Position numbers and translations under genes: made by a program. DNA of 64,000 nucleotides from a virus: the IMG/VR virus record IMGVR_UViG_3300034200_001185, positions 1 to 64,000 of that record. One strand, written 5' to 3'. Below the pieces are notes generated by a model. It had not been told where the DNA came from, searched no databases, and saw nothing but the letters and a program-made list of their open reading frames with translations. Numbering within the stretch: the stretch's first letter is position 1; every line of letters begins with the position of its first letter. Positions 1 through 64,000 of the stretch are shown in pieces.

Positions 1-1
1 C

Positions 2-3000
2 GGTGGTCGCCGTATCATTAGTATTATTACTCGTATCTTGGAAGATAACGAAATGCCATTTTATACCGATAAGAAGGGCGAACGTCAACATCTTGAAGTT
101 GCGTTACATCCTATTGGGTTTATTGGTCGTACTAATCCCGGACAACTACTTGAAGTAGCAGCGTCTAAGATTGCTGAAAAGACCAGAAAGCCTTATATCG
201 TGGATAACTTTAATAAGGACAGTAAGGATACGGTACGTGAACTTAAAGATGAAATGAAAAAGCACGGAGTTAGCGATCAAGAATTAGTTTACGATCCCGA
301 AACAAATAAAGCGCTTGGAAACGTACTTGCAGGTAAACAGTATATTTATAAACTACAACACCAAGTCGATAAAAAGATTACGGCAAGAGCTGGCGGTACT
401 CTTCCCGGTATTAAAGGTGCGCAGTATGATATTAATCATCAAGCCGTAAAGGGCGCTGGTATTGGCGGTCAAGCTATGGGTGCGCTTGGTATGTATGCAC
501 TCCTTGCACATAATGCACGTGCAAACATACAAGAAATGCAGACACATCACTCAACATATGAATTACCTACTAAGCCTGGCGAGTACTCTTCGGATGAGTA
601 TTGGTATTCGCTTATGAATGGTATGCCTACGCCATCTCCACAACCAACATTCGCTACCAAGAAATTCTTCGATTACTTAAAAGCGATGGGAATTAATCCT
701 GTAAGAAACGCAGACGAGTTTCAACTTGTGCCTATGACCGATAAGGACGTACTTAAACAATGTCCGCACAAAGTAACAAACCCAAGTAGAGCGATTATGG
801 GTAAGACGGGCGCAGAAGAAAAGGGCGGTTTATTCGATTTCCCTGACGGTAAGTTTAATAGTAAGGCGTGGGGACACATGGAGCTGGCAACACGAATTAT
901 CAATCCGGTATTCGAAAGGCCTATAGCTATTCTACTCGACATTCTTCAGAAAGATATCAGTTCGGTACTATCGGGTAAAATGCAGTTTAGCGGTGGTACG
1001 GGAATGAAAGCGGTGATTACAGCACTATCCAAGATTGACGTTAATTCAGAAGTCAAGCGATTGATTGCGCTAAGCGAAAAACAAAATATCGCCGATAGAG
1101 ATAAAACATTTAAAAAGCTAAAGATATTAAAAAATCTACAAAGATTAAACGTATCTCCTTACGAAGCTTATACTATGAAGTATGTACCCGTTCTTCCGCC
1201 AGTCATGCGTCCTATCGGTATCTCAGACATGGTAGATAACCTAGGCGATATTAAATCATCAGATGTAAATTCGCTTTACAGACAAATCGGTATGGCAAAT
1301 ATTCAAGTACGTGAGTTTCCACCTGAAGGCTTACCTGAAACAAGACAAGAATTAGAAAACGAATTGTACGATACAGTTAAAAAGACATACGTAGAAGGTG
1401 CGCTTGATAACAAAGGCTCTCCCGTTTCGTCCTTACTTCAGTATATTACAAATCCTAAAACTCGTTCTGGCCTTGCGCAAGGTAAGGAAGGCTTTTATCA
1501 AAGTAAGGTTATTAGTCGTAGAATTGAACTGAGCGGTAGAAGTGTTATCATTCCGGAACCTGATCTTACGCTAGACGAAGTAGGCCTTCCTAAAAAGATG
1601 GCGATGGTTATGTACCGCCCGTTTATTATTCGAGAAATCATCGGCGCTGGTTACAGTCCGGCAGCTGCCGTTAAGATATACCGAGAGGAGCCTAATAGCG
1701 CAACAGTAGTAACAGCACTTGAAAAGGCCGTAAAGACTCGTCCTATGATGTTAAAGCGCGATCCTATGCTACACAAGCATTCGTTATTAGCCTTTTACCC
1801 CAAGATCATTGACGCAAAGACTATTCAGATACATCCGATGGTATGTAAAGGATTCGGCGCAGACTTTGACGGTGATACTATGGCATGCTTTGTACCCGCA
1901 GGACCAAAAGCGGTAGAAGAAGCAAAAGGTATGCTACCAAGTAAAAACTTATTCGGTGCGAAAGACTTCGAGCTTATGAATATACCCGAATGGGATTCGG
2001 CATACGGTATTTGGCAATTATCCGATATTAAGTTTCAAGGTAAGCAATCATTCTCAAATATGGTAGACGCATACTTGGCAAACAAATCGAATAAGCTAGA
2101 ACTACGAGAAGGGTTTAAGTATAAGAACGGTATTACTACAATCGGCAGAATGAAACTACTTGACGCAATACCAGAAGAAATACGTCCTAAGTTTGTAGAT
2201 AAAGTTTTATACGGACCTTCGCTTACAAAGAAAGTAATGGAAAGCGTTCTTAAAGACGTAGCACGTACAAGACGAGATTTATTTCCTAAACTAGCAGACG
2301 CTTGGAAAGCGCTTGGTAATTCAAATGCGTTTGATGAAGGATCATCAGTCGGACTTCAAGACTTAGAATCCCATAAAGACATTCGTGATAAGCATTTAAA
2401 AATAGCAGATCAAAAGCTTGCGAAGCTTAAAACAATAACAGACGCAGATAAAATAACAGTGTTTAGCGAAGCTAATGCAAATATCGAAAAAGAGCTTAAG
2501 AATAAACTCGCAGAAAATCCGCATTCAAATCGTATGTACCTCTGGACTGCCGGTAGTGGCGCTGCAAATGGTAAGTACGAACAGTTTAAACAGATGATAT
2601 CCGCGCCTCTGCAAGTTCAAGACGCAGATTCTAACGTATCACCTGAGCCAATTCGTAAAGCTTATTCCGAAGGATTTAAAGGAATCGACTATTGGAATTC
2701 TTTACCCGGTGTTCGTGCCGGTACGCTTGCACGTAAGAAGGGTACAATGGAGCCGGGTGCAAGAGCGAAGGATATTATCAATCTCGGTATTAATTTGGTT
2801 GTAACCGAGGATGATTGCGGTACACATGCCGGTGTTGCAATTAATACCGAAGAGAAAGATACCGAGGGTAGATTCTTATGTGAACCTGTTACTTGTGGGC
2901 AGAAAACGTATAAATACAATACGCTAATTGATTCCGATATACTTAGCGATATTCGTAAAGAACATAAGTCAGTTAAAGTACGTAGCTCTCTTACATGCGC

Positions 3001-3877
3001 AATGACAAAAGGCGTATGTAAGAAGTGCCAAGGATTAACTGAGATGGGTCGTGAGTATGAAATCGGAGAAAACGCGGGTGTTAATTCTGCTCAGTCGTTA
3101 TCAGAACCGCTCACACAAATGGCGATGAAGTTGTTTCACACAGGCGGTGCTGCTACCGGCGGTAGTAGTTCTCACCATAATGCCGTTGACCGTCTTACTG
3201 AAATCTTCGAAATGCCGAAAACACTTCGTAATAAAGCAACAATTACTACAATCGACGGATCCGTTAAAAAGATCGAAGAGGATAAGGTAGCCGGTGGTTA
3301 TGTAATTACAATTGACGCAGAACAGTTTCGTGTACCAGCTGGTAAACAATTACTAGTAGGCGTGGGCGACGATGTTACTAAGGGTCAAGCGTTATGCAAT
3401 GGACCAATTAATCCACACGAACTATTAGAATGCGCCGGCATGGGCGCTGTTCGTGGATACTTACTTAAGGAAATGCATAGCGTATATGGATCTTACGGTA
3501 TTCGTAGAAGGCACGTGGAAACTATTCTACGAAATATGACAAATACCGTACAGATTATAAAGGATCCCGAGTACGAAATTCTACCTGGAGAGTCAATCGC
3601 TAGAACTCAAGCGCTTAACATTAATGAAGAGCGTAAAAAGGAATCGAAAGCTCCATTAGAATTTAAACCGATACTCAAGAGTATTTACGAATCTGTACAA
3701 TTAAATACAGAAGGCGACTTTTTAGCCGGCTTAAATTACCAAGAAATTCGCAATGTGGTTACAGAAGGTGTAACATACGGAGCAAAGAGTAAACTACATG
3801 GACTCAATCCGTTACCAGGTATCGCCTTTGGTGCCGAATTTGGTAAGGGAGATTCTAAGTTAAAGGGTAGCTATTAA
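2..3877 (+). CDS. rpoBC: Multisubunit DNA-directed RNA polymerase, beta C-terminal region fused to beta' (5' partial)
   Basis: Beta motifs: EMPF..HPIGFIGRTNPGQLLE, HQVDKKITAR, GGQAMG..ALLAHNA..IQEM. These run without a stop into beta' motifs: GGLFD..WGHMEL, SGRSVI, KRDPMLH, catalytic GADFDGD, EDDCGT, C..GVCKKC, trigger loop AQSLSEPLTQMAMKLFHTGG. The frame is open back to the window edge. Confidence 0.95.
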   Translation, partial: GGRRIISIITRILEDNEMPFYTDKKGERQHLEVALHPIGFIGRTNPGQLLEVAASKIAEKTRKPYIVDNFNKDSKDTVRELKDEMKKHGVSDQELVYDPETNKALGNVLAGKQYIYKLQHQVDKKITARAGGTLPGIKGAQYDINHQAVKGAGIGGQAMGALGMYALLAHNARANIQEMQTHHSTYELPTKPGEYSSDEYWYSLMNGMPTPSPQPTFATKKFFDYLKAMGINPVRNADEFQLVPMTDKDVLKQCPHKVTNPSRAIMGKTGAEEKGGLFDFPDGKFNSKAWGHMELATRIINPVFERPIAILLDILQKDISSVLSGKMQFSGGTGMKAVITALSKIDVNSEVKRLIALSEKQNIADRDKTFKKLKILKNLQRLNVSPYEAYTMKYVPVLPPVMRPIGISDMVDNLGDIKSSDVNSLYRQIGMANIQVREFPPEGLPETRQELENELYDTVKKTYVEGALDNKGSPVSSLLQYITNPKTRSGLAQGKEGFYQSKVISRRIELSGRSVIIPEPDLTLDEVGLPKKMAMVMYRPFIIREIIGAGYSPAAAVKIYREEPNSATVVTALEKAVKTRPMMLKRDPMLHKHSLLAFYPKIIDAKTIQIHPMVCKGFGADFDGDTMACFVPAGPKAVEEAKGMLPSKNLFGAKDFELMNIPEWDSAYGIWQLSDIKFQGKQSFSNMVDAYLANKSNKLELREGFKYKNGITTIGRMKLLDAIPEEIRPKFVDKVLYGPSLTKKVMESVLKDVARTRRDLFPKLADAWKALGNSNAFDEGSSVGLQDLESHKDIRDKHLKIADQKLAKLKTITDADKITVFSEANANIEKELKNKLAENPHSNRMYLWTAGSGAANGKYEQFKQMISAPLQVQDADSNVSPEPIRKAYSEGFKGIDYWNSLPGVRAGTLARKKGTMEPGARAKDIINLGINLVVTEDDCGTHAGVAINTEEKDTEGRFLCEPVTCGQKTYKYNTLIDSDILSDIRKEHKSVKVRSSLTCAMTKGVCKKCQGLTEMGREYEIGENAGVNSAQSLSEPLTQMAMKLFHTGGAATGGSSSHHNAVDRLTEIFEMPKTLRNKATITTIDGSVKKIEEDKVAGGYVITIDAEQFRVPAGKQLLVGVGDDVTKGQALCNGPINPHELLECAGMGAVRGYLLKEMHSVYGSYGIRRRHVETILRNMTNTVQIIKDPEYEILPGESIARTQALNINEERKKESKAPLEFKPILKSIYESVQLNTEGDFLAGLNYQEIRNVVTEGVTYGAKSKLHGLNPLPGIAFGAEFGKGDSKLKGSY

Positions 3878-4926
3878 TGTACGATGTGATTCGAGAGACG
3901 CCTGCCACAATTCGATCTGCTATTGTATTAGCAGTCGATCCTGAAAGAGGCGTCTGCACAGTAAAAACTAACGATATTACAGGACGACTGTATAAAGATA
4001 TTCCGTACAGTACTGGATATCTTAGTCCAAACGGTGGCGGTATCGATATTTGTCCTGAACGTAATTCTCAGTGTTGGGTTATGTCTCGTTCATCTGACGC
4101 AATGTCACCGAATGACGGAGAGGCAAGTATTATCGCATTTAAGACACCTCGTATTAAAGACCAATACTTAAACAAGCGTATTAAGTTATTACCGGGCGAT
4201 TTAAGATTCTCGACAAGTGGCGGAAACGAGTTTATGCTGAGAAAGAACGGAGACGTTTATATATTCAGCGGAGCTGCGTGTTCTTTATCGCTTGTATCTT
4301 CCGAAGAGCTTGTAAAAATGGTATCACCGTCCTTTGAACATAACTTTGGTGCCGGTAATGTTTCGTGGCAAGTAAACTCGTCAATTGCAGGCGGACCTAC
4401 GTCATGTTCATTTGGACTTAAGCGAAATTCTTCTGATTCGCTTCCTTACTTACAAATGCTTGCGGGCGAATCTATGGGTGGGGGATTAAACGTGTCAATG
4501 TACGTAGATGGGGAACAATCATCAATTCAATTCGAATTAGATGTATCAAATGAAGGTGTGTGTGCTATGTTTATTCGTAAGTCGCTCACAGTATCTACGG
4601 AAGACAGTATTAATTTAACATCTCGTGTAATTAATGTCGCCGGATCAGAAAGTGTTTCGATATCCGCATCTCAATCATCGGTAGTAGCAACGAGTAATAA
4701 ATTAACCTTAACTGCTGACGTTGTTGAGATTTGTGCTAAACAATTTATAATAAACGATTATGGGGCTAATGTGCTAACGACTGCATCTGATGGATCTTCT
4801 ACGGTTCTTAGTTCTAATTTATTCGACTTACTGAAAAATCATTCTCACACAAGTTTAGGTACTCCGTCAGAAACTCTTTCAGTATTATCCGTCGATCCAT
4901 ACTCTACAAAATCTAAACTCATATAG
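3877..4926 (+). CDS. Putative baseplate central spike (gp5/GpV-like)
   Basis: N-terminal OB-fold-like pattern (VLAVDPERGVCTVK..GGGIDICPE..CWV) and a C-terminal beta-strand repeat region. TAATG overlap with the RNAP stop. Confidence 0.5.
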   Translation: MYDVIRETPATIRSAIVLAVDPERGVCTVKTNDITGRLYKDIPYSTGYLSPNGGGIDICPERNSQCWVMSRSSDAMSPNDGEASIIAFKTPRIKDQYLNKRIKLLPGDLRFSTSGGNEFMLRKNGDVYIFSGAACSLSLVSSEELVKMVSPSFEHNFGAGNVSWQVNSSIAGGPTSCSFGLKRNSSDSLPYLQMLAGESMGGGLNVSMYVDGEQSSIQFELDVSNEGVCAMFIRKSLTVSTEDSINLTSRVINVAGSESVSISASQSSVVATSNKLTLTADVVEICAKQFIINDYGANVLTTASDGSSTVLSSNLFDLLKNHSHTSLGTPSETLSVLSVDPYSTKSKLI

Positions 4927-4934
4927 GAGAAGAT

Positions 4935-7022
4935 ATGTATTTACAACCGCTATTTCATAGTAGACCAACATTCACCGAAAAGACAGCATCGCCTGTAACA
5001 ACTCGTCTTCCAGATGATTCGAGTAAGTGGGCGCCAGTAGTCCTTAGCGAACTACATAAACAAGCTCCGATGATGCAAGACTTTCATTCGAATATTGTAT
5101 TAGATCGCGTAGAAGTAAATAAAGGTTTCGGTTTCGGTTATATTATTGCAAAGCCAAAATCGTCAAATCCATTACTCGCTACTAAAATGCCTTACATTCG
5201 TATTCCTGTTGTAATACGTAATTGGAAGTTAGCACCATTCGATATTTTCTTCGATCAATCCGGTAAGGGTTATCCGATTACCGAACGTAGAATTCAAGAC
5301 TCGCTTATGAGAACTGACGCATTTGACGGACCAGCTTCCGATAGTGATGGCGGTTCAAACGATATGAGAACAATGCTTACACCTCCTTGGGAAAACGTTG
5401 GTCAATTCTATCGTGGTGTAAACACTGCCGTATCTCAAGGATCGCAAGTTAAAACATCAAGCTTGCTAAACGCACTCGACGGTACTGTTGACGAGAAATC
5501 AATTCTTCAACTTGAAAAGTGGGTTAACTCAGACGAAGGTATTCGTTCTCTTTATGATCGTGATGTACAAGGCGCTTTCCTTGATGCGCTTAATTTAAAT
5601 CCCGGCTTTCAAGGCGATTATATTAAGACTGCGGAATCAAGTGGTCCAACCGTTATTCAATATCGTTGGGATGGCGGTAAGAATATGACCGTAAAGATTG
5701 CACAACCAGATGGGTTTGCACCACAACAAGGTCAAGTAGACGCACAACAAGCTGCGCAAGGTATGGATCCAAACCAACAAGCGCAAGTAGCTCAAGAAGG
5801 CGCAGCCGTACAAGCGCCACCTGCTGAAATTATTTCGCCAGAACAATTAGAGTCAGACGAATATATGCCAGTGTCACAATTCGGCGTATATAAAGTACTT
5901 ACAGTAAATAACGAACAATTAGTCGGTTGGGTGTTTCCTTATATTCTTTCGTTTAAGATGGAAAAGGTAAACATGGCCGTATTTACAGATGGTACAAACT
6001 ACGCCACACATGCGTCTATACCCGGTGTGCCTATCGGAAGTTCTACATCCTTGCCAAACGAACAACCACAAGGCAGAGGCGTATTCTATGTAATTCGTGG
6101 GGGTAGAGCGTTTTGCTTTGCTCCAGTCGAATTAATGGGCGAACAAACACAGCCAGACGGTAGTAGCATGTTTATGGCGCAAACAATCATCGGTGGAAAT
6201 CAAATACAACTAATGAAGGTGCAAGGCCTTCGCGCTGCTGCTGAAATGGGCGAAAGCGTATTCGGTATTCCGGAAGACGCTAAGTGGCTCGGATTTAAAC
6301 ATCAAACAAATCCTTTAGTCGAAGATCCAGCACAAGCTACACAACGTGGCGCAACATACGTAATGGCAAGAGCTGCGCAATTACAACAGCAACAAATGGC
6401 GCAACAACAAGCCGCTGCTCAGCAACAACAAGGCGGAAAGAAGGGCGGAGGTCAAACAAAGACATCTAGCCTTATGGCCACAATTCGTGCTACTCAAGAC
6501 GGTACTTACACATTATCCGGAGAGCCATTCGAAAAGATTGCGTATGAATATACTCACTTCTTAGACGAACATGATACCGCTTGGATGTTAGCGCTTGCAG
6601 GTATTGCACCTGAGTACACAATGGATAAACTCGCAAGTATTCATACTTATGGCGGGTACTTACAATTCCCCGTAATTAGACAACTTACTCCGCCAAAACA
6701 ATTCCACGTAAAGACAGCTGCGCTTACGGAACTTACAAGTAAGTATAAGAGATTTATGGCTAAGCACGCAGCGGCTCTCGAAGATCCTATGGTCGCTGAT
6801 ACGCTTTTATCTCTTAACTTTTTAACACCCAGAAACGTAACAACATTCATTGATTACTTAGATCAACTCGAAGATACAGTAAATGCGGTATCTAACTTGT
6901 TGCTTGCGTCAAGAGTAGGTATGAAAGAAATACCAGAGATTGCTTGCTCGGAAACCTTGCGTAATTTAGAAGACGTGATTAATGGTTTAAAGATGGTAGC
7001 AATGAAACGAGGTAAGTTGTAA
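4935..7022 (+). CDS. Hypothetical virion/prohead core protein, 695 aa, with many K-x-A/K-T-S motifs
   Basis: SD AGGAG. Motifs EKTAS, VKTSS, IKTAE, TKTSS, EKIAY, DKLAS, VKTAA. Q/A-rich linkers. Confidence 0.6.
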   Translation: MYLQPLFHSRPTFTEKTASPVTTRLPDDSSKWAPVVLSELHKQAPMMQDFHSNIVLDRVEVNKGFGFGYIIAKPKSSNPLLATKMPYIRIPVVIRNWKLAPFDIFFDQSGKGYPITERRIQDSLMRTDAFDGPASDSDGGSNDMRTMLTPPWENVGQFYRGVNTAVSQGSQVKTSSLLNALDGTVDEKSILQLEKWVNSDEGIRSLYDRDVQGAFLDALNLNPGFQGDYIKTAESSGPTVIQYRWDGGKNMTVKIAQPDGFAPQQGQVDAQQAAQGMDPNQQAQVAQEGAAVQAPPAEIISPEQLESDEYMPVSQFGVYKVLTVNNEQLVGWVFPYILSFKMEKVNMAVFTDGTNYATHASIPGVPIGSSTSLPNEQPQGRGVFYVIRGGRAFCFAPVELMGEQTQPDGSSMFMAQTIIGGNQIQLMKVQGLRAAAEMGESVFGIPEDAKWLGFKHQTNPLVEDPAQATQRGATYVMARAAQLQQQQMAQQQAAAQQQQGGKKGGGQTKTSSLMATIRATQDGTYTLSGEPFEKIAYEYTHFLDEHDTAWMLALAGIAPEYTMDKLASIHTYGGYLQFPVIRQLTPPKQFHVKTAALTELTSKYKRFMAKHAAALEDPMVADTLLSLNFLTPRNVTTFIDYLDQLEDTVNAVSNLLLASRVGMKEIPEIACSETLRNLEDVINGLKMVAMKRGKL

Positions 7023-7864
7023 TGCGTCATCCAAGCGAATTATTCATCAAGTATCTAATCGTACTTGATTACGATGTAGATAAGATTAAGGAAAACTTAG
7101 CAGAGTTCGGTTTACCTACATTACTCGATGATGAACACGCAGATTATGTATCCGATTTAAAAAAGGACATAGACGCTAAGAAGCCTAAGTCATTTTTTAT
7201 CGGTAGCCTAGACGAGTCGGCTATTAAGTTTTTGAAAGATATTCGTATTTATAGCCTTGTACATCCAGATACAACAATTACGCAATGTATAGCACTACTT
7301 GATAACGCACAAGCTAGACGAGAGATATTTCTAGCGTTGCTCGGTAAGATACCAGAGAAAGAACTCGTACATCATTTGTCGTTTAAGTTTAAGATTGACA
7401 ACTTATCTGAACGAGTGATACAAGTATTCTCCCATTATTATTTCAACGTGGATATCTTATCTATCGAGGATTGGTGTAAATTGTTCGAAACAATGCAAGG
7501 TGGTAATGACGCCAAAGGTTATGAAGCGTGCCTTACCGGCGGTGCCATTGTTGCGTCTTACCGAATAGGTGTAGAGCAGAACATCACAATTCGAGAAGTA
7601 GTAAAAGAAGCGGTGACGGCCTTGTATGTTTCGCTACAAGAAATAAGACATTGGCCGGCATCGTCTTCAAAGATAAAAGTGTTATCGGATACGGTAAGCG
7701 CACTTGCAAAAGCACACGTTGTTATTAATACCGCTGATCAAGAACTAGCTAGCGTAGCAGAAGAGCTTAGACAGTTTAAGTTGGCGAGAAATACCAATAA
7801 ACCAATCGCGTTGGTAGCCTTAGCGGGACCCAACCATAGTCACTCAGGTAAGATACATGACTGA
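7022..7864 (+). CDS. Hypothetical protein (terminase small subunit possible by position only)
   Basis: 280-aa helical ORF, translationally coupled, upstream of TerL. Confidence 0.55.
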   Translation: MRHPSELFIKYLIVLDYDVDKIKENLAEFGLPTLLDDEHADYVSDLKKDIDAKKPKSFFIGSLDESAIKFLKDIRIYSLVHPDTTITQCIALLDNAQARREIFLALLGKIPEKELVHHLSFKFKIDNLSERVIQVFSHYYFNVDILSIEDWCKLFETMQGGNDAKGYEACLTGGAIVASYRIGVEQNITIREVVKEAVTALYVSLQEIRHWPASSSKIKVLSDTVSALAKAHVVINTADQELASVAEELRQFKLARNTNKPIALVALAGPNHSHSGKIHD

Positions 7865-8246
7865 TCTAGATAAAGCATTCGAAGGATTTATACATAAATC
7901 GTATAAAGCAGATCCAATCGAATTCCACGAGACTAAATCTCCGTATTTTAATTGTTTGTTTGCAGAACGAGGATTAGATTTAATCTTCCAATTCTATCGT
8001 ACAGACTTATCTACGGATGATATTCTACTAGGCAGAATTGAGAATATATTCTTAGATTGCCTAGGCGCACTTAAACAAGCATTAAAAGTAGAACACGTCG
8101 TTGACGAGAACATCGACAAGGGCAGTAGTATCTACGTAGAAGTTAAAGGATTACGCAATAATAATTATGCAAAGCAGTTATTGTTTCGTAAGCCTTTTGA
8201 AGAATTACATGAGTCGTTTATAAACAAGGATAAGAAAAATGGATGA
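7857..8246 (+). CDS. Hypothetical protein
   Basis: 129-aa coupled ORF. Confidence 0.6.
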   Translation: MTDLDKAFEGFIHKSYKADPIEFHETKSPYFNCLFAERGLDLIFQFYRTDLSTDDILLGRIENIFLDCLGALKQALKVEHVVDENIDKGSSIYVEVKGLRNNNYAKQLLFRKPFEELHESFINKDKKNG

Positions 8247-8445
8247 ATTTATTACCGTAATCATTGTATTACTTTCGTGCTTAATGGCAGTCGTAATGGC
8301 AGCGCCAATTGAAGATCCGCCAGTATCCGTAAGAGTTTCGGATAAGAGTGTGGCTAAGATCGATCAAAAGGTTATCGATATGTTAATTATCGTAGATCCT
8401 GAAACAATTGATCAAGACGAAGAGCCTGAAGGTAGATGCCGTTAA
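8239..8445 (+). CDS. Small protein with N-terminal hydrophobic helix
   Basis: FITVIIVLLSCLMAVVMAA followed by an acidic tail. Confidence 0.55.
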   Translation: MDEFITVIIVLLSCLMAVVMAAPIEDPPVSVRVSDKSVAKIDQKVIDMLIIVDPETIDQDEEPEGRCR

Positions 8446-8747
8446 TCTGGCGTCCAAGCTGGCGTAATTCTTCTTTTAGCGTAAAGTTTAATTGTTAGTA
8501 CGTATTCTAATTTAATCTCTCCAGCGTATAATTCCTTTTGTTTAACGTAATCTCTTATCGCTTGCCTAAGATACGTGTGTAGTTCTTTAGGTATATTTGA
8601 AATTATCGGAAAAGATAGTAAAACATATAGCGGATCAACGGTAGTTGTAACACTTGCACGCGTTAAATCAATCGCGTCAAATGTTACCAAGTTTATCATC
8701 GAGCCAAGAGGCTGAATGAGCGAGTTAGCGCGTTCAACAATATTCAT
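8442..8747 (-). CDS. Hypothetical protein
   Basis: 101-aa ORF filling a gap with no + strand ORF. No clear SD. Confidence 0.5.
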   Translation of the reverse strand: MNIVERANSLIQPLGSMINLVTFDAIDLTRASVTTTVDPLYVLLSFPIISNIPKELHTYLRQAIRDYVKQKELYAGEIKLEYVLTIKLYAKRRITPAWTPD

Positions 8748-8756
8748 GGAGATTAA

Positions 8757-10508
8757 ATGCCTATATTCAAGAATACGAGTTCCGTACGAGACGGACTTAG
8801 TAAAAGTTATCGAGTTCGTCCGTATATCGCAGATCCGAATCCAATCATAGAAGAATGGGATTTAGAGCCGGACATACAAGACGTAGAAATATCTAAATCA
8901 ATTATAACAGAAGTACACCCAACAGACTTTGTAGAGTTTGCAGTTGTTATTCCAGATCAAGCGAGTAAGCAGTTAAAACAATTCTCGTTTGCAGAACGTA
9001 GGTACCTAAAACCTGTATACGATACAACATCACCACGTGTATTACTAAAGTGCGGTCGTCAAGTAGAAAAGAGTACATATCTCGGCAATCGCTTGCTTGC
9101 GCTTACATGCATTCAGCCAAACTTTACATCTTTGTACGTAAGTCCTACAAACGAGCAGACTAAGACATTCTCAAACGACCGTATTCGAGAACCATTAGAA
9201 ACAAGTGTTAGATTACAAGCGTGGACAAATTCATCTTTAAGTCAGAACGTATTTAGAAAGAAATTCATCAATCGATCTCAAATTGTTTTAAGGTATGCAT
9301 TCTTAAACGCAGACCGTGTGCGCGGTATTCCAGCAGACTTAGTTTGTATAGACGAGATACAAGATATTTTAACGGATAACATTCCTGTTATCGAAGAATG
9401 TATTTCACACAGTTCTTTTAAGTTTAAATTATACGCAGGTACTCCCAAATCTCTCGATAATACAATCGAAGGTTTGTGGGTAGAAGAATCTACGCAGAAT
9501 GAATGGGTAGTTCCGTGCGACTCTTGTGGCGGAGGTGCTTATCGTTATTGGAACGTACTAGGTGAAGAAAACATAGGAAGGCATTCTCTTATATGCGATA
9601 AATGCAAAAAACCATTAAATCCAATGCACAATGACGCGCAGTGGGCAAGTATGAATCCAAATCCACGTGTTCCTTACCCAATGGAAGGGTACCGTGTTCC
9701 TCAAATCATGGTACCGTGGATGCCTTGGGATGATATTTTAAACAAGCAGATGACTTACTCTCGTGCTAAGTTTCATAATGAAGTACTCGGCCAATCCTAC
9801 GATAGTGGTACTCGTCCCTTAACTCGTTTTGACGTAGAAGAAAACTGCTCAAAGACAATCGGACTTGGCCCGGATTCATTACGCATTCAATTGTCAAAAT
9901 GTTCCGGAAAGGTAGTTTATATGGGCATAGACTGGGGTACAGGCGAAAACACATACACGGTAATTGTAATCGGGGTATATATTGATAGTTTCTTTCACAT
10001 AGTTTACGCAAAGCGTTGTGAAGGGCCTGAGAGCGAGCCTGATGCGCAACTTGCAATCATTGAAGAGTTAGTACGTACTTGGAAGGTACAATTTATAGGG
10101 TGCGACTACGGTGGTGGTTTCGATAGAAATGATAAGCTCATTCGTAAGTATGGTATTCAAAAGGTATTCAAGTATCAGTATTCGTCAATTACAGGTAGTA
10201 AGTGGAAATGGGAACAAGGCTTAGCGAGATACCTTGTAAATAGAACGGAATTAATGAGCGATATATTTAATGCGATTAAGAGAAGAACGATATTTAAGTT
10301 TCCGAAATGGCTTGATTGGGAAAAGCCGTTTGCGCAAGATATGCTAAACATATTTTCGGAATACTCAGAAGAACGAAAAATGAACGAATATAAAAAGAGT
10401 AAATCCGTAACAGATGATACGTTTCACGCAATACTATTATGCTTTCTCGTATCTCAAATGACTACGCCTCGTCCAGATGTTCTAGTTCCGTCAAAGGAAA
10501 GTCAATAA
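8757..10508 (+). CDS. terL: Terminase large subunit (GpA-like)
   Basis: Walker A-like KCGRQVEKST, Walker B LVCIDEIQD, coupling GTP, Zn-binding Cys pairs, RNase H-like nuclease MGIDWG..DYGGG..DDTFHA. SD GGAG. Confidence 0.9.
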   Translation: MPIFKNTSSVRDGLSKSYRVRPYIADPNPIIEEWDLEPDIQDVEISKSIITEVHPTDFVEFAVVIPDQASKQLKQFSFAERRYLKPVYDTTSPRVLLKCGRQVEKSTYLGNRLLALTCIQPNFTSLYVSPTNEQTKTFSNDRIREPLETSVRLQAWTNSSLSQNVFRKKFINRSQIVLRYAFLNADRVRGIPADLVCIDEIQDILTDNIPVIEECISHSSFKFKLYAGTPKSLDNTIEGLWVEESTQNEWVVPCDSCGGGAYRYWNVLGEENIGRHSLICDKCKKPLNPMHNDAQWASMNPNPRVPYPMEGYRVPQIMVPWMPWDDILNKQMTYSRAKFHNEVLGQSYDSGTRPLTRFDVEENCSKTIGLGPDSLRIQLSKCSGKVVYMGIDWGTGENTYTVIVIGVYIDSFFHIVYAKRCEGPESEPDAQLAIIEELVRTWKVQFIGCDYGGGFDRNDKLIRKYGIQKVFKYQYSSITGSKWKWEQGLARYLVNRTELMSDIFNAIKRRTIFKFPKWLDWEKPFAQDMLNIFSEYSEERKMNEYKKSKSVTDDTFHAILLCFLVSQMTTPRPDVLVPSKESQ

Positions 10509-11052
10509 GTTTCGCCTCTAGTTGTTTTGCAGCTGTTAGAGATTTATCTGTTTTCATAATTCGTGCACATGCAATTAAATAATCTACAAATCTATGCATA
10601 AATCCTGTACCTATAATCTCGATTACATTACCTGAGAATCTACGAATATCGTTTACCCACGATAGTAAATCTCTTTCGCTAATCGAATTGTTTGTAGTCA
10701 TAGCGTCTTTCATTCTATTCTTAATATGTCTAGCGTCATCTAGCGATAAGCTGTCGATGTCATTTGTACGAAATCCGGCAATCGATACGAGTAGTTTTAC
10801 TTGTGTGCGTAGCATACGTACTTCAGATTCTAAGAACTTGATACGTTTTTCATGTCTACTTCTCACATCCGGATCTTCTTTAATTGACTTTAGTTTGGCG
10901 ATGTCGTCTATACTGTAGTATACTTTGCCCTTGACTTTATGCCGAACAAGAGCGCCGGCACGTCTATGTCGTCTTAGTGTCCGCTCGTCACAATTTAGTA
11001 AGACAGCGGCCTCAGAACTTGGTATAAGGTTATTTAGAACAATATCAATCAT
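10462..11052 (-). CDS. MerR/excisionase-like HTH DNA-binding protein with coiled coil
   Basis: SSEAAVLLNCDERTLRRHRRAG..YYSIDDI. Start re-called to ATG 11052 (SD GGAG). 3' end overlaps terL by 47 nt. Confidence 0.7.
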   Translation of the reverse strand: MIDIVLNNLIPSSEAAVLLNCDERTLRRHRRAGALVRHKVKGKVYYSIDDIAKLKSIKEDPDVRSRHEKRIKFLESEVRMLRTQVKLLVSIAGFRTNDIDSLSLDDARHIKNRMKDAMTTNNSISERDLLSWVNDIRRFSGNVIEIIGTGFMHRFVDYLIACARIMKTDKSLTAAKQLEAKLIDFPLTELEHLDEA

Positions 11053-11062
11053 AGGAGTCTCC

Positions 11063-11848
11063 ATGTACGATAAGGAACAATTAGCACAATATGGAAAGCG
11101 TGCATCGGACATGTTTGTTAAACATGCGATGCCTCTTAACCAAGCGGTATCCGAAGTAACTCGTGGGTTAAACGGTTTTACTGATGAACACTTGAAAAGA
11201 GTAGTCGAGAACACAAATCTTATCACATTTGAAGAATTATTCAAGAATGGTCCATCAAAGCACGTTGTATTCGATTTAGCAGATTATAACGAGATACGTA
11301 ATTTAGCGCCACATCACGAAGAGCCAGAATATCGAGATGAAGCTTACTCACATAAGCCATACGGATATGAAACAAATGCCTTCGATTACACACCCACCGA
11401 AAAGACAAGTTCGTATACAGACGTACCTGCAATGGTAGAGATTCGCAGAACCTTACATCACATCGATTCTGCGCAAAGCAACATCGGTAATTGGTTACAA
11501 AAGGTTGATAGCGATCTGGAATACGAGACAGCCCGCTTAGAACAAATGTGTAAAAGAGCAAGTTTAGCAGAAGGCGGAGAACGTCCTGTACTACAATTGC
11601 TACTACACGTTACAGAAGACATCGGCACATTCGAAAAGGTTGCGATGACATTAAACACAAATCCAACCAAGGATATTTACGATGTAGGTGATTATTCAAA
11701 CATGGTACCTAACTTAGATCATCCTTTATGTGTTCAATATCGTAAAGTCGAAGGATTAGTAAAGGAAGCTAAACGTTTGAGAGGCGCAACCATCTACTTA
11801 GAAGATCAACGAAAGAAAGTATTACATACAGCAGGGAGTATCATATGA
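11063..11848 (+). CDS. Hypothetical prohead protein
   Basis: Start re-called to ATG 11063 (SD AGGAG). Motifs EKTSS, EKVAM. Confidence 0.6.
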   Translation: MYDKEQLAQYGKRASDMFVKHAMPLNQAVSEVTRGLNGFTDEHLKRVVENTNLITFEELFKNGPSKHVVFDLADYNEIRNLAPHHEEPEYRDEAYSHKPYGYETNAFDYTPTEKTSSYTDVPAMVEIRRTLHHIDSAQSNIGNWLQKVDSDLEYETARLEQMCKRASLAEGGERPVLQLLLHVTEDIGTFEKVAMTLNTNPTKDIYDVGDYSNMVPNLDHPLCVQYRKVEGLVKEAKRLRGATIYLEDQRKKVLHTAGSII

Positions 11849-12387
11849 GCGTTTTAAATAAGTACAACTTTCCACCACACGTTAAAGAACGAATTATGAC
11901 TAAGGTAGCAAGTACCGTAGCACAATTAGAGACTAACGGAAATATTAAAACAGCCGCTACCGCAATGGACGCTTTAATTGGCGGTACAGCCGCAGCTGCC
12001 GTGACATACGGTATTCCAAAGCTATTCGATGCAATCTCTGCAGCACGTGTGAGATCGAATAAGCAAAAGAACTTAAATGCGATGAAACAAGTACATCCCG
12101 AACTTCGTATGATGTCGGAGAGAAGCCTTGATGTAGCGTATAACTCTTTAGCGATTCACTCTCCAAGTGTACTTGAAGATCCGCTAGTCGGCGGTCAAAT
12201 GATTCGTGATATTGCACAACGCGGTAGCATGGACATTAATCAGCTTAAGACAGTTAGCCAATTACGTGGTACTGGCGTAACAGAACACGAACTTGCAGCT
12301 CTTAGGGAACTTTCCAGTGGCGTACGTGGTTCTATTATGTACAACGCTGATGCAAACAAGGCAGACCCAAATAAGAGAACAAAATGA
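11845..12387 (+). CDS. Hypothetical prohead protein with Gly/Ala hydrophobic helix
   Basis: TKVAS and IKTAA near the N-terminus; ALIGGTAAAAVTYGI. Confidence 0.6.
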   Translation: MSVLNKYNFPPHVKERIMTKVASTVAQLETNGNIKTAATAMDALIGGTAAAAVTYGIPKLFDAISAARVRSNKQKNLNAMKQVHPELRMMSERSLDVAYNSLAIHSPSVLEDPLVGGQMIRDIAQRGSMDINQLKTVSQLRGTGVTEHELAALRELSSGVRGSIMYNADANKADPNKRTK

Positions 12388-14261
12388 TCGAAAAGCAGAG
12401 CTTATTCGCACCAAAGGGTTTATACGGAGAGCCTTTATTCAATTTGATCGACTTTTCAGGTGGTCATAGCGAATACTTAGAAAAGACTGCCGGCATACAC
12501 CCTGAAATACTTGCGTATAAGAATCAGTTAGAGCCGGATCCCGGTAAGACCTACGTTCATATTCTCGCCTTAGGTGCGGGCGAGTACTACGGTCCTAATC
12601 TAAACAACGACTTCTTTAATTGGAATGGGCTATCACACGACCATACCACTACACCTCACGAACATGTACACGGTTATAAAACGTTCTTAAATGCACATGC
12701 ATTTGCGCATCACGTAAATAAGGATCCAGAGAAAGCGTACGGAGATGTTCTACTCAGCGTCTTAAATAATAAGATGAAACGTGTAGAGCTAATCGTAGCG
12801 ATTGATCACCAAAAGTGTATGCGCAATGGTGGCGGTAAAGTACTCGAAAGAATACAAGCGGGGGAGTACCCATCTACAAGTATGGGTTGCCGTGTTCCTT
12901 ATGACGTTTGTAGTATTTGCGGTAATAAAGCAAAGACACGACCAGATTACTGCGAACATATGAAGAACGAGGCGGGTAAGATATACCCAGACGGTAGAAA
13001 GGTATTCGTGTACAACGAATTTCCTAAGTTCTTTGACATTAGCTTTGTGTTTATCGGTGCTGATCGTACTAGCTTTGTGCTAGAGAAGATTGCTAGTTAT
13101 CGCGGACACTACGTTCCAAGACAATTACCAGAGATTGAAAAGACAGCAGGCGATGCAGGTTTGTCTAAGAATTTGCGTAAAAAGTCGGGAACGACTATGA
13201 AACAAATTCTACCTAGAATACAAAAGAAGGTACAACGTCAAAGCCACTTCACACCGCGTCCTATTACCTTTGGTAAGATTAATACATCGCTAAAGAGAGA
13301 CAGGGAGCAAGCGTTTAGTTCTGTATCATCTCTCGCTTATTCTCCGAATAGTAATTTGGTATTTAAGCACGGACCTGCGATCATACTTAAAAACGAGGAC
13401 AATAAGGTTGTAGCGAATATGGAAAAATCGTCTGCATATAAAATCGCTGAAACATTAAAGCATAGCGATATCTTTAAAGATGTTAATTCTTTACCTATGG
13501 GTAAGGCAGTTCCTATGCTTGTTGGCAAGGATCCGGATTTACCGCGTCCTATTATTGGGCGTATTGCGTCATCCCCAGATATCGGTAGATCACTATCAGA
13601 AGCCGGATCGATGGGTATCGTTTTAAAGCCTAACGAATTTCAGCGTACACTGCTAATGCGAGCCGGACAAGGTAATCTAGCCGATAAGTTAGAAGATCAA
13701 GGCCATGTGTTTAATCCTAATACACCAAGACCTATCGTAAGATCTATGCGCATATCAATATCACCAACAGGCGGTATATCTCCCGGTATGATGGACATGC
13801 TCGGGCCTATGCTTGAGCATCGTAGTAGCATTACACCGATTGCGATTAGACGTATTACTGCCGTTAAATTACCGCTACAAAATGACTACGACGAAGACGA
13901 TTCGGAATTTGACGACAGCTATTCGGAATCCGAAGATGATGATATGCCACCAATCGTTCATCGTATAGGATCAATGTATAACGGTTATCGTTCGGATTTA
14001 CTTGACAATATAGAAAGTTTAATGCAAGGTTCTAGTAGCGGTAACATGCTTTCGCAAATTGAAAAGATTCGCGGTGGTAGTTATTTAGATGATGACGTTA
14101 TGCAGTCATTGTGCTACGTACCTGTTGCTTACTTTTCGCATGCCTATTGGAATCGCTGTTGTTGTGACGGAAAGACTCCAGAAGAGTTTGCGTTTAAATT
14201 CGTAGAAAAAAATCCGAATATCGCAAAGTACTTAGCTGAATGGGTTGCTAATAAACGATGA
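12384..14261 (+). CDS. Prohead maturation protease (clan SH type) with long C-terminal extension
   Basis: His in AFAHHVNK, nucleophile motif TSMGC, Zn-finger-like CSICG..CEH, closing strand FFDISFVFIGAD. Located upstream of scaffold and MCP. Confidence 0.8.
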   Translation: MIEKQSLFAPKGLYGEPLFNLIDFSGGHSEYLEKTAGIHPEILAYKNQLEPDPGKTYVHILALGAGEYYGPNLNNDFFNWNGLSHDHTTTPHEHVHGYKTFLNAHAFAHHVNKDPEKAYGDVLLSVLNNKMKRVELIVAIDHQKCMRNGGGKVLERIQAGEYPSTSMGCRVPYDVCSICGNKAKTRPDYCEHMKNEAGKIYPDGRKVFVYNEFPKFFDISFVFIGADRTSFVLEKIASYRGHYVPRQLPEIEKTAGDAGLSKNLRKKSGTTMKQILPRIQKKVQRQSHFTPRPITFGKINTSLKRDREQAFSSVSSLAYSPNSNLVFKHGPAIILKNEDNKVVANMEKSSAYKIAETLKHSDIFKDVNSLPMGKAVPMLVGKDPDLPRPIIGRIASSPDIGRSLSEAGSMGIVLKPNEFQRTLLMRAGQGNLADKLEDQGHVFNPNTPRPIVRSMRISISPTGGISPGMMDMLGPMLEHRSSITPIAIRRITAVKLPLQNDYDEDDSEFDDSYSESEDDDMPPIVHRIGSMYNGYRSDLLDNIESLMQGSSSGNMLSQIEKIRGGSYLDDDVMQSLCYVPVAYFSHAYWNRCCCDGKTPEEFAFKFVEKNPNIAKYLAEWVANKR

Positions 14262-14272
14262 TACTCTATAAT
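14245..14272 (+). promoter_or_regulatory. Sigma70-like promoter for the scaffold/capsid genes
   Basis: TTGCTA-16-TATAAT, about 30 nt upstream of ATG 14302. Confidence 0.5.
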
Positions 14273-14301
14273 AAAGAAAACAAACATTAGGAGAAAACAT
14301 T

Positions 14302-15075
14302 ATGGACGAAATGTTACTTAACGAATTATATGGCGATGAATTCTATGGCCAAGATGATGAAATGACAAAGCTCGCTCAAGTCGAATTAGTAGAAGCCGTT
14401 GCAGCAGAAGCTGGTATCGACTTAGACGAACTCGATGATTATGAACTTGCTAAGTTTGCAGAATACGTATTGTCAGAAGACGATGGCGATTTTGAAGACG
14501 ATGACTATGGCTATTATGAAGACGACGACTTCTATGCAGAAGAAGATTTCCACGAAAAGCTTGCAGAAGCTGATGTAATGGGTAGAGTGATGGCTCGTTC
14601 TTATGTAGACGAATTAGATTCTCTTTCATACGGTGACTATGACGATTTCTATGATGACGAATATATGTCAGACGAACAAGTCAAAGTAGCATCCGCAATG
14701 GAAGATATCGAAAATGCTTGGTTTATCGAAACACTTGAAGGCGAAGAAGATTTTGAAATCGCTGGCGACGAAGTATTCGAAAAGAGAGCAAGCATTCTCG
14801 TAGATTATGATGAACCTGCACTCGCTTACATCGAAAGCTTAACACCATCCGAATTTGCAAAGGAAGCTGAACTTCGTGCTTGTGAATGGTTAATCGAAGA
14901 AGGTATCGATCCTGTAACCATGGAATATACCGAACCTGATTATATTAAGCTTGCGTCATTCCCAGATGTATTTGAAGCTAATAGCCAAGTTGCAGAACTT
15001 GCTTTAACACAATACAACGAAGATTTAGATTACGCTGCTCTCCACATCATCAACGCATTGTTCGATAGATACTAA
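14302..15075 (+). CDS. Highly acidic scaffold-like protein
   Basis: D/E/Y-rich, between protease and MCP. Motifs TKLAQ, AKFAE, EKLAE, VKVAS, EKRAS, AKEAE, IKLAS. SD AGGAG. Confidence 0.6.
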   Translation: MDEMLLNELYGDEFYGQDDEMTKLAQVELVEAVAAEAGIDLDELDDYELAKFAEYVLSEDDGDFEDDDYGYYEDDDFYAEEDFHEKLAEADVMGRVMARSYVDELDSLSYGDYDDFYDDEYMSDEQVKVASAMEDIENAWFIETLEGEEDFEIAGDEVFEKRASILVDYDEPALAYIESLTPSEFAKEAELRACEWLIEEGIDPVTMEYTEPDYIKLASFPDVFEANSQVAELALTQYNEDLDYAALHIINALFDRY

Positions 15076-15076
15076 G

Positions 15077-15304
15077 ATGGAATATGCGGTTTGGCATGCG
15101 TTCTTTGACGAGCTTGAAAAGATAGCCGGTATTAAAATGCCTCCGGCTATGCCACCGCCTCCAAAGGTGGCTTTACCTTATCAACAGTTGCAGAACGCTC
15201 CTCCTATACCGTCTCCACCGGGACAGACGATTAACACGGGCTTTGGCCCTACGCCGATTCGTAAAGACATCGGTATTTCACCGTACGGTCCACAAGCGAG
15301 GTAA
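15077..15304 (+). CDS. Small Pro-rich protein with FFDELEKIA leader
   Basis: MEYAVWHAFFDELEKIAG followed by a Pro-rich tail. Confidence 0.6.
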   Translation: MEYAVWHAFFDELEKIAGIKMPPAMPPPPKVALPYQQLQNAPPIPSPPGQTINTGFGPTPIRKDIGISPYGPQAR

Positions 15305-15307
15305 ACT

Positions 15308-15646
15308 ATGTACGACATTCGAAATATGATTGATAATGCTCTTAAGTTCGGAGATACATACTCCGAAGATCGTGCTCCAACCGAGCATATCCACCTAAGA
15401 GCCACAAACGACAGTAGTGAAATCGAAAAGCTTGCGTCAGCGCTTAGTTTCATTGCGGACAACTTGGATGACTTAGAGCCATCCGCAGAAGAAAAGCTTG
15501 CAGAAGCTGAATTGCTTGTGTCTTACTATAACGATGAGCAACAAGCCATTAACGAAGAACAAGTTAAAATGGCGCAAATCGAGGCAGATAGACAATTCTC
15601 GCAACCTTCAGCACGTAACAGACTTGCGAATATCTTAGGGCGATAA
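15308..15646 (+). CDS. Hypothetical prohead protein
   Basis: EKLAS, EKLAE, VKMAQ. Confidence 0.6.
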   Translation: MYDIRNMIDNALKFGDTYSEDRAPTEHIHLRATNDSSEIEKLASALSFIADNLDDLEPSAEEKLAEAELLVSYYNDEQQAINEEQVKMAQIEADRQFSQPSARNRLANILGR

Positions 15647-15718
15647 CTTATACAACTTGAAAAAAGTCGTTTAAAGTGTGATAACTCTAAGGTATAAACA
15701 TACTATAGGAGCATACTC

Positions 15719-16081
15719 ATGAAAAAAATCGCATCTACAAGAGCAGCAAGCGAGTTAATCAAACTTGCAAGTAGCAAACTTTTAGAACAACAAAACGAAA
15801 TTGAATCTCTTCGTTCCAAACTCGAAGAGATTCAACACATGAATAAGGCGGCGGAACTTGCAGCACGTATGGCTGATGCAGGTCACATCGACTACTCGGA
15901 TATCGAGGCTAAGGCGAATGCGATCTACCAACAGCCAGAACGTATGTATGCGGTTGAAGAAGCTATCAACATGTTGGGTAGCAGCTCATCCTTTAACGTA
16001 GCCAATCTCTCAGACGAGCAAGGTCAAGTCGCTACAAGCGCTAGATCTAAACTAGAATCTTATTTATTAGGTGATGATTAA
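15719..16081 (+). CDS. Coiled-coil scaffold-like protein
   Basis: KKIAS, IKLAS, heptad pattern. SD AGGAG. Confidence 0.6.
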   Translation: MKKIASTRAASELIKLASSKLLEQQNEIESLRSKLEEIQHMNKAAELAARMADAGHIDYSDIEAKANAIYQQPERMYAVEEAINMLGSSSSFNVANLSDEQGQVATSARSKLESYLLGDD

Positions 16082-16090
16082 GGAGTCCAC

Positions 16091-16669
16091 ATGGCTATTC
16101 AAACATTTGAATTGGTTTCGCCATTTCTCTCAATTTACGCCCCATCCAAAGTATGGAAGGGCGATAATGCTTTGCTTCTCGGCCAAACTGCTAACGCTCT
16201 TAGCACAGGCGAGATCTTGAAAATCGAAGGCGCAAGCTACGGCGTATTGCGCGCATCTTCTACCGAAAATGACGGTACTGATGGCTCAATTAGCACAGCT
16301 CCCGGCTTTGCATACTTCTCGGAAACCGGTAGAGGTGACGTTGTTACTTCTGGGCGTATTCCAATTTTGCAATTCGGTCCTTACGAAGCTGACACTATGA
16401 TTTTCGACCGTAACGAATCTGGCGTACTTATCAATGATGAAGACGATGATTTATCATCCGCTGACGTTGGTAAGGCTGTTGGTATTTTCGGTGTAAGACA
16501 TCATAAAGATTTCGCATCAGCTGATTTCGGTACAGGTGCTTACATTCAATCGGGGCTCGGCGTTCTTAGCCAAGCACAAGTAGCAGCCGGCGCATTCAAA
16601 GTCGGTTACATCTCTCGTATTACAGGTACAGGCGCTAATATGCGTGTTCGTATCTTGTTCGGTATTTAA
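16091..16669 (+). CDS. Putative capsid decoration/cement protein
   Basis: Gly-rich beta-type 192-aa protein immediately upstream of MCP. SD AAGGAG. Confidence 0.45.
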   Translation: MAIQTFELVSPFLSIYAPSKVWKGDNALLLGQTANALSTGEILKIEGASYGVLRASSTENDGTDGSISTAPGFAYFSETGRGDVVTSGRIPILQFGPYEADTMIFDRNESGVLINDEDDDLSSADVGKAVGIFGVRHHKDFASADFGTGAYIQSGLGVLSQAQVAAGAFKVGYISRITGTGANMRVRILFGI

Positions 16670-16682
16670 GGAGTAAAGTAGT

Positions 16683-17849
16683 ATGAATTACAGCGCCGAA
16701 ATGGTTAATAGTTTATTTGTTGAAAAGCTTGGTACAGAAGAAGGTCGTTCTAAGCTCGCAGCTTACGGTGGTGGGGTTATCCGAGATCACTTGCGCGAAG
16801 TATCGTTTGCAAGAAAGATCTTGCCTCCACAACCAATTACTCCCGCAGAATGTCAAGTTTCTACCGAACATGATGGCCTCGTAAAGATCGAAGAACTCGA
16901 ACCTGAATCACGCGCAATGGTTGTTGACTTCCGTGGTCAAGCCAGAGCTCGTTACATTCGTGCACCTCGTGTTGCCGTGTCATTCTTTACAATCGAATCT
17001 GAACACTTCGAAAAGACTGAACAAGAATTGCTCGCGTATAAAATGCCAATCACCAAAATGATTGAAGAACAATCCGCAAACAATCTTCAAGAAATCGAAG
17101 ATCGTCAATTCTTATTGTATGCAGAAGCCGGTATCCAACAATTACAAAAGGACAGCAACGAAAAGTCCTTTGGTACTCAAGCCGGTTTTAGTGCATCAAA
17201 CGTTAACGCAGCTAGCGTTGCAAACGGTCCAGATCAAAACGCATCCGTTATGAAAGGCCAACTCGCACTCGCAGCTACACAAGACGACTTTGTTGTACGT
17301 CCTGTAAATCGTCCAGACTTTATCAACTTCTTTAAGATGATGTCTGGTCCAAATCGTCGTTTAAGACTCGAACTTGTTTTGCTTACCGAATCTGATTACG
17401 ATGACGTTCTTCAATGGACAATCGAAGATATGGGTGATCGTATTCAATCTGAAACAGTCGTTGAAGGTTATAAATACAATACTCTTCTCGGTCGTCGTTT
17501 CGTACGTACTATCAAGACTGATATTCTCCGTCGTGGTAATGTTTACGGTTTCACTGTTCCCGAATTCTTAGGCGTATTCTATGTATTGAACAATACAAAA
17601 TTCTATGTCGATAAAATTGGTAACAAGATCACATTCTGGTGTTGGGAAGACATCGGTATGGCGTTCCTAAATCTCAATTCTCTCGTAAAGATGGAATTGT
17701 ATAGCGGTTCTGTTACACCCGGTTTCGAAACAGCTCAAATTGGTGGCCTTAGCTTTGCTGACAGATTGCCTGCTGACGAAGAACAACTTGGTCGTGCTCG
17801 TAACCGTGCTGGCGATGGTTTCATTAATCCAGTCGTTACACAATTCTAA
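16683..17849 (+). CDS. Major capsid protein (HK97 fold)
   Basis: 388 aa, strongly biased codons, position after protease/scaffold, pattern RKILPP..EKTEQELLAY..LQEIEDRQF. SKLAA at aa 23-27. Confidence 0.8.
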   Translation: MNYSAEMVNSLFVEKLGTEEGRSKLAAYGGGVIRDHLREVSFARKILPPQPITPAECQVSTEHDGLVKIEELEPESRAMVVDFRGQARARYIRAPRVAVSFFTIESEHFEKTEQELLAYKMPITKMIEEQSANNLQEIEDRQFLLYAEAGIQQLQKDSNEKSFGTQAGFSASNVNAASVANGPDQNASVMKGQLALAATQDDFVVRPVNRPDFINFFKMMSGPNRRLRLELVLLTESDYDDVLQWTIEDMGDRIQSETVVEGYKYNTLLGRRFVRTIKTDILRRGNVYGFTVPEFLGVFYVLNNTKFYVDKIGNKITFWCWEDIGMAFLNLNSLVKMELYSGSVTPGFETAQIGGLSFADRLPADEEQLGRARNRAGDGFINPVVTQF

Positions 17850-17920
17850 TAACGATATATAATTTACTTGATTATTCACATATAAATATTAAAATGATCG
17901 AGCACTTTGCTTGAGAGAAT

Positions 17921-17969
17921 TTCTGCACTGTTTGAGTTCTTTACCTCTTTCTCTCGGACAGTGCAGGAG
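17921..17969 (+). promoter_or_regulatory. Long hairpin occluding the SD of the gene after MCP
   Basis: TTCTGCACTGTTTGAG (17921-36) pairs with CTCGGACAGTGCAGGA (17953-68), including G-U pairs. The 3' arm overlaps AGGAG. Confidence 0.6.
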
Positions 17970-17974
17970 TTTTT

Positions 17975-18430
17975 ATGTACAGATTAGTAGCTAAAGAAAC
18001 AGCACGTAAAATCGATTTTTGGCGCAATGGCGTAAGAATGCGTATGCCCGGCGTACTACTTGCAGACGGTAGTTTTATTAAATTACTTCCAAATAGACCC
18101 GTAGATATTAGCGACGCGTCTATGGATATGAATAAGGCTTTACTTGAAAGTCCATACGTAAGTTGTAGAAGACTAAGCGTAGATAATCCTACTAACCTAA
18201 CACCGATTGAAGAAGTTAAAGAAAGCGTACTTGTAATCGAAGAGGTTATTCCAAAAGAGTTAGTCGTTACGGACGAAGATATTGTAAGTGATGAATCGCC
18301 AAATCCTGTTGTACTACTTGAAGATGTAAGCGTAATTGTAGATCACGCGGAACAAGAATCATCGGACGATTTTATTAGCCCAAGTTCTGACGATACTCCA
18401 GCACAGCCAAAACGTAGGAGACGCAAGTAA
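17975..18430 (+). CDS. Hypothetical protein
   Basis: 151 aa, acidic C-half, basic tip. Confidence 0.6.
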   Translation: MYRLVAKETARKIDFWRNGVRMRMPGVLLADGSFIKLLPNRPVDISDASMDMNKALLESPYVSCRRLSVDNPTNLTPIEEVKESVLVIEEVIPKELVVTDEDIVSDESPNPVVLLEDVSVIVDHAEQESSDDFISPSSDDTPAQPKRRRRK

Positions 18431-18780
18431 TGGAACAGGCCGTTTATTTTAACAATACACCTTTTAAAGTATCCGTCAATGGCGTTATGGTATTACCCGG
18501 ATGTTGTGAAAAGTTTAATGTAAATGACGCTACTGTAATACGAATGGTAGAGTCGGGTTTATTAAGTTCCGAAAAAATAGAACAATCCTTGACAGATCAT
18601 GCTATAAATTACGAATATAAACAAGAAAGTAAGGAGCGTGACGATGGGATTAGCACAACAACAGAGCCTAGCGAAATTCGTTTCGCAGGTCAGGCAATAT
18701 ATGAGGGACTTCCCCGAGTTGAACCGTTTAATAGACGGAGTGGAAACAAGCGACCGTCTGATTGCATGGGCGGTTATTGA
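18430..18780 (+). CDS. Hypothetical protein (3' end overlaps next gene by 137 nt)
   Basis: TAATG coupling with the previous gene. Confidence 0.45.
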   Translation: MEQAVYFNNTPFKVSVNGVMVLPGCCEKFNVNDATVIRMVESGLLSSEKIEQSLTDHAINYEYKQESKERDDGISTTTEPSEIRFAGQAIYEGLPRVEPFNRRSGNKRPSDCMGGY

Positions 18781-19135
18781 TACGCTTGACGATATAAGCA
18801 ATACGCCACCTATGCTCGGATTTTATAGCGTAGAAACATTTCCATATAGACACTTATTACTACGCGGTACAGTAATTGCGATCCTAGAATCCGTCGGATT
18901 GTTGCAAATGCGTAATCAATTAAGTTATAGTGATGGTGGTATTAGTGTACAAGCGTCAGATAAAGCGCCTATGATTATGCAATGGATCAGTATGCTTCGC
19001 ACTACATACGAACAAAAGAAAAAAGAGTTCAAAATGGCTCAAAATCTCCAACAGGGCTTTGACGCCCAATCGATTATGTCCGACTATTATTTCTTAGGCG
19101 GATATTACGATGTTTTCGATAGGGTATACAGATGA
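18644..19135 (+). CDS. Putative head-tail adaptor (neck) protein
   Basis: All-helical pattern (VRQYMRDFPELNRL..NQLSYSDGGISV) downstream of MCP. SD AAGGAG 7 nt before ATG 18644. Confidence 0.55.
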   Translation: MGLAQQQSLAKFVSQVRQYMRDFPELNRLIDGVETSDRLIAWAVIDTLDDISNTPPMLGFYSVETFPYRHLLLRGTVIAILESVGLLQMRNQLSYSDGGISVQASDKAPMIMQWISMLRTTYEQKKKEFKMAQNLQQGFDAQSIMSDYYFLGGYYDVFDRVYR

Positions 19136-19560
19136 GTATTTTAATCGGACCTAAACCAGTAGACTTAGACGCAGTAGATGTACCAGCATACATTAAAAAG
19201 ACTTATGAAGACGCAGACTATGTACCAAACACATCGGCAGCTGGAACAGCAGAAGATCCGCTTGAAGTGACTGACTTGTTATTTCCCGGTGTTACCGATA
19301 TCGGTGCATTACGTATGTCGATGTTTAGAGTTGCAGTATTTACAGGATACGCAGCTCCAATGCGTTTAGCGGAGTTTGTACGCGAGTATAAGAATTTCGA
19401 TAATACAAAGGGCGTAGTTCTTCTTACTGGTATCAACATCATTACCGATAGCCACGATAACTTTAATTTGTTTTACATGGATACAAATCCAGAAGACGAT
19501 TATAACAAAGAGCTTAAAGCCAGATTAACCGGCCATTGGCAGAACGGATTTAAAAAATGA
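19132..19560 (+). CDS. Hypothetical protein
   Basis: 142-aa coupled ORF. Confidence 0.6.
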   Translation: MSILIGPKPVDLDAVDVPAYIKKTYEDADYVPNTSAAGTAEDPLEVTDLLFPGVTDIGALRMSMFRVAVFTGYAAPMRLAEFVREYKNFDNTKGVVLLTGINIITDSHDNFNLFYMDTNPEDDYNKELKARLTGHWQNGFKK

Positions 19561-20369
19561 GTTGGAACCTACTTGATGATAGTTTAGTAAACGTATTGTA
19601 CAAAGAAGCAGCGTTTGATCCTGATCTAATAAGAGATGGATTCAATGCGGTAGATTTGAGTATGGTACCCGGACGAAATTATACAGCCGACGTAATTTAT
19701 AGCGGAGGCAAGACCGTTCTCGCAGTTGGGCGTGGCGCAAGAAACAAAGCGATGGTACGTGGAGGAAAGTACGTAGCAGCTACAGGTCGTAATGAACTGA
19801 AGAATAAAATGTTTAACAGACCTGCCAATCAATTGATGGATAACGTAAAGGATAACGTACCTGAATCAGCATCAAGCGCAAGTATGATCGGTACAGGCGA
19901 TTATATGAATAAGACCGGCGGTAGACTTGTAAAGGTTGCGGGATTATTCTTAAAGCCAAGTGATCTAGCAGATCATCGCGGACTTGCAGGAGCGTTAGAA
20001 GGATCTTTAAACGGTGCTAATCAAAGTAAGATGTTTAGCAAAGAAGCGTCTACTGAAGCGCTACTTAGAAACACTCGTTTGCATGGTGCGATCATTGGCG
20101 GTGTAGCCGGCGTAGCATCTGAAGTATTACGTAAGCAATACACAGAACCAACTGAAATGCCTCCCGCACAAGAGCCGAAGGGTTTAGTTGCTAAGGTAAC
20201 CCACACAATCGATACTGCACGTGCTAAGGCTGATCACCTCAGTCGTAAACATCCGGTGGCAAGTACACTTGCTGCTGCCGTATCCGGCGGTGCTGCCGGT
20301 GCGCTTATGAATCCTCAAGGACCCGCAAGATTGCTCACTCGACATAAGAAACCAAACCCAAGGTTATAA
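19557..20369 (+). CDS. Hypothetical protein with K-x-A motifs and Gly-zipper helices
   Basis: YKEAA, VKVAG, SKEAS; GAIIGGVAGVA; AAAVSGGAAGALM. Confidence 0.6.
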   Translation: MSWNLLDDSLVNVLYKEAAFDPDLIRDGFNAVDLSMVPGRNYTADVIYSGGKTVLAVGRGARNKAMVRGGKYVAATGRNELKNKMFNRPANQLMDNVKDNVPESASSASMIGTGDYMNKTGGRLVKVAGLFLKPSDLADHRGLAGALEGSLNGANQSKMFSKEASTEALLRNTRLHGAIIGGVAGVASEVLRKQYTEPTEMPPAQEPKGLVAKVTHTIDTARAKADHLSRKHPVASTLAAAVSGGAAGALMNPQGPARLLTRHKKPNPRL

Positions 20370-20370
20370 A

Positions 20371-21189
20371 ATGCTTTCGATAAAATCCGTTACCCTCGAT
20401 TCATTACAGCTAGATACGATTACAATTCGTTGGGAGATATCGTCTACTTCGGAAGATATTATGCAATACCAATTCGAAGTACTGCGTGGGGAATCAAGTG
20501 GCGGACCATTCGAGGTTATTGCCGGTCCATTTATAGATAGATATATTGCGGTAGATAACATTGCACCACGTAGATTGTCGTGGCGATCTTTACATTACTT
20601 TATACGACTTACCAACGTTAAGACAAATCAAGTAATAGAAACGATTCCGCAAACTCTTAATGCAAAGCTACCACTAGAAGCGCAAGAGATGGTACGGCTT
20701 ATGTCTATGCAACTTAGAGAGTTTACAGGCCGTCCATGTCTAGTGTTTCCCGTTCGTACATTTGGGCAACGATGTACTTGTATAGACCCGCTTACACAAC
20801 GTAGGCAAGTAACATCATGTAAATTATGTTATAATACCGGTTATCTTAGCGGATACCATTATCCTATGGCATCGTATGTAAACATACTTCCATTCGATAA
20901 GGTAAAAGGCGTAAACGAGATGATGATTACTAGCCCAGCAGCTACAAATGCGATTATGACAATCGATCCTATTGTAAAGATCGGAGACTTAATCGTAGAG
21001 AAGGAAGGTACTCGTTGGAGAGTACAGTCCGTTCGTAATTCAGAACGTCTTCGCTCTCCTGTGAGACAAGAAGTAACGCTTACTAGAATATCGGAAGGCG
21101 ATATTGAATTTAGTATGCCGTTAGCATGGCCGAGTGAACTAAAGACATCGCAACGAATGTTCTCACCTAAGATGGACATCGGAGATTAA
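20371..21189 (+). CDS. Putative head-closure/neck protein with Zn finger
   Basis: FN3-like N-terminal domain, RCTC..CKLCYNTGY, beta-barrel C-terminal domain (GDLIVE..RWRV). Between capsid and tail genes. Confidence 0.5.
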   Translation: MLSIKSVTLDSLQLDTITIRWEISSTSEDIMQYQFEVLRGESSGGPFEVIAGPFIDRYIAVDNIAPRRLSWRSLHYFIRLTNVKTNQVIETIPQTLNAKLPLEAQEMVRLMSMQLREFTGRPCLVFPVRTFGQRCTCIDPLTQRRQVTSCKLCYNTGYLSGYHYPMASYVNILPFDKVKGVNEMMITSPAATNAIMTIDPIVKIGDLIVEKEGTRWRVQSVRNSERLRSPVRQEVTLTRISEGDIEFSMPLAWPSELKTSQRMFSPKMDIGD

Positions 21190-21190
21190 A

Positions 21191-21466
21191 ATGAGCAGAG
21201 AAAAGAATCACGCAAAAGAACATATGAAAGATCTCGGTGTTATAGCCGGTGGTACAATAGCGGGTGCAGGCGCAGCATACGCTTTATCAAGAGGAATACG
21301 ATCTAAGTATGGAAAGACTTTAGAACGTATTGATCCTAAAGATCGTCTTAAGTACTTAGCGCCAGCAATAGGTGCGCTTGGTACAGCAGGCGCGATTGCG
21401 CATATGCAACAAAAGGCGCATTCATATAATGAGAAGAAGGCTAGCATTTACTTGGAGAACGTATGA
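21191..21466 (+). CDS. Small Gly-zipper membrane protein
   Basis: LGVIAGGTIAGAGAAYAL and LAPAIGALGTAGAIA. Confidence 0.6.
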   Translation: MSREKNHAKEHMKDLGVIAGGTIAGAGAAYALSRGIRSKYGKTLERIDPKDRLKYLAPAIGALGTAGAIAHMQQKAHSYNEKKASIYLENV

Positions 21467-22152
21467 TACCTACTAACTCGCCTCCCATATTACATAAGTC
21501 CGAAAGAGAATCGAATTTAATGTTCGATCCTATTGCTCACTGTGTTCGCGTACTAATCGGATTCACTCAAGGTTTATTCGGTAATATGGAAAGCGGTCAG
21601 TATCGATGGTCACCGGATCCAGAACATACGGAGATTACAATTACAGGCGCATACCCACTTACATTACAAGCGATCAACATGAGGCCTGCGATTGTTTGCG
21701 TACACGGTCAGTCGGCGTATCTTAATTTAAGTATGGCTAGCTTTGAAACGATTAATATGCATACAGGAAATAAAGTATATCGCGATGTACTTGCTTGCAA
21801 TGCGGTATTCCATGTAGTAAGTAGAACAGGCGCAGAAGCGTCTCGCCTTGCGTGGTTTCTCGCAAGTCAGATAAAAGCGCTTAGAGTATTCTTACAAAGG
21901 CAAGGCCCATTCACTCGTATAGGTCACGACATTACGATAGGGGGCGAAAGTCCTCCAGGCGGATTGATACAAGATAACGCAGACGGCGGTGCCGTTAGCG
22001 TACAAGTAATAGTACCGTTTTTTGTTCCGCACAAATGGGAAGTACTAGAACCAGCGTATAAAAACGATAACATAAAAATTGACATGAGCGTTGAGCCTAA
22101 AAATGATACGATCCAAATAAGCGAATCTATCATAATTACTAAGGAGCCATAG
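21463..22152 (+). CDS. Putative tail terminator/completion protein
   Basis: Position directly before the sheath gene; alpha/beta pattern. Confidence 0.45.
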   Translation: MIPTNSPPILHKSERESNLMFDPIAHCVRVLIGFTQGLFGNMESGQYRWSPDPEHTEITITGAYPLTLQAINMRPAIVCVHGQSAYLNLSMASFETINMHTGNKVYRDVLACNAVFHVVSRTGAEASRLAWFLASQIKALRVFLQRQGPFTRIGHDITIGGESPPGGLIQDNADGGAVSVQVIVPFFVPHKWEVLEPAYKNDNIKIDMSVEPKNDTIQISESIIITKEP

Positions 22153-25100
22153 ATGGAACAAGTAAAAAAACCCGGAGTGGAAATTACACAAGTTGTAAGC
22201 GGTACTACTCCCGCAGTATCAAGCCCAAGTTTAATTCCTTGCGTAATTGGGCCTGCGTTTGAGGTTGTAGATCTGTTAAACGCAGATAGCACACTCAACG
22301 CAGACGCTGAGCTTAAAAACTCTCAAGGAAACGCAGTACCGTATACACAAGTACCCCTTTCGATTAGTACACAAGACTTTCCTACAATCCACGTACAAGA
22401 CAAGGATCAAATGCAAGTACTTCAAGACGAAGTACAAGTTGCATTGTTTAGTAGCGGTGAGATCAATCAACTAGATGTACGTCCTAGTTCTGCGTTTTTA
22501 GCATTCGCAAATAAGGCTACACGTGCCGGACTTTTCTTTTATCCAAACGATGATCCTGCGAACTTTAATCTAAAGATGAATATCGCAATCGACCAAAGAA
22601 ACGTACTTGACGTAACATCCGACTTTAGACTTAATATTGCTGCGTCTAGCTTAGATTCTCTCGTTACTAAACTAGCAACAGAGTTAAGCGGTTATGCTAC
22701 CGTTACTAAAAAAACATACACAGTAAGCGGTAGCGAAAAGACTGGCGTGCTTATTCAATCAAACCGTTATGGCGCAGCAAGTAGTATTACACTCCGTAAA
22801 ATATCTAACGGCGTCCAAGCAGAACACGCTACACCTTGGGGACTTGATAACACACTTAGCTATCGCGTAACAGGTGCCGGCTTTACAGCATTTGACAGCG
22901 GTATATCTGCGACATCTGCATATGTGACTTGGGCAGTAGAAACATCCGTTAAGGGCTCATCTCTTTCAGATACTACCGATCTAAGTAGCACAAGATTAAT
23001 TCCAAAATGGGCTAACGAAGATGGCACAGTTTCAAGTAGCGTACAAAGTCAAATTACATTCGGTAGCACAGGCGATATTCCTATTAAAGCAGCTACATCG
23101 ATCAGTGATGGCGATTTGTTTTACACAACATCAGGCGGATTTGGTGCGAATGTAAGTGGTGTACAAATTATTCAAGTAGAATCAACACGTTTTAAATTGG
23201 GTAGAGTAGATACCGCACGTAGTACATATGATGCAAACGGTACTCCTACAAATCAAAAGTATATTGAATATCCTCTTAACATTCTTAGCGCAAGCTCTCC
23301 GTTTGCACCTAAGAACGCTTTCTTCGTTGCAAAGAATATTACCGAAGAAAATACCGATTCTACCTTTGCAAGCGTAAGCGGTGAAATTACACACGTATCA
23401 TATTCAGAAGCAACATCTGCAAGCGTAGTACTCGAATTTGCGTCCTTTCCTCTTTCCGGATCTACTGGTACAAGTTTAAGTATTACATCGATTGTAAACG
23501 AAGGTACACCTACTACATTCTCGATTACAGTAGATCAAGACTTTGCAGATGAAGATTCTTTAGTAGCATCGTTTCAAGCTCAGCTAGACGCGCAAGATAG
23601 CAATATCGTAGTAAGCTCTCCGAACAATAACCTCATCAAAATAGAATCCGTTTCTAAAGGTAAGGGACAAGAAATATCGATTACCGGTAACTTCTTATCT
23701 AGTACAACATCATCGGCAGAAACCGTTCTTACAGGCGTTGGTACTGATAGCACCGTTACAGGATTACAAGGTGATACGCTTGCTATTAATTTCAACGGCT
23801 CTTCAAAAGACATTTCGATTAATGCAATCACAGGTTCTATCGAGGACTTTGTAGCAAACATTAATGAAACAATCGGTTACACCGTCTGTACCTTTGACTC
23901 AGCAGACGCAGTGATTGAATTATCGTCTTACTTAAAAGGCGTAGGCGGTAGTATCATTGTTCGTAAAGGTACACTTGCTGCCCTTCTCGGATTCTCATCA
24001 TCCGTAGATACATCAAGCACCGGTACAGGTCGTCCAAATCCCGATCTACTCGTAAACTCAGATGGATCAATTAAGATCGGTGCAGAAATATTACGTAATC
24101 CTTTAAATGGTAAACCAACACAAGGGATTGCGAATATTTACATTGCATATAGAGCATTACGTTTAGATTTAACTGCGATTGCAAACCAACCCGGCCTTAT
24201 TAAAGTATCGTCCCTTGCGGATATTAACTCGGTATACGGTCCAATCAGTACTCGTAATCCACTCGGCTTAGGCTTGTACTTTACATTGCTTAACGCAGGT
24301 GACGGTGTAGAAATATCCGCACTTGGTGTAAGCGATGTTAGTAGCGCCGAGCCAAACGGTACAGCATTATCTTACATTGAGGCGATCGAGTTCTTACGTT
24401 CTTACGAAGTATATTCAATCGCTCCTCTTAGTTCTAGCGAACAAGTGATCGAGGCGATTGATAAGCATGTAAAAGAATTAAGCGATCCTTTGCTTAGAGC
24501 AGAACGTGTTGTCATTACCGCTCCTACTAATCCAACTAGACGTAATCCACGTGTTGTACTTAGCGGATCAAATAGCCAAAGCACTGGTAACTTAGATCAA
24601 ATCGATTTAAATAGTACACCAGAAGCCGTACTTGGTAGCGAAGGCGTTGATACAAGCTCAACAATTCCATTCCAACTCGCAGACGGAAGACAACTGTTTG
24701 TAACAATGTCTTTTGGCGATGATGTTCGTAATTACAGTGTTAAAGAAGTAGACGGTTCACGTATTACCATTAATCGTTCCTTATCGAACGCACAAAATGG
24801 TGATGGATTTTATTCCGTAGAATCTTTACCAAGTGAATTTTCGTCTATATCGTTCTCTCTTCAATTACGTGGCACATTGCTTACAATTTTAGGGTCGAAT
24901 AAGTTAGACAAGACAGCATACGCACAAACAATTAGAGATAAAGCGCAACAATATGCGAATAGAAGACAATTACGTTTATACCCCGATACCGTACAAGCAG
25001 TACTTGGCGGTGTTAACGTAGCATTGCCTTCTTTCTATTACGCTTGTGCGATTGCAGGTGCGTGTTCTTCAGTTGCACCACAAGAACCCTTTACTCGTAG

Positions 25101-25539
25101 AAAGTTACTCGGTTTCGTAGATGTAATCGGACCTGCACTCGAAAGCACTCAGTACGATATTATTTCTGCTGGTAACTCAGTAATCGAAGTAGAATCTTCT
25201 GGTGAAGTACCTGCGCTTAGAATACAAGCTACAACCGATGTATCTTCGATTGAATCTAGAGAATGGAGTGTTACTCGCGCCGTCGACTACTTTGCAAAGA
25301 CAATAAGAAATGCTTTGCGTAGACGCATAGGATCGTTTAATATTACTCAAGCATATATCGATGACTTGTCTACATTGCTCGATAGTGCTTGTACAAGTGC
25401 ATCGGATGCCGGTTTATTTAAATCTGCGTCAGTAACTAAGTTAGAACAAGACAAGAGCCAACCAGATTCGCTATTATGCGAAATAAAGGTTGAAGTATTG
25501 TATCCCGCAAATTATATCAAGATTAAAATCGTAATCTAA
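22153..25539 (+). CDS. Contractile tail sheath protein (1128 aa, large insertion domains)
   Basis: N-terminal KPGVEITQ..PCVIG. C-terminal sheath signature QEPFTRRKLLGF..REWSVTRAVDY..IGSFNIT..YPANYIKIKIVI. Confidence 0.85.
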   Translation: MEQVKKPGVEITQVVSGTTPAVSSPSLIPCVIGPAFEVVDLLNADSTLNADAELKNSQGNAVPYTQVPLSISTQDFPTIHVQDKDQMQVLQDEVQVALFSSGEINQLDVRPSSAFLAFANKATRAGLFFYPNDDPANFNLKMNIAIDQRNVLDVTSDFRLNIAASSLDSLVTKLATELSGYATVTKKTYTVSGSEKTGVLIQSNRYGAASSITLRKISNGVQAEHATPWGLDNTLSYRVTGAGFTAFDSGISATSAYVTWAVETSVKGSSLSDTTDLSSTRLIPKWANEDGTVSSSVQSQITFGSTGDIPIKAATSISDGDLFYTTSGGFGANVSGVQIIQVESTRFKLGRVDTARSTYDANGTPTNQKYIEYPLNILSASSPFAPKNAFFVAKNITEENTDSTFASVSGEITHVSYSEATSASVVLEFASFPLSGSTGTSLSITSIVNEGTPTTFSITVDQDFADEDSLVASFQAQLDAQDSNIVVSSPNNNLIKIESVSKGKGQEISITGNFLSSTTSSAETVLTGVGTDSTVTGLQGDTLAINFNGSSKDISINAITGSIEDFVANINETIGYTVCTFDSADAVIELSSYLKGVGGSIIVRKGTLAALLGFSSSVDTSSTGTGRPNPDLLVNSDGSIKIGAEILRNPLNGKPTQGIANIYIAYRALRLDLTAIANQPGLIKVSSLADINSVYGPISTRNPLGLGLYFTLLNAGDGVEISALGVSDVSSAEPNGTALSYIEAIEFLRSYEVYSIAPLSSSEQVIEAIDKHVKELSDPLLRAERVVITAPTNPTRRNPRVVLSGSNSQSTGNLDQIDLNSTPEAVLGSEGVDTSSTIPFQLADGRQLFVTMSFGDDVRNYSVKEVDGSRITINRSLSNAQNGDGFYSVESLPSEFSSISFSLQLRGTLLTILGSNKLDKTAYAQTIRDKAQQYANRRQLRLYPDTVQAVLGGVNVALPSFYYACAIAGACSSVAPQEPFTRRKLLGFVDVIGPALESTQYDIISAGNSVIEVESSGEVPALRIQATTDVSSIESREWSVTRAVDYFAKTIRNALRRRIGSFNITQAYIDDLSTLLDSACTSASDAGLFKSASVTKLEQDKSQPDSLLCEIKVEVLYPANYIKIKIVI

Positions 25540-25549
25540 GGAGTCTGAT

Positions 25550-26308
25550 ATGAAGTCAGTATTAACAAACGCAGATAAAGCAAAAAGAAGTTTATCATTC
25601 GGTAGTGAACAACCCGTACGCCCACACTCACTCTTTCGTGAAGTAAATGATGTACGTGATGACGTTGAAAAAGCATTTGAAAAGATCGAAGGCAAGGTAA
25701 GCTTTCCAACCTTGTTGGCCGCATCCGGCTCTGTAAGCGAAGCAGACGGTTCAACATCCTTAATCCTAAAGGGTGCGAACTTACTATCTGGAAGATCAAA
25801 GGCGTCTAAGTCCTTTGCAAGCGCTGCTGCCGTAGATTCTTTGTTGTTGACATCAATCAAGCCTGGTATTGCCCAAAATGCGATTACTTTAACAGTAGTA
25901 GCTGGTGGAGGCGCTTTAGATGTATCTGTCGCTAATACTACAGATATTACAGTTACACTTGCCAATGGCGGTAGTACCGTAAATGCAGTAGTTACCGCAA
26001 TCAACGCGGACGCAGAGGCTAAGCTTTTAGTAGCTGCATCCGCTGCTAATAACGGTGCATCTAATTTGAAGGTAGTTGCTAAGACTGCGCTTGAGGGTGG
26101 TACAGGAAACGGCTTATCTGTCACTATTTATGGTATTGACAATGGAGCTTTGATTAGTGAAGCTGGCGTTATCACTGCGTCAAGTGAAACATCTATTAGC
26201 ATCGCTAACGGATGCGGTAATGGTATCGATGAAGGTACACCAGCGCAAATTGTTCTAACAAGTCATACAGTTCAAGCTAATATTCTTAGCCTAATTGCGA
26301 CTGCTTAA
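25550..26308 (+). CDS. Tail-associated structural protein
   Basis: Ala/Ser/Thr-rich beta protein between sheath and tube. SD AAGGAG. Confidence 0.5.
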   Translation: MKSVLTNADKAKRSLSFGSEQPVRPHSLFREVNDVRDDVEKAFEKIEGKVSFPTLLAASGSVSEADGSTSLILKGANLLSGRSKASKSFASAAAVDSLLLTSIKPGIAQNAITLTVVAGGGALDVSVANTTDITVTLANGGSTVNAVVTAINADAEAKLLVAASAANNGASNLKVVAKTALEGGTGNGLSVTIYGIDNGALISEAGVITASSETSISIANGCGNGIDEGTPAQIVLTSHTVQANILSLIATA

Positions 26309-26320
26309 TAGGAGCATGTA

Positions 26321-27058
26321 ATGGCGATTGACTACAAACCATACGAACGGTACGTTCAACAAGGCATGGTCGATGGTCAGTTTGCGTCTGGTGCGTTTAC
26401 CATGATCGCAGCTGGTCCACCTCGTCTAGCTAATGTTCTCGGCACCGATTTCGTTGAAGGGCAAGTTGCATCAGCACTCGCTCAACCAATCGGATTAATT
26501 CAGAATATGTCTCTTAGCCATAACAAGGCTTTTAGCCGTATTTTTGAACTTGGGTCTGAACGTTCTTATCACGTAGCAGGTAGAACACAAGGAAGTATTT
26601 CGCTTAGTAGAATTTACTACCACGGACCTTCTCTCTTACGTATGCTCTACGCTTACTACTCCGATCCAGAGTTGCCTGTACTTGTACCAGCGTTTACATC
26701 ATTAAGCGCTCTTTCACAAGTGGCAAATCCAAATCCACATAACGTTAAGATACGTCCTGGTTTTAATAACTTGTATCTAAATCTTATGAGCGATTTGTTC
26801 TCGCAACCAATCGGCTTGTTAATTAAGACAGTAGATTCAAACGAAGATACAATCGGTGCAGTATATGCAGAAGCTTGTTATATTCCTAATCACTCGTTTA
26901 GCGTAGATGCAAACGGTTTAGTAGTACAAGAATCTGTAGGCGTTCAATTTGAACGTATTGTTCCCGTAAGAGTCACAGCTCTCGACTTGATTCAAAGCGC
27001 TACTGAGGGCTTACTCGGACTGGGCGCTTCTCAGCTTTCGACACCCGGAGAAGTCTAA
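26321..27058 (+). CDS. Tail tube protein
   Basis: IGLIQNMSLSHNK..IFELGS..GSISLSRI..YIPNHSFSVDANGLVVQESVGVQFERI, downstream of the sheath. Confidence 0.75.
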   Translation: MAIDYKPYERYVQQGMVDGQFASGAFTMIAAGPPRLANVLGTDFVEGQVASALAQPIGLIQNMSLSHNKAFSRIFELGSERSYHVAGRTQGSISLSRIYYHGPSLLRMLYAYYSDPELPVLVPAFTSLSALSQVANPNPHNVKIRPGFNNLYLNLMSDLFSQPIGLLIKTVDSNEDTIGAVYAEACYIPNHSFSVDANGLVVQESVGVQFERIVPVRVTALDLIQSATEGLLGLGASQLSTPGEV

Positions 27059-27861
27059 TGAGAGCACTAGAAGTTACTCGTAAACTTGCACGCATTCACT
27101 ATATGAATAAAGTCGCATTTCAAGTATCTCCAATGGTAAGCGAAATGGCTAAACGCCCTGAGCTTATTGGTGGTGCCGTACTTGGCGGTCTTTATGGCGC
27201 GAAGAAGGGTAACGAAAATGCTACTGAAGATCAAAAGGGTATTGGTACAGTAGGTGGTGCGCTTTCAGGTGCAATAGGCGGTGGTATTCTTGGCGCTACC
27301 GGTGGATCTCTCGTAAGGAGTATCCACGGTGGCGACAAGGGTAATTTGTTCAAACGCATTAGCGAGAGCAGAAAAGCACTAGACGCAGAAGCACAAGCAG
27401 CAGGCGCACAAGGCGGTGCCTTTAAGAAATGGTACAAGCCTTACACATCAAGAGTAGGCGATTACGCAAACTCTACCGCACCCGGACAAACCGCATCACG
27501 CTTAGATACGCTAAAGGCGGATATGTCTAAGATTACTGACGATCGAACCCTTTCGCATGCACAACAACTAGCCAAGGTAGACGAGCTAACAAACAAGTCA
27601 AACTTAGGTAAGTATGTAGCTGCAAAGGACGAGCTAGTCGGTAATGCTTGGAAAGCTGGCGTAGGTACTATGATGTTAGGTATGCCAGCTATGCAAGCAG
27701 CAGGCGAGTTCGGTGCCGGACCAGATTCAAGTGCAGTAGCATCCGAGTTAATCACTAAGAGCCAAAACGGCAATAAACTTAGCGGACGAGAAAAGTTCCT
27801 ACTTCGAGAAAAGATAAATGAAATGAAGGCTAAACAAAACGGAGGATCCTCCGCTGTTTAG
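27058..27861 (+). CDS. Gly-zipper membrane protein with K-x-A leader
   Basis: MNKVAF at about aa 17-22; several GxxxG helices. Confidence 0.6.
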   Translation: MRALEVTRKLARIHYMNKVAFQVSPMVSEMAKRPELIGGAVLGGLYGAKKGNENATEDQKGIGTVGGALSGAIGGGILGATGGSLVRSIHGGDKGNLFKRISESRKALDAEAQAAGAQGGAFKKWYKPYTSRVGDYANSTAPGQTASRLDTLKADMSKITDDRTLSHAQQLAKVDELTNKSNLGKYVAAKDELVGNAWKAGVGTMMLGMPAMQAAGEFGAGPDSSAVASELITKSQNGNKLSGREKFLLREKINEMKAKQNGGSSAV

Positions 27862-27866
27862 CGTAC

Positions 27867-28112
27867 TTACTTCTTCAGCCTACGTCTGTATGGCGAAGTT
27901 ACAATACACTTGGCTAGGTTTTCCGCAAACGCAAGACTGCCCATCGACCTCTTTAATTGCATCGCAGTCATTGCTCGATCCTTGCCTACGTCCCTTACTA
28001 ACGCACCCATCTCAGGCGTAAGTTGAGAATTCTCATCCGGTTTTACGTGTTCAGCATGTAAAACTGCTTTTGCTACGACCTTCATGAGTTCGCCTTGTAG
28101 TATTTTAATCAT
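27867..28112 (-). CDS. Hypothetical protein
   Basis: 81-aa ORF coupled to 28109-28369. Confidence 0.5.
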   Translation of the reverse strand: MIKILQGELMKVVAKAVLHAEHVKPDENSQLTPEMGALVRDVGKDRAMTAMQLKRSMGSLAFAENLAKCIVTSPYRRRLKK

Positions 28113-28369
28113 TTCGATACTCCTTTAATATCGTGTGTTGGTGTTTCCTCCCATGCGCATCCGCATTCAGAGCAATCCCATTTCGTGTTCATTTGTTCTT
28201 CAAGAGTTTGTACTGCGTATACGCTTGCACATCTTGGGCATACAATGTGTTCCCTTGTTACGAGGTACATAATCAGATGTCCTTCGTATTCCGCATCAAA
28301 GCGTTTTTTAGCGTAGTTTATCTTCTGCGCGAAGAGTAGTATTACGGGTATAAATACAATCAAGTGCAT
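28109..28369 (-). CDS. Early-type protein with Zn ribbon
   Basis: CPRC..CSEC. Leader AAGGAACGATT-ATG and GTGATAA at 28404-10. Confidence 0.6.
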   Translation of the reverse strand: MHLIVFIPVILLFAQKINYAKKRFDAEYEGHLIMYLVTREHIVCPRCASVYAVQTLEEQMNTKWDCSECGCAWEETPTHDIKGVSK

Positions 28370-28434
28370 AATCGTTCCTTTTTTGTTGTGCGATTGTATA
28401 TCGTTATCACATGATTTAGATCAGAATTACACGC

Positions 28435-28463
28435 TTGCAAACTGTTATTGTATTTGTTAAAGT
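28435..28463 (+). promoter_or_regulatory. Sigma70-like promoter
   Basis: TTGCAA-17-TAAAGT with extended -10 TG. Confidence 0.45.
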
Positions 28464-28489
28464 AACCCATTCTTTAAAGGAGAATACGA

Positions 28490-29758
28490 ATGTTTCCATT
28501 TTCAATCATCGAATTTATAAAGATCGCAGATCACGCAGACGATCGTTTAAGAGAACGGACATCATTACCGGGTGATGTTCTTAATGTACTTAGAAAGCGT
28601 GCTAAAGGCGTTGATATGCCACAAGGTACACACCACGTTGTGCTACCAGACGGATCATATGCTGTAATGAAGGATGTAGGCCGTAAACAACCAAGACACG
28701 TTGTAGCTACAGTACTTGGAAGAGACATGAGTCCGCCTGGAGAAGACATTACGCATTTAGTAATCGGTGGTAAGATAAACGAGAGAGCGCATGGAGAAGA
28801 AGGCTTTGGAAGAAATCAACGACACCAAGCAAGCTCACATTACCGACAGTTTCCAAACGGCTTTGAATCATCATCATCGTTCTCTCAAGTAAAGGTGGCA
28901 TCGCCAAATACGTATGCAGGTAATAAGCTTGCAACGCTTTTATACCCCAAGCAATCTGTTCGTAATCATATTGATCGAATGAACGGAGAGCTTGAGATAC
29001 TTCATATTAACATCGAAGATATCCCAATGTTACCTCCCGCAGAGAATACGGATCCAAGCGTACAAAGAGAATTCGATGATATGATGCAAGTAATGTCAGA
29101 CAAGCCATTGTCAGACGCAATGGTTAAGAAGGCGGATGATGACACATTCGGTATATATGTAGATCTATGCAACTCGCTTGATCTCGATCCGATGTATGAT
29201 AATGCAAGTATTATTGCGGAAGATCTTAGTAAGATTGGATTAATCGTTAAGTATACATTCTTACGACCAAGGCCTGAAATGCTTGCACCATTCTTCGGTA
29301 AGAAGATTACACCACTCGATACAGATACTGCGGATAATCCTTCTTACCCAAGCGGACATGCGCTTGTTGGATACGGGCTTGCTAAGTTTTATTCCGAGTT
29401 ATATCCACAATACGTAGATCAATTCTATTCCGCTGCTGATGCAATCGCAGTAAGTCGTATTCAAGCTGGATTACATTTACCTAGCGATACGGCTTACTCA
29501 AAATTACTCGCAGACTTCTTACTTGGACCAGATACACGTACACCAAAAGTACAACAGAAGAAAGTCGTAGTAGAACCGGTAAAAGTAATGGAAGAAAAGG
29601 TAAAGCCAAAAGAGCAACCGATTGATATTAACGAACTCATGACATACGACTTAGAGCCGGCTAAAAAGGTCGAAGATGATCTAGAAACAAAAACTGCGTC
29701 AGCAAAACCAATCCGTGTTAAAATGTTTAATAACTTAGACAAATTAGTACGGAGGTAA
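28490..29758 (+). CDS. PAP2-superfamily phosphatase/haloperoxidase with extra N-terminal domain
   Basis: K..FLRPRP, PSYPSGHA, SRIQAGLHLPSD. Domains bounded by IKIAD, VKVAS/NKLAT and TKTAS. Confidence 0.8.
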   Translation: MFPFSIIEFIKIADHADDRLRERTSLPGDVLNVLRKRAKGVDMPQGTHHVVLPDGSYAVMKDVGRKQPRHVVATVLGRDMSPPGEDITHLVIGGKINERAHGEEGFGRNQRHQASSHYRQFPNGFESSSSFSQVKVASPNTYAGNKLATLLYPKQSVRNHIDRMNGELEILHINIEDIPMLPPAENTDPSVQREFDDMMQVMSDKPLSDAMVKKADDDTFGIYVDLCNSLDLDPMYDNASIIAEDLSKIGLIVKYTFLRPRPEMLAPFFGKKITPLDTDTADNPSYPSGHALVGYGLAKFYSELYPQYVDQFYSAADAIAVSRIQAGLHLPSDTAYSKLLADFLLGPDTRTPKVQQKKVVVEPVKVMEEKVKPKEQPIDINELMTYDLEPAKKVEDDLETKTASAKPIRVKMFNNLDKLVRR

Positions 29759-29760
29759 TC

Positions 29761-30159
29761 ATGGACGGAAAGAAATTAGTAGCAATCGCAGCTGGTATAG
29801 GCGTAAGCGCATTAGCACTAAAGAAGTATCTCGATTATAAAAAACAACGAGAGATGGAGCATTCTTTAAAACGTAAGATGGTCGTAAATAAAGAAGAAGA
29901 GAAACGAATGCTAAAGACTATGCCTATTAAGAAGGTAAAGTCATCGATGATACACGGCATAGCGGAAGTTAACTCGGATCTACTCGTTCAGTTTAATGAT
30001 GGTCATCGTTATAAGTTTTACAACGTTCCAGAACACGTTAAGAAACAATTGATGACTGCGGGATCACATGGAAAATTCTTTGCGCAAAATATAAAAGACA
30101 AGTACAAGTACGAAAAAGTAGCTGAGCTACAACGAGCCCTATCTGAAAGGACACACTAG
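29761..30159 (+). CDS. KTSC-domain protein with N-terminal membrane anchor
   Basis: SSMIHGI..LLVQFNDGHRYKFYNVP..SHGKFF..IK; N-terminal VAIAAGIGVSALAL. Confidence 0.8.
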   Translation: MDGKKLVAIAAGIGVSALALKKYLDYKKQREMEHSLKRKMVVNKEEEKRMLKTMPIKKVKSSMIHGIAEVNSDLLVQFNDGHRYKFYNVPEHVKKQLMTAGSHGKFFAQNIKDKYKYEKVAELQRALSERTH

Positions 30160-30160
30160 A

Positions 30161-30970
30161 ATGACTTGGTTATTCAAGCAATTAATTCGAGAACAATTAG
30201 GCGAAATGAATATCGATACTACTCACGAAATTCTATACCAAACACCTAAAACAAGCGAGCCAGAGATTGTTGTTGAAAACATCGGTAAGCCATCTTCATC
30301 GTTCATTTATGTATACGGCGATGGTATAGGCGGAGTAGAATATATCGATTCACTTGGAAATGACAGACGAGTAGCAGAGGCAGCAAGAGCGTCATTCGGC
30401 AAGGCAGTATACGAAACAGAGCTTAGAGATAAGGATAAGCGTTTAATTCGTAGACTTAAATCAGACGGACATACATCACCCTTTGAACAAATCGAATTAG
30501 TCGTAAAGATTGTAGCACCTATATTCGTAGCACGTCACTTTCTAAGACACAGAACATTCTCCGTAAACGAGATCAGCCGTAGATTTACAAGCGAGAACAT
30601 GCAGTTCTACTACCCAACCGAGTTTTACACACAAGCCGAAAAGAACTTGCAATGTAGTACTGACGTAGTTGTACCAAATAGCGAAGAGCTCGTTAAACTA
30701 GGCGCAAATTCTACAAATCAATCAATCGAGTGTTATCATAAATTGATTGACAGCGGAGTTAGTAGAGAAGACGCTCGTATGTTCTTACCGCAAAACCTTT
30801 ACACATCTTGGTGGATGAAAGGTAACGGACATAATTGGATTAGCATGTTATATAAGCGTTCTCATCCAGGCGCACAACATCAAACAAGACAAATTGCAGA
30901 TGGTATTAAACAAATATTTATCTCTCGTTTTCCATTTATCGGAGAGCTAGCGTTTCCAAATGAAGAGTAA
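30161..30970 (+). CDS. thyX: Flavin-dependent thymidylate synthase
   Basis: GHTSPFE, RHFLRHR.FS.NEISRR, ARMFLP, AQHQTR. Confidence 0.93.
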   Translation: MTWLFKQLIREQLGEMNIDTTHEILYQTPKTSEPEIVVENIGKPSSSFIYVYGDGIGGVEYIDSLGNDRRVAEAARASFGKAVYETELRDKDKRLIRRLKSDGHTSPFEQIELVVKIVAPIFVARHFLRHRTFSVNEISRRFTSENMQFYYPTEFYTQAEKNLQCSTDVVVPNSEELVKLGANSTNQSIECYHKLIDSGVSREDARMFLPQNLYTSWWMKGNGHNWISMLYKRSHPGAQHQTRQIADGIKQIFISRFPFIGELAFPNEE

Positions 30971-31406
30971 ACTTATTGAAGCTCGTGTTAAACAATCCGA
31001 AATACTCGCAAGTTGTTCTAACTGCCCACGCGGTAAATTCGGTGCGTTAGTTTATGACACAAATACGAATGTCTTACTTGTTGATGGTTATAACGGCGCA
31101 CCTAGGGGTGCTGGTAAGCTATGCGGCGGGGATGTATGCGTAAGAAACGAGCTAAAAATACCATCAGGTGAACGCACTGAGATTGGATGCCATCACGCTG
31201 AGATGAACGCAATTTGTAACGCAGCTAGGCACGGCATTAAACTAGACGGAGCTACGATGATAGTTAACGGAGAGCCTTGTTTAATGTGCGCTAAGATGAT
31301 ACATCATGCTGGTATAAAACGCGTTTTGTTTAAAAAGGGTGGATATACTACGAATATTGGTATATCTTATTTAAATGATAATAACGTTAAAACAGAGTCA
31401 AACTAA
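30960..31406 (+). CDS. dCMP deaminase
   Basis: GYNG, HAEMNAI, PCLMCAKMI. Adjacent to thyX. Confidence 0.9.
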   Translation: MKSKLIEARVKQSEILASCSNCPRGKFGALVYDTNTNVLLVDGYNGAPRGAGKLCGGDVCVRNELKIPSGERTEIGCHHAEMNAICNAARHGIKLDGATMIVNGEPCLMCAKMIHHAGIKRVLFKKGGYTTNIGISYLNDNNVKTESN

Positions 31407-31419
31407 TACGGAGAGTTAC

Positions 31420-32382
31420 ATGTCTATTTACGATCAATATATTTATGAATTAATGTACGGAGGACTTGAGAAAGTCGCTATGAGCGCGGAAGATCTGTAC
31501 TCCATATACAAAACCAAAGGTCCAAAAGGCGTTGCCGATATTATTAACAAGAAAAAAGGTCAGATTAATGGCCAGTCCGTCTCTAAATTACTTACGGCGT
31601 TCAACATTCCGGAAGCAGAAGTACAAAACATTGTAACTGCAATTCCTGCTAAGTTGTATAAAGGTTTGACAGTTAATAGTAGCGGACACAGGTTACCGAC
31701 TACTGTAAACGCAAACTCTGCGGTAGCCACACATTTACCAGTTGCCGAATCTAAGCCTGTCAGCGCAATTAGAGACACTTCTTCTGCAAGAGCCGCAGCT
31801 TCTCAAGCAATATCTGACGCTACGGGTGCATCCGGCCCATCTTCTGTTAGTAGATCTATTAATACTAGCGCTCCTCTAAGCTACAGTGTCAATACGCCTA
31901 AAGGTGCTGTATCGGTAAGTCCAAAACCTAAGCAGCAAACAGTCGTAAAACCAAAACCTGCTAAACCCGTAGAATCCAAGAAAATACGTGCTAAGAAAAA
32001 AAGAGCAGTAAAGCAACTACCTCAAGCACGTAGAGTAATTACTGAAGGTACAAGAGTTCCAGAACCGTTGGCAGGGGTACCCGTAGCCGATCCCATCGTA
32101 GTTAAAAAACCAGAGATGCTAGTAAGCGAACCTCCTAAACCAGTTATAGGATATGGCGCTGCTCCAAGCGCTGCTCCAAGCGCTGCTCCAAGCGCTGCTC
32201 CAAGCGCTGCTCCAATCGAGCCTGTTATCGGTAGTGGCGGTGGCGGTGGGCATCCTTCTCCGTCACCAAAGTCGGTTGTACCTAAGTCGAATAGAAATAA
32301 ATATCTACTCGCAGCGGGTCTTGCCGGCTTAGCCGGTGCTGGCGCCTATGCGTACAGCAGAAGAAATAAGGATAGAGATTAA
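31420..32382 (+). CDS. K-x-A leader, low-complexity, C-terminal tail-anchor protein
   Basis: Start re-called to ATG 31420 (SD GGAG). GLEKVAM, AAPS repeats, LLAAGLAGLAGAGAYAYSRRNK. Confidence 0.7.
   Translation: MSIYDQYIYELMYGGLEKVAMSAEDLYSIYKTKGPKGVADIINKKKGQINGQSVSKLLTAFNIPEAEVQNIVTAIPAKLYKGLTVNSSGHRLPTTVNANSAVATHLPVAESKPVSAIRDTSSARAAASQAISDATGASGPSSVSRSINTSAPLSYSVNTPKGAVSVSPKPKQQTVVKPKPAKPVESKKIRAKKKRAVKQLPQARRVITEGTRVPEPLAGVPVADPIVVKKPEMLVSEPPKPVIGYGAAPSAAPSAAPSAAPSAAPIEPVIGSGGGGGHPSPSPKSVVPKSNRNKYLLAAGLAGLAGAGAYAYSRRNKDRD
32158..32214 (+). repeat. 12-nt coding tandem repeat (AAPS), about 4.75 copies
   Basis: GCTGCTCCAAGC units. Confidence 0.95.
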
Positions 32383-32384
32383 AA

Positions 32385-33071
32385 ATGTTTAGAGCAAGTC
32401 GTTATAGATCCTCGTACTTAGAGAAATTAGCGGCAGCTGTAAACGTAATGAAGTTAAGAGCTGCGTTAGAGTCCGGAAAAGTTAATATAGACAAACTAGA
32501 AAACGTACTAAACTCAGCTAAGGTTAAAAAATTAACCGGTAGTCACCTAGAAGACGCGATATCTGGTTTAGGAGAAGGTGCTAAAAGTAGACTAGGTTAC
32601 GAAATAAACCCGGATATACATAAAGTATCAGACACGCATTACGGTAAAGCGCTTTCAGGTTTTACACGTAAGACAGAGGCTCAAATTCAAGAAGAGTACG
32701 AAAGGGCTAGAATGGCGGGATTCAAGCCTACTCACAGTGATGCTCGTATGTCTAGCGCTGAGTCAGCCTCCGATGTGACAGCAGCCAAAGAAAAGGCTAA
32801 AGAAATTATAAACGAGGCTAAACCGTCCTCCACCGGATTTACCGAGGAGGAGAGAAAAGCCTTTCTAGCAAATAGAGATACAGGCTCTAGTGGTGGTGGA
32901 GGCGGTGGTGGAGGCGGTGGTGGAGGCGGTGGTCCTAGCTCAGCCGAATCTGCTAAAGACGTTATATCTGAGTCGAAATTTAATTATAAACCTTATGCGA
33001 TAGGTGCAGGTGTTGTAGGCGCGGGTGGTTTAGGAGCTTACCTTTACAACAAGAAAGACAAAAAGCGTTAA
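32385..33071 (+). CDS. K-x-A leader, poly-Gly, tail-anchor protein
   Basis: YLEKLAA; Gly14 run; AIGAGVVGAGGLGAYLYNKKDKKR. Confidence 0.7.
   Translation: MFRASRYRSSYLEKLAAAVNVMKLRAALESGKVNIDKLENVLNSAKVKKLTGSHLEDAISGLGEGAKSRLGYEINPDIHKVSDTHYGKALSGFTRKTEAQIQEEYERARMAGFKPTHSDARMSSAESASDVTAAKEKAKEIINEAKPSSTGFTEEERKAFLANRDTGSSGGGGGGGGGGGGGGPSSAESAKDVISESKFNYKPYAIGAGVVGAGGLGAYLYNKKDKKR
32892..32933 (+). repeat. 12-nt repeat encoding poly-Gly
   Basis: GGTGGTGGAGGC x3.5. Confidence 0.9.
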
Positions 33072-33280
33072 TCTTTCTTTCTAGTGTTATAGTACACAGC
33101 GTTAACCCAATGATCTCTATCGGGTTTGATTTGCTTGGATCCTACTGGATAAATACCTAATTCCATAAGTTCTTGATCTCGAACAGTAAGTACGCGCATT
33201 GATTGAGCGTGTCTAACGGTTCTGTACATTCCAGAGTTTGCACTCTTACGTGGATTATAGTTTTTAAATGTTCTAGACAT
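33068..33280 (-). CDS. Hypothetical basic protein
   Basis: 70-aa ORF coupled to the upstream gene. Confidence 0.5.
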   Translation of the reverse strand: MSRTFKNYNPRKSANSGMYRTVRHAQSMRVLTVRDQELMELGIYPVGSKQIKPDRDHWVNAVYYNTRKKD

Positions 33281-33746
33281 TATTCATCCATTCCGGACTA
33301 TTTCTTTTCGTCCATTTGGCAAATTTAATTTTCTCGTACCGATAGTAATTTCGATACGCAAGGATTGAGTCACCTTCAACTTTACAGTATAAAGGCATTG
33401 CTTGTGCCGGACTTGTAAAACCGATTTTAGGCCTTACGATATCCGGCAACATCATGTAAGCAGTTGATGATAGATGTACTCTTCCATACCTAAATTCATA
33501 TTCGTATATCAGGCTAAAGGTTAAATCTCGTAGATACTTTTCGTTTTCATACGACTGCCTCGCCCAAATTGTACAAGGGTGATTTGTAAATCCAGGCGAA
33601 ACATATTTAATCTTATCAATACGTCTGTCTAAGTATAAATTCGTATAGAGCATTTGAAGGCTCTCAAGTATCATCTTGACTACGTGTTTGTCGCAGTGAT
33701 ATTGCGCACATACGACTGGATCGTGATCAAGATAGAATATGTTCAT
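33273..33746 (-). CDS. Pyrimidine-dimer DNA glycosylase (DenV/endonuclease V-like)
   Basis: MNIFYLD..CAQYHCDKHVVKMILE..NHPCTIWAR..AYRNYY. Confidence 0.85.
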   Translation of the reverse strand: MNIFYLDHDPVVCAQYHCDKHVVKMILESLQMLYTNLYLDRRIDKIKYVSPGFTNHPCTIWARQSYENEKYLRDLTFSLIYEYEFRYGRVHLSSTAYMMLPDIVRPKIGFTSPAQAMPLYCKVEGDSILAYRNYYRYEKIKFAKWTKRNSPEWMNNV

Positions 33747-34346
33747 TCATTCTTCGTTTCTATCGAATACAATGTTAGCGAGTTGACTACCTGACTCGTA
33801 CAAATCTCTTTTCAAAGAGCTGTCGTTGTACCCAAGTTGGTTTAGGTAACATAGACAGAGATCGATCAATGTTGTACGAGATCTACGCATGATCTCCGTG
33901 CTTGTGCATAGTTCCGTGAATGCTTCATCAACATCGTTTAAGCCGTTTTCGATGTTGAATTTGATTCCCTTACCGATTAACGAACTCGCAATCAGCACGG
34001 GTTTCTTTGCGAATACGCGGAAGGGGTGATCATCGAAGTCCCAGGGTCCTGTTAAGAACAAGTGAATTGCATCGATGAACATCGCTTTCATCGCTTCCTT
34101 ATCGGAAGGATAGGTGGTTGTATCACTTGACACGGCGCATGCTCCGTTGTTGTGATCGATTACTGTGTAGCCTTCCTTGAGATTTACGCCTTCGCTTGAT
34201 CTTCCGGCGATGATTGTGTTTTCCTTCAAGTAAGTAACGATTGCATTTACTTCAGCTTGGCTTAGGCTTACACTTGTTAGCGCATCTGTTGCACGCTTTT
34301 GACTACCGAAGTAGACGCTCCATTCAGTTTTAACATCGAATTTCAT
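33747..34346 (-). CDS. Hypothetical protein
   Basis: 199 aa. SD AGGAG. Confidence 0.65.
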   Translation of the reverse strand: MKFDVKTEWSVYFGSQKRATDALTSVSLSQAEVNAIVTYLKENTIIAGRSSEGVNLKEGYTVIDHNNGACAVSSDTTTYPSDKEAMKAMFIDAIHLFLTGPWDFDDHPFRVFAKKPVLIASSLIGKGIKFNIENGLNDVDEAFTELCTSTEIMRRSRTTLIDLCLCYLNQLGYNDSSLKRDLYESGSQLANIVFDRNEE

Positions 34347-34359
34347 TTTGTTTGTTCTC

Positions 34360-34692
34360 CTATTGAACTTGTTGTTTACGCAGAACGCTTGCTGCGAGGG
34401 GTTTAAGTGTTATGGGATCTCGCTCGAATCCGGCGGGATACCATACATCCGATCTTGATGGGCAGAGCCTTTCGACTCTTGATGACACAATATAAATCGT
34501 GTCGTCTTCTGGTTCGGGAATGTCTACTAAGTAGTCGTAGACGATTTCCCTCTGCACTTCTCCATAAGGAGTCTTGACTCGCTGTGTCGTGCTTACACAG
34601 CGTATTGGGTTTCGTTCCGCTGACAGTGATATTACTGCACCATTAGCACCTCGCATGATTACGTCATGTGGCGTTAGGTTGATGTATTTCAT
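34360..34692 (-). CDS. Conserved-looking phage hypothetical protein (INLTPH type)
   Basis: Start re-called to MKYINLTPH (SD AAAGG). GTGATAA at 34749-55. Confidence 0.6.
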   Translation of the reverse strand: MKYINLTPHDVIMRGANGAVISLSAERNPIRCVSTTQRVKTPYGEVQREIVYDYLVDIPEPEDDTIYIVSSRVERLCPSRSDVWYPAGFERDPITLKPLAASVLRKQQVQ

Positions 34693-34790
34693 CTCAATAC
34701 CTTTCTCGTTGAAATTTAGCGACAAGTTGTATATTCTTGTGCATATAGTTATCACATTAAAAATGCGTAATTTTTACGTTTGGAGGCACG

Positions 34791-35258
34791 ATGATAGTTA
34801 GACAAGGAAACCGCTATCAGTTGATTTCACGAGACGGATCTAAGGTACTCGGAAATCACGATACTAAACAAAGCGCTATTAAGCAGGAACTCGCTATCGA
34901 ATATAGTAAGGCTAGAAAAGCGTTAAGCGAGAAAACTGCCGAAGTAGAGTATCGCGGGCAAACTTTCTCCGGTTATAATAAGCCTAAAGAAGCGCCTCCA
35001 GGTGATGTACATAAAATGGTCGTACTTGCTAAGAAAGGCGATCAAGTAAAAATCGTAAGATTCGGACATAGAGATTACGGGCATAACTATTCAAAAGACG
35101 CAAAAAGTAATTATTTACAAAGATCCGCAGGTATTCGGGATAAAAATGGTAATCTAACAAAAGATGATCCGTTTTCAGCTAACTATTGGGCGAGACGCGT
35201 TCTTTGGCCACAAAACAAAAAGGCAGACGGTAAAGCAAACTTAGGAGCAAATAAATGA
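34791..35258 (+). CDS. Two-domain protein, C-terminal DUF5754-like
   Basis: KIVRFGHRDY..NYLQRSAG..SANYWARRVLW, separated from the N-terminal module by EKTAE. Confidence 0.55.
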   Translation: MIVRQGNRYQLISRDGSKVLGNHDTKQSAIKQELAIEYSKARKALSEKTAEVEYRGQTFSGYNKPKEAPPGDVHKMVVLAKKGDQVKIVRFGHRDYGHNYSKDAKSNYLQRSAGIRDKNGNLTKDDPFSANYWARRVLWPQNKKADGKANLGANK

Positions 35259-36526
35259 ACGAACGATTGTATAATCTACTAAGCATGGAAAAAAACGCAG
35301 CAGATGCGTTGACCAGAGCAATTAGGTATGCACAAAAGCATGAAAATACCGTACAAAACTTGTACACACAATTGGGTAAAACCAAAAATCCTGCGCAGAA
35401 GCAAATTATTCAAGACCAGATAAATAGAGCACAGGCTAACTTGGATAAAGCGAAGAAGACAATGAGCAGCGCTCCTAAAGAGCGTTTGGCCGGCGCAACT
35501 GAGCATATAAGCAATGTTGACAAAACTAACAAGAGTATCTCAAAGCATATAGATGCTATTGAGAGTGATGATGTCACTAGAGCGTATCAACATAACATAA
35601 ATAATTTGAAGGGGAAGAGTAAAAACCTAAACGAGCAGTTAAATGCACAACAGCAACAAAAGCCAAAAAAAGAAGGCATTTTGTCTAGAATTAGAAACTT
35701 TATAACGGGCAACAATCCTAAAGAAATCGATAAAAATCAGTTGACACAGCAAAGGCTGATGGAGATGCAACCAATACGTAACGAACGTAGTAATATACAA
35801 AAAAAGCAGAAAGATATGGAATCTGGACTTAGAGAACGAAAAAAGCTACTGGGGAACTTAGAGCCAAATAAGAAGGCAAAGGACTATGTTGGCACAGTCG
35901 CTAAGGATCAGATGGCGGAATCCGCGTCAAGAAGTCGTGGGTATCAGAGCGAAAAAAGTGTAGGTCACGTCCACTTCTTAAACGATAAAGTAACCGAGAG
36001 TCAGGCAATTAATCAAGCGAATCAAAGTCGTAAGTTTTCGGGTGAAAAAAAGACTACCGTAGTTACTCCTAATTCTCGTGCCAAACATGATATAAGGGAA
36101 GGAGAGACGCTAGCAGAGGCGAGAAAAAGAAAGCTAGAAGAGAAAGAATTAGCTAAACAAAAGACCATCGAGCAGGTACAAGCGCAACAACCAGTAGTAC
36201 AAGCGCAACAACCCGTAGTACAAGCGCAACAACCCGTAGTACAAGCGCAACAACCCGTAGTACAAGCACAACAACCCGTAGTACAAGCGCAACAACCCGT
36301 AGTACAAGCACAACAACCCGTAGTACAAGCGCAACAACCCGTAGTACAAGCACAACAACCCGTAGTACAAGCACAACAGCCTTCAGGCCCTAGCATCGGA
36401 AACTTAGTTAATCCTAATTATGCATCTGATCCAAGCAACAATAAATATATGTGGCCTGTATTAGGTGGATCCGCTGGACTTCTTGCTGGGGGCTATGCCT
36501 TAGGACGATCCAATAACGACAGATAG
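35255..36526 (+). CDS. K-x-A leader, coiled-coil, repeat, tail-anchor protein
   Basis: MNERLYNLLSMEKNAA; QPVVQAQ x9; YMWPVLGGSAGLLAGGYALGR. Confidence 0.7.
   Translation: MNERLYNLLSMEKNAADALTRAIRYAQKHENTVQNLYTQLGKTKNPAQKQIIQDQINRAQANLDKAKKTMSSAPKERLAGATEHISNVDKTNKSISKHIDAIESDDVTRAYQHNINNLKGKSKNLNEQLNAQQQQKPKKEGILSRIRNFITGNNPKEIDKNQLTQQRLMEMQPIRNERSNIQKKQKDMESGLRERKKLLGNLEPNKKAKDYVGTVAKDQMAESASRSRGYQSEKSVGHVHFLNDKVTESQAINQANQSRKFSGEKKTTVVTPNSRAKHDIREGETLAEARKRKLEEKELAKQKTIEQVQAQQPVVQAQQPVVQAQQPVVQAQQPVVQAQQPVVQAQQPVVQAQQPVVQAQQPVVQAQQPVVQAQQPSGPSIGNLVNPNYASDPSNNKYMWPVLGGSAGLLAGGYALGRSNNDR
36188..36376 (+). repeat. 21-nt coding tandem repeat (QPVVQAQ), 9 copies
   Basis: CAACCCGTAGTACAAGC(G/A)CAA units, no spacers. 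Confidence 0.95.
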
Positions 36527-36536
36527 GAGAATAAAA

Positions 36537-37763
36537 ATGAATGAGAGATTATATAACTGCATAGAGAAGTTAGCCGCTATTAGTAGCGTGAAAACTTTCA
36601 CTAACGCTAGAGATAAGTTCGTAAAAGGGCTTAAGAACATACAGAGGATAAGTTCCCAAGACGGAACACCTCAAGTAATTGGGAAAAGAATAGAAGACGC
36701 CTATGAGAAGAATCTAGATGCGTTTGTGCGTAATTCAGGTGTAAGTATGACACCAGAAGACAAGAAAAAACTTATTAGCGATTATCTACATTCCGATGGA
36801 AATAGAAATGACGCTCTTACCCACGTAAAAAACCTTTTCAAAAAGGATATGTCTGATGCGGATTCCACCGCATTTGAGGCTGGTATGCTTGGTAAAATGC
36901 AAGGAAAGGCTATTAATAATGCAAGGAAAGCCGGAAGAATAGCTGGCATCGATGCTAAGAATATGGGGGAATACGAAGTGAGTTCCGAACTAGCTCGGAA
37001 CTCAAGCGCAAGGGGCGACTTGTATCAGAAGAGAAACTTCTTGGAGGGTGATGTTACAAGAGTACAAGATATGAGAGAGAAAGCTCGAGATCTTAGAATT
37101 CAAAAGAAAGTAGAAGGGATTCATAACCCAACCATCAAACAACAAAAGATTGACGAGTTGGAAAAAATATACAACGACCATTCCAAATCGACACAAAAGG
37201 GGAGAAAGGGTAAAAGGATAACCGCTCACCAACGTATACGGGAAGGTTTTGATCCGAGAATAGGAGATTTGGATTCTAATAGCTCAGCACTGATGGATAG
37301 ACACAGACAGCTTTCGGACGCTAAAAAGGTATCGCCTGACCCAGTCGTACCACCAAAATCGCCTGACCCATTCGTACCACCAAAATCGCCTGACCCAGTC
37401 GTACCACCAAAATCGCCTGACCCAGTCGTACCACCAAAATCGCCTGACCCAGTCGTACCACCAAAATCGCCTGACCCAGCCTCACCATCCGATTTCAAAT
37501 CGCATAGAGAAGCTGAAACAGCAATTGAAAGATCAAACGAAAATTCGGAAAGAATGAGACAGATTTCTGGTAGAAATGATCACGATCATTATAACATCGG
37601 AGGTGGAGGCGGAGGCGGAGGTGGTGGCGGAAACCCTAAAACACATGTAACTACGAAAAAGAAAGACTATATGTGGCCTGTCCTTGCGGGTGTTGGCGCA
37701 GGCGCGGGTATAGGCGGACTATATTTGTATAACAAGAATAAGAAAAGAGATAAGGAAGATTAG
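36537..37763 (+). CDS. Paralogous K-x-A leader, tail-anchor protein
   Basis: MNERLYNCIEKLAA; SPDPVVPPK repeats; poly-Gly; YMWPVLAGVGAGAGIGGLYLYNKNKK. Confidence 0.7.
   Translation: MNERLYNCIEKLAAISSVKTFTNARDKFVKGLKNIQRISSQDGTPQVIGKRIEDAYEKNLDAFVRNSGVSMTPEDKKKLISDYLHSDGNRNDALTHVKNLFKKDMSDADSTAFEAGMLGKMQGKAINNARKAGRIAGIDAKNMGEYEVSSELARNSSARGDLYQKRNFLEGDVTRVQDMREKARDLRIQKKVEGIHNPTIKQQKIDELEKIYNDHSKSTQKGRKGKRITAHQRIREGFDPRIGDLDSNSSALMDRHRQLSDAKKVSPDPVVPPKSPDPFVPPKSPDPVVPPKSPDPVVPPKSPDPVVPPKSPDPASPSDFKSHREAETAIERSNENSERMRQISGRNDHDHYNIGGGGGGGGGGGNPKTHVTTKKKDYMWPVLAGVGAGAGIGGLYLYNKNKKRDKED
37332..37478 (+). repeat. 27-nt coding tandem repeat (SPDPVVPPK), 5.4 copies
   Basis: TCGCCTGACCCAGTCGTACCACCAAAA units. 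Confidence 0.95.
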
Positions 37764-37789
37764 TAGATAGCAATAATAGTCGTTGTTAT

Positions 37790-37851
37790 GTGATAATATA
37801 TTGTCAAAAACAAAGCGAATACGCTTAACTTTAACTAAAAGGAAAACGACT
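37790..37851 (+). promoter_or_regulatory. Early-type 5' cassette on + strand (GTGATAA, RATA hairpin, AAAGGAAAACGACT leader)
   Basis: GTGATAA 37790-96; AAGCG-AATA-CGCTT 37813-26; SD before ATG 37852. Confidence 0.65.
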
Positions 37852-38667
37852 ATGCCAAACTGGTGCTCAAATAACATTCGTGCAGAATTCAAGGAAAACA
37901 AAGAAGCGCGCAACTTCTTCACTAACCTCGTAAACTCAATCAATGGGAAGGAAGAACGCTTGGAAAGCAAGCTATGGGACGACTCAATGGAAAAGGCAAA
38001 ACGCGAGGATGTGTGGTTTATAGGCGGAAAGAATGCAGGCTTACTTACCTTACTTTCTCCCCTAGGCGAGAACTCTTACGATTATAATATCGAAGGGTGG
38101 GGTACGAAATGGGATGTTCCGCAAAGTGAAGTATCCGCGTCTATGGACTTGGATGGAAATGGTTGTACGTTATCTTTTGTTAGCGCTTGGTCACCTCCAA
38201 TCAATGCGATACAAATCTTTGCAGAAAGATTACGGAATATCGATCGCGGTAAGATTTATCTCAAGATAACCTTCGATGAAGGCGGTATGAACTTTATGGG
38301 GTACTCTAAACTGCATTGGGCAGATTGGGAATTCGTAGAAGAAACGGATACAATCGATGAGGTATATAATCGCGCTAAGGCTGGGGATAAAGAAGCGCTA
38401 GAGTTTATCGAGGAATCGAATTGGTCGATTGAGGATCTCGAAGAGTCATATGAATTGCCTTGGATTGTGGTCGATGATGATAAGGATGATAACGAGGATG
38501 ACGATAGCAGCGGAGAGTATGCAATCGATACTATATGCGATAAGTGCGGAGATGAGGATTGCACAAACACGGATCATTTTGACTCTCATAACCTACCGAA
38601 GCAATTCGTAGAGGAAATGAAAGAGTTTGTAGAGATGATACATAAGAAAAGCGAAGATAAGAAATAA
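37852..38667 (+). CDS. DUF1281/YubB ferredoxin-like domain protein
   Basis: MPNWCSN..WGTKWDV..F.SAWSPP..FDEGGMNF.G. Start re-called. Confidence 0.75.
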   Translation: MPNWCSNNIRAEFKENKEARNFFTNLVNSINGKEERLESKLWDDSMEKAKREDVWFIGGKNAGLLTLLSPLGENSYDYNIEGWGTKWDVPQSEVSASMDLDGNGCTLSFVSAWSPPINAIQIFAERLRNIDRGKIYLKITFDEGGMNFMGYSKLHWADWEFVEETDTIDEVYNRAKAGDKEALEFIEESNWSIEDLEESYELPWIVVDDDKDDNEDDDSSGEYAIDTICDKCGDEDCTNTDHFDSHNLPKQFVEEMKEFVEMIHKKSEDKK

Positions 38668-38718
38668 CTAATACGTCTACGGATACGTAGATTAAACTAA
38701 AGACACACGTTCTTTTTC

Positions 38719-39090
38719 TTAGCCCTTTTTATCATTCTTCTTTTTCAAATGGCGATATAATGCGTATCCACCAAGTCCTACCAAGCCGGCACCTATAATA
38801 GGTCTTAGCGTGTTATTCTTTTTTAAAGTATTCGGCGTTTCAATTCCTTTATCGTCCAACATGCTCATATAATCATGATCTCGCTTATTTACTCTTTCTA
38901 TCGTTTTATTGTATTCATCCATAGCATCGTCTAATTTCTTCTTCTGGATTTGAATTCTTTTATTCCGCTCTTCACCGCTTTTATTTAAATGATCACGTAA
39001 GTCGTCAGTGTATTTTTTTATTTCTTCAACACTCATATCTTTCGGATCTTTTGGCGGTTTTGGTATGGACGCACTCTTATGTAAATACAT
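38719..39090 (-). CDS. Small K-x-A leader, tail-anchor protein
   Basis: MYLHKSAS; IIGAGLVGLGGYALYRHLKKK. Confidence 0.65.
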   Translation of the reverse strand: MYLHKSASIPKPPKDPKDMSVEEIKKYTDDLRDHLNKSGEERNKRIQIQKKKLDDAMDEYNKTIERVNKRDHDYMSMLDDKGIETPNTLKKNNTLRPIIGAGLVGLGGYALYRHLKKKNDKKG

Positions 39091-39094
39091 GTTA

Positions 39095-39379
39095 TTATCC
39101 TTTCTTATGATCGTGTAGATATAAACCGAGTCTACCGCCAGCTACCGCTCCTACTATACCTGCAGCAGGTATAGTCACTTTCCGATAATTCTTAAGAGCA
39201 TTGATTTTCTTCTCCGCTAGAGAATGAGCGGCTATCGCACCTATGGACATCGGAACTGCTCCGAGTAACGCCGCTGATTCTCTTTCTCTCTCAAGCTCTT
39301 TTGCGAGTAATTCTCTTCTTATCTTGTCTTGTCTGCTTATTCTGTCGTAAGCAATCTTAGTAAGATAGTAATCGCTCAT
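39095..39379 (-). CDS. Small K-x-A leader, Gly-zipper membrane protein
   Basis: YLTKIAY; two hydrophobic helices. SD GGAGG. Confidence 0.65.
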   Translation of the reverse strand: MSDYYLTKIAYDRISRQDKIRRELLAKELERERESAALLGAVPMSIGAIAAHSLAEKKINALKNYRKVTIPAAGIVGAVAGGRLGLYLHDHKKG

Positions 39380-39442
39380 ATCTATTCCTCCTTAAACGTA
39401 TCTTGTAACTAATGTATATCATACAAACGCGCTTTAGCAATC

Positions 39443-39640
39443 TTAGTTTAAGTATAAGTTCCATATCGAAATACAAGCGTCTCTTCGTTCCTTTTCCCAC
39501 GTATCTGACTCGTCATTACTGCGTCTAAACTCGATTAGGCAATAAGGCTTTTTATCGAATGTAATGCTTAGCTTTACAAAGCGAGTAGTACATAATAACT
39601 CGCCTTCCCATTCTCCGTGTTTTAAATTCTGAATGCTCAT
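39443..39640 (-). CDS. Hypothetical protein
   Basis: Start re-called to MSIQNL (AAAGGAACGTAT-ATG). Confidence 0.5.
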   Translation of the reverse strand: MSIQNLKHGEWEGELLCTTRFVKLSITFDKKPYCLIEFRRSNDESDTWEKERRDACISIWNLYLN

Positions 39641-39747
39641 ATACGTTCCTTTCGTAATTGATTTCATACGATAACACAAAGCGATTATTTTGAACATTCA
39701 AAACGAAACGTGTTCAATAATCGCATATTTTGAACAATAGAAATAAA

Positions 39748-39783
39748 GGCTAAGAAAAACGTTCTGGTCTTCGTTTCCCTTTA
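39748..39783 (-). terminator. Repeat-B arm copy 1 (degenerate hairpin)
   Basis: GGCTAAGAAAAACG-TTCTGGTCTT-CGTTT, downstream of a - strand gene. Confidence 0.55.
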
Positions 39784-39789
39784 GGTATG

Positions 39790-40125
39790 TTAACTTGCTA
39801 CAATAGCACCAGCAATCGCGACAAGTAGCACAGCAATAACATACTTTGGTTGCCATCCGAAATACCAGCTGTACACTATTACATCGAAAAGAACCTGGAA
39901 TATGGTGAAGAACACCAACCCTTTTAAAGGTCCGATTTCATTCTTCACGAATATCCAATTGTTCATTCCGATGTATGTAGTGAAACCGCTTATACATATC
40001 CACCATACAAGTGGGTTTATCCTATCAATTCCCAATGTCTCACTAGGATTAGATTTGATGAATGACAGTACGCACAAGAGCGTACTTGCAAGTACGCTTA
40101 TTACCCAATACCATAAGCTATCCAT
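39790..40125 (-). CDS. Small 4-TM membrane protein (DMT/SMR-like)
   Basis: Four hydrophobic segments. Start re-called to MDSLWYW. GTGATAA at 40235-41. Confidence 0.55.
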   Translation of the reverse strand: MDSLWYWVISVLASTLLCVLSFIKSNPSETLGIDRINPLVWWICISGFTTYIGMNNWIFVKNEIGPLKGLVFFTIFQVLFDVIVYSWYFGWQPKYVIAVLLVAIAGAIVAS

Positions 40126-40262
40126 ACGAATACCTTTGAAACCCTTTTCGCTATAACGCAGATACATATAACTACAAAGCGTATCATATATACCGAGAAT
40201 AAGGGTAGATTTCCGACTCCTTTTTCCTATATCCTTATCACGATTTAATACTCTTATTTTCG

Positions 40263-41462
40263 CTAGTAATACTTAGCGTTTCCTTTAACCTTAGCGGAGC
40301 TTGTATTCGATATATACTGAGTATCTGCGTTTAACTTCTTATTGTCCGTTGCTACCTGCTCTTTGTGCGAAAGATTGTCCCACTTCTTCTTTGGTAGATA
40401 GCGTGATGTAGATCCGTCTGACTTCTGTGCGATTTCAGATGTGCCTGGTCGTGTTTGCCAATCTTGCTTTGTCCACTTACGCATGGAGTTATTTGCAGGC
40501 GTAGGCTTCTTACCGGAGTATGTACCGCCCTTATCCTTATACAGCTTAACGGCTAGCTGCATTGCTCTTGCGCTATGCTTTCCGCCCATTTTCGCTTTTG
40601 CTTCTTGCTTTGCCTGTTCCCACTTTTGTGGATCGCGCTTAACTGCAACTGCTGACGCTGTCTTCGTATTCGGCTCTTTTATGTACCAATGCATGCCTTC
40701 AACCATCGACTTGTTGCCCTTTACGTATCCAGCTTTTAAATGCGCTTTTATACTTGCAATATTTGTGTCTTCTATTAGCACTTTGGACTTCTTGTCAGCC
40801 ATATAATCACCGATTGCCTTAGAAGCTAAACCTTGTCCACGGTATTCCGGTCTTACGTATAAAGCGCCTACTCTATGATAACCATTCTCTTCTCTAGGCG
40901 TAAAGAATCCGACAACTTCATTATCCTTATGAATTGCTACTCTGTTTACCTTCTTATTTGGATATACGTAGCCTTCTATATCCTTATCCTTATTTGCATC
41001 TAATAGCAATTTTCTAGGAATAACAGAGGCTGTCTTCGTATGAACTGGTGTAAAGTATGTTAATCGATTGCCGATTGGGTCGTATATCGTTGAATCCCTA
41101 TCGCCCCATTCTCTTGTTGTTGGTTTACTTGCGTCTATGCCTTTATTGGATAAATACCGATGTGCCTTGTCTACGTTTTGTACTCTCTTACTCATTCGCC
41201 AAGGACTTGTTGAACGTTCTCCGTCGTGCATAAGCTCTATTACGGTATTCTTGCCTATCCTAAACATAGATCCCTTATCGCCTGGATCGTCCCAACTCGT
41301 TTCCTCTTCGAAACCTAGTTTATTATAAAAGTCTCTCGTTTTATAATAATCCTTTTCGTTCTTTATATACGTAATATGTCTCGAATCTTTAGACATAAGT
41401 GGATTTGATGACGCTATCTTCTCAAGCTCATCTATAAATGCGTATATCATGTATTCATTCAT
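40263..41462 (-). CDS. Three-domain protein: VOC/glyoxalase + GNAT acetyltransferase + DUF5872-like
   Basis: Leader AFIDELEKIAS. VOC: FYNKLGF..NVDK..EWG.R..YDP.GN. Linker TKTAS. GNAT: VGALYVRPEYRGQGLASK. Linker TKTAS. Then HSARAMQLAVKLYKDKGGTY..KWTKQDW..RYLP. Confidence 0.75.
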   Translation of the reverse strand: MNEYMIYAFIDELEKIASSNPLMSKDSRHITYIKNEKDYYKTRDFYNKLGFEEETSWDDPGDKGSMFRIGKNTVIELMHDGERSTSPWRMSKRVQNVDKAHRYLSNKGIDASKPTTREWGDRDSTIYDPIGNRLTYFTPVHTKTASVIPRKLLLDANKDKDIEGYVYPNKKVNRVAIHKDNEVVGFFTPREENGYHRVGALYVRPEYRGQGLASKAIGDYMADKKSKVLIEDTNIASIKAHLKAGYVKGNKSMVEGMHWYIKEPNTKTASAVAVKRDPQKWEQAKQEAKAKMGGKHSARAMQLAVKLYKDKGGTYSGKKPTPANNSMRKWTKQDWQTRPGTSEIAQKSDGSTSRYLPKKKWDNLSHKEQVATDNKKLNADTQYISNTSSAKVKGNAKYY

Positions 41463-41531
41463 GTCGTTTCTTATCCTTGTTAGTGTTATCATACAAATAA
41501 CATAATACACGATAAACAATACGAGTAAACT

Positions 41532-41810
41532 ATGCGATATATATTAATTATTATACTATGCACGTCATGTGCTAGCGCGCCTAAGCAATGCGAAACATAC
41601 AATCCTTTTCAAAGAGATTCGTCTATCTTTGATACGCAAAACACTAAGTCATGTAAGCGTGAGTTAGAAATGTGTCGTATGGATCATTATAAAAAGCAAG
41701 TAGATTTAGACGCATGTAAGCGAGATAACTCGCTATGGCTGAATATCGGACTTACGATTGCAGGTGCGTTTGCAGGCTTTATCACGTCTAAATATGGTAA
41801 AGTCGATTAA
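41532..41810 (+). CDS. Lipoprotein with C-terminal TM helix (u-spanin-like architecture)
   Basis: MRYILIIILCTSC lipobox-like; C-terminal LWLNIGLTIAGAFAGFI. Confidence 0.45.
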   Translation: MRYILIIILCTSCASAPKQCETYNPFQRDSSIFDTQNTKSCKRELEMCRMDHYKKQVDLDACKRDNSLWLNIGLTIAGAFAGFITSKYGKVD

Positions 41811-41824
41811 TTATTGTTAACGCG

Positions 41825-42838
41825 TTAGTCTTTATTACGGTTATATAAATACGCCCCAGCCCCCAAGCCTGCAGCACCAGTGCCACCTATAATATATTTA
41901 CCATAACGCTTTTTAGGCGCATCGGCAGTACTATGATTAGTGTTAGTAGGATGTGCTGAGTAATCTCCGGTCGCCTCTTGTATTACGGACTTAGCTTCGT
42001 TCTTAGCTTCGGTAGGTTGTACGGGTGCATCCACTTTCGCTTCTTGTATTACGGACTTAGCTTCGTTCTTAGCTTCGGTAGGTTGTACGGGTGTATCCGC
42101 TTTTGGGGCAGATCCTTTAATTCTAGCTTTCGCCTCTGCTAATGTTTCGCCTTCTCTTATATCGTATTTAGAACGTGCATTAGTAGTACCAGTAGTTATC
42201 GTTTTTTTGTGCGATGGGTCAAAGGGTTGTATTGGTATATCCGCTTTTGTGGTGGACCCTTTAATTCTAGCTTTCGCTTCTGCTAATGTTTCGCCTTCTC
42301 TTATATCGTATTTAGAACGTGCATTAGTAGTACCAGTAGTTATCGTTTTTTTGTGCGATGGGTCGAAGTTACTACCACCTACTTTACCGGAACCTGAACC
42401 GATTACGGGTGTGTGTGGCTTATTAAGTATCTCCATTCGCTTTAATCGTTCTTGTTCAGCAATATACCGGTCGCTTGCATTAAGCTCTGACACATGTTGC
42501 GCATTTCCTGTATAAGTATTATCCGCTATACTTCTAGGTTTTACATAACCAGTGGACTTACTCTCAACCGTTTCCATCAGAGATTTAGTTGTATTATGCA
42601 ACTTCATATTAATTTCGCCAGCTTGTCGCTTTAATATGGTTGCTTGTTCCAAACTCAACTTAGGATCGTTAGATTTAGCAAGCAATTTCTGCATTAGTTT
42701 TACGCCCTTGTTAATTGTCATATCACCGTGTCCCGGTATGTTGACTACTTTTTTACCAATGAATCCTGGTAGGGCCGTTTTAGTCATTTCAATGTTCGTA
42801 ATTGTTCTGTATAATCTAATTCTAGTATCTGTAAACAT
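41825..42838 (-). CDS. K-x-A leader, internally duplicated, tail-anchor protein
   Basis: EMTKTAL; 48-aa and 22-aa duplications; YIIGGTGAAGLGAGAYLYNRNKD. Confidence 0.7.
   Translation of the reverse strand: MFTDTRIRLYRTITNIEMTKTALPGFIGKKVVNIPGHGDMTINKGVKLMQKLLAKSNDPKLSLEQATILKRQAGEINMKLHNTTKSLMETVESKSTGYVKPRSIADNTYTGNAQHVSELNASDRYIAEQERLKRMEILNKPHTPVIGSGSGKVGGSNFDPSHKKTITTGTTNARSKYDIREGETLAEAKARIKGSTTKADIPIQPFDPSHKKTITTGTTNARSKYDIREGETLAEAKARIKGSAPKADTPVQPTEAKNEAKSVIQEAKVDAPVQPTEAKNEAKSVIQEATGDYSAHPTNTNHSTADAPKKRYGKYIIGGTGAAGLGAGAYLYNRNKD
41977..42367 (-). repeat. Intragenic duplications (66-nt period at about 41977/42043; 144-nt period at about 42116/42260)
   Basis: Near-identical DNA blocks encoding PVQPTEAKNEAKSVIQEA and FDPSHKKTITTGTTNARSKYDIREGETLAEAKARIKGS. 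Confidence 0.9.
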
Positions 42839-42915
42839 GTAGGTAATCTTTCGTTACGACTTAGCTATTTATATACGTAGTTATATCAATTCATTAGCTG
42901 ATTGTAAATAGTATG

Positions 42916-42944
42916 TAGATAAGTCGATTAATTATTGTTATGAT
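42916..42944 (+). promoter_or_regulatory. Sigma70-like promoter
   Basis: TAGATA-17-TATGAT with extended -10 TG. Confidence 0.45.
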
Positions 42945-42973
42945 AAAACAAACATAACACAACGGAGACAGAC

Positions 42974-43441
42974 ATGAGATCATATATTGTTAAACTAGCA
43001 GCGAGCACTAAGCTGGATAATGACGCTAAAAGTAAATTAAACACAGGCGAAGTCGTCAAAAGAGTAATCGGATATTCAGTAGGCGGTGTAGTCGGATCGG
43101 GGGTCGCTAGCGCTCTAAGTGGACACGGCTCTGGTAATAGTCGCTTACTAAAATCATTTGCAGGCGGAGTTGTAGGTACAGCTCTAGCAGACGCTTACAT
43201 GCGAGAAAAGCAAGATCCAATTACTACGCTTAAGAATTCGGCTCAAATAAGCGGAGCCGGGTTTGCAGGCGGTGTAACTGGTGCATTAGCAGGAATTGCA
43301 GCTGCAAACGTAGTCAGATCTAAAAACCCTAGTTACTACTCTACGATGAGTTACCCACTATACGGCGCTGCAATTGGACAGGGTATCGGCAAAGGGCTTG
43401 CGATTAAGAACATAATGCAAAAAGAGAAGTCGAGAAAGTAA
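42974..43441 (+). CDS. Gly-zipper membrane protein with K-x-A leader
   Basis: YIVKLAAS; four GxxxG helices. SD GGAG. Confidence 0.65.
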   Translation: MRSYIVKLAASTKLDNDAKSKLNTGEVVKRVIGYSVGGVVGSGVASALSGHGSGNSRLLKSFAGGVVGTALADAYMREKQDPITTLKNSAQISGAGFAGGVTGALAGIAAANVVRSKNPSYYSTMSYPLYGAAIGQGIGKGLAIKNIMQKEKSRK

Positions 43442-43442
43442 T

Positions 43443-44657
43443 ATGTCCGACAAATCTCTAAACGAGCATAAGTCGAAGAGAGAGCGAGAGGTTAAGTCTG
43501 GTTTGTACGGCGGTATTGCCGGTGCATTACTTTCAAACGCAGCTTATACTTCTGGACAGCTAGCTCTTGGAAAGTCTCACTCAAATGCCGAAAAGAGATC
43601 GCAATCATTCGGATCTGACTACAATAAAGTAGTCGGCAGTATGAATCATGTTAAAGATATAGCAGGCGGAGCATCTGCAGGCGGACATAGCATTTACCGT
43701 ACTCCTACCGGTAAAAGCATTATTATTACGAGAGCACATGAACACGATGCTACCTTTCCATCTTTTAGTTCGAGAACTGCTGTTAATGATTCTTTAAGAG
43801 GCGCTCAGGTAAAAACTCTTCGAGGTTTTCCAATCGATAAGGGCGGAGATAAGGTTCCGGGATTAGCAGAGTTAGAAGATTACATCAAAAGTAATAAGCG
43901 CGATCAGATTAATGTACTTGCAACTAAGGGCAACCATTCTATTCTACTCCATGAACTCGGACATTCTGCCGGTACAAGGCACGGTACAGCATCTGGTGCG
44001 TTAGTACGCCTTGGTAATATTAATCCGCCATCTATGGCTACGAAAGGTGTTGCAGCAACAGGCGCAATGCTTACACACCGTAGAGCAGGCGAGAGTAAGG
44101 AAGATTACGAAAAGAGATCTAAGAAGAACGCGATTAAGTCCGGCTTACTTGGAAGCGCTATGTATATTCCAACACTCGCAGAAGAGGCACGCGCTACATT
44201 AAATGCAAATCGTCTTGGTAAGAAGCTAGGCGTTAAGGTAGATAATCGTAAGTTACTTCTTCCAGCATACGGTACATATGTAGCAGGCGCACTTGCACCG
44301 ACAGCTGTCGCCCTTGGCGCACACTACGGTAAAAGATTTGTAGAGCGAGAGATGGAAAAGAAGTCGAGTATGATTAGCTCAAAGGGCGATATACATATGG
44401 GAGCCGTAGGCACTCGTGCTAAGCTTCTTAAGGTACACGAAGGTCTTAAACGACTAATGGGCGCAAGTGTAGGTGGCGCAGTCGGTCTCGCTGCTACAGA
44501 TAATCCGATAGGTATGCTCGGCGGTATGGTAGTAGGTGGCGTACTTCAACACTACGCATCTACAAAAGGAAATATCACTAAAGCGACTAAAGAGATCGAA
44601 GAAGAAGAACGCGCTTTACTTAAACAAATGATCATGCGTAAAAAGAAGAATAAATAA
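43443..44657 (+). CDS. Membrane-associated HExxH zinc metallopeptidase-like protein plus second membrane module
   Basis: ILLHELGH and downstream EEARAT; MEKKSS boundary. Confidence 0.6.
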   Translation: MSDKSLNEHKSKREREVKSGLYGGIAGALLSNAAYTSGQLALGKSHSNAEKRSQSFGSDYNKVVGSMNHVKDIAGGASAGGHSIYRTPTGKSIIITRAHEHDATFPSFSSRTAVNDSLRGAQVKTLRGFPIDKGGDKVPGLAELEDYIKSNKRDQINVLATKGNHSILLHELGHSAGTRHGTASGALVRLGNINPPSMATKGVAATGAMLTHRRAGESKEDYEKRSKKNAIKSGLLGSAMYIPTLAEEARATLNANRLGKKLGVKVDNRKLLLPAYGTYVAGALAPTAVALGAHYGKRFVEREMEKKSSMISSKGDIHMGAVGTRAKLLKVHEGLKRLMGASVGGAVGLAATDNPIGMLGGMVVGGVLQHYASTKGNITKATKEIEEEERALLKQMIMRKKKNK

Positions 44658-45305
44658 CACACGAATAGGATTAGGTATAAGATGTAATATACGTATTCTT
44701 AAACGGAATAGGGGTAGGGCGGAGGTGTACGTATTCTTAAACGGAAGGGGGGCATGCGTAGATAGACGGCATACTACGTATGTTCAAGATTATACCGAAT
44801 ATAAGCAAGACGTTTATGTATACGCAAATAAATCGTATACTTTTTATTTATTAAGCGTTACCACCGAAAGTTCAGACAATATCATTCGCTCTTGATAATT
44901 ACTTGACCGTGACCGTGTAGCGTAATCATGTACGTTATACGGATGTCGTTACACTACGTGCTTGACTACGTTATTATAGCGTACTTGACTGCGTGTTTAT
45001 AGATGTAGTGTAAACCGTATTCATAAATCCACGTAATACAACGCTCAGGTTATCATTTACTTTTAGTACATACGAGCTGGCCATACGCGAAATCACACGC
45101 TCACACTTATACTCTCCCCCTTCGCTTAACAGTAACGCGTATGGCCGGGTCGGGTATATCTTTACGGTTAAGACGTAGGGGCTAGGGGGATTAGCGTCAG
45201 TACAGTGTACGGTTTATCGCCGGTCGAGTTGCCCAACCCATACGTTGAACGCATACCCCCGCTTAATTTTTTTTAGGGTATAAAATCAAACGAACATGTT
45301 CGTTG
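44658..45305. other. 648-bp structured non-coding interval at a transcriptional convergence point
   Basis: No ORF of 60 aa or more. Contains a 19-bp direct repeat, an 11-bp inverted repeat and a 16-bp palindrome. Confidence 0.7.
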
Positions 45306-46643
45306 TTACTTCTTACTCTTCTTAGCGTGTTCTAGTTGTTCGTTATAATATTCTTTCATACTCTTTTTACGTAGTACGTATGGTAACGATCCTACACCAA
45401 GAGACGCAATAGCAAGGTCTCGCTTAATTTTTTTACCTATGGGAGTATTATTTTGCATATGATCCTTCATAGTAGCCGTAGAAACTCCATGTCTCTTCGC
45501 TATAAAGAATAACGATGGGAACAGCGCACCACTCACTAACGTACCGGATCTTACTAGATCGTTTGCTTCCCTTTTAGCTGTTTCGGTGCCCGCAATAATT
45601 TGTTCGTCGGATAAGCTCGATTTCTTTTCTAGTTTAGCCTTGTTTTGCTCTTCTTTTAACTTATTACGTCTCCAAAGTTTCATAGCAGCGTATGTACCAG
45701 CACCGTAAGCTATAGGTCTACCTGCCGTACTTTTCCAATAACTAGCATACGACGCCTTGAGCGGATTAGTGTTTATTTTAATTCCTAACGCTTTAGCTCT
45801 ACGTATAGCGCCTAAGTTAGCTCTACCTTCTTCGATAACTTGACCTGGAGCGCTTAAAGCAGTAGCACCTAACGTAGCAAGTCCTATATTTTTACCCATA
45901 CGCTTTTGGTAGTCCTTTTCGCTCTCGTCATTACGCTTTTTAGCGGTTGCTAAGAATGCAGCACCTGGTGCCATAGCAACAATATTACCTATCGTACCTG
46001 GAGTACTCGGTAAATGATAATTAGAAATAAATTTTGACGATATGCCACTTCTAGAAGCGTGCGTCATCTCGTGTAACATAGTACCGGCTTCACCAGTATG
46101 ATGTATAGATCCGCTAAAGTTCTTATCGTTGTATAACTCTTTGAGGCGTTTACTAACATCCTCCTTTTTAAGCTTAGCAATCAACTGATCTCGTTGTTGT
46201 CTGATTTCAGGTAATTCGTCTCTATATACTGAACTCTCGGCTATTCGGAACTTTGTATTTGCCAACTGTTCTGGAGTAAGATTCTTGTAATCCAAGTCAA
46301 TTTTAGTATTGGCTAATTCGTGCATTTTATATTCATCGCCACGTTGATTCGTATGAATGCTTAATACCTTCTTACCGTTTTCAGGATCTGTAAGTATATG
46401 AATACCGTCGTCTAATTTTTCAGCCTTATACGCGTCATGTATTTTTTTAATCTCGCTAGGATTTCTATTAAATTTAGCCGTAGGACTATTACGGTTAATA
46501 TAATTAGATGCAGGGTCGAGGACTAGTTTCTTACCTGCAAGCACACCAGCTCCGGCTATACCAGCGATTTCTGCGTTTTCTTTTGCGTACTGTTTAAGCT
46601 TCTTGTGCTTATCTTCTTCCTTTTGTTTCTTGTCGTTTGACAT
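45306..46643 (-). CDS. Paralogous HExxH zinc metallopeptidase-like membrane protein
   Basis: MLHEMTH and EEGRAN; LEKKSS boundary. SD AGGAG. Confidence 0.6.
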   Translation of the reverse strand: MSNDKKQKEEDKHKKLKQYAKENAEIAGIAGAGVLAGKKLVLDPASNYINRNSPTAKFNRNPSEIKKIHDAYKAEKLDDGIHILTDPENGKKVLSIHTNQRGDEYKMHELANTKIDLDYKNLTPEQLANTKFRIAESSVYRDELPEIRQQRDQLIAKLKKEDVSKRLKELYNDKNFSGSIHHTGEAGTMLHEMTHASRSGISSKFISNYHLPSTPGTIGNIVAMAPGAAFLATAKKRNDESEKDYQKRMGKNIGLATLGATALSAPGQVIEEGRANLGAIRRAKALGIKINTNPLKASYASYWKSTAGRPIAYGAGTYAAMKLWRRNKLKEEQNKAKLEKKSSLSDEQIIAGTETAKREANDLVRSGTLVSGALFPSLFFIAKRHGVSTATMKDHMQNNTPIGKKIKRDLAIASLGVGSLPYVLRKKSMKEYYNEQLEHAKKSKK

Positions 46644-46758
46644 TTCGCACTCCTATTCGTTAAGTTTCATAATTAATACTATAATAAAAGCTAATAAAAA
46701 ACATCATTACACTACGATTATTTTTTACACTCACGTAAGACGCAAGTTAGTCTCTCGC

Positions 46759-47169
46759 TTATTCAAGTAAAGATACGATGTCAGCCTTAATTTCGATCAT
46801 ATCAAGTATTTGTTGTACGCGAGTTGAGTACTCAAGGTAATCCGCTGAGAGAGGCGCGGTATCTCTCGATAGCATACATCTAGCGAGTTCACTTACCGGA
46901 ATGATCTGAATAAGCAGATCGAATTGGTGCAATGTAATGATACCGACAAGCTCTTTGCGAACATACATATATGCAATGTCATTCGCAGTAAACAAGTCAG
47001 TGACACTAAAGGCACGATTTAAAGGCGCACACTTAAGAAGTTCATCAACGCTCTTAAATCCCAAAAGTTGCTTTACGAACAACTCGTGGTAGATTGGAAC
47101 ACCTAAATCGTTACAACGATTTGTAACATCGCGCTCTTGAACGAGTACATCAAGTAGATTAAAGATCAT
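46759..47169 (-). CDS. Hypothetical protein
   Basis: Start re-called to MIFNLL. Confidence 0.55.
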   Translation of the reverse strand: MIFNLLDVLVQERDVTNRCNDLGVPIYHELFVKQLLGFKSVDELLKCAPLNRAFSVTDLFTANDIAYMYVRKELVGIITLHQFDLLIQIIPVSELARCMLSRDTAPLSADYLEYSTRVQQILDMIEIKADIVSLLE

Positions 47170-47395
47170 CGTTACCACCTTGCTTCTCTGCCATTCTACG
47201 AGCAAAGATTAGATCGCATAATGGTGTGCGCTTGGTTTCTACTACGCCAGAAACGCTTGTTTCAAATCTTCGTGACATGTACACAAAGAATTCGTTTAAG
47301 TCTACTTGTACCTCTAAGAAGTACGGACTTGTGCAGTTGCATACTTCGTATTGCTTGCATACGAGGCATACCTTAGTTTTAATTGTTCCGTTCAT
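47159..47395 (-). CDS. Small Cys-rich protein
   Basis: CLVC..CNC. Early-type leader AAGGGAGAATCGTT-ATG. Confidence 0.55.
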   Translation of the reverse strand: MNGTIKTKVCLVCKQYEVCNCTSPYFLEVQVDLNEFFVYMSRRFETSVSGVVETKRTPLCDLIFARRMAEKQGGNDDL

Positions 47396-47762
47396 AACGA
47401 TTCTCCCTTCGATTGTGATTGAGCGTATTCGCTCTTACGTGGTTAATTGCATCCTCGCGTACATCTCTCGCTAAGTTAACAGCATTGTTTGTAACGCGAA
47501 TGAATTGGTCTGCTACGTCAAGTGCATCAAGTGCACGTGTTTTAACCCAGCGCCCAAACCGTTCATTGTCTAGGCTCTCGATTGCAGTACGTACATCATT
47601 TACCGCATTCTTTCCGCCCATAACACTTAGTAATAATTTACGAAGCATTCTTACTTTCCTTTTTAAGCACATAGTAGTTTTATCGAATTCGACGTGGAAA
47701 CATGGCGTGCTTTGGTATCCGTGTTCCATATAGTTATCACGGTTTCGTCTATATAATTGCAC
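47379..47762 (-). CDS. Hypothetical protein (true start probably downstream of the promoter at 47734)
   Basis: Helical ORF whose called 5' end runs over regulatory motifs. Confidence 0.45.
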   Translation of the reverse strand: MQLYRRNRDNYMEHGYQSTPCFHVEFDKTTMCLKRKVRMLRKLLLSVMGGKNAVNDVRTAIESLDNERFGRWVKTRALDALDVADQFIRVTNNAVNLARDVREDAINHVRANTLNHNRRENRYERNN

Positions 47763-47767
47763 GTTTT

Positions 47768-47812
47768 ACTATCATCAAAAACGGGCTAAGAAAAACGTTC
47801 TGGTCTTCGTTC
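47768..47812 (-). terminator. Repeat-B copy 2
   Basis: ACTATCATC-N8-GCTAAGAAAAACG-loop-CGTTC. Confidence 0.6.
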
Positions 47813-47839
47813 TTCACCCCCCATCACCCACCAGTTTTA

Positions 47840-48460
47840 TTACCAGATGTTGATTGGTGCCTCCAAGTACTCGTTCCCGTTCAACACAAATGTCAATCGA
47901 AAGATTTGAGAGCGGAGGTTGTCAGCCTTCCACTTGTCCACTGACTGTAGCTTGTGCGCTAGGTAACGACCCGCTTTAACCACCCCCCCAACGGTTTCCA
48001 CGATCTTGCAGTCGATGTTGTGTTCGAGTGCTAATCCGAAGATGATCTCGTATAAAGTTTCTGCCTCTTGGACGACAGCACGTTCTTCCAACCATCTTTC
48101 CCACTTACTGTTGTCCACCGCACTGCCTTCACCGCCTTCACCTTCACCACCATCAACCGCACCACCTTCACCACCCTTACCGCCGCGTGCAATTTCGTTT
48201 AATCTCATTGCTGCCCCCACCATGATCCCAACCTCCTGATCCATGTCAATACCCTTAGCCAATTTCTTGGCCATAGCAACGACATCTAGGGTCAACTCAT
48301 AGCCCTTAACCATACACTGACCGTTCGCATCCATTGCAGCTTTAACGAGGGACAATACCTCTTCGCGATTTTCTTCGAGATTGGATAATTGTGTGGATGC
48401 TACCTTGACGCTTTTTACCACTGCCTTAGCTGTGGAGGTAATGAATGAACGAATACTCAT
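47840..48460 (-). CDS. Hypothetical protein with Gly/Glu linker
   Basis: 206 aa. SD GGAG next to a structured leader. Confidence 0.65.
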   Translation of the reverse strand: MSIRSFITSTAKAVVKSVKVASTQLSNLEENREEVLSLVKAAMDANGQCMVKGYELTLDVVAMAKKLAKGIDMDQEVGIMVGAAMRLNEIARGGKGGEGGAVDGGEGEGGEGSAVDNSKWERWLEERAVVQEAETLYEIIFGLALEHNIDCKIVETVGGVVKAGRYLAHKLQSVDKWKADNLRSQIFRLTFVLNGNEYLEAPINIW

Positions 48461-48474
48461 CGTCTATTCTCCAT

Positions 48475-48538
48475 GCACCTATTGTGTTGTAGTCTTAGTA
48501 CAATGCGTACCTGTTACCACCGAAGTCAAGGCGTGCTT
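48475..48538 (-). ncRNA. Candidate structured 5' leader, copy 1
   Basis: GCAC-GCC..AC(TTCG)GT-GGT..GTAC-N5-GTAC..GACTACAAC..GTGC, then SD. Confidence 0.5.
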
Positions 48539-48594
48539 TTGTTCCTTTTCTTCTATATACTTATCACGCAATTTTACGCATTTTTGCACGTTTT

Positions 48595-48647
48595 ACTATC
48601 ATCCAAAAAGGGCTAAGAAAAACGTTCTGGTCTTCGTTCTTCTTAGC
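48595..48647 (-). terminator. Repeat-B copy 3 (13-bp stem, one mismatch)
   Basis: GCTAAGAAAAACG-TTCTGGTCTT-CGTTCTTCTTAGC. Confidence 0.65.
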
Positions 48648-48654
48648 GTATCGC

Positions 48655-49017
48655 CTACGCCCCCATCATAGATTCCCTACGTCTCTTTTCAAAGAAATAG
48701 GGTCCAACGAGAATTGCATTCGCGCCTGCAAAAATCACGAATGCTTCTGGTAGCAACATTAAGATAAATGTTGCTACACAGAAGGTACATGCTGCTTGAG
48801 CGACACCCTTCTTATCCGACCCAAACCAAAAGCTGATAAAGTGGATGCAAACGTTTGCGCTAAGCGCAAACTTGTAATTAATCATGTCCATAATCTGACA
48901 GACAGTCCACAAGTAAATCAAGCCAATAGCCAACCCGATAATCCCCTTTACAAGCTTATTACGACTCATAACATTCCCCAAAACACTTATGTAGTCTGTC
49001 GTCAGAAGGTGCGACAT
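48655..49017 (-). CDS. Small multi-pass membrane protein
   Basis: Three to four hydrophobic segments. GTGATAA at 49062-68. Confidence 0.55.
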   Translation of the reverse strand: MSHLLTTDYISVLGNVMSRNKLVKGIIGLAIGLIYLWTVCQIMDMINYKFALSANVCIHFISFWFGSDKKGVAQAACTFCVATFILMLLPEAFVIFAGANAILVGPYFFEKRRRESMMGA

Positions 49018-49092
49018 TAAACTACCAAAGCTAGGTGTGTTCTTACCTTTCTTCTATATTCTTATCACTATATTTATACGCCTTTTGCATTT

Positions 49093-49142
49093 ACTATCAT
49101 CGCGTAATTTAAGCTAAGAAAAACGCCTGACAACCGTTTTTC
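49093..49142 (-). terminator. Repeat-B copy 4
   Basis: GAAAAACG-CCTGACAAC-CGTTTTTC stem. Confidence 0.6.
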
Positions 49143-49178
49143 CAACCGTATTACTGTCTCGCGACATGATACGATTTA

Positions 49179-49745
49179 TTAGCTCTTTTGGTGGTGCGCT
49201 TTAAACTTACGTAATGCTTGCAACTTCATCTTATCGAACTTAGCGTATTCGTTATCCTTAGCTTTCGATGTATGTTCTAGGTCTCGAATGAGATCATCCA
49301 CATGTACGAATTCTGCACCTTCGAGTTGATCGCCTTCCTTACCAAGTAGGGATTTATCTCGCTGTCCCAAAGGAGCTGCCATAAAGTGCGATACTTCTCC
49401 GTGGAAGTCTCTTCCCTTTGCTAACGCTTGTTGGCGAAATGACTTATTCCAATTTACCTTCTTACTATACCCGAAGTGGTATGGATCGGAAGATGTTGAA
49501 TAGCCTGCCTCTTCGAGTAACTCTTTTCGAGTTGCTTCTGGTAAGCTCTCGCCTTGTTCCACGCCACCGCCTGGAAACTTATAGTTTGGATACTGACGCA
49601 AACCGCTACCAGATCCCTGACTTCTACTCGCTAAAATGCGCATGTCAGGTGTGTACAATAATGCTTGTACCTTAGGTCTGTATCGCTTTTCTTCCGCAAT
49701 CTTTTCAAGCTCGTCAACGAACGATTCAATTACTTTATTCTTCAT
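49179..49745 (-). CDS. Nudix hydrolase with FVDELEKIA leader
   Basis: Nudix box GGVEQGESLPEATRKELLEEAG; leader MKNKVIESFVDELEKIAEE. Confidence 0.88.
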   Translation of the reverse strand: MKNKVIESFVDELEKIAEEKRYRPKVQALLYTPDMRILASRSQGSGSGLRQYPNYKFPGGGVEQGESLPEATRKELLEEAGYSTSSDPYHFGYSKKVNWNKSFRQQALAKGRDFHGEVSHFMAAPLGQRDKSLLGKEGDQLEGAEFVHVDDLIRDLEHTSKAKDNEYAKFDKMKLQALRKFKAHHQKS

Positions 49746-49756
49746 AAGTTTAATCC

Positions 49757-50389
49757 TTAATCTTGTTTACATACCTTACCATACATTTTTTCGCCATCTC
49801 GGACAAGTCCGTCATATTCATACTTAAACAGCATGTTTACTCTATCCTCATCGAATTCCATTCCGAAGTAGAACGTTGACAAGAAGTTTAGAACATCTTC
49901 CTTGATATCCTTTACGTACAATCCGTACTCATCCTTACCTTCCATCGCGGGAATGATTCTTTCAACCGATAACATATCACGCTTTGCATACGACAGATAA
50001 CGAAGTTCTGCTAAAAACTTACCTCGATACCCTTCGCTAGTAACCATGACTGATTTATGGTTAATACATTCATCAAGTGAACGAATAAAACGAAAGAACG
50101 ACATATTGCCAAATGACTTTACGTTTAGACAGAATACGTACTTAAGGCCTTGATAATCCACATCGCCAATAAGATCTTCTACGGTCATAAACTCGTGTCC
50201 AACGGCAGTCACTCTTTCGCCATATGAACATTCAAATCCATCTTTCGAACCAACCAATTCGAGAAACTTGCGTAGCCCATAATCGCCTTCGTAGATAACA
50301 GGTAATCTGTCATCGTCATGCGCATCGAGAAATACATTTGCGCTTTCCATGTCCTTACAGAACTTATATACTTTTACATTTCTTTCCAT
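49757..50389 (-). CDS. Hypothetical protein
   Basis: 210 aa, early-type leader. Confidence 0.65.
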   Translation of the reverse strand: MERNVKVYKFCKDMESANVFLDAHDDDRLPVIYEGDYGLRKFLELVGSKDGFECSYGERVTAVGHEFMTVEDLIGDVDYQGLKYVFCLNVKSFGNMSFFRFIRSLDECINHKSVMVTSEGYRGKFLAELRYLSYAKRDMLSVERIIPAMEGKDEYGLYVKDIKEDVLNFLSTFYFGMEFDEDRVNMLFKYEYDGLVRDGEKMYGKVCKQD

Positions 50390-50435
50390 AATCGTTTTCC
50401 TTTCGATTGAGCGTATCCGCTCGCTTGCTTGTTGT

Positions 50436-51044
50436 TTATATAATCGGTGAAATTGTATCCTTTAAGTCCGATACTAATTCGATTGCTCTTACAGCGTCTG
50501 AGACGAATTCGTCTATGCTTTTATTTGCAGGCGTCTTGACATCAAATATCGTAGTCAAGTACTTGATGGGCTTAAAGGCGGTATTGACGTGATATCGATT
50601 GTACCGAAAGAATCGCTCGCCCTTAACCAACGGTTCTTGGTTGTACCCCTTATATACTTCGAGGGACATGTTATCTAGGTTTACCACGTATCCCCATTCG
50701 CAAAACAAGCTGTCTCGTGAGAATGAAGTTGAGTCTTGAAGGTAGAAATGATGTCCGCCTTGAATAATGATGTCGAGTATACCGCATCCAGCTGAACTGT
50801 GGAATGCTGACGAAAAATTATTTGCGTTCCATTCCTTTCCAAACTTAGCTTGTGCCTTTTCGTATGTTAACAGCGTAACGTTCTTAGAATCGAGTTGGTG
50901 CTTAAGGCTACTTACCTTTGACTTGTCGAGCATGAAGCGTAACAAGTAATCGGCGGTGTATGATGGATATCCATCGTATTGACCATATTGAGCAATAACG
51001 GTTTTCTTTTGGTAAATTACCATTACTAAATTACGAGTACCCAT
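50436..51044 (-). CDS. Conserved phage hypothetical protein (MGTR..YDGYP type)
   Basis: MGTRNL..QYGQYDGYP..FCEWGYVVNLD..LEVY. Confidence 0.7.
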   Translation of the reverse strand: MGTRNLVMVIYQKKTVIAQYGQYDGYPSYTADYLLRFMLDKSKVSSLKHQLDSKNVTLLTYEKAQAKFGKEWNANNFSSAFHSSAGCGILDIIIQGGHHFYLQDSTSFSRDSLFCEWGYVVNLDNMSLEVYKGYNQEPLVKGERFFRYNRYHVNTAFKPIKYLTTIFDVKTPANKSIDEFVSDAVRAIELVSDLKDTISPII

Positions 51045-51171
51045 AATCGTTCTCCTTTTAGGGTTAGTTTGTATCGTATTCGATACTCTATTATCACGGA
51101 ATACAATCGTTAATTTTAATGACTACCGGATATATGTCCGAACTTTCATACGTTATATTAAATATATGCGC

Positions 51172-51232
51172 ACTATCATCACCAAAATAATGGCTAAGAA
51201 AAACGGACATCGTGGACATGTCAATTTTCCTA
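51172..51232 (-). terminator. Repeat-B copy 5
   Basis: ACTATCATC-N12-GCTAAGAAAAACG with inner GACAT/ATGTC stem. Confidence 0.5.
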
Positions 51233-51253
51233 ACACCCCAACCTTACGTAGCT

Positions 51254-51778
51254 TTATACGCTACGCCATCCTAGGCCAGGTAAGTTTCGAACTGATTCCC
51301 TTTCGAGAAGATCTCGAAGAGAAACTGTTTTATTGCTTTCTAACCACTCAGCGTACGCTTTTTCAAGGCGTGTTCTGAATGAAGAGAGGATGTGTGTCTT
51401 GGCCACTGCTATCCCATCTTCATATAAGCTGAATACAACATACGCTTTTCTGTCCGCATTGATCGTTTGTGTTAGATCCTTTAGAGATCGCAGAATATCT
51501 TTGCGATCAAGTGTTGTGGTCTTTGCGCCTGGATCTACTCTTAAACCTAGCTGTTCGCGCACACCTTGAATAGAATTTAAGCACATTGTGTAATGTGCTA
51601 TCGCTGATCGAATTTCTCCTACAGTGTACTTGAGATGTTCCGGTGTTTCCATTTCTCCTTCGTAATCAAATACGTGATCAATGAGTTCGTCATCCATTCG
51701 ATCCCAGGGCATGAATGGCAACATGCTATGGAGTTTAAGACGTTTTGTCTTAACGTCAAATTTTACATCAAATTCCAT
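51254..51778 (-). CDS. Hypothetical protein
   Basis: 174 aa, early-type leader. Confidence 0.65.
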   Translation of the reverse strand: MEFDVKFDVKTKRLKLHSMLPFMPWDRMDDELIDHVFDYEGEMETPEHLKYTVGEIRSAIAHYTMCLNSIQGVREQLGLRVDPGAKTTTLDRKDILRSLKDLTQTINADRKAYVVFSLYEDGIAVAKTHILSSFRTRLEKAYAEWLESNKTVSLRDLLERESVRNLPGLGWRSV

Positions 51779-51825
51779 AATCGTTTTTCCTTTTCGATTG
51801 AGCGTATCCGCTCGATTGTTGTTGT

Positions 51826-52431
51826 TTATAGGCTCTTTACAATGTCTTGCATTGTTTCGCCAAGTGAGGCGGCGAACTTAGCAGTAAGTTCATTGCGAGT
51901 ATCGCTGATTAGGCGAACTAGCTTGACAATCTTTGGTAGCTTAACTCTTAGCGTACCTGTGCAATTTCTTGCCGCTCTGACGAGATCCATTGCGCGATCT
52001 CTGTCATACATGTGTACAAGGATATACTCAACCTCGTTGATGAAGTTGATTACTTGTTCCGCAGTCACATCGGCTGGCGTATCGAAGTATCCATACAACG
52101 ATCTATCTTCAGGTAGCGCTTTCATCTTCACGAGCATCCAGCTGAACGCTTTCTTCATATCCCAAATCACTTCGGGAAAGATCACATTCGCTAAGTTGAT
52201 CGCTTGCGCAACTTGTGGTGCGACTGATCTAAGATCCGCTGCAAATCTTGACGCAAGCTTTCTGCTTTGTTCCAGGCTTAAATCGAAGGTTGCATCACCG
52301 TTCAATACGATCATTTCCGCGGTAGAGATGATCTCTTCCGCAGATGCTAGCCACCCAAAGATCACTTGGAATACTTCCATATCGCCGTTGAGTCCAAAAG
52401 TATTCAATGCTGTTTTAACTTGTTCTTTCAT
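51826..52431 (-). CDS. Hypothetical helical protein
   Basis: 201 aa, early-type leader. Confidence 0.65.
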   Translation of the reverse strand: MKEQVKTALNTFGLNGDMEVFQVIFGWLASAEEIISTAEMIVLNGDATFDLSLEQSRKLASRFAADLRSVAPQVAQAINLANVIFPEVIWDMKKAFSWMLVKMKALPEDRSLYGYFDTPADVTAEQVINFINEVEYILVHMYDRDRAMDLVRAARNCTGTLRVKLPKIVKLVRLISDTRNELTAKFAASLGETMQDIVKSL

Positions 52432-52486
52432 AATCGTTTTCCTTTCGATTGTGATTGAGCGTATCCGCTCGCTTTATTGTTGTTGT

Positions 52487-52990
52487 TTAGAAACCGTACA
52501 TTTTTACCATTACGATGCTAATCTGTTTACTTTTTGCGTATTCATGCCACATTGCTGGGAACGATTCATACAATTCTCTGTCCACAATCATCGCTCTTGG
52601 TGAGTCGTCTTGCACGACTAGATGTACATCTCCCCTAGGTAAACCGAGGTCTAACTTTTCGACTGTTTGGTCTACCTCTGCGAGAAGTACGGTAACACAG
52701 TTTGAACCCTTGTTAGCAACTGCCTTGCAAGCAGCTACTGCCAAGTCTTCGTTGACACCGTTTCGGACGGTAGCCCACACCACCGTGTGATTATCCTGCT
52801 TTGAGTACGCAATCACACAATTCAATTCGACTGGTCCCAGCCTTAGTAGACGCTTTGTATCGCCTATAAGCTCCCAAGTCTTTAGATCCCCCTTGCGCTC
52901 GATATCAATACCGAGCAATGTAGCGGTTACATCGCAGTTGATATTTTCCGCTTCGATCTTCAACTCTTTTTCTGTCATGTTTAAGCTCAT
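52487..52990 (-). CDS. Hypothetical protein
   Basis: 167 aa. GTGATAA at 53037-43. Confidence 0.6.
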   Translation of the reverse strand: MSLNMTEKELKIEAENINCDVTATLLGIDIERKGDLKTWELIGDTKRLLRLGPVELNCVIAYSKQDNHTVVWATVRNGVNEDLAVAACKAVANKGSNCVTVLLAEVDQTVEKLDLGLPRGDVHLVVQDDSPRAMIVDRELYESFPAMWHEYAKSKQISIVMVKMYGF

Positions 52991-53070
52991 TTTTAAGCCC
53001 TTTCTTTAGCTATGGTTTATCGTATCCGACACTATATTATCACGGTAATATCGATAAAATTGCACGTTTT

Positions 53071-53119
53071 ACTATCATCAAAAATAAGCTAAGAAAAACG
53101 GTTGCCAGTCGCTTTTCTT
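53071..53119 (-). terminator. Repeat-B copy 6
   Basis: ACTATCATC-N8-GCTAAGAAAAACG-GTTGCCAGT-CGCTTTTCT. Confidence 0.55.
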
Positions 53120-53155
53120 TCGATCACATGCTGTCTTACGACATGATGTAATCGA

Positions 53156-53416
53156 TTACCACTTAACTACTATTGGAGTAGGAAGTGGGTACGAAGATAA
53201 ATCTTCGTACTTGATGTTGGGCGCGATTGTCTTCATCTGTTCTAATGTACTTGCTAATACTCTGTCTCTATAACTGCCATCAGAAAGATTAAATCTGATA
53301 TATTTGCCGTTCTTTGCAGAGTTTACTGTACACCAACCGATAATTCTTAGCCCTGTTGTTGCGACGTTTTGTGAAGCTGTTGTCGCTAGCTTATCGAGTA
53401 ACTTGCCTTTGAGCAT
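53156..53416 (-). CDS. Hypothetical protein
   Basis: Start re-called to MLKGKLL (SD GGAG). Confidence 0.6.
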   Translation of the reverse strand: MLKGKLLDKLATTASQNVATTGLRIIGWCTVNSAKNGKYIRFNLSDGSYRDRVLASTLEQMKTIAPNIKYEDLSSYPLPTPIVVKW

Positions 53417-53429
53417 TTCGTTTCTCCGT

Positions 53430-53488
53430 GCACGTAAGTTGTAGTCTGCGTACAAAGCGTACATAACCACCGAAGTTAAGGCGTGCTT
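53430..53488 (-). ncRNA. Candidate structured 5' leader, copy 2
   Basis: GCACG/CGTGC closing stem, C(TTCG)G loop, GTAC-GCTTT-GTAC, GACTACAAC. Confidence 0.5.
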
Positions 53489-53546
53489 TTTTGTTCCTTT
53501 TCTTCTATATTCTTATCACGACTTTTTACGCATTTTTGCACGTTTT

Positions 53547-53593
53547 ACTATCATCAAAAATAGGCTAAGAAAAGCGGTTGCCAATCGCTTTTC
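53547..53593 (-). terminator. Repeat-B copy 7
   Basis: GAAAAGCG-GTTGCCAAT-CGCTTTTC (compensatory change relative to other copies). Confidence 0.6.
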
Positions 53594-53596
53594 CAA

Positions 53597-53836
53597 CTAT
53601 TGACCAGGGAAGATAGAGCAGAAGCCCTTTCCTTCCTTATCAATAAGGAAGACGCCCCCGCGTCTTTCACATGCCTTTTTTCCCACACCCCTGAGTACCT
53701 TTAATCCAGCAGCCGTATGAGCTGCCGGATCGTTGTTCCGTGAGAGAGCGTCCAGCTCTCGCACAATCTTACACTTCCAATCGCAACCCCAAACATCACC
53801 ACCGAATAAAACCGCCAAACACAAAATAGCTTTCAT
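53597..53836 (-). CDS. Small Cys-containing protein with signal-peptide-like N-terminus
   Basis: MKAILCLAVLFGG; four further Cys. SD GGAG. GTGATAA at 53907-13. Confidence 0.5.
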   Translation of the reverse strand: MKAILCLAVLFGGDVWGCDWKCKIVRELDALSRNNDPAAHTAAGLKVLRGVGKKACERRGGVFLIDKEGKGFCSIFPGQ

Positions 53837-53935
53837 AGCCACTCCATAAGACTGCCAAAGAGTAATCGGAGCAAAGTGCAGTCATTAGTTTCTCTGCTCC
53901 ATATTCTTATCACGGAATATTACCCCATTTTTCGC

Positions 53936-55165
53936 CTAAACTCTACGAGCCATTAGAAGCCCTTTTACGCCATTTCCGTAATCAAGTAATAGCGGCTGTC
54001 GTATTGACGCAGGAAAGTACACTACGCAATCAGATCTTTCGCTAAGTAACATAGACGATAGGTACTTACAATCTACGTTATATATATTTTCGTTAGAACT
54101 CGTTAATTTACATTCAGGTCCTAGATCGGTTAGTAAGGTGCTTTCTTCTCTAACATCTCGAAAAATGCTTGACGTAGTATCTCCTCTAATTACAACTGTA
54201 CGAGATGTAAGTAGTAAACCTTCGAACTCAAATTCGCATATAACGGTTTCTACCTTAATCTTGTTTCCATCATCGTCTTGCAAATTCTTGTAATACCATA
54301 ACGACTTATTCACGCAATCCTCTAAAACACTTAGCGGTATTGCGTATGTGTAAGTGTCGGTGTGCAACGCTTTATCTATAACTACGTTCATATCCGAGTA
54401 ACAATTAAACACGCAACCCGCTTGAAAGAACAATTGTTGTTTCTCGTGTTTCATAATTCCGTCTATGACTAAGCTCAGATCCTTATTGTTATCTTCTCGC
54501 ACAGGTATATTCCATATCTTATTGTCCGGAACATACCCACTGATACTAAGAACAGCGCTTATTGACCGACTCATATCTTTGAGTAACGGTAAGTATAGTT
54601 TACTGTTCTCATTCAAATCGGTTAGTTGATTTTCGAATTCGAAACAGACCATACGATAGCCATCTGTTACGCACAAGTATTTACCTTGTACTTGCAAGCA
54701 CCAGAGCTTTTCTCGATTGCTCTTGCTTGCAAGCATTACGTAACCTGTATCAACGATACTATTCAAAGCGTGTTCTGGGATATCAATACCAACAGAAACG
54801 CTAAATACCATCGGATTGTTTTCTACGATAATTCGGTAGTGATCCGAGTCCTCGTAAATTTCATCTACCGCTCCCCACTTAAAATCCTCATACATCACGT
54901 TTCGGTCATCCGTAAGGCGTAAGTAGGCCCATTCGCTTTTAGCCTTACTTTTTAGCAATGATAGTGCTTGGCTAACTTCTTCGTCCTCTACAAATTGAGT
55001 CAGATCAATTGATACGAATGAACTAGCCAAATAATCTTGAGAATCCTTGCTCTCGTAGAGAGAGTAAAGAAATACACGCTTACCAAATAACCCTAAAAAA
55101 GCGGAGCCATTTGTGTCTTGATAACGTCCAGATAGTAAAATTTTTTGTACGATACTTGTGATCAT
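53936..55165 (-). CDS. Divergent DNA polymerase III beta-clamp-like protein
   Basis: CVTDGYRM resembles the clamp ATDGHRL motif; C-terminal NVDCKYL..QPLLL..GLLMARR; about 400 aa. Confidence 0.55.
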   Translation of the reverse strand: MITSIVQKILLSGRYQDTNGSAFLGLFGKRVFLYSLYESKDSQDYLASSFVSIDLTQFVEDEEVSQALSLLKSKAKSEWAYLRLTDDRNVMYEDFKWGAVDEIYEDSDHYRIIVENNPMVFSVSVGIDIPEHALNSIVDTGYVMLASKSNREKLWCLQVQGKYLCVTDGYRMVCFEFENQLTDLNENSKLYLPLLKDMSRSISAVLSISGYVPDNKIWNIPVREDNNKDLSLVIDGIMKHEKQQLFFQAGCVFNCYSDMNVVIDKALHTDTYTYAIPLSVLEDCVNKSLWYYKNLQDDDGNKIKVETVICEFEFEGLLLTSRTVVIRGDTTSSIFRDVREESTLLTDLGPECKLTSSNENIYNVDCKYLSSMLLSERSDCVVYFPASIRQPLLLDYGNGVKGLLMARRV

Positions 55166-55217
55166 ATAATTTTCCTTGTTTTATTAATGAGCGTATCCGC
55201 TACTGTTTAACACTTAA

Positions 55218-56066
55218 TTACTGTATGTTGTCTCGTAATTGTTTCATTGTACGAGGTATAAATAAATAACCTTCGGGGATTATGATGTCCCCTTCTTCAA
55301 TGTCCTTTACTTCCTTGGAAGTATGTGCGCTTGGTAGAGCAAACTCATTTACCATTTCGAGAAAACGAGTTGCAAGCGACTCAGCCCTACTGCGTAATTC
55401 ACCTTCTGGTATCTCAGGTGTTTCGTTGCATTGGTGATCTACAACAAGTCGCATTGTATCGCACTTGCCAATGGCCATACCCAAAGTCAGCACTTCGGGT
55501 AATGATCCGTGATTGACCATGTGCCGAATGATGTATCTACAAGGAAACAGTAGATCGATTTCCATGAACTTAACCATGACCGCTGCAAGTGTCATGAAGA
55601 AGGACGCTTGATTATCCTTGTACTTGAGGTATATATCAAGCACGCCTCTGGTTCCTTTATGTACTAGATCATTATCGCCATTTCTAGCACCTTCGTTGAT
55701 GAAGGAACAGAACTCGTACATATCCACTGTATCCAGCAGTCCGCGAATTTCATCGGGCAATTCATCGATCATTTTGCTAATCGATGGAACATTTCGAATA
55801 AGCACCATAACGCTGATTAGCACTCTTGGCTTTGCATCAATTACAGTATGTTCTACGAGATCCACATACTTACGAATGTTTACGTAATCCTTTACGCACT
55901 TCAGTTGTACTTGTTGCTCATCAGTGATTGCGTCTGCACCGATTAAAGCAAACAACACGGTTACAAACAATTGTTCTTCGAAATCCGCAATGATTTCTTT
56001 ACGTCTTTCGCTGCTTGTTTTACGGTCCAGAAATTCGCCTACTAGCTTGATAAAATCTTTATCCAT
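55218..56066 (-). CDS. Hypothetical helical protein
   Basis: 282 aa. SD AAGGA. Confidence 0.65.
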   Translation of the reverse strand: MDKDFIKLVGEFLDRKTSSERRKEIIADFEEQLFVTVLFALIGADAITDEQQVQLKCVKDYVNIRKYVDLVEHTVIDAKPRVLISVMVLIRNVPSISKMIDELPDEIRGLLDTVDMYEFCSFINEGARNGDNDLVHKGTRGVLDIYLKYKDNQASFFMTLAAVMVKFMEIDLLFPCRYIIRHMVNHGSLPEVLTLGMAIGKCDTMRLVVDHQCNETPEIPEGELRSRAESLATRFLEMVNEFALPSAHTSKEVKDIEEGDIIIPEGYLFIPRTMKQLRDNIQ

Positions 56067-56078
56067 TTTGTTTATCCT

Positions 56079-56633
56079 TTATCTTGTTACATGAGCGCAG
56101 TATGCACATACGCTGTGTGAATAGTATTCGTCTTTAGTGCGGGTATCCCCACAGCGAATACAATCGAATGTTCCATCTTCCGAATCATCGTCATTAAAGA
56201 CTTTTAATTCGAGTTGTTCGGGTTCAAATTGAGGTTGTTCGAGTTGAGGTTGTTCGAGTTGAGGGCGTCTTGAAATAAAACGCTTGCCGATTTCGTAATG
56301 AATTGCCATCATTACAAATTCTACGTGACGTAGATGATTACTTGCAAAACCGTTGATCTCGTGAAGTAATCCGGTTAACTCCAATGCGCTTCTTTCTGCC
56401 ATAAGCGCTTCTGGAATTGAAGGCTTTGCCAAGTCCCAATGATAACTTGGCTTGAATACGATCACATCGCAGTATCCGTTTTCTTCAAGTTGATTTTCGA
56501 ACAACTGAAGGTATTCACGAATTTCCATCTTGAGAATGGAGCTGAGATTGTTCTCAGAGTCTCCGTCTGAGAGACATGCGTCAACAGCATTACGAAAGCT
56601 GTTTACAAGGTTGTATAGTTTTAGGTTTTTCAT
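56079..56633 (-). CDS. Hypothetical protein with C-terminal Zn finger
   Basis: CIRC..CAYC; short QPQLE repeats. GTGATAA at 56689-95. Confidence 0.65.
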   Translation of the reverse strand: MKNLKLYNLVNSFRNAVDACLSDGDSENNLSSILKMEIREYLQLFENQLEENGYCDVIVFKPSYHWDLAKPSIPEALMAERSALELTGLLHEINGFASNHLRHVEFVMMAIHYEIGKRFISRRPQLEQPQLEQPQFEPEQLELKVFNDDDSEDGTFDCIRCGDTRTKDEYYSHSVCAYCAHVTR

Positions 56634-56723
56634 GATGATTCCTTTCGTGTGAAAAAGTTAAGCGTATTCGCTTGTTTTTGTCATAGTATTATCACATCTT
56701 AGAACGTATAATTGCGATCGGAT

Positions 56724-56751
56724 TTGACATAGATAAAAAATGCATTATCAT
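56724..56751 (+). promoter_or_regulatory. Sigma70-like promoter for ORF + tRNA transcript
   Basis: TTGACA-16-TATCAT. Confidence 0.6.
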
Positions 56752-56771
56752 GCATACGAAGGAGATACACC

Positions 56772-56999
56772 ATGCAAAACATAGAACTAATGAAGATCAA
56801 AACCGAAATATTACAAATTGCGTCTCAGATTGCGCTAACAAATAATGATAACAATTCGCTTATTAATGAAATAAAAACAGAGTACGCGTGTGTTACAGGA
56901 GATGACTTTACAATCCATACCGCAAAGTCAGAAAACATAAGCGCGGATGTCATTATCGAAATTGCACAAAAGCTATTCGATTTTGTATCGAAAGATTAA
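56772..56999 (+). CDS. Hypothetical protein
   Basis: 75 aa. SD AAGGAG. Stop abuts the tRNA. Confidence 0.65.
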   Translation: MQNIELMKIKTEILQIASQIALTNNDNNSLINEIKTEYACVTGDDFTIHTAKSENISADVIIEIAQKLFDFVSKD

Positions 57000-57073
57000 G
57001 GGCCTGTAGCTCAGTAGGTTAGAGCAGCGGTCTCATAAACCGCGGGTCAACGGTTCAATCCCGTTCGGGCCCA
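57000..57073 (+). tRNA. tRNA with CAT anticodon (elongator Met or Ile2), CCA not encoded
   Basis: Acceptor GGGCCTG/CGGGCCC; D arm; anticodon arm GCGGT-CTCATAA-ACCGC; T loop TTCAATC. Lacks initiator features. Confidence 0.92.
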
Positions 57074-57076
57074 AGT

Positions 57077-57163
57077 GGAAAGATGGCAGAGTGGCCGAAT
57101 GCGTTTGACTCGAAATCAAAAAACGATTTAGTTCGTTCGAGGGTTCGAATCCCTCTCTTTCCT
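57077..57163 (+). tRNA. tRNA-Ser(CGA), CCA not encoded
   Basis: Acceptor GGAAAGA/TCTTTCC; anticodon arm TTTGA-CTCGAAA-TCAAA; long variable arm; GAGGG-TTCGAAT-CCCTC. Confidence 0.92.
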
Positions 57164-57368
57164 TTATTACTTGACTAAGATAAAAACGTGTGCTAAATAA
57201 TACAACGTGGTTACCGTGCATCCGGTTTTCCTGCGGTCGTCGTCACCGTACCACAGAGGCGACATCTATTTAATATAAAATATGCCTACGTATATTAAGC
57301 GAAGAAGAATGGCGTCAGCGTATGTAGGGGTAAACGATGATTCCAATTTTCGCCATTTCTTGGAATCT

Positions 57369-57422
57369 ACTATCATCAAAATCGGGCTAAGAAAAACGTT
57401 CTGGTATTCGTTTTTCTTAGCC
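57369..57422 (-). terminator. Repeat-B copy 8 (perfect 14-bp inverted repeat)
   Basis: GGCTAAGAAAAACG (57385-98), loop TTCTGGTATT, CGTTTTTCTTAGCC (57409-22). Confidence 0.7.
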
Positions 57423-57426
57423 AACG

Positions 57427-57636
57427 CTATTCGGATAAACCGTTTAGCATTAGCTTTTTGATTGTATTCGCTTCTTCGTCTGAAGATGCAAATACTAGGC
57501 CGTGAAAACCAGCAACAGTTTTCACATTGAGGACGTTATTTGCGCGCTTGAACACGCAAATAACGTGGCCAAACCAAACGTGCGCATTAGATGCTGTCAC
57601 GTCTAAAGTCTCATACTTGGTGCTTTTTGCTGCCAT
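57427..57636 (-). CDS. Hypothetical protein
   Basis: 69 aa. SD AGGAG next to a structured leader. Confidence 0.6.
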   Translation of the reverse strand: MAAKSTKYETLDVTASNAHVWFGHVICVFKRANNVLNVKTVAGFHGLVFASSDEEANTIKKLMLNGLSE

Positions 57637-57650
57637 AGTAATCTCCTAGT

Positions 57651-57712
57651 GCACCTATTATGTTGTAGTCTCCGTACAAAGCGTACATAACCACCGAATT
57701 AAAGGCGTGCTT
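57651..57712 (-). ncRNA. Candidate structured 5' leader, copy 3
   Basis: GCAC/GTGC, TTCGGTGG, GTAC-GCTTT-GTAC, GACTACAAC. Confidence 0.5.
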
Positions 57713-57884
57713 TTATTCCTTTTCTTCTATATTCTTATCACGACTTTTTACGCATTTTTGTAAATTGCGTAATAACACAATATCGTATAGAATGTAAGCT
57801 AAAGACGCATACCTGGCGCATTCGCACCATCCATCCACCAAACCTCTGCGTCTATGTATTATCACATTTAAACGGAGTTATTTT

Positions 57885-58352
57885 ATGTACAACAGAGTAA
57901 TACTTGGCGGTATAGGCGGAGCAGGTCTAGGCGCTTTAAAAGCGTCAAAACAAAACGCAGTTCTTAAGAAAATGGATAACGAAACAGATGACGAATTTAA
58001 GGCTAGAAAGCGTATGAATATTATAACTGGCACGGGTCTAGGCGCAGGTCTAGGTGCAGGTGCGGTACACGGCATTACTACGAAAAATCAGATGCAAACA
58101 GGCGGTATGATAGCGGGGTTACTTAGCGGTGAGATTGCGTCGTCAGGCGGATCATATAGCCTTAAAGATATGGACGCGGAGAATCAACAAGCGCTTATTA
58201 ATAGACAACGTGCGTTTGGAGCCGGTGGCGCATTACTTGGTGGAACAGCCGGTAGAATGATTGGTAGCGATAAGATACCCGGCTTAAATAAAAAAGCCTC
58301 CCACGAAGAGAGGCTTATTCATCTGCTATCTAGCAATCATCGTAAGTACTAA
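57885..58352 (+). CDS. Gly-zipper membrane protein
   Basis: Several GxGxG helices; NKKAS near the C-terminus. SD GGAG. Confidence 0.65.
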   Translation: MYNRVILGGIGGAGLGALKASKQNAVLKKMDNETDDEFKARKRMNIITGTGLGAGLGAGAVHGITTKNQMQTGGMIAGLLSGEIASSGGSYSLKDMDAENQQALINRQRAFGAGGALLGGTAGRMIGSDKIPGLNKKASHEERLIHLLSSNHRKY

Positions 58353-58837
58353 CGAATATTATTTACAACTACTCTAGTACCTGTATTATAAGCACGAACA
58401 GCACGAATGCTACGGTCTCTATCGTCGTTGTACCTACGTTCCATAGCAGCTTCACGAAGAATCTTGGATCGAACTTGTGGCGGGGACATCTTAGCAGCTT
58501 GTTGGGCGTTTAGGATATCTTGCTTGTGCTTAGCAGCGACTAGCGTACCTATTGCAGCACCCAACACGGCTCCAGTACCTGCAGCTAGTAGGCGTTTTTG
58601 AGGCGTCGCCATTAAAGCTAAGCCACCTGCACCGACAGCGCCCATAGCTAATCCGTGATTAAGTTTCGATGGAATTGGTTCTTTAGACAACATAGAGTTG
58701 TAATCTCTAAACGCATTTACGCGTTCTTTGAGAGGAACATCCTCCGACATATAAGCCGCATAAGCCTCGCCCATAAGATCGTGCTTATGACTAGCGTACT
58801 TAGTTAGCGTAGTATATCCGTGTCTAACGAATTCCAT
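58349..58837 (-). CDS. K-x-A leader, Gly-zipper membrane protein
   Basis: LTKYAS; two hydrophobic helices. Confidence 0.65.
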   Translation of the reverse strand: MEFVRHGYTTLTKYASHKHDLMGEAYAAYMSEDVPLKERVNAFRDYNSMLSKEPIPSKLNHGLAMGAVGAGGLALMATPQKRLLAAGTGAVLGAAIGTLVAAKHKQDILNAQQAAKMSPPQVRSKILREAAMERRYNDDRDRSIRAVRAYNTGTRVVVNNIR

Positions 58838-58839
58838 AA

Positions 58840-59355
58840 TTATCTCTTTTTCTTATTACGATTGTAGAGATAAGCGCCACCACCTAGAGCGGCTACACCG
58901 GCGCCTGCGCCATATGCACCCTTGTGAGCAGCGATATGTTTACCGGCAGAAGCCAAACCAGCTTTAGCACGAGCAAGATACCCACTAGCACCACCGCCAT
59001 CAGCTGCTCCTAATTCTGGGTGAAGCGCATTATAGGCTTCTCGACCACGAACGTTTTCTAGCTTGTTAAGGTACGCTGCTGTGTCTTTTGAATGCTCTCC
59101 GCCCTTTCTACCAGCGAGGTAGTTAGCTTGGTGCTTTGTATAAGCACCTAGCCCGGATGCCTTGGCCTCTCTGTACATTTGCATCTTTACCTTGTCGTCA
59201 GCTTCTTGAAACTTCTTACTTCCCAAAAGGCTTTGCAACTTAGCTTGTACCTTTCTGTCCGCATTAGCTCTAGTACCGAAATCTTCCATTTCGGTTATAT
59301 AGTCTGCTACCTTTTCCATGACTAAATCGTCTAAATATTCTTGAAAGAAACTCAT
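58840..59355 (-). CDS. K-x-A leader, tail-anchor protein
   Basis: Start re-called to MSFFQEY (SD AGGAG). VMEKVAD; GAGAGVAALGGGAYLYNRNKKKR. Confidence 0.7.
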   Translation of the reverse strand: MSFFQEYLDDLVMEKVADYITEMEDFGTRANADRKVQAKLQSLLGSKKFQEADDKVKMQMYREAKASGLGAYTKHQANYLAGRKGGEHSKDTAAYLNKLENVRGREAYNALHPELGAADGGGASGYLARAKAGLASAGKHIAAHKGAYGAGAGVAALGGGAYLYNRNKKKR

Positions 59356-59387
59356 AATATTTTCTCCTATGTTTGTGATATATGCCG

Positions 59388-59417
59388 ATGATATACCCAA
59401 TATGCTAACATTGTCAA
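59388..59417 (-). promoter_or_regulatory. Sigma70-like promoter
   Basis: TTGACA-18-TATCAT on the - strand. Confidence 0.5.
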
Positions 59418-59459
59418 GTAAATGCTTTATGTAATTTTTATTTTAATGGCTAAGAATTG

Positions 59460-60209
59460 TCAAACATCTTTTAGCTTATTCTTAACCTTTCGTTTTAAAT
59501 CGTTCATAGGTTTGCTAGTATAAGCGTTAATTCCATGCTTAAACTCTTCAGATTCTAAAAAGTTTTTAATGTTTTTATTGATTACCTTTCGGTCTTTTTC
59601 CATGGGAGCCTCGTGGTGGAAATAGAAACCGCTAGTTTTCGTGAGCTTATCTTTGTCGTCGTACCCAGTCCCAAACGTTTTTCCAGCTAGGTAGGCAGCT
59701 GGTACGCCAGTAACAAAAGTACCGGCTCCGACAATAGCACTATTCTTAGCGCCTAAACCTTTAACAAAGCCTAACGGTGATTTTGCCAACGCTTTATACA
59801 TATCCTTCCTAGACATGAATTCCAAATCACCTCCTTTCCTACGTAGGTATTCCAATCCTAACGCAGCTCCTGCAGGCGTAGCTGCCCAACCGGCAGCTTG
59901 ACCGGCTGCAGCCCCTACGGCTTTGTTTTCGATGCCTTCATCGGCCCCAAGAGCTCCAAGAGCTGCGCTAGTAAATGCTTGCTTTTTAAACATAGATTTA
60001 TCTCCACGATTTTCAGACACAAGCCTAAATCGTATATTGCTTTTGTCATTTGTGCCACCGTTTTTAAGCGGTGTGATGTGATCTATTTCGTGACCTTTTG
60101 GTACTTCGCCTTTAAGGCGACGATTCCAAAGATTACGCATAGCTCTTTTTTTCTTTGCGTCAACAGACGCATGATCTCTTGCGTATTCTTTTTTATAATC
60201 ACGTGTCAT
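59460..60209 (-). CDS. HNH-domain protein fused to a Gly-zipper membrane module
   Basis: EIDHITPLKNGGTN..NIR..SENR, then KKQAF, membrane helices, TKTSG. Confidence 0.7.
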   Translation of the reverse strand: MTRDYKKEYARDHASVDAKKKRAMRNLWNRRLKGEVPKGHEIDHITPLKNGGTNDKSNIRFRLVSENRGDKSMFKKQAFTSAALGALGADEGIENKAVGAAAGQAAGWAATPAGAALGLEYLRRKGGDLEFMSRKDMYKALAKSPLGFVKGLGAKNSAIVGAGTFVTGVPAAYLAGKTFGTGYDDKDKLTKTSGFYFHHEAPMEKDRKVINKNIKNFLESEEFKHGINAYTSKPMNDLKRKVKNKLKDV

Positions 60210-62209
60210 TATGAACCGCCTTGATAGGGTGTAGGTTGTTGCGAATTGCCTGAGTTGGCATATAAGTACCCAGCGCCAAGTAAACCAGCGCCTGCAGCGA
60301 TAGGCATACCGTAACCGCCAAACATGTTATTGTTAGATGCTTGCTGATTCTGCTTTCCGGCAACGGACATATCACGTTGTTGAGCGGTCGCCTGATTTTG
60401 CGTATTGATTGTATTTTGTCTTACTTGATTTTGATTTAACGGAGCTGTTTGCGTTGCTTGGTTAAACTGCTTAAGTTCTGGACCTTTTAAGGTTTGCGCT
60501 TGAGTTTGTATAGCACTGCTTTGAGTAGCTTGTAGCGGTGTAGTAGTTATAGGATTTTGATTGATTGAGGAGAATCTAGGATCGACTGCACCTTGTACGT
60601 TACCTGTGTATTTAAAGGCGATTTGTTGATCGGGTGTTAGTGGTATGTTTTGCAAAGGAGATTGAGTAGGCGCTTTAAAGTTAGCACGTGCTTGAGTTAA
60701 AGCCGCATCCATATTAGCTGCTTGACCGCCTTGTAATAACTGTTGTGCGTTTTGTTGAATCGCTTGCTGGTTTTGTTGCAATAGCTGTTGTTGCGCAAAT
60801 TGCTGTTGTTGCTGAGCTTGTTGAAGAGCGAATTGTTCTTGGTTCATTACTTGTTGTCCAGCTTTATTTGCATTACTTGCATACTGAGAGTACTGCTTAT
60901 TCATCGCATTTTGAGCGTTTTGCATTTCTTGCCCAAAAGCGTATTGCCCCTTACCGTATTGCAAATCTTGCGCTAAGTTTTGTACTTGCTTACCGCCTAC
61001 TTCGCTTCCAAACATACCGCCAGCTTGTCTACCACCACCTATACTATTTCTAACCTGAGATTGTAATTGCGACTGTGCAACAAATTCTTGCGCTGTTCCG
61101 TATGGATTGTTCTTTTGAAACGACTTAAACGCTTGCATCATTTTTGGATCTGCAGTACCGCCTGTTATCGCCTCAGCTTGAGATAATACGTTCTTATCTT
61201 TTAACAGCGAGTTATATTGCTTTTGTAACGCACCTTCCTGAATAGCTTGTTGTTCAACTAACGATCCACCAGTAAGTTTATTGCCGTTGTTATATTGTGC
61301 TGGTGTCGCACCTTTAGCTTTATACGTACCACCTATATTTTTTCCTCCTAGCGTATACTCAGCTTTTGCTCTAAGTTCTGGGGAAGAATTAAATTCCTTG
61401 GATACTTCTGTTGCCCTTTCGTTCATTTTAGCCTTTAAGTCGTCAAACTGTTTTTGCCTACTTGGGTCTATTTGACCGTTAGCTGGTTTATTAGCCTTTA
61501 GCGCTTTATATTCCTCACGAAGTTTCATCATCTGCGGATCCGTGTTTATGGCAGTCCTTTGTACGTCTTTGGCAGTAGTAGTTGTCGCAGCTTGTTGCTT
61601 TGCTGTTGCACGTTCTATTACTGCCTGATCGCCCTTATTTACGGATCCTATAACTTCGTCTGTACGCAATTTTTGTTTTTGTTGTAAGCTTTTAATTTCG
61701 TTTTGAATTTGCTTCGCTTGTTCCGGCGAAGCATCTTGTAATTTTTTACTTAACACCTTTTGCTCTTTACGAAGGGCAAGCAACTGTTCGTCAGAATTAA
61801 TAGCAGCGCGATTTAACGCTTGACCTTCAGATACAGCGCCCTTACCTTTTTGTATGGAGTATGATTTCTTAAATTGATCCTGTACTGTCTTTTCATGCAC
61901 AGCCATATCCTGGCGTATTGCCGCAATTTGTTTGTCTACCTCAACTTTAGCTAATGCCCTATCTTTCGGATGCATAGACTTTAGCGAACTACGTAATTCG
62001 TTGATCTTAGCTTGAGATGCGTCTAAAGCCTGTTTAGCCTCTTTGCCCGCATTGTTAAGACTTGCTCTTGCAAAAGATTTAGCTTCAGATTTTGCTATAT
62101 TACCTCCGGTAGCGCCTACGGCCTTTTGTACGCCGGCTAAGCTAAACGCTCTTTTTTCTAAGTAAGTTACGGCTTTATAAATTCTTGCTAATTTTGTTAA
62201 ACGACTCAT
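60209..62209 (-). CDS. Large coiled-coil/Gln-rich K-x-A leader, tail-anchor protein
   Basis: LTKLAR, YLEKRAF; repeated AIN(S/T)D module; PIAAGAGLLGAGYLY. Confidence 0.7.
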   Translation of the reverse strand: MSRLTKLARIYKAVTYLEKRAFSLAGVQKAVGATGGNIAKSEAKSFARASLNNAGKEAKQALDASQAKINELRSSLKSMHPKDRALAKVEVDKQIAAIRQDMAVHEKTVQDQFKKSYSIQKGKGAVSEGQALNRAAINSDEQLLALRKEQKVLSKKLQDASPEQAKQIQNEIKSLQQKQKLRTDEVIGSVNKGDQAVIERATAKQQAATTTTAKDVQRTAINTDPQMMKLREEYKALKANKPANGQIDPSRQKQFDDLKAKMNERATEVSKEFNSSPELRAKAEYTLGGKNIGGTYKAKGATPAQYNNGNKLTGGSLVEQQAIQEGALQKQYNSLLKDKNVLSQAEAITGGTADPKMMQAFKSFQKNNPYGTAQEFVAQSQLQSQVRNSIGGGRQAGGMFGSEVGGKQVQNLAQDLQYGKGQYAFGQEMQNAQNAMNKQYSQYASNANKAGQQVMNQEQFALQQAQQQQQFAQQQLLQQNQQAIQQNAQQLLQGGQAANMDAALTQARANFKAPTQSPLQNIPLTPDQQIAFKYTGNVQGAVDPRFSSINQNPITTTPLQATQSSAIQTQAQTLKGPELKQFNQATQTAPLNQNQVRQNTINTQNQATAQQRDMSVAGKQNQQASNNNMFGGYGMPIAAGAGLLGAGYLYANSGNSQQPTPYQGGS

Positions 62210-62254
62210 ATCGTATACCCCTATTTTATGTATACGATGAATATATACTAAAAA

Positions 62255-64000
62255 TTATTTGTTCGCTATAAATTCACAAGCGCCACCTGAACATGCGACA
62301 GACATATTTGAAACGATTTCATCTTCAGCTACTACGTCAAAGTAATCCGCGTCATTCCAATTTAAACGTAATTGATTCCACGTATTAAGCGATTCTTGAA
62401 CTCTTGTTAAATCTCTAGAAGAGTCGAAATCACTTACTGATCTAAACGGTGGTTGGTCGTAGTCATAATCACCGCTTGCGGATATTAACGAAATGCCATT
62501 TAAGAAATTACGGTTTTCCCAAATATACTCTTGAACAATTTCCCATTCGTCATTTCTCACTACACATGTATTTGACACGTTGTGATGCAAAGCCTCCACG
62601 CGTTCTACGCCCACGCCATTTCGTACCCAATTTGTTTGAGTAAGTTTTACGAGTTCTAAAAAGTCCTTCGCACTTAAATCCGACTTTACAAGCGCATCGT
62701 CTCCGACTTCGATTGGAAACATGACGCATTGATCATTTACGCCAGGTGCTGACCAAACACTAGGTACTACTGCGTGTGGGTTTGTTTGTTTAAACGCTTG
62801 TAATACTGGATTAGTTTCGTTTACTTGTACATGTCTTAAATAACGTTTTGAATGTTCGGGATGAATACCAGAGGCACAACCAAGTAAGACAGCTGCGTTA
62901 CCGCTAGGCTTTACGCAAGTAACTCTACTAGCTTGTGGTATATTAAGTAATTTAGCGTAAACTTTATTTGCGTTAACTGCATAATCAGCTGCTTGTTTTT
63001 GCCATTCCGCATTAAACGCAATATCTTTTCGATTTGCCATACCGGTTAAACTTACGCCAATTAAACTTTCTCTCTGTAGAATCTGTTCAGATACAGGGCC
63101 GAGGTAATCGCTTTTAATATATGTTGCTTGGATTGTTCCTAAAAAGGACGCAAGTACTACTGCTGATAGCGCTTGTTCTCTCGTTGTAAACTTAGCGCAG
63201 TTTACCTCGGTTAGATTACAAGCTTGCCAACCGCTATCATATGTATACCCCATACGTTCATACTTACTCTGATTATCAAGTATGTCGAGTGTGTACTTTT
63301 CTACAACGTTTCCAAGTTCATCTCGAATAAGCGTAGGTACCATACCTATTTCACAACACGGATTATATAAGAATTGTTTAGATTCGCTAATCACAAATCC
63401 GGGCTCCCCGAATTCCTTTGTGCTCTTAAATAATTTAAGGTAAGTATCTTTCGATGTGTTTGGTAGAATAACTGCAGATATATTTGCTCTACCGCGTTGT
63501 GGATTATCTACAAACCAATTACCGGTTTTACATGTAGCCATTTCGGTGTCATGCGCATCAAACAACACAATACAAGCTGCGCGTCTTACACCGCCAGCTA
63601 ACACTGCGTTTGAAATATGCATGACAATGTCAAAGCAGTCAATACTACGTAATCTAGTTCTGTTTCTAACAATACAAGTATCGAATAGATTACTAATTCT
63701 CTCAATACACATCTTAAGCGGTTCTGGGCCGGGTGCTAAACCGCCGATACTGATCTGACTACCTTTCTCTCGAATCTTTGAAAAGTCGAAGATTGGGTAT
63801 GTATCTCGTTGATTAAAATAAAAGCTAATAAGAGCGCCTACTGCGTCTGCCCAACCTTCGATTGTATCTTCTACAACGAATGGCTCTACCTTGCACTTTA
63901 TATCGGAACGAATGCTTGGTAGTTTATCAACGTGTACGCTTTGTACGCTAAAGCCAACGCCACATCCGCAAAGCAATAACCAAAAAGCCTCTTGGAAAAA
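62255..64000 (-). CDS. nrdJ: Class II (B12-dependent) ribonucleoside-triphosphate reductase, monomeric type (5' partial)
   Basis: LCGCGVGFSV, GGLAPGPEPL, GGVRRAACI, NPCCEI, CNLTEVN, TCVKPSGN, C-terminal ACSGGACE. Confidence 0.93.
   Translation of the reverse strand, partial: FFQEAFWLLLCGCGVGFSVQSVHVDKLPSIRSDIKCKVEPFVVEDTIEGWADAVGALISFYFNQRDTYPIFDFSKIREKGSQISIGGLAPGPEPLKMCIERISNLFDTCIVRNRTRLRSIDCFDIVMHISNAVLAGGVRRAACIVLFDAHDTEMATCKTGNWFVDNPQRGRANISAVILPNTSKDTYLKLFKSTKEFGEPGFVISESKQFLYNPCCEIGMVPTLIRDELGNVVEKYTLDILDNQSKYERMGYTYDSGWQACNLTEVNCAKFTTREQALSAVVLASFLGTIQATYIKSDYLGPVSEQILQRESLIGVSLTGMANRKDIAFNAEWQKQAADYAVNANKVYAKLLNIPQASRVTCVKPSGNAAVLLGCASGIHPEHSKRYLRHVQVNETNPVLQAFKQTNPHAVVPSVWSAPGVNDQCVMFPIEVGDDALVKSDLSAKDFLELVKLTQTNWVRNGVGVERVEALHHNVSNTCVVRNDEWEIVQEYIWENRNFLNGISLISASGDYDYDQPPFRSVSDFDSSRDLTRVQESLNTWNQLRLNWNDADYFDVVAEDEIVSNMSVACSGGACEFIANK

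Follow-up and report, generated by a model that had tools for sequence, protein, structure and literature searches.

The internal proteins of bacteriophage T4 and the Alt protein carry an N-terminal capsid-targeting sequence that is removed by the gp21 prohead protease; for the internal proteins, this N-terminal targeting sequence was reportedly described by Mullaney and Black in 1996. The T4 cleavage site is (L/I)-x-E↓, where the arrow marks the bond that is cut, and the T4 substrates lose an N-terminal propeptide only. In the phages SPN3US and phiKZ the corresponding motif is of the A-x-E type. The herpesvirus protease assemblin, which cuts itself and the scaffold, acts at maturation and release sites of the form (V/L/I)-x-A↓S, and the phage prohead proteases are said, by Cheng et al. 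in 2004, to be homologous to the herpesvirus protease.

The T4 internal proteins, Alt and the processing of the head have been reviewed (PMC9026906). For the giant phages SPN3US and phiKZ, the published accounts describe many head and ejection proteins that are processed at one consensus motif, a protease that cleaves itself and some propeptides with more than one site (PMC10052503, PMC7411985); all of the identified cleavages yield N-terminal propeptides, except for the self-cleavage of the protease (PMC10052503). Polyvalent proteins, which occur in phages and conjugative elements, join unrelated effector domains, such as GNAT domains, kinases and SNF2 helicases, in one polypeptide. This polypeptide is predicted to accompany the DNA on delivery and to be freed by embedded peptidases, which are mostly zincin-like but also assemblin-like, LonC or DD (Iyer et al. 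2017, PMC5512222). Neither a VOC domain nor a DUF5872-like domain was met among the polyvalent-protein domains of that paper in a term search ('glyoxalase').

Here we describe an open reading frame (ORF) from a large, uncultured phage that encodes three independent modules in one chain. The joints between the modules lie on domain boundaries, and whole modules have been exchanged at these joints in relatives. Each joint carries a short K-x-A motif, and the reading of the gene as a putative polyprotein with K-x-A as its probable processing site is well supported by the sequence comparisons that follow. Full-text literature searches returned no description of the motif or of such polyproteins.

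The locus and the encoded chain

The window, which is the whole 64-kb stretch that was analysed, is the start of a linear virus record from IMG/VR, which is 133.5 kb long and estimated to be 72% complete. It has a GC content of approximately 41% and includes a large terminase gene. Alleles of the ORF share one syntenic locus, with a conserved 92-aa gene on one side and a conserved membrane-protein gene on the other. The locus has no blastn match in cultured phages, an IMG/VR scan that used the 92-aa neighbour as query turned up no relative, and a scan for promoters and terminators gave nothing above the chance level. The positions of the ORF, its modules and the other genes discussed are collected in Table 1.

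Table 1. Features of the window discussed in the text; arrows mark predicted cuts
Feature	Coordinates	Strand	Basis or remarks
Likely portal ORF, 695 aa, in the head module	4935..7022		K-x-A at residue 18
Large terminase gene	8757..10508		
Candidate head maturation protease, domain ~37-237	12384..14261	+	phrog_18299; K-x-A at residues 36, 237, 255
Major capsid protein	16683..17849	+	phrog_2522; S-K-L-A↓A at residue 26
Whole ORF (P0001), putative modular polyprotein, 399 aa + stop	40263..41462	-	start codon (ATG) at 41462; stop codon, 40263-40265
Acidic N-terminal leader, residues 1-17, ends AFIDELEKIA↓S, candidate capsid-targeting propeptide	41412..41462	-	AF2 helix, pI 4.05
Module 1, residues 18-145, VOC / glyoxalase / bleomycin-resistance-like	41028..41411	-	PF00903, alignment to solved VOCs
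Linker 1, T-K-T-A↓S, residues 142-146	41025..41039	-	13-bp repeat copy at 41029-41041
Module 2, residues 146-269, GNAT acetyltransferase	40656..41027	-	PF13508 + PF00583
Linker 2, T-K-T-A↓S, residues 266-270	40653..40667	-	13-bp repeat copy at 40657-40669
Module 3 (CTD), residues 270-399, conserved basic domain, DUF5872-like	40266..40655	-	pI 10.1; homologues, ESM Atlas + BFVD leads
HExxH (HELGH, zincin-like) protein	43443..44657		

The order of modules given in a first-pass annotation of the DNA proved correct: a leader ending in EKIA↓S is followed by a VOC domain, TKTA↓S, a GNAT domain, a second TKTA↓S and a basic C-terminal domain (CTD). The EKIAS motif that closes the leader comprises residues 14-18, and AF2 predicts a helix at residues 3-18. 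The leader pattern, aF.DEL.K[ILV]A, recurs in the genome on four further ORFs and is shared by distant homologues. Cleavage at the three motifs would release products of 15.0, 14.0 and 14.6 kDa, all of which are basic, from the acidic leader of 17 residues.

Both enzyme modules are recognised by family profiles. The VOC module matches PF00903 at residues 37-134 (28.9 bits against a cut-off of 20.6; E 1.6e-6) and has a match in the PDB to 4hc5 (E 0.0022). VOC proteins are characterised by paired beta-alpha-beta-beta-beta modules and a metal or ligand site. The Pfam matches of the GNAT module span residues 163-246 and comprise PF13673, which starts at 163, PF00583 at 176-246 (32.8 bits, cut-off 20.7) and PF13508 at 177-225 (34.8 bits, cut-off 27); a match to the acetyltransferase family phrog_1249 carries the domain on to residue 257. 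The loop of GNAT proteins that binds the pyrophosphate of acetyl-CoA has the motif (Q/R)-x-x-G-x-(G/A), and here it is intact as R-G-Q-G-L-A at residues 208-213. Neither module matches an NCBIfam subfamily, hence there is no hint of substrate, and no peptidase family was matched on the chain in Pfam, PHROGs or NCBIfam. Among six metagenomic alleles the amino acid identity is 86-99% per module and the nucleotide identity is lower, indicating that the chain is under purifying selection.

The linkers coincide with domain boundaries

The TKTAS joints had been proposed to separate the domains, and three independent routes, one for each module, agree that they do. The VOC module aligns with the solved structures 4hc5 and 1kmz up to chain residue 129/130, corresponding to residue 140 of the query, which directly precedes H-T-K-T-A↓S. 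For the GNAT module, Ralstonia phage RSL2 ORF021.1 (135 aa) and the standalone GNAT of Burkholderia phage FLC9, gp263 (154 aa), both stop 2-3 aa past query residue 261-262, so that the ends of the standalone proteins fall just ahead of N-T-K-T-A↓S. The boundary of the CTD was drawn from more than 60 standalone genes, in which 19-24 residues lie ahead of the invariant sequence MGGKHSA, compared with 22 in a product starting at S270.

The AF2 model of the full-length chain is poor, with an overall pLDDT of 58.9 and values below 50 at residues 76-146, which are the second half of the VOC module and linker 1. The VOC boundary was therefore taken from the alignments to solved structures. The GNAT and CTD folds are predicted with moderate confidence, the pLDDT being 65-82 over residues 150-261 of the GNAT. 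Linker 2 has a pLDDT below 50 at residues 265-272 of the full model and at 262-268 of a model of the CTD, and is predicted to be disordered in both.

Whole modules are exchanged at the joints

Six same-locus alleles from metagenomic phages were compared with the ORF of the window. The first-pass annotation had looked to relatives for gain or loss of the GNAT module exactly between the linkers, and this is what the alleles contain, with other modules coming and going at the same joints. P0002 has an architecture identical to that of the window ORF. P0004 lacks the GNAT and reads leader, VOC, HTKTA↓E, CTD; its gap of 124 residues, or 124 codons, equals the 372-nt spacing of the two 13-bp repeats in the window. 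P0003 has an extra P-loop kinase of 172 aa between two HTKTA↓S joints at the position of linker 1, followed by the GNAT and the CTD. In P0005, P0006 and P0007 the VOC is replaced by a Pro/Gly-rich segment and an uncharacterised module. The nucleotide identity to the window changes from module to module (in P0004 it is 96% for the VOC and 89% for the CTD), so the alleles are mosaics. In several of them the residue that follows the motif ahead of the CTD, at P1', is Glu.

The K-x-A motif and the head protease

The motif is not confined to this ORF. The 133.5-kb record has 153 ORFs, and these contain 13 copies of [ET]K[TIL]A[SAG] where 1.15 would be expected, an excess of approximately 11-fold. 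Three of the 13 copies are in the 399-residue chain, a number that was reached by none of 100,000 shuffles. Within the first 45 residues, K-x-A[SAG] is found in 21 of the 153 ORFs, whereas 8.3 ± 2.8 ORFs would be expected to have it. All but four of the 21 belong to the window, the 64 kb that includes the head module. The major capsid protein has such a site (Table 1), which aligns with V-K-E-A↓G at residue 27 in Salmonella phage Arash and T-K-E-A↓G at residue 29 in Vibrio phage D69. The motif is also present near the N-terminus of the likely portal and in several small proteins of the head module. The likely portal is without any family match, and neither it nor the capsid protein matches a Pfam family. 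The scaffold-like proteins of Arash and D69 contain 6-10 K-x-A↓[SA] sites each, as would be expected if these proteins are degraded during maturation.

Signal peptidase I was considered for the K-x-A sites and rejected because of the Lys at -3. This residue violates the A-x-A rule of that enzyme.

The protease ORF of the head module has the portal region on one side and the capsid gene on the other. Its product is 42-46% identical to Arash gp222 and D69 0270 and 37% identical to gp19 of Bacillus phage G, and the K-x-A sites that flank the protease domain are kept in all four phages. These sites, at residues 36, 237 and 255 in the window phage, bracket the region that is homologous to other maturation proteases, and the same flanking arrangement recurs in a further IMG/VR record (G001). 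An alignment of six sequences shows no variation at H110 and S166 and also contains a CxxC...CxH insert; the position of the gene and the spacing of approximately 55 residues between the His and the Ser are those expected of a serine prohead protease of the assemblin-like or HK97 type. The ORF has no Pfam family and no sequence match in the PDB, and when PDB sequences were searched with a profile of the family, nothing was returned except zinc fingers that resemble the CxxC...CxH insert by chance. We regard it as a candidate head maturation protease on the basis of its PHROG match and of homologues that are annotated as maturation proteases. The family is present in four of four long IMG/VR records with a fused CTD and K-x-A joints and in none of five near-complete records of 58-80 kb with a standalone CTD, a small sample of nine records in all.

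The leader of the chain (E-K-I-A↓S), the capsid protein (S-K-L-A↓A) and the protease sites thus share K-x-A, as would propeptides of the type found on the T4 internal proteins and Alt. The first-pass annotation had taken the three-module chain as evidence that the motif is a processing site, and K-x-A is indeed present where maturation sites of a head protease are expected, at the N-terminus of the capsid protein and at both ends of the protease domain, with conservation that reaches as far as Arash, D69 and G. At the joints of the chain, P5 is H or N and P4 is T, whereas in most N-terminal sites P5 is hydrophobic and P4 is E; together with the Glu at P1' in several alleles, this means that cleavage of the internal linkers could be less efficient or could fail altogether.

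Alternatively, the chain could be an uncleaved three-domain fusion enzyme, a single protein of 45 kDa whose modules act together and in which K-T-A-S serves as a flexible linker or as a docking or address motif. Such a protein would account for the [HN]-T-K-T-A context of the linkers, unlike the L-E-K-I-A of leaders, and for the Glu at P1', and it would have a precedent in the polyvalent phage proteins that are known as intact multi-domain chains (PMC5512222). A mere linker would not, however, be expected to end the leaders of the capsid protein and the likely portal or to bracket the protease domain in four distant phages. The motif peptide is also kept between unrelated pairs of modules, each module has standalone counterparts whose ends match its own, and among the nine records above the fused forms are found only where the protease family is present. 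On this evidence we consider the uncleaved fusion unlikely, and favour a chain that is cut at its K-x-A motifs.

Origin of the repeated linker DNA

The 13-bp sequence GCTGTCTTCGTAT is present at exactly the two annotated positions, one in each linker, and nowhere else in the 64 kb, where 0.08 copies would be expected. It had been suggested that this shared DNA was the recombination joint through which the GNAT module was inserted, but this idea is not supported by the relatives, in which the codons of the linkers differ while the peptide is kept. In P0002, which is 96% identical, the second linker has ACT in place of ACG, and in P0003 several third positions differ between the three linkers. 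It is therefore the peptide and not the DNA that is selected.

The repeat could still say something about origin only, as a direct-repeat joint at which the GNAT cassette was inserted or deleted. The GNAT-less allele P0004 differs from the window by the exact spacing of the repeats, Thr is encoded in both copies by its rarer codon, ACG, and the probability of a 13-nt identity given identical peptides is approximately 0.014 from codon usage, although an identity that was noticed after the fact in one genome is suggestive at most. Against this, the identity is not conserved in P0002 or P0003, and P0004 has another allele of the CTD, as the lower nucleotide identity of this module indicates, so that it did not simply arise from a gene like that of the window by deletion between the repeats. 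If only in-frame joints that spare the domains were retained by selection, this alone would leave breakpoints in the linkers. A direct-repeat origin is thus quite improbable; the gain and loss of modules at the joints is itself established.

An alternative protease

It is very improbable that the joints are cut by another protease, either the HExxH protein or a host protease after entry: the HExxH protein is encoded only 2 kb from the polyprotein ORF and is 66% identical in a relative, and zincin-like domains are the commonest processing domains of polyvalent proteins, whose proposed self-processing such cleavage would resemble (PMC5512222), but tblastn (E ≤ 0.01) finds no homologue of it in a phage collection that includes Arash, D69 and G, although their head modules are rich in K-x-A and share the head protease, the sites flanking the head-protease domain are typical of autoprocessing, and the HExxH protein has no peptidase match in Pfam or PHROG. 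It is the weaker candidate for cleavage of the linkers, and the head protease remains the one we prefer.

The C-terminal domain and longer homologues

No other part of the chain is as conserved or as widespread as the CTD. In a scan of IMG/VR, at least 557 stretches code for it, and the best 80 of these are mostly standalone genes of 119-137 aa. The natural N-terminus of the standalone proteins matches the N-terminus that cleavage would give to Module 3. In Synechococcus phage S-CRES1 the CTD is likewise a standalone protein (gp97). The neighbours of gp97 are two small basic genes that are seen as fused modules in some homologues.

The label 'DUF5872-like' that the domain had been given is fair but weak. 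In its favour, precomputed PF19197.6 matches exist on 10 homologues of the chain, the ESM Atlas neighbours of the CTD fall in clusters with DUF5872 in 13-15% of their members, and a Foldseek search with the CTD model finds a DUF5872 protein of Chrysochromulina virus CeV-01B (E 0.05). A local search with the PF19197 (DUF5872) model PF19197.5, on the other hand, gave no match at E ≤ 10 in the genome and none on the CTD. In Pfam and PHROG searches the sole PHROG match of the domain is phrog_14910, a family without an assigned function. Its model (pLDDT 72.8) has no Foldseek match in the PDB at E ≤ 0.001, and a wide VIA-align search reached a best Z of 4.0 with two-helix matches only and no PDB fold match. 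The charge of the domain might point to a role in association with nucleic acid, which is only a guess.

Homologues of 700-1800 aa combine the CTD with NUDIX, GNAT, kinase, SNF2 helicase, PAP2, FMN-reductase or DnaJ domains. In most of these long chains K-x-A↓[SAGE] sites are 2-5 times commoner than in shuffled sequences and divide the chain into segments of approximately 110-200 aa, and relatives of the window chain have up to 6-9 segments. None of 44 sites in nine long chains is inside a Pfam envelope, by manual reading of envelopes that cover approximately 18% of the residues. The domains mostly begin 5-11 aa past a K-x-A site, and both lobes of SNF2 are kept within one segment. The window chain, with its VOC, GNAT and CTD, and its relatives have at least two disparate domains in one phage polypeptide, as polyvalent proteins do.

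A proposed route from gene to host

The reading that we think probable, from the comparisons of leaders, joints and protease above, is that the ORF encodes a cargo polyprotein of a tailed phage of approximately 180 kb. The acidic helical leader, AFIDELEKIA↓S, would steer the chain into the assembling prohead. There the candidate head protease would cleave each of the three K-x-A motifs behind its Ala, which would remove the leader and free three proteins of approximately 14-15 kDa: the VOC or bleomycin-resistance-like protein, the GNAT and the basic DUF5872-like protein. The freed proteins would be packaged and ride in the capsid, and would probably accompany the DNA into the host, where they would act early as effectors.

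A wider proposal, to which we would give somewhat less than an even chance, is that K-x-A↓[SAG] and the aF.DEL.K[ILV]A leader form a general cargo code in a broad clade of large phages with a protease of the Arash, D69 and phage G type. The prohead would take up any module that is borne by the leader and placed between joints, the module would be freed as a separate protein, and the cassette arrays, with their VOC, GNAT, kinase, NUDIX, SNF2, FMN-reductase and PAP2 domains, would be injected with the DNA as a kit for counter-defence or host takeover in the first minutes. The ubiquitous basic DUF5872-like domain would then be a DNA-associated passenger. The virions of Arash, a distant relative, are reported to contain 116 proteins, many of them enzymes and including a ribonucleotide reductase, for which coverage is given rather than termini (PMC10585845); this number fits heavy loading of cargo in the group.

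If the joints are cut, this would be a polyprotein strategy in a dsDNA phage, in which one gene and one leader bring several enzymes to the capsid and then to the host. It would also imply a new head-protease specificity, K-x-A↓S/A/G, common to Arash, D69 and the Bacillus megaphage G, and would help to explain the presence of more than 100 proteins in Arash virions. Packaged and ejected proteins could be predicted from sequence whatever their function, the widespread DUF5872-like domain would gain a first context, and the leader and joints would amount to a tag-and-release system, modular and of natural origin, with which foreign proteins could be brought into capsids.

Comparison with known systems

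The closest parallel is with T4. As in T4, a short leader ends at what would be the consensus of the head protease and the same site is present on the capsid and scaffold proteins, and in T4 enzymes and effectors are delivered with the DNA. The chain described here differs in its site, K-x-A↓[SAG], in the predicted internal cuts that would free several enzymes, and in that its modules are exchangeable cassettes. SPN3US and phiKZ use a protease of another family, and the chain is a string of enzymes rather than a protein with one propeptide. Compared by site sequence, the joints resemble the sites of herpesvirus assemblin in having Ala at P1 and Ser at P1', but the most constant residue of K-x-A is the Lys at P3.

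Unlike polyvalent proteins with an embedded peptidase, the chain contains none, and instead has regular short sites that would fit a head protease acting in trans, together with a common leader. It resembles the polyproteins of RNA viruses in being one translation product with short consensus sites between independent enzymes. Those polyproteins, however, contain essential replication and capsid proteins and an embedded protease, whereas the modules here appear to be accessory and swappable cargo in a dsDNA phage.

Leader sequences and genes near the polyprotein

The leader found at the start of the polyprotein (aF.DEL/F.EK[ILV]A) is not confined to this chain, being present on four other ORFs of the genome, where it varies slightly from one to the next (see table; ↓ marks a predicted cleavage site). 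In the GNAT-less relatives an additional 289-aa gene is inserted immediately upstream of the polyprotein, and carries a near-identical leader together with identical residues upstream (92% over 36 aa). Judged from these sequences, it is as if the leader and the 5' region duplicate as one unit.

In the window, the upstream neighbor of the polyprotein contains a direct repeat of approximately 50 aa, with FDPSHKKTITTGTTNARSKYDIREGETLAEAKARIKGS in two copies, and its C-terminal end is a Gly-zipper helix followed by YLYNRNKD. Nearby is the HELGH protein, both ends of which are hydrophobic Gly-rich helices. It has 66% identity to its counterpart in one related contig, has no family match in Pfam or PHROG, and a search of the phage collection gave no homologue in cultured phages.

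Features of the window, the whole genome and related phages
Feature	Position	Strand	Remark
Head protease	window 12384-14261	+	CxxC...CxH insert, zinc-ribbon-like, conserved
Leader-bearing ORF	window 15077-15304	+	AFFDELEKIA↓G
Leader-bearing ORF	window 49179-49745	-	SFVDELEKIA↓E
Leader-bearing ORF	genome, about 68623	+	AFYDELEKVA↓F
Leader-bearing ORF	genome 81719-82114	+	AFSDEFEKLA↓T
Upstream neighbor	window 41825-42838	-	possible start M-T-K-T-A↓L
HELGH protein, 404 aa	window 43443-44657	+	zincin-like motif in sequence
Additional 289-aa gene	L002:5124-5993; L003:4190-5059		GNAT-less relatives
Phage G capsid protein gp27	L016:12290-13138		N-terminal alignment to the window's capsid protein (…TEEGR…)
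Synechococcus phage S-CRES1 gp96-gp98	L017:4612-5638		three contiguous genes, small, very basic

Comparison with other phages

The insert of the head protease, which lies C-terminal to the invariant Ser166 and before the domain ends, is common to the protease homologues of Arash, Vibrio D69, phage G, Gordonia and cluster C mycobacteriophage. After the protease domain there are two K-x-A sites, and then approximately 370 residues. Scaffold-like proteins in the head modules of Arash (gp220, gp223 and gp225) and Vibrio D69 (0268, 0271 and 0273) contain 4–10 K-x-A↓[SA] sites each, frequently within repeats of the unit E-L-V-K-E-A↓S or of L-E-K-A-A↓A; on sequence, these proteins look as though built for dicing by the protease. 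At the aligned capsid site phage G gp27 has V-A-L-A↓Q, against S-K-L-A↓A in the window, and a P3 Lys is therefore not universal within this protease family.

The S-CRES1 genes adjoin a lysozyme gene. Of these, gp97 encodes the CTD on its own. A match to gp98 is the module C-terminal to the CTD in P0012 and P0014, and gp96 is similar to a basic, HNH-like module found in P0009 and P0011, all four being homologues in which these modules are fused. Parts that S-CRES1 encodes as separate genes thus occur fused in other phages.
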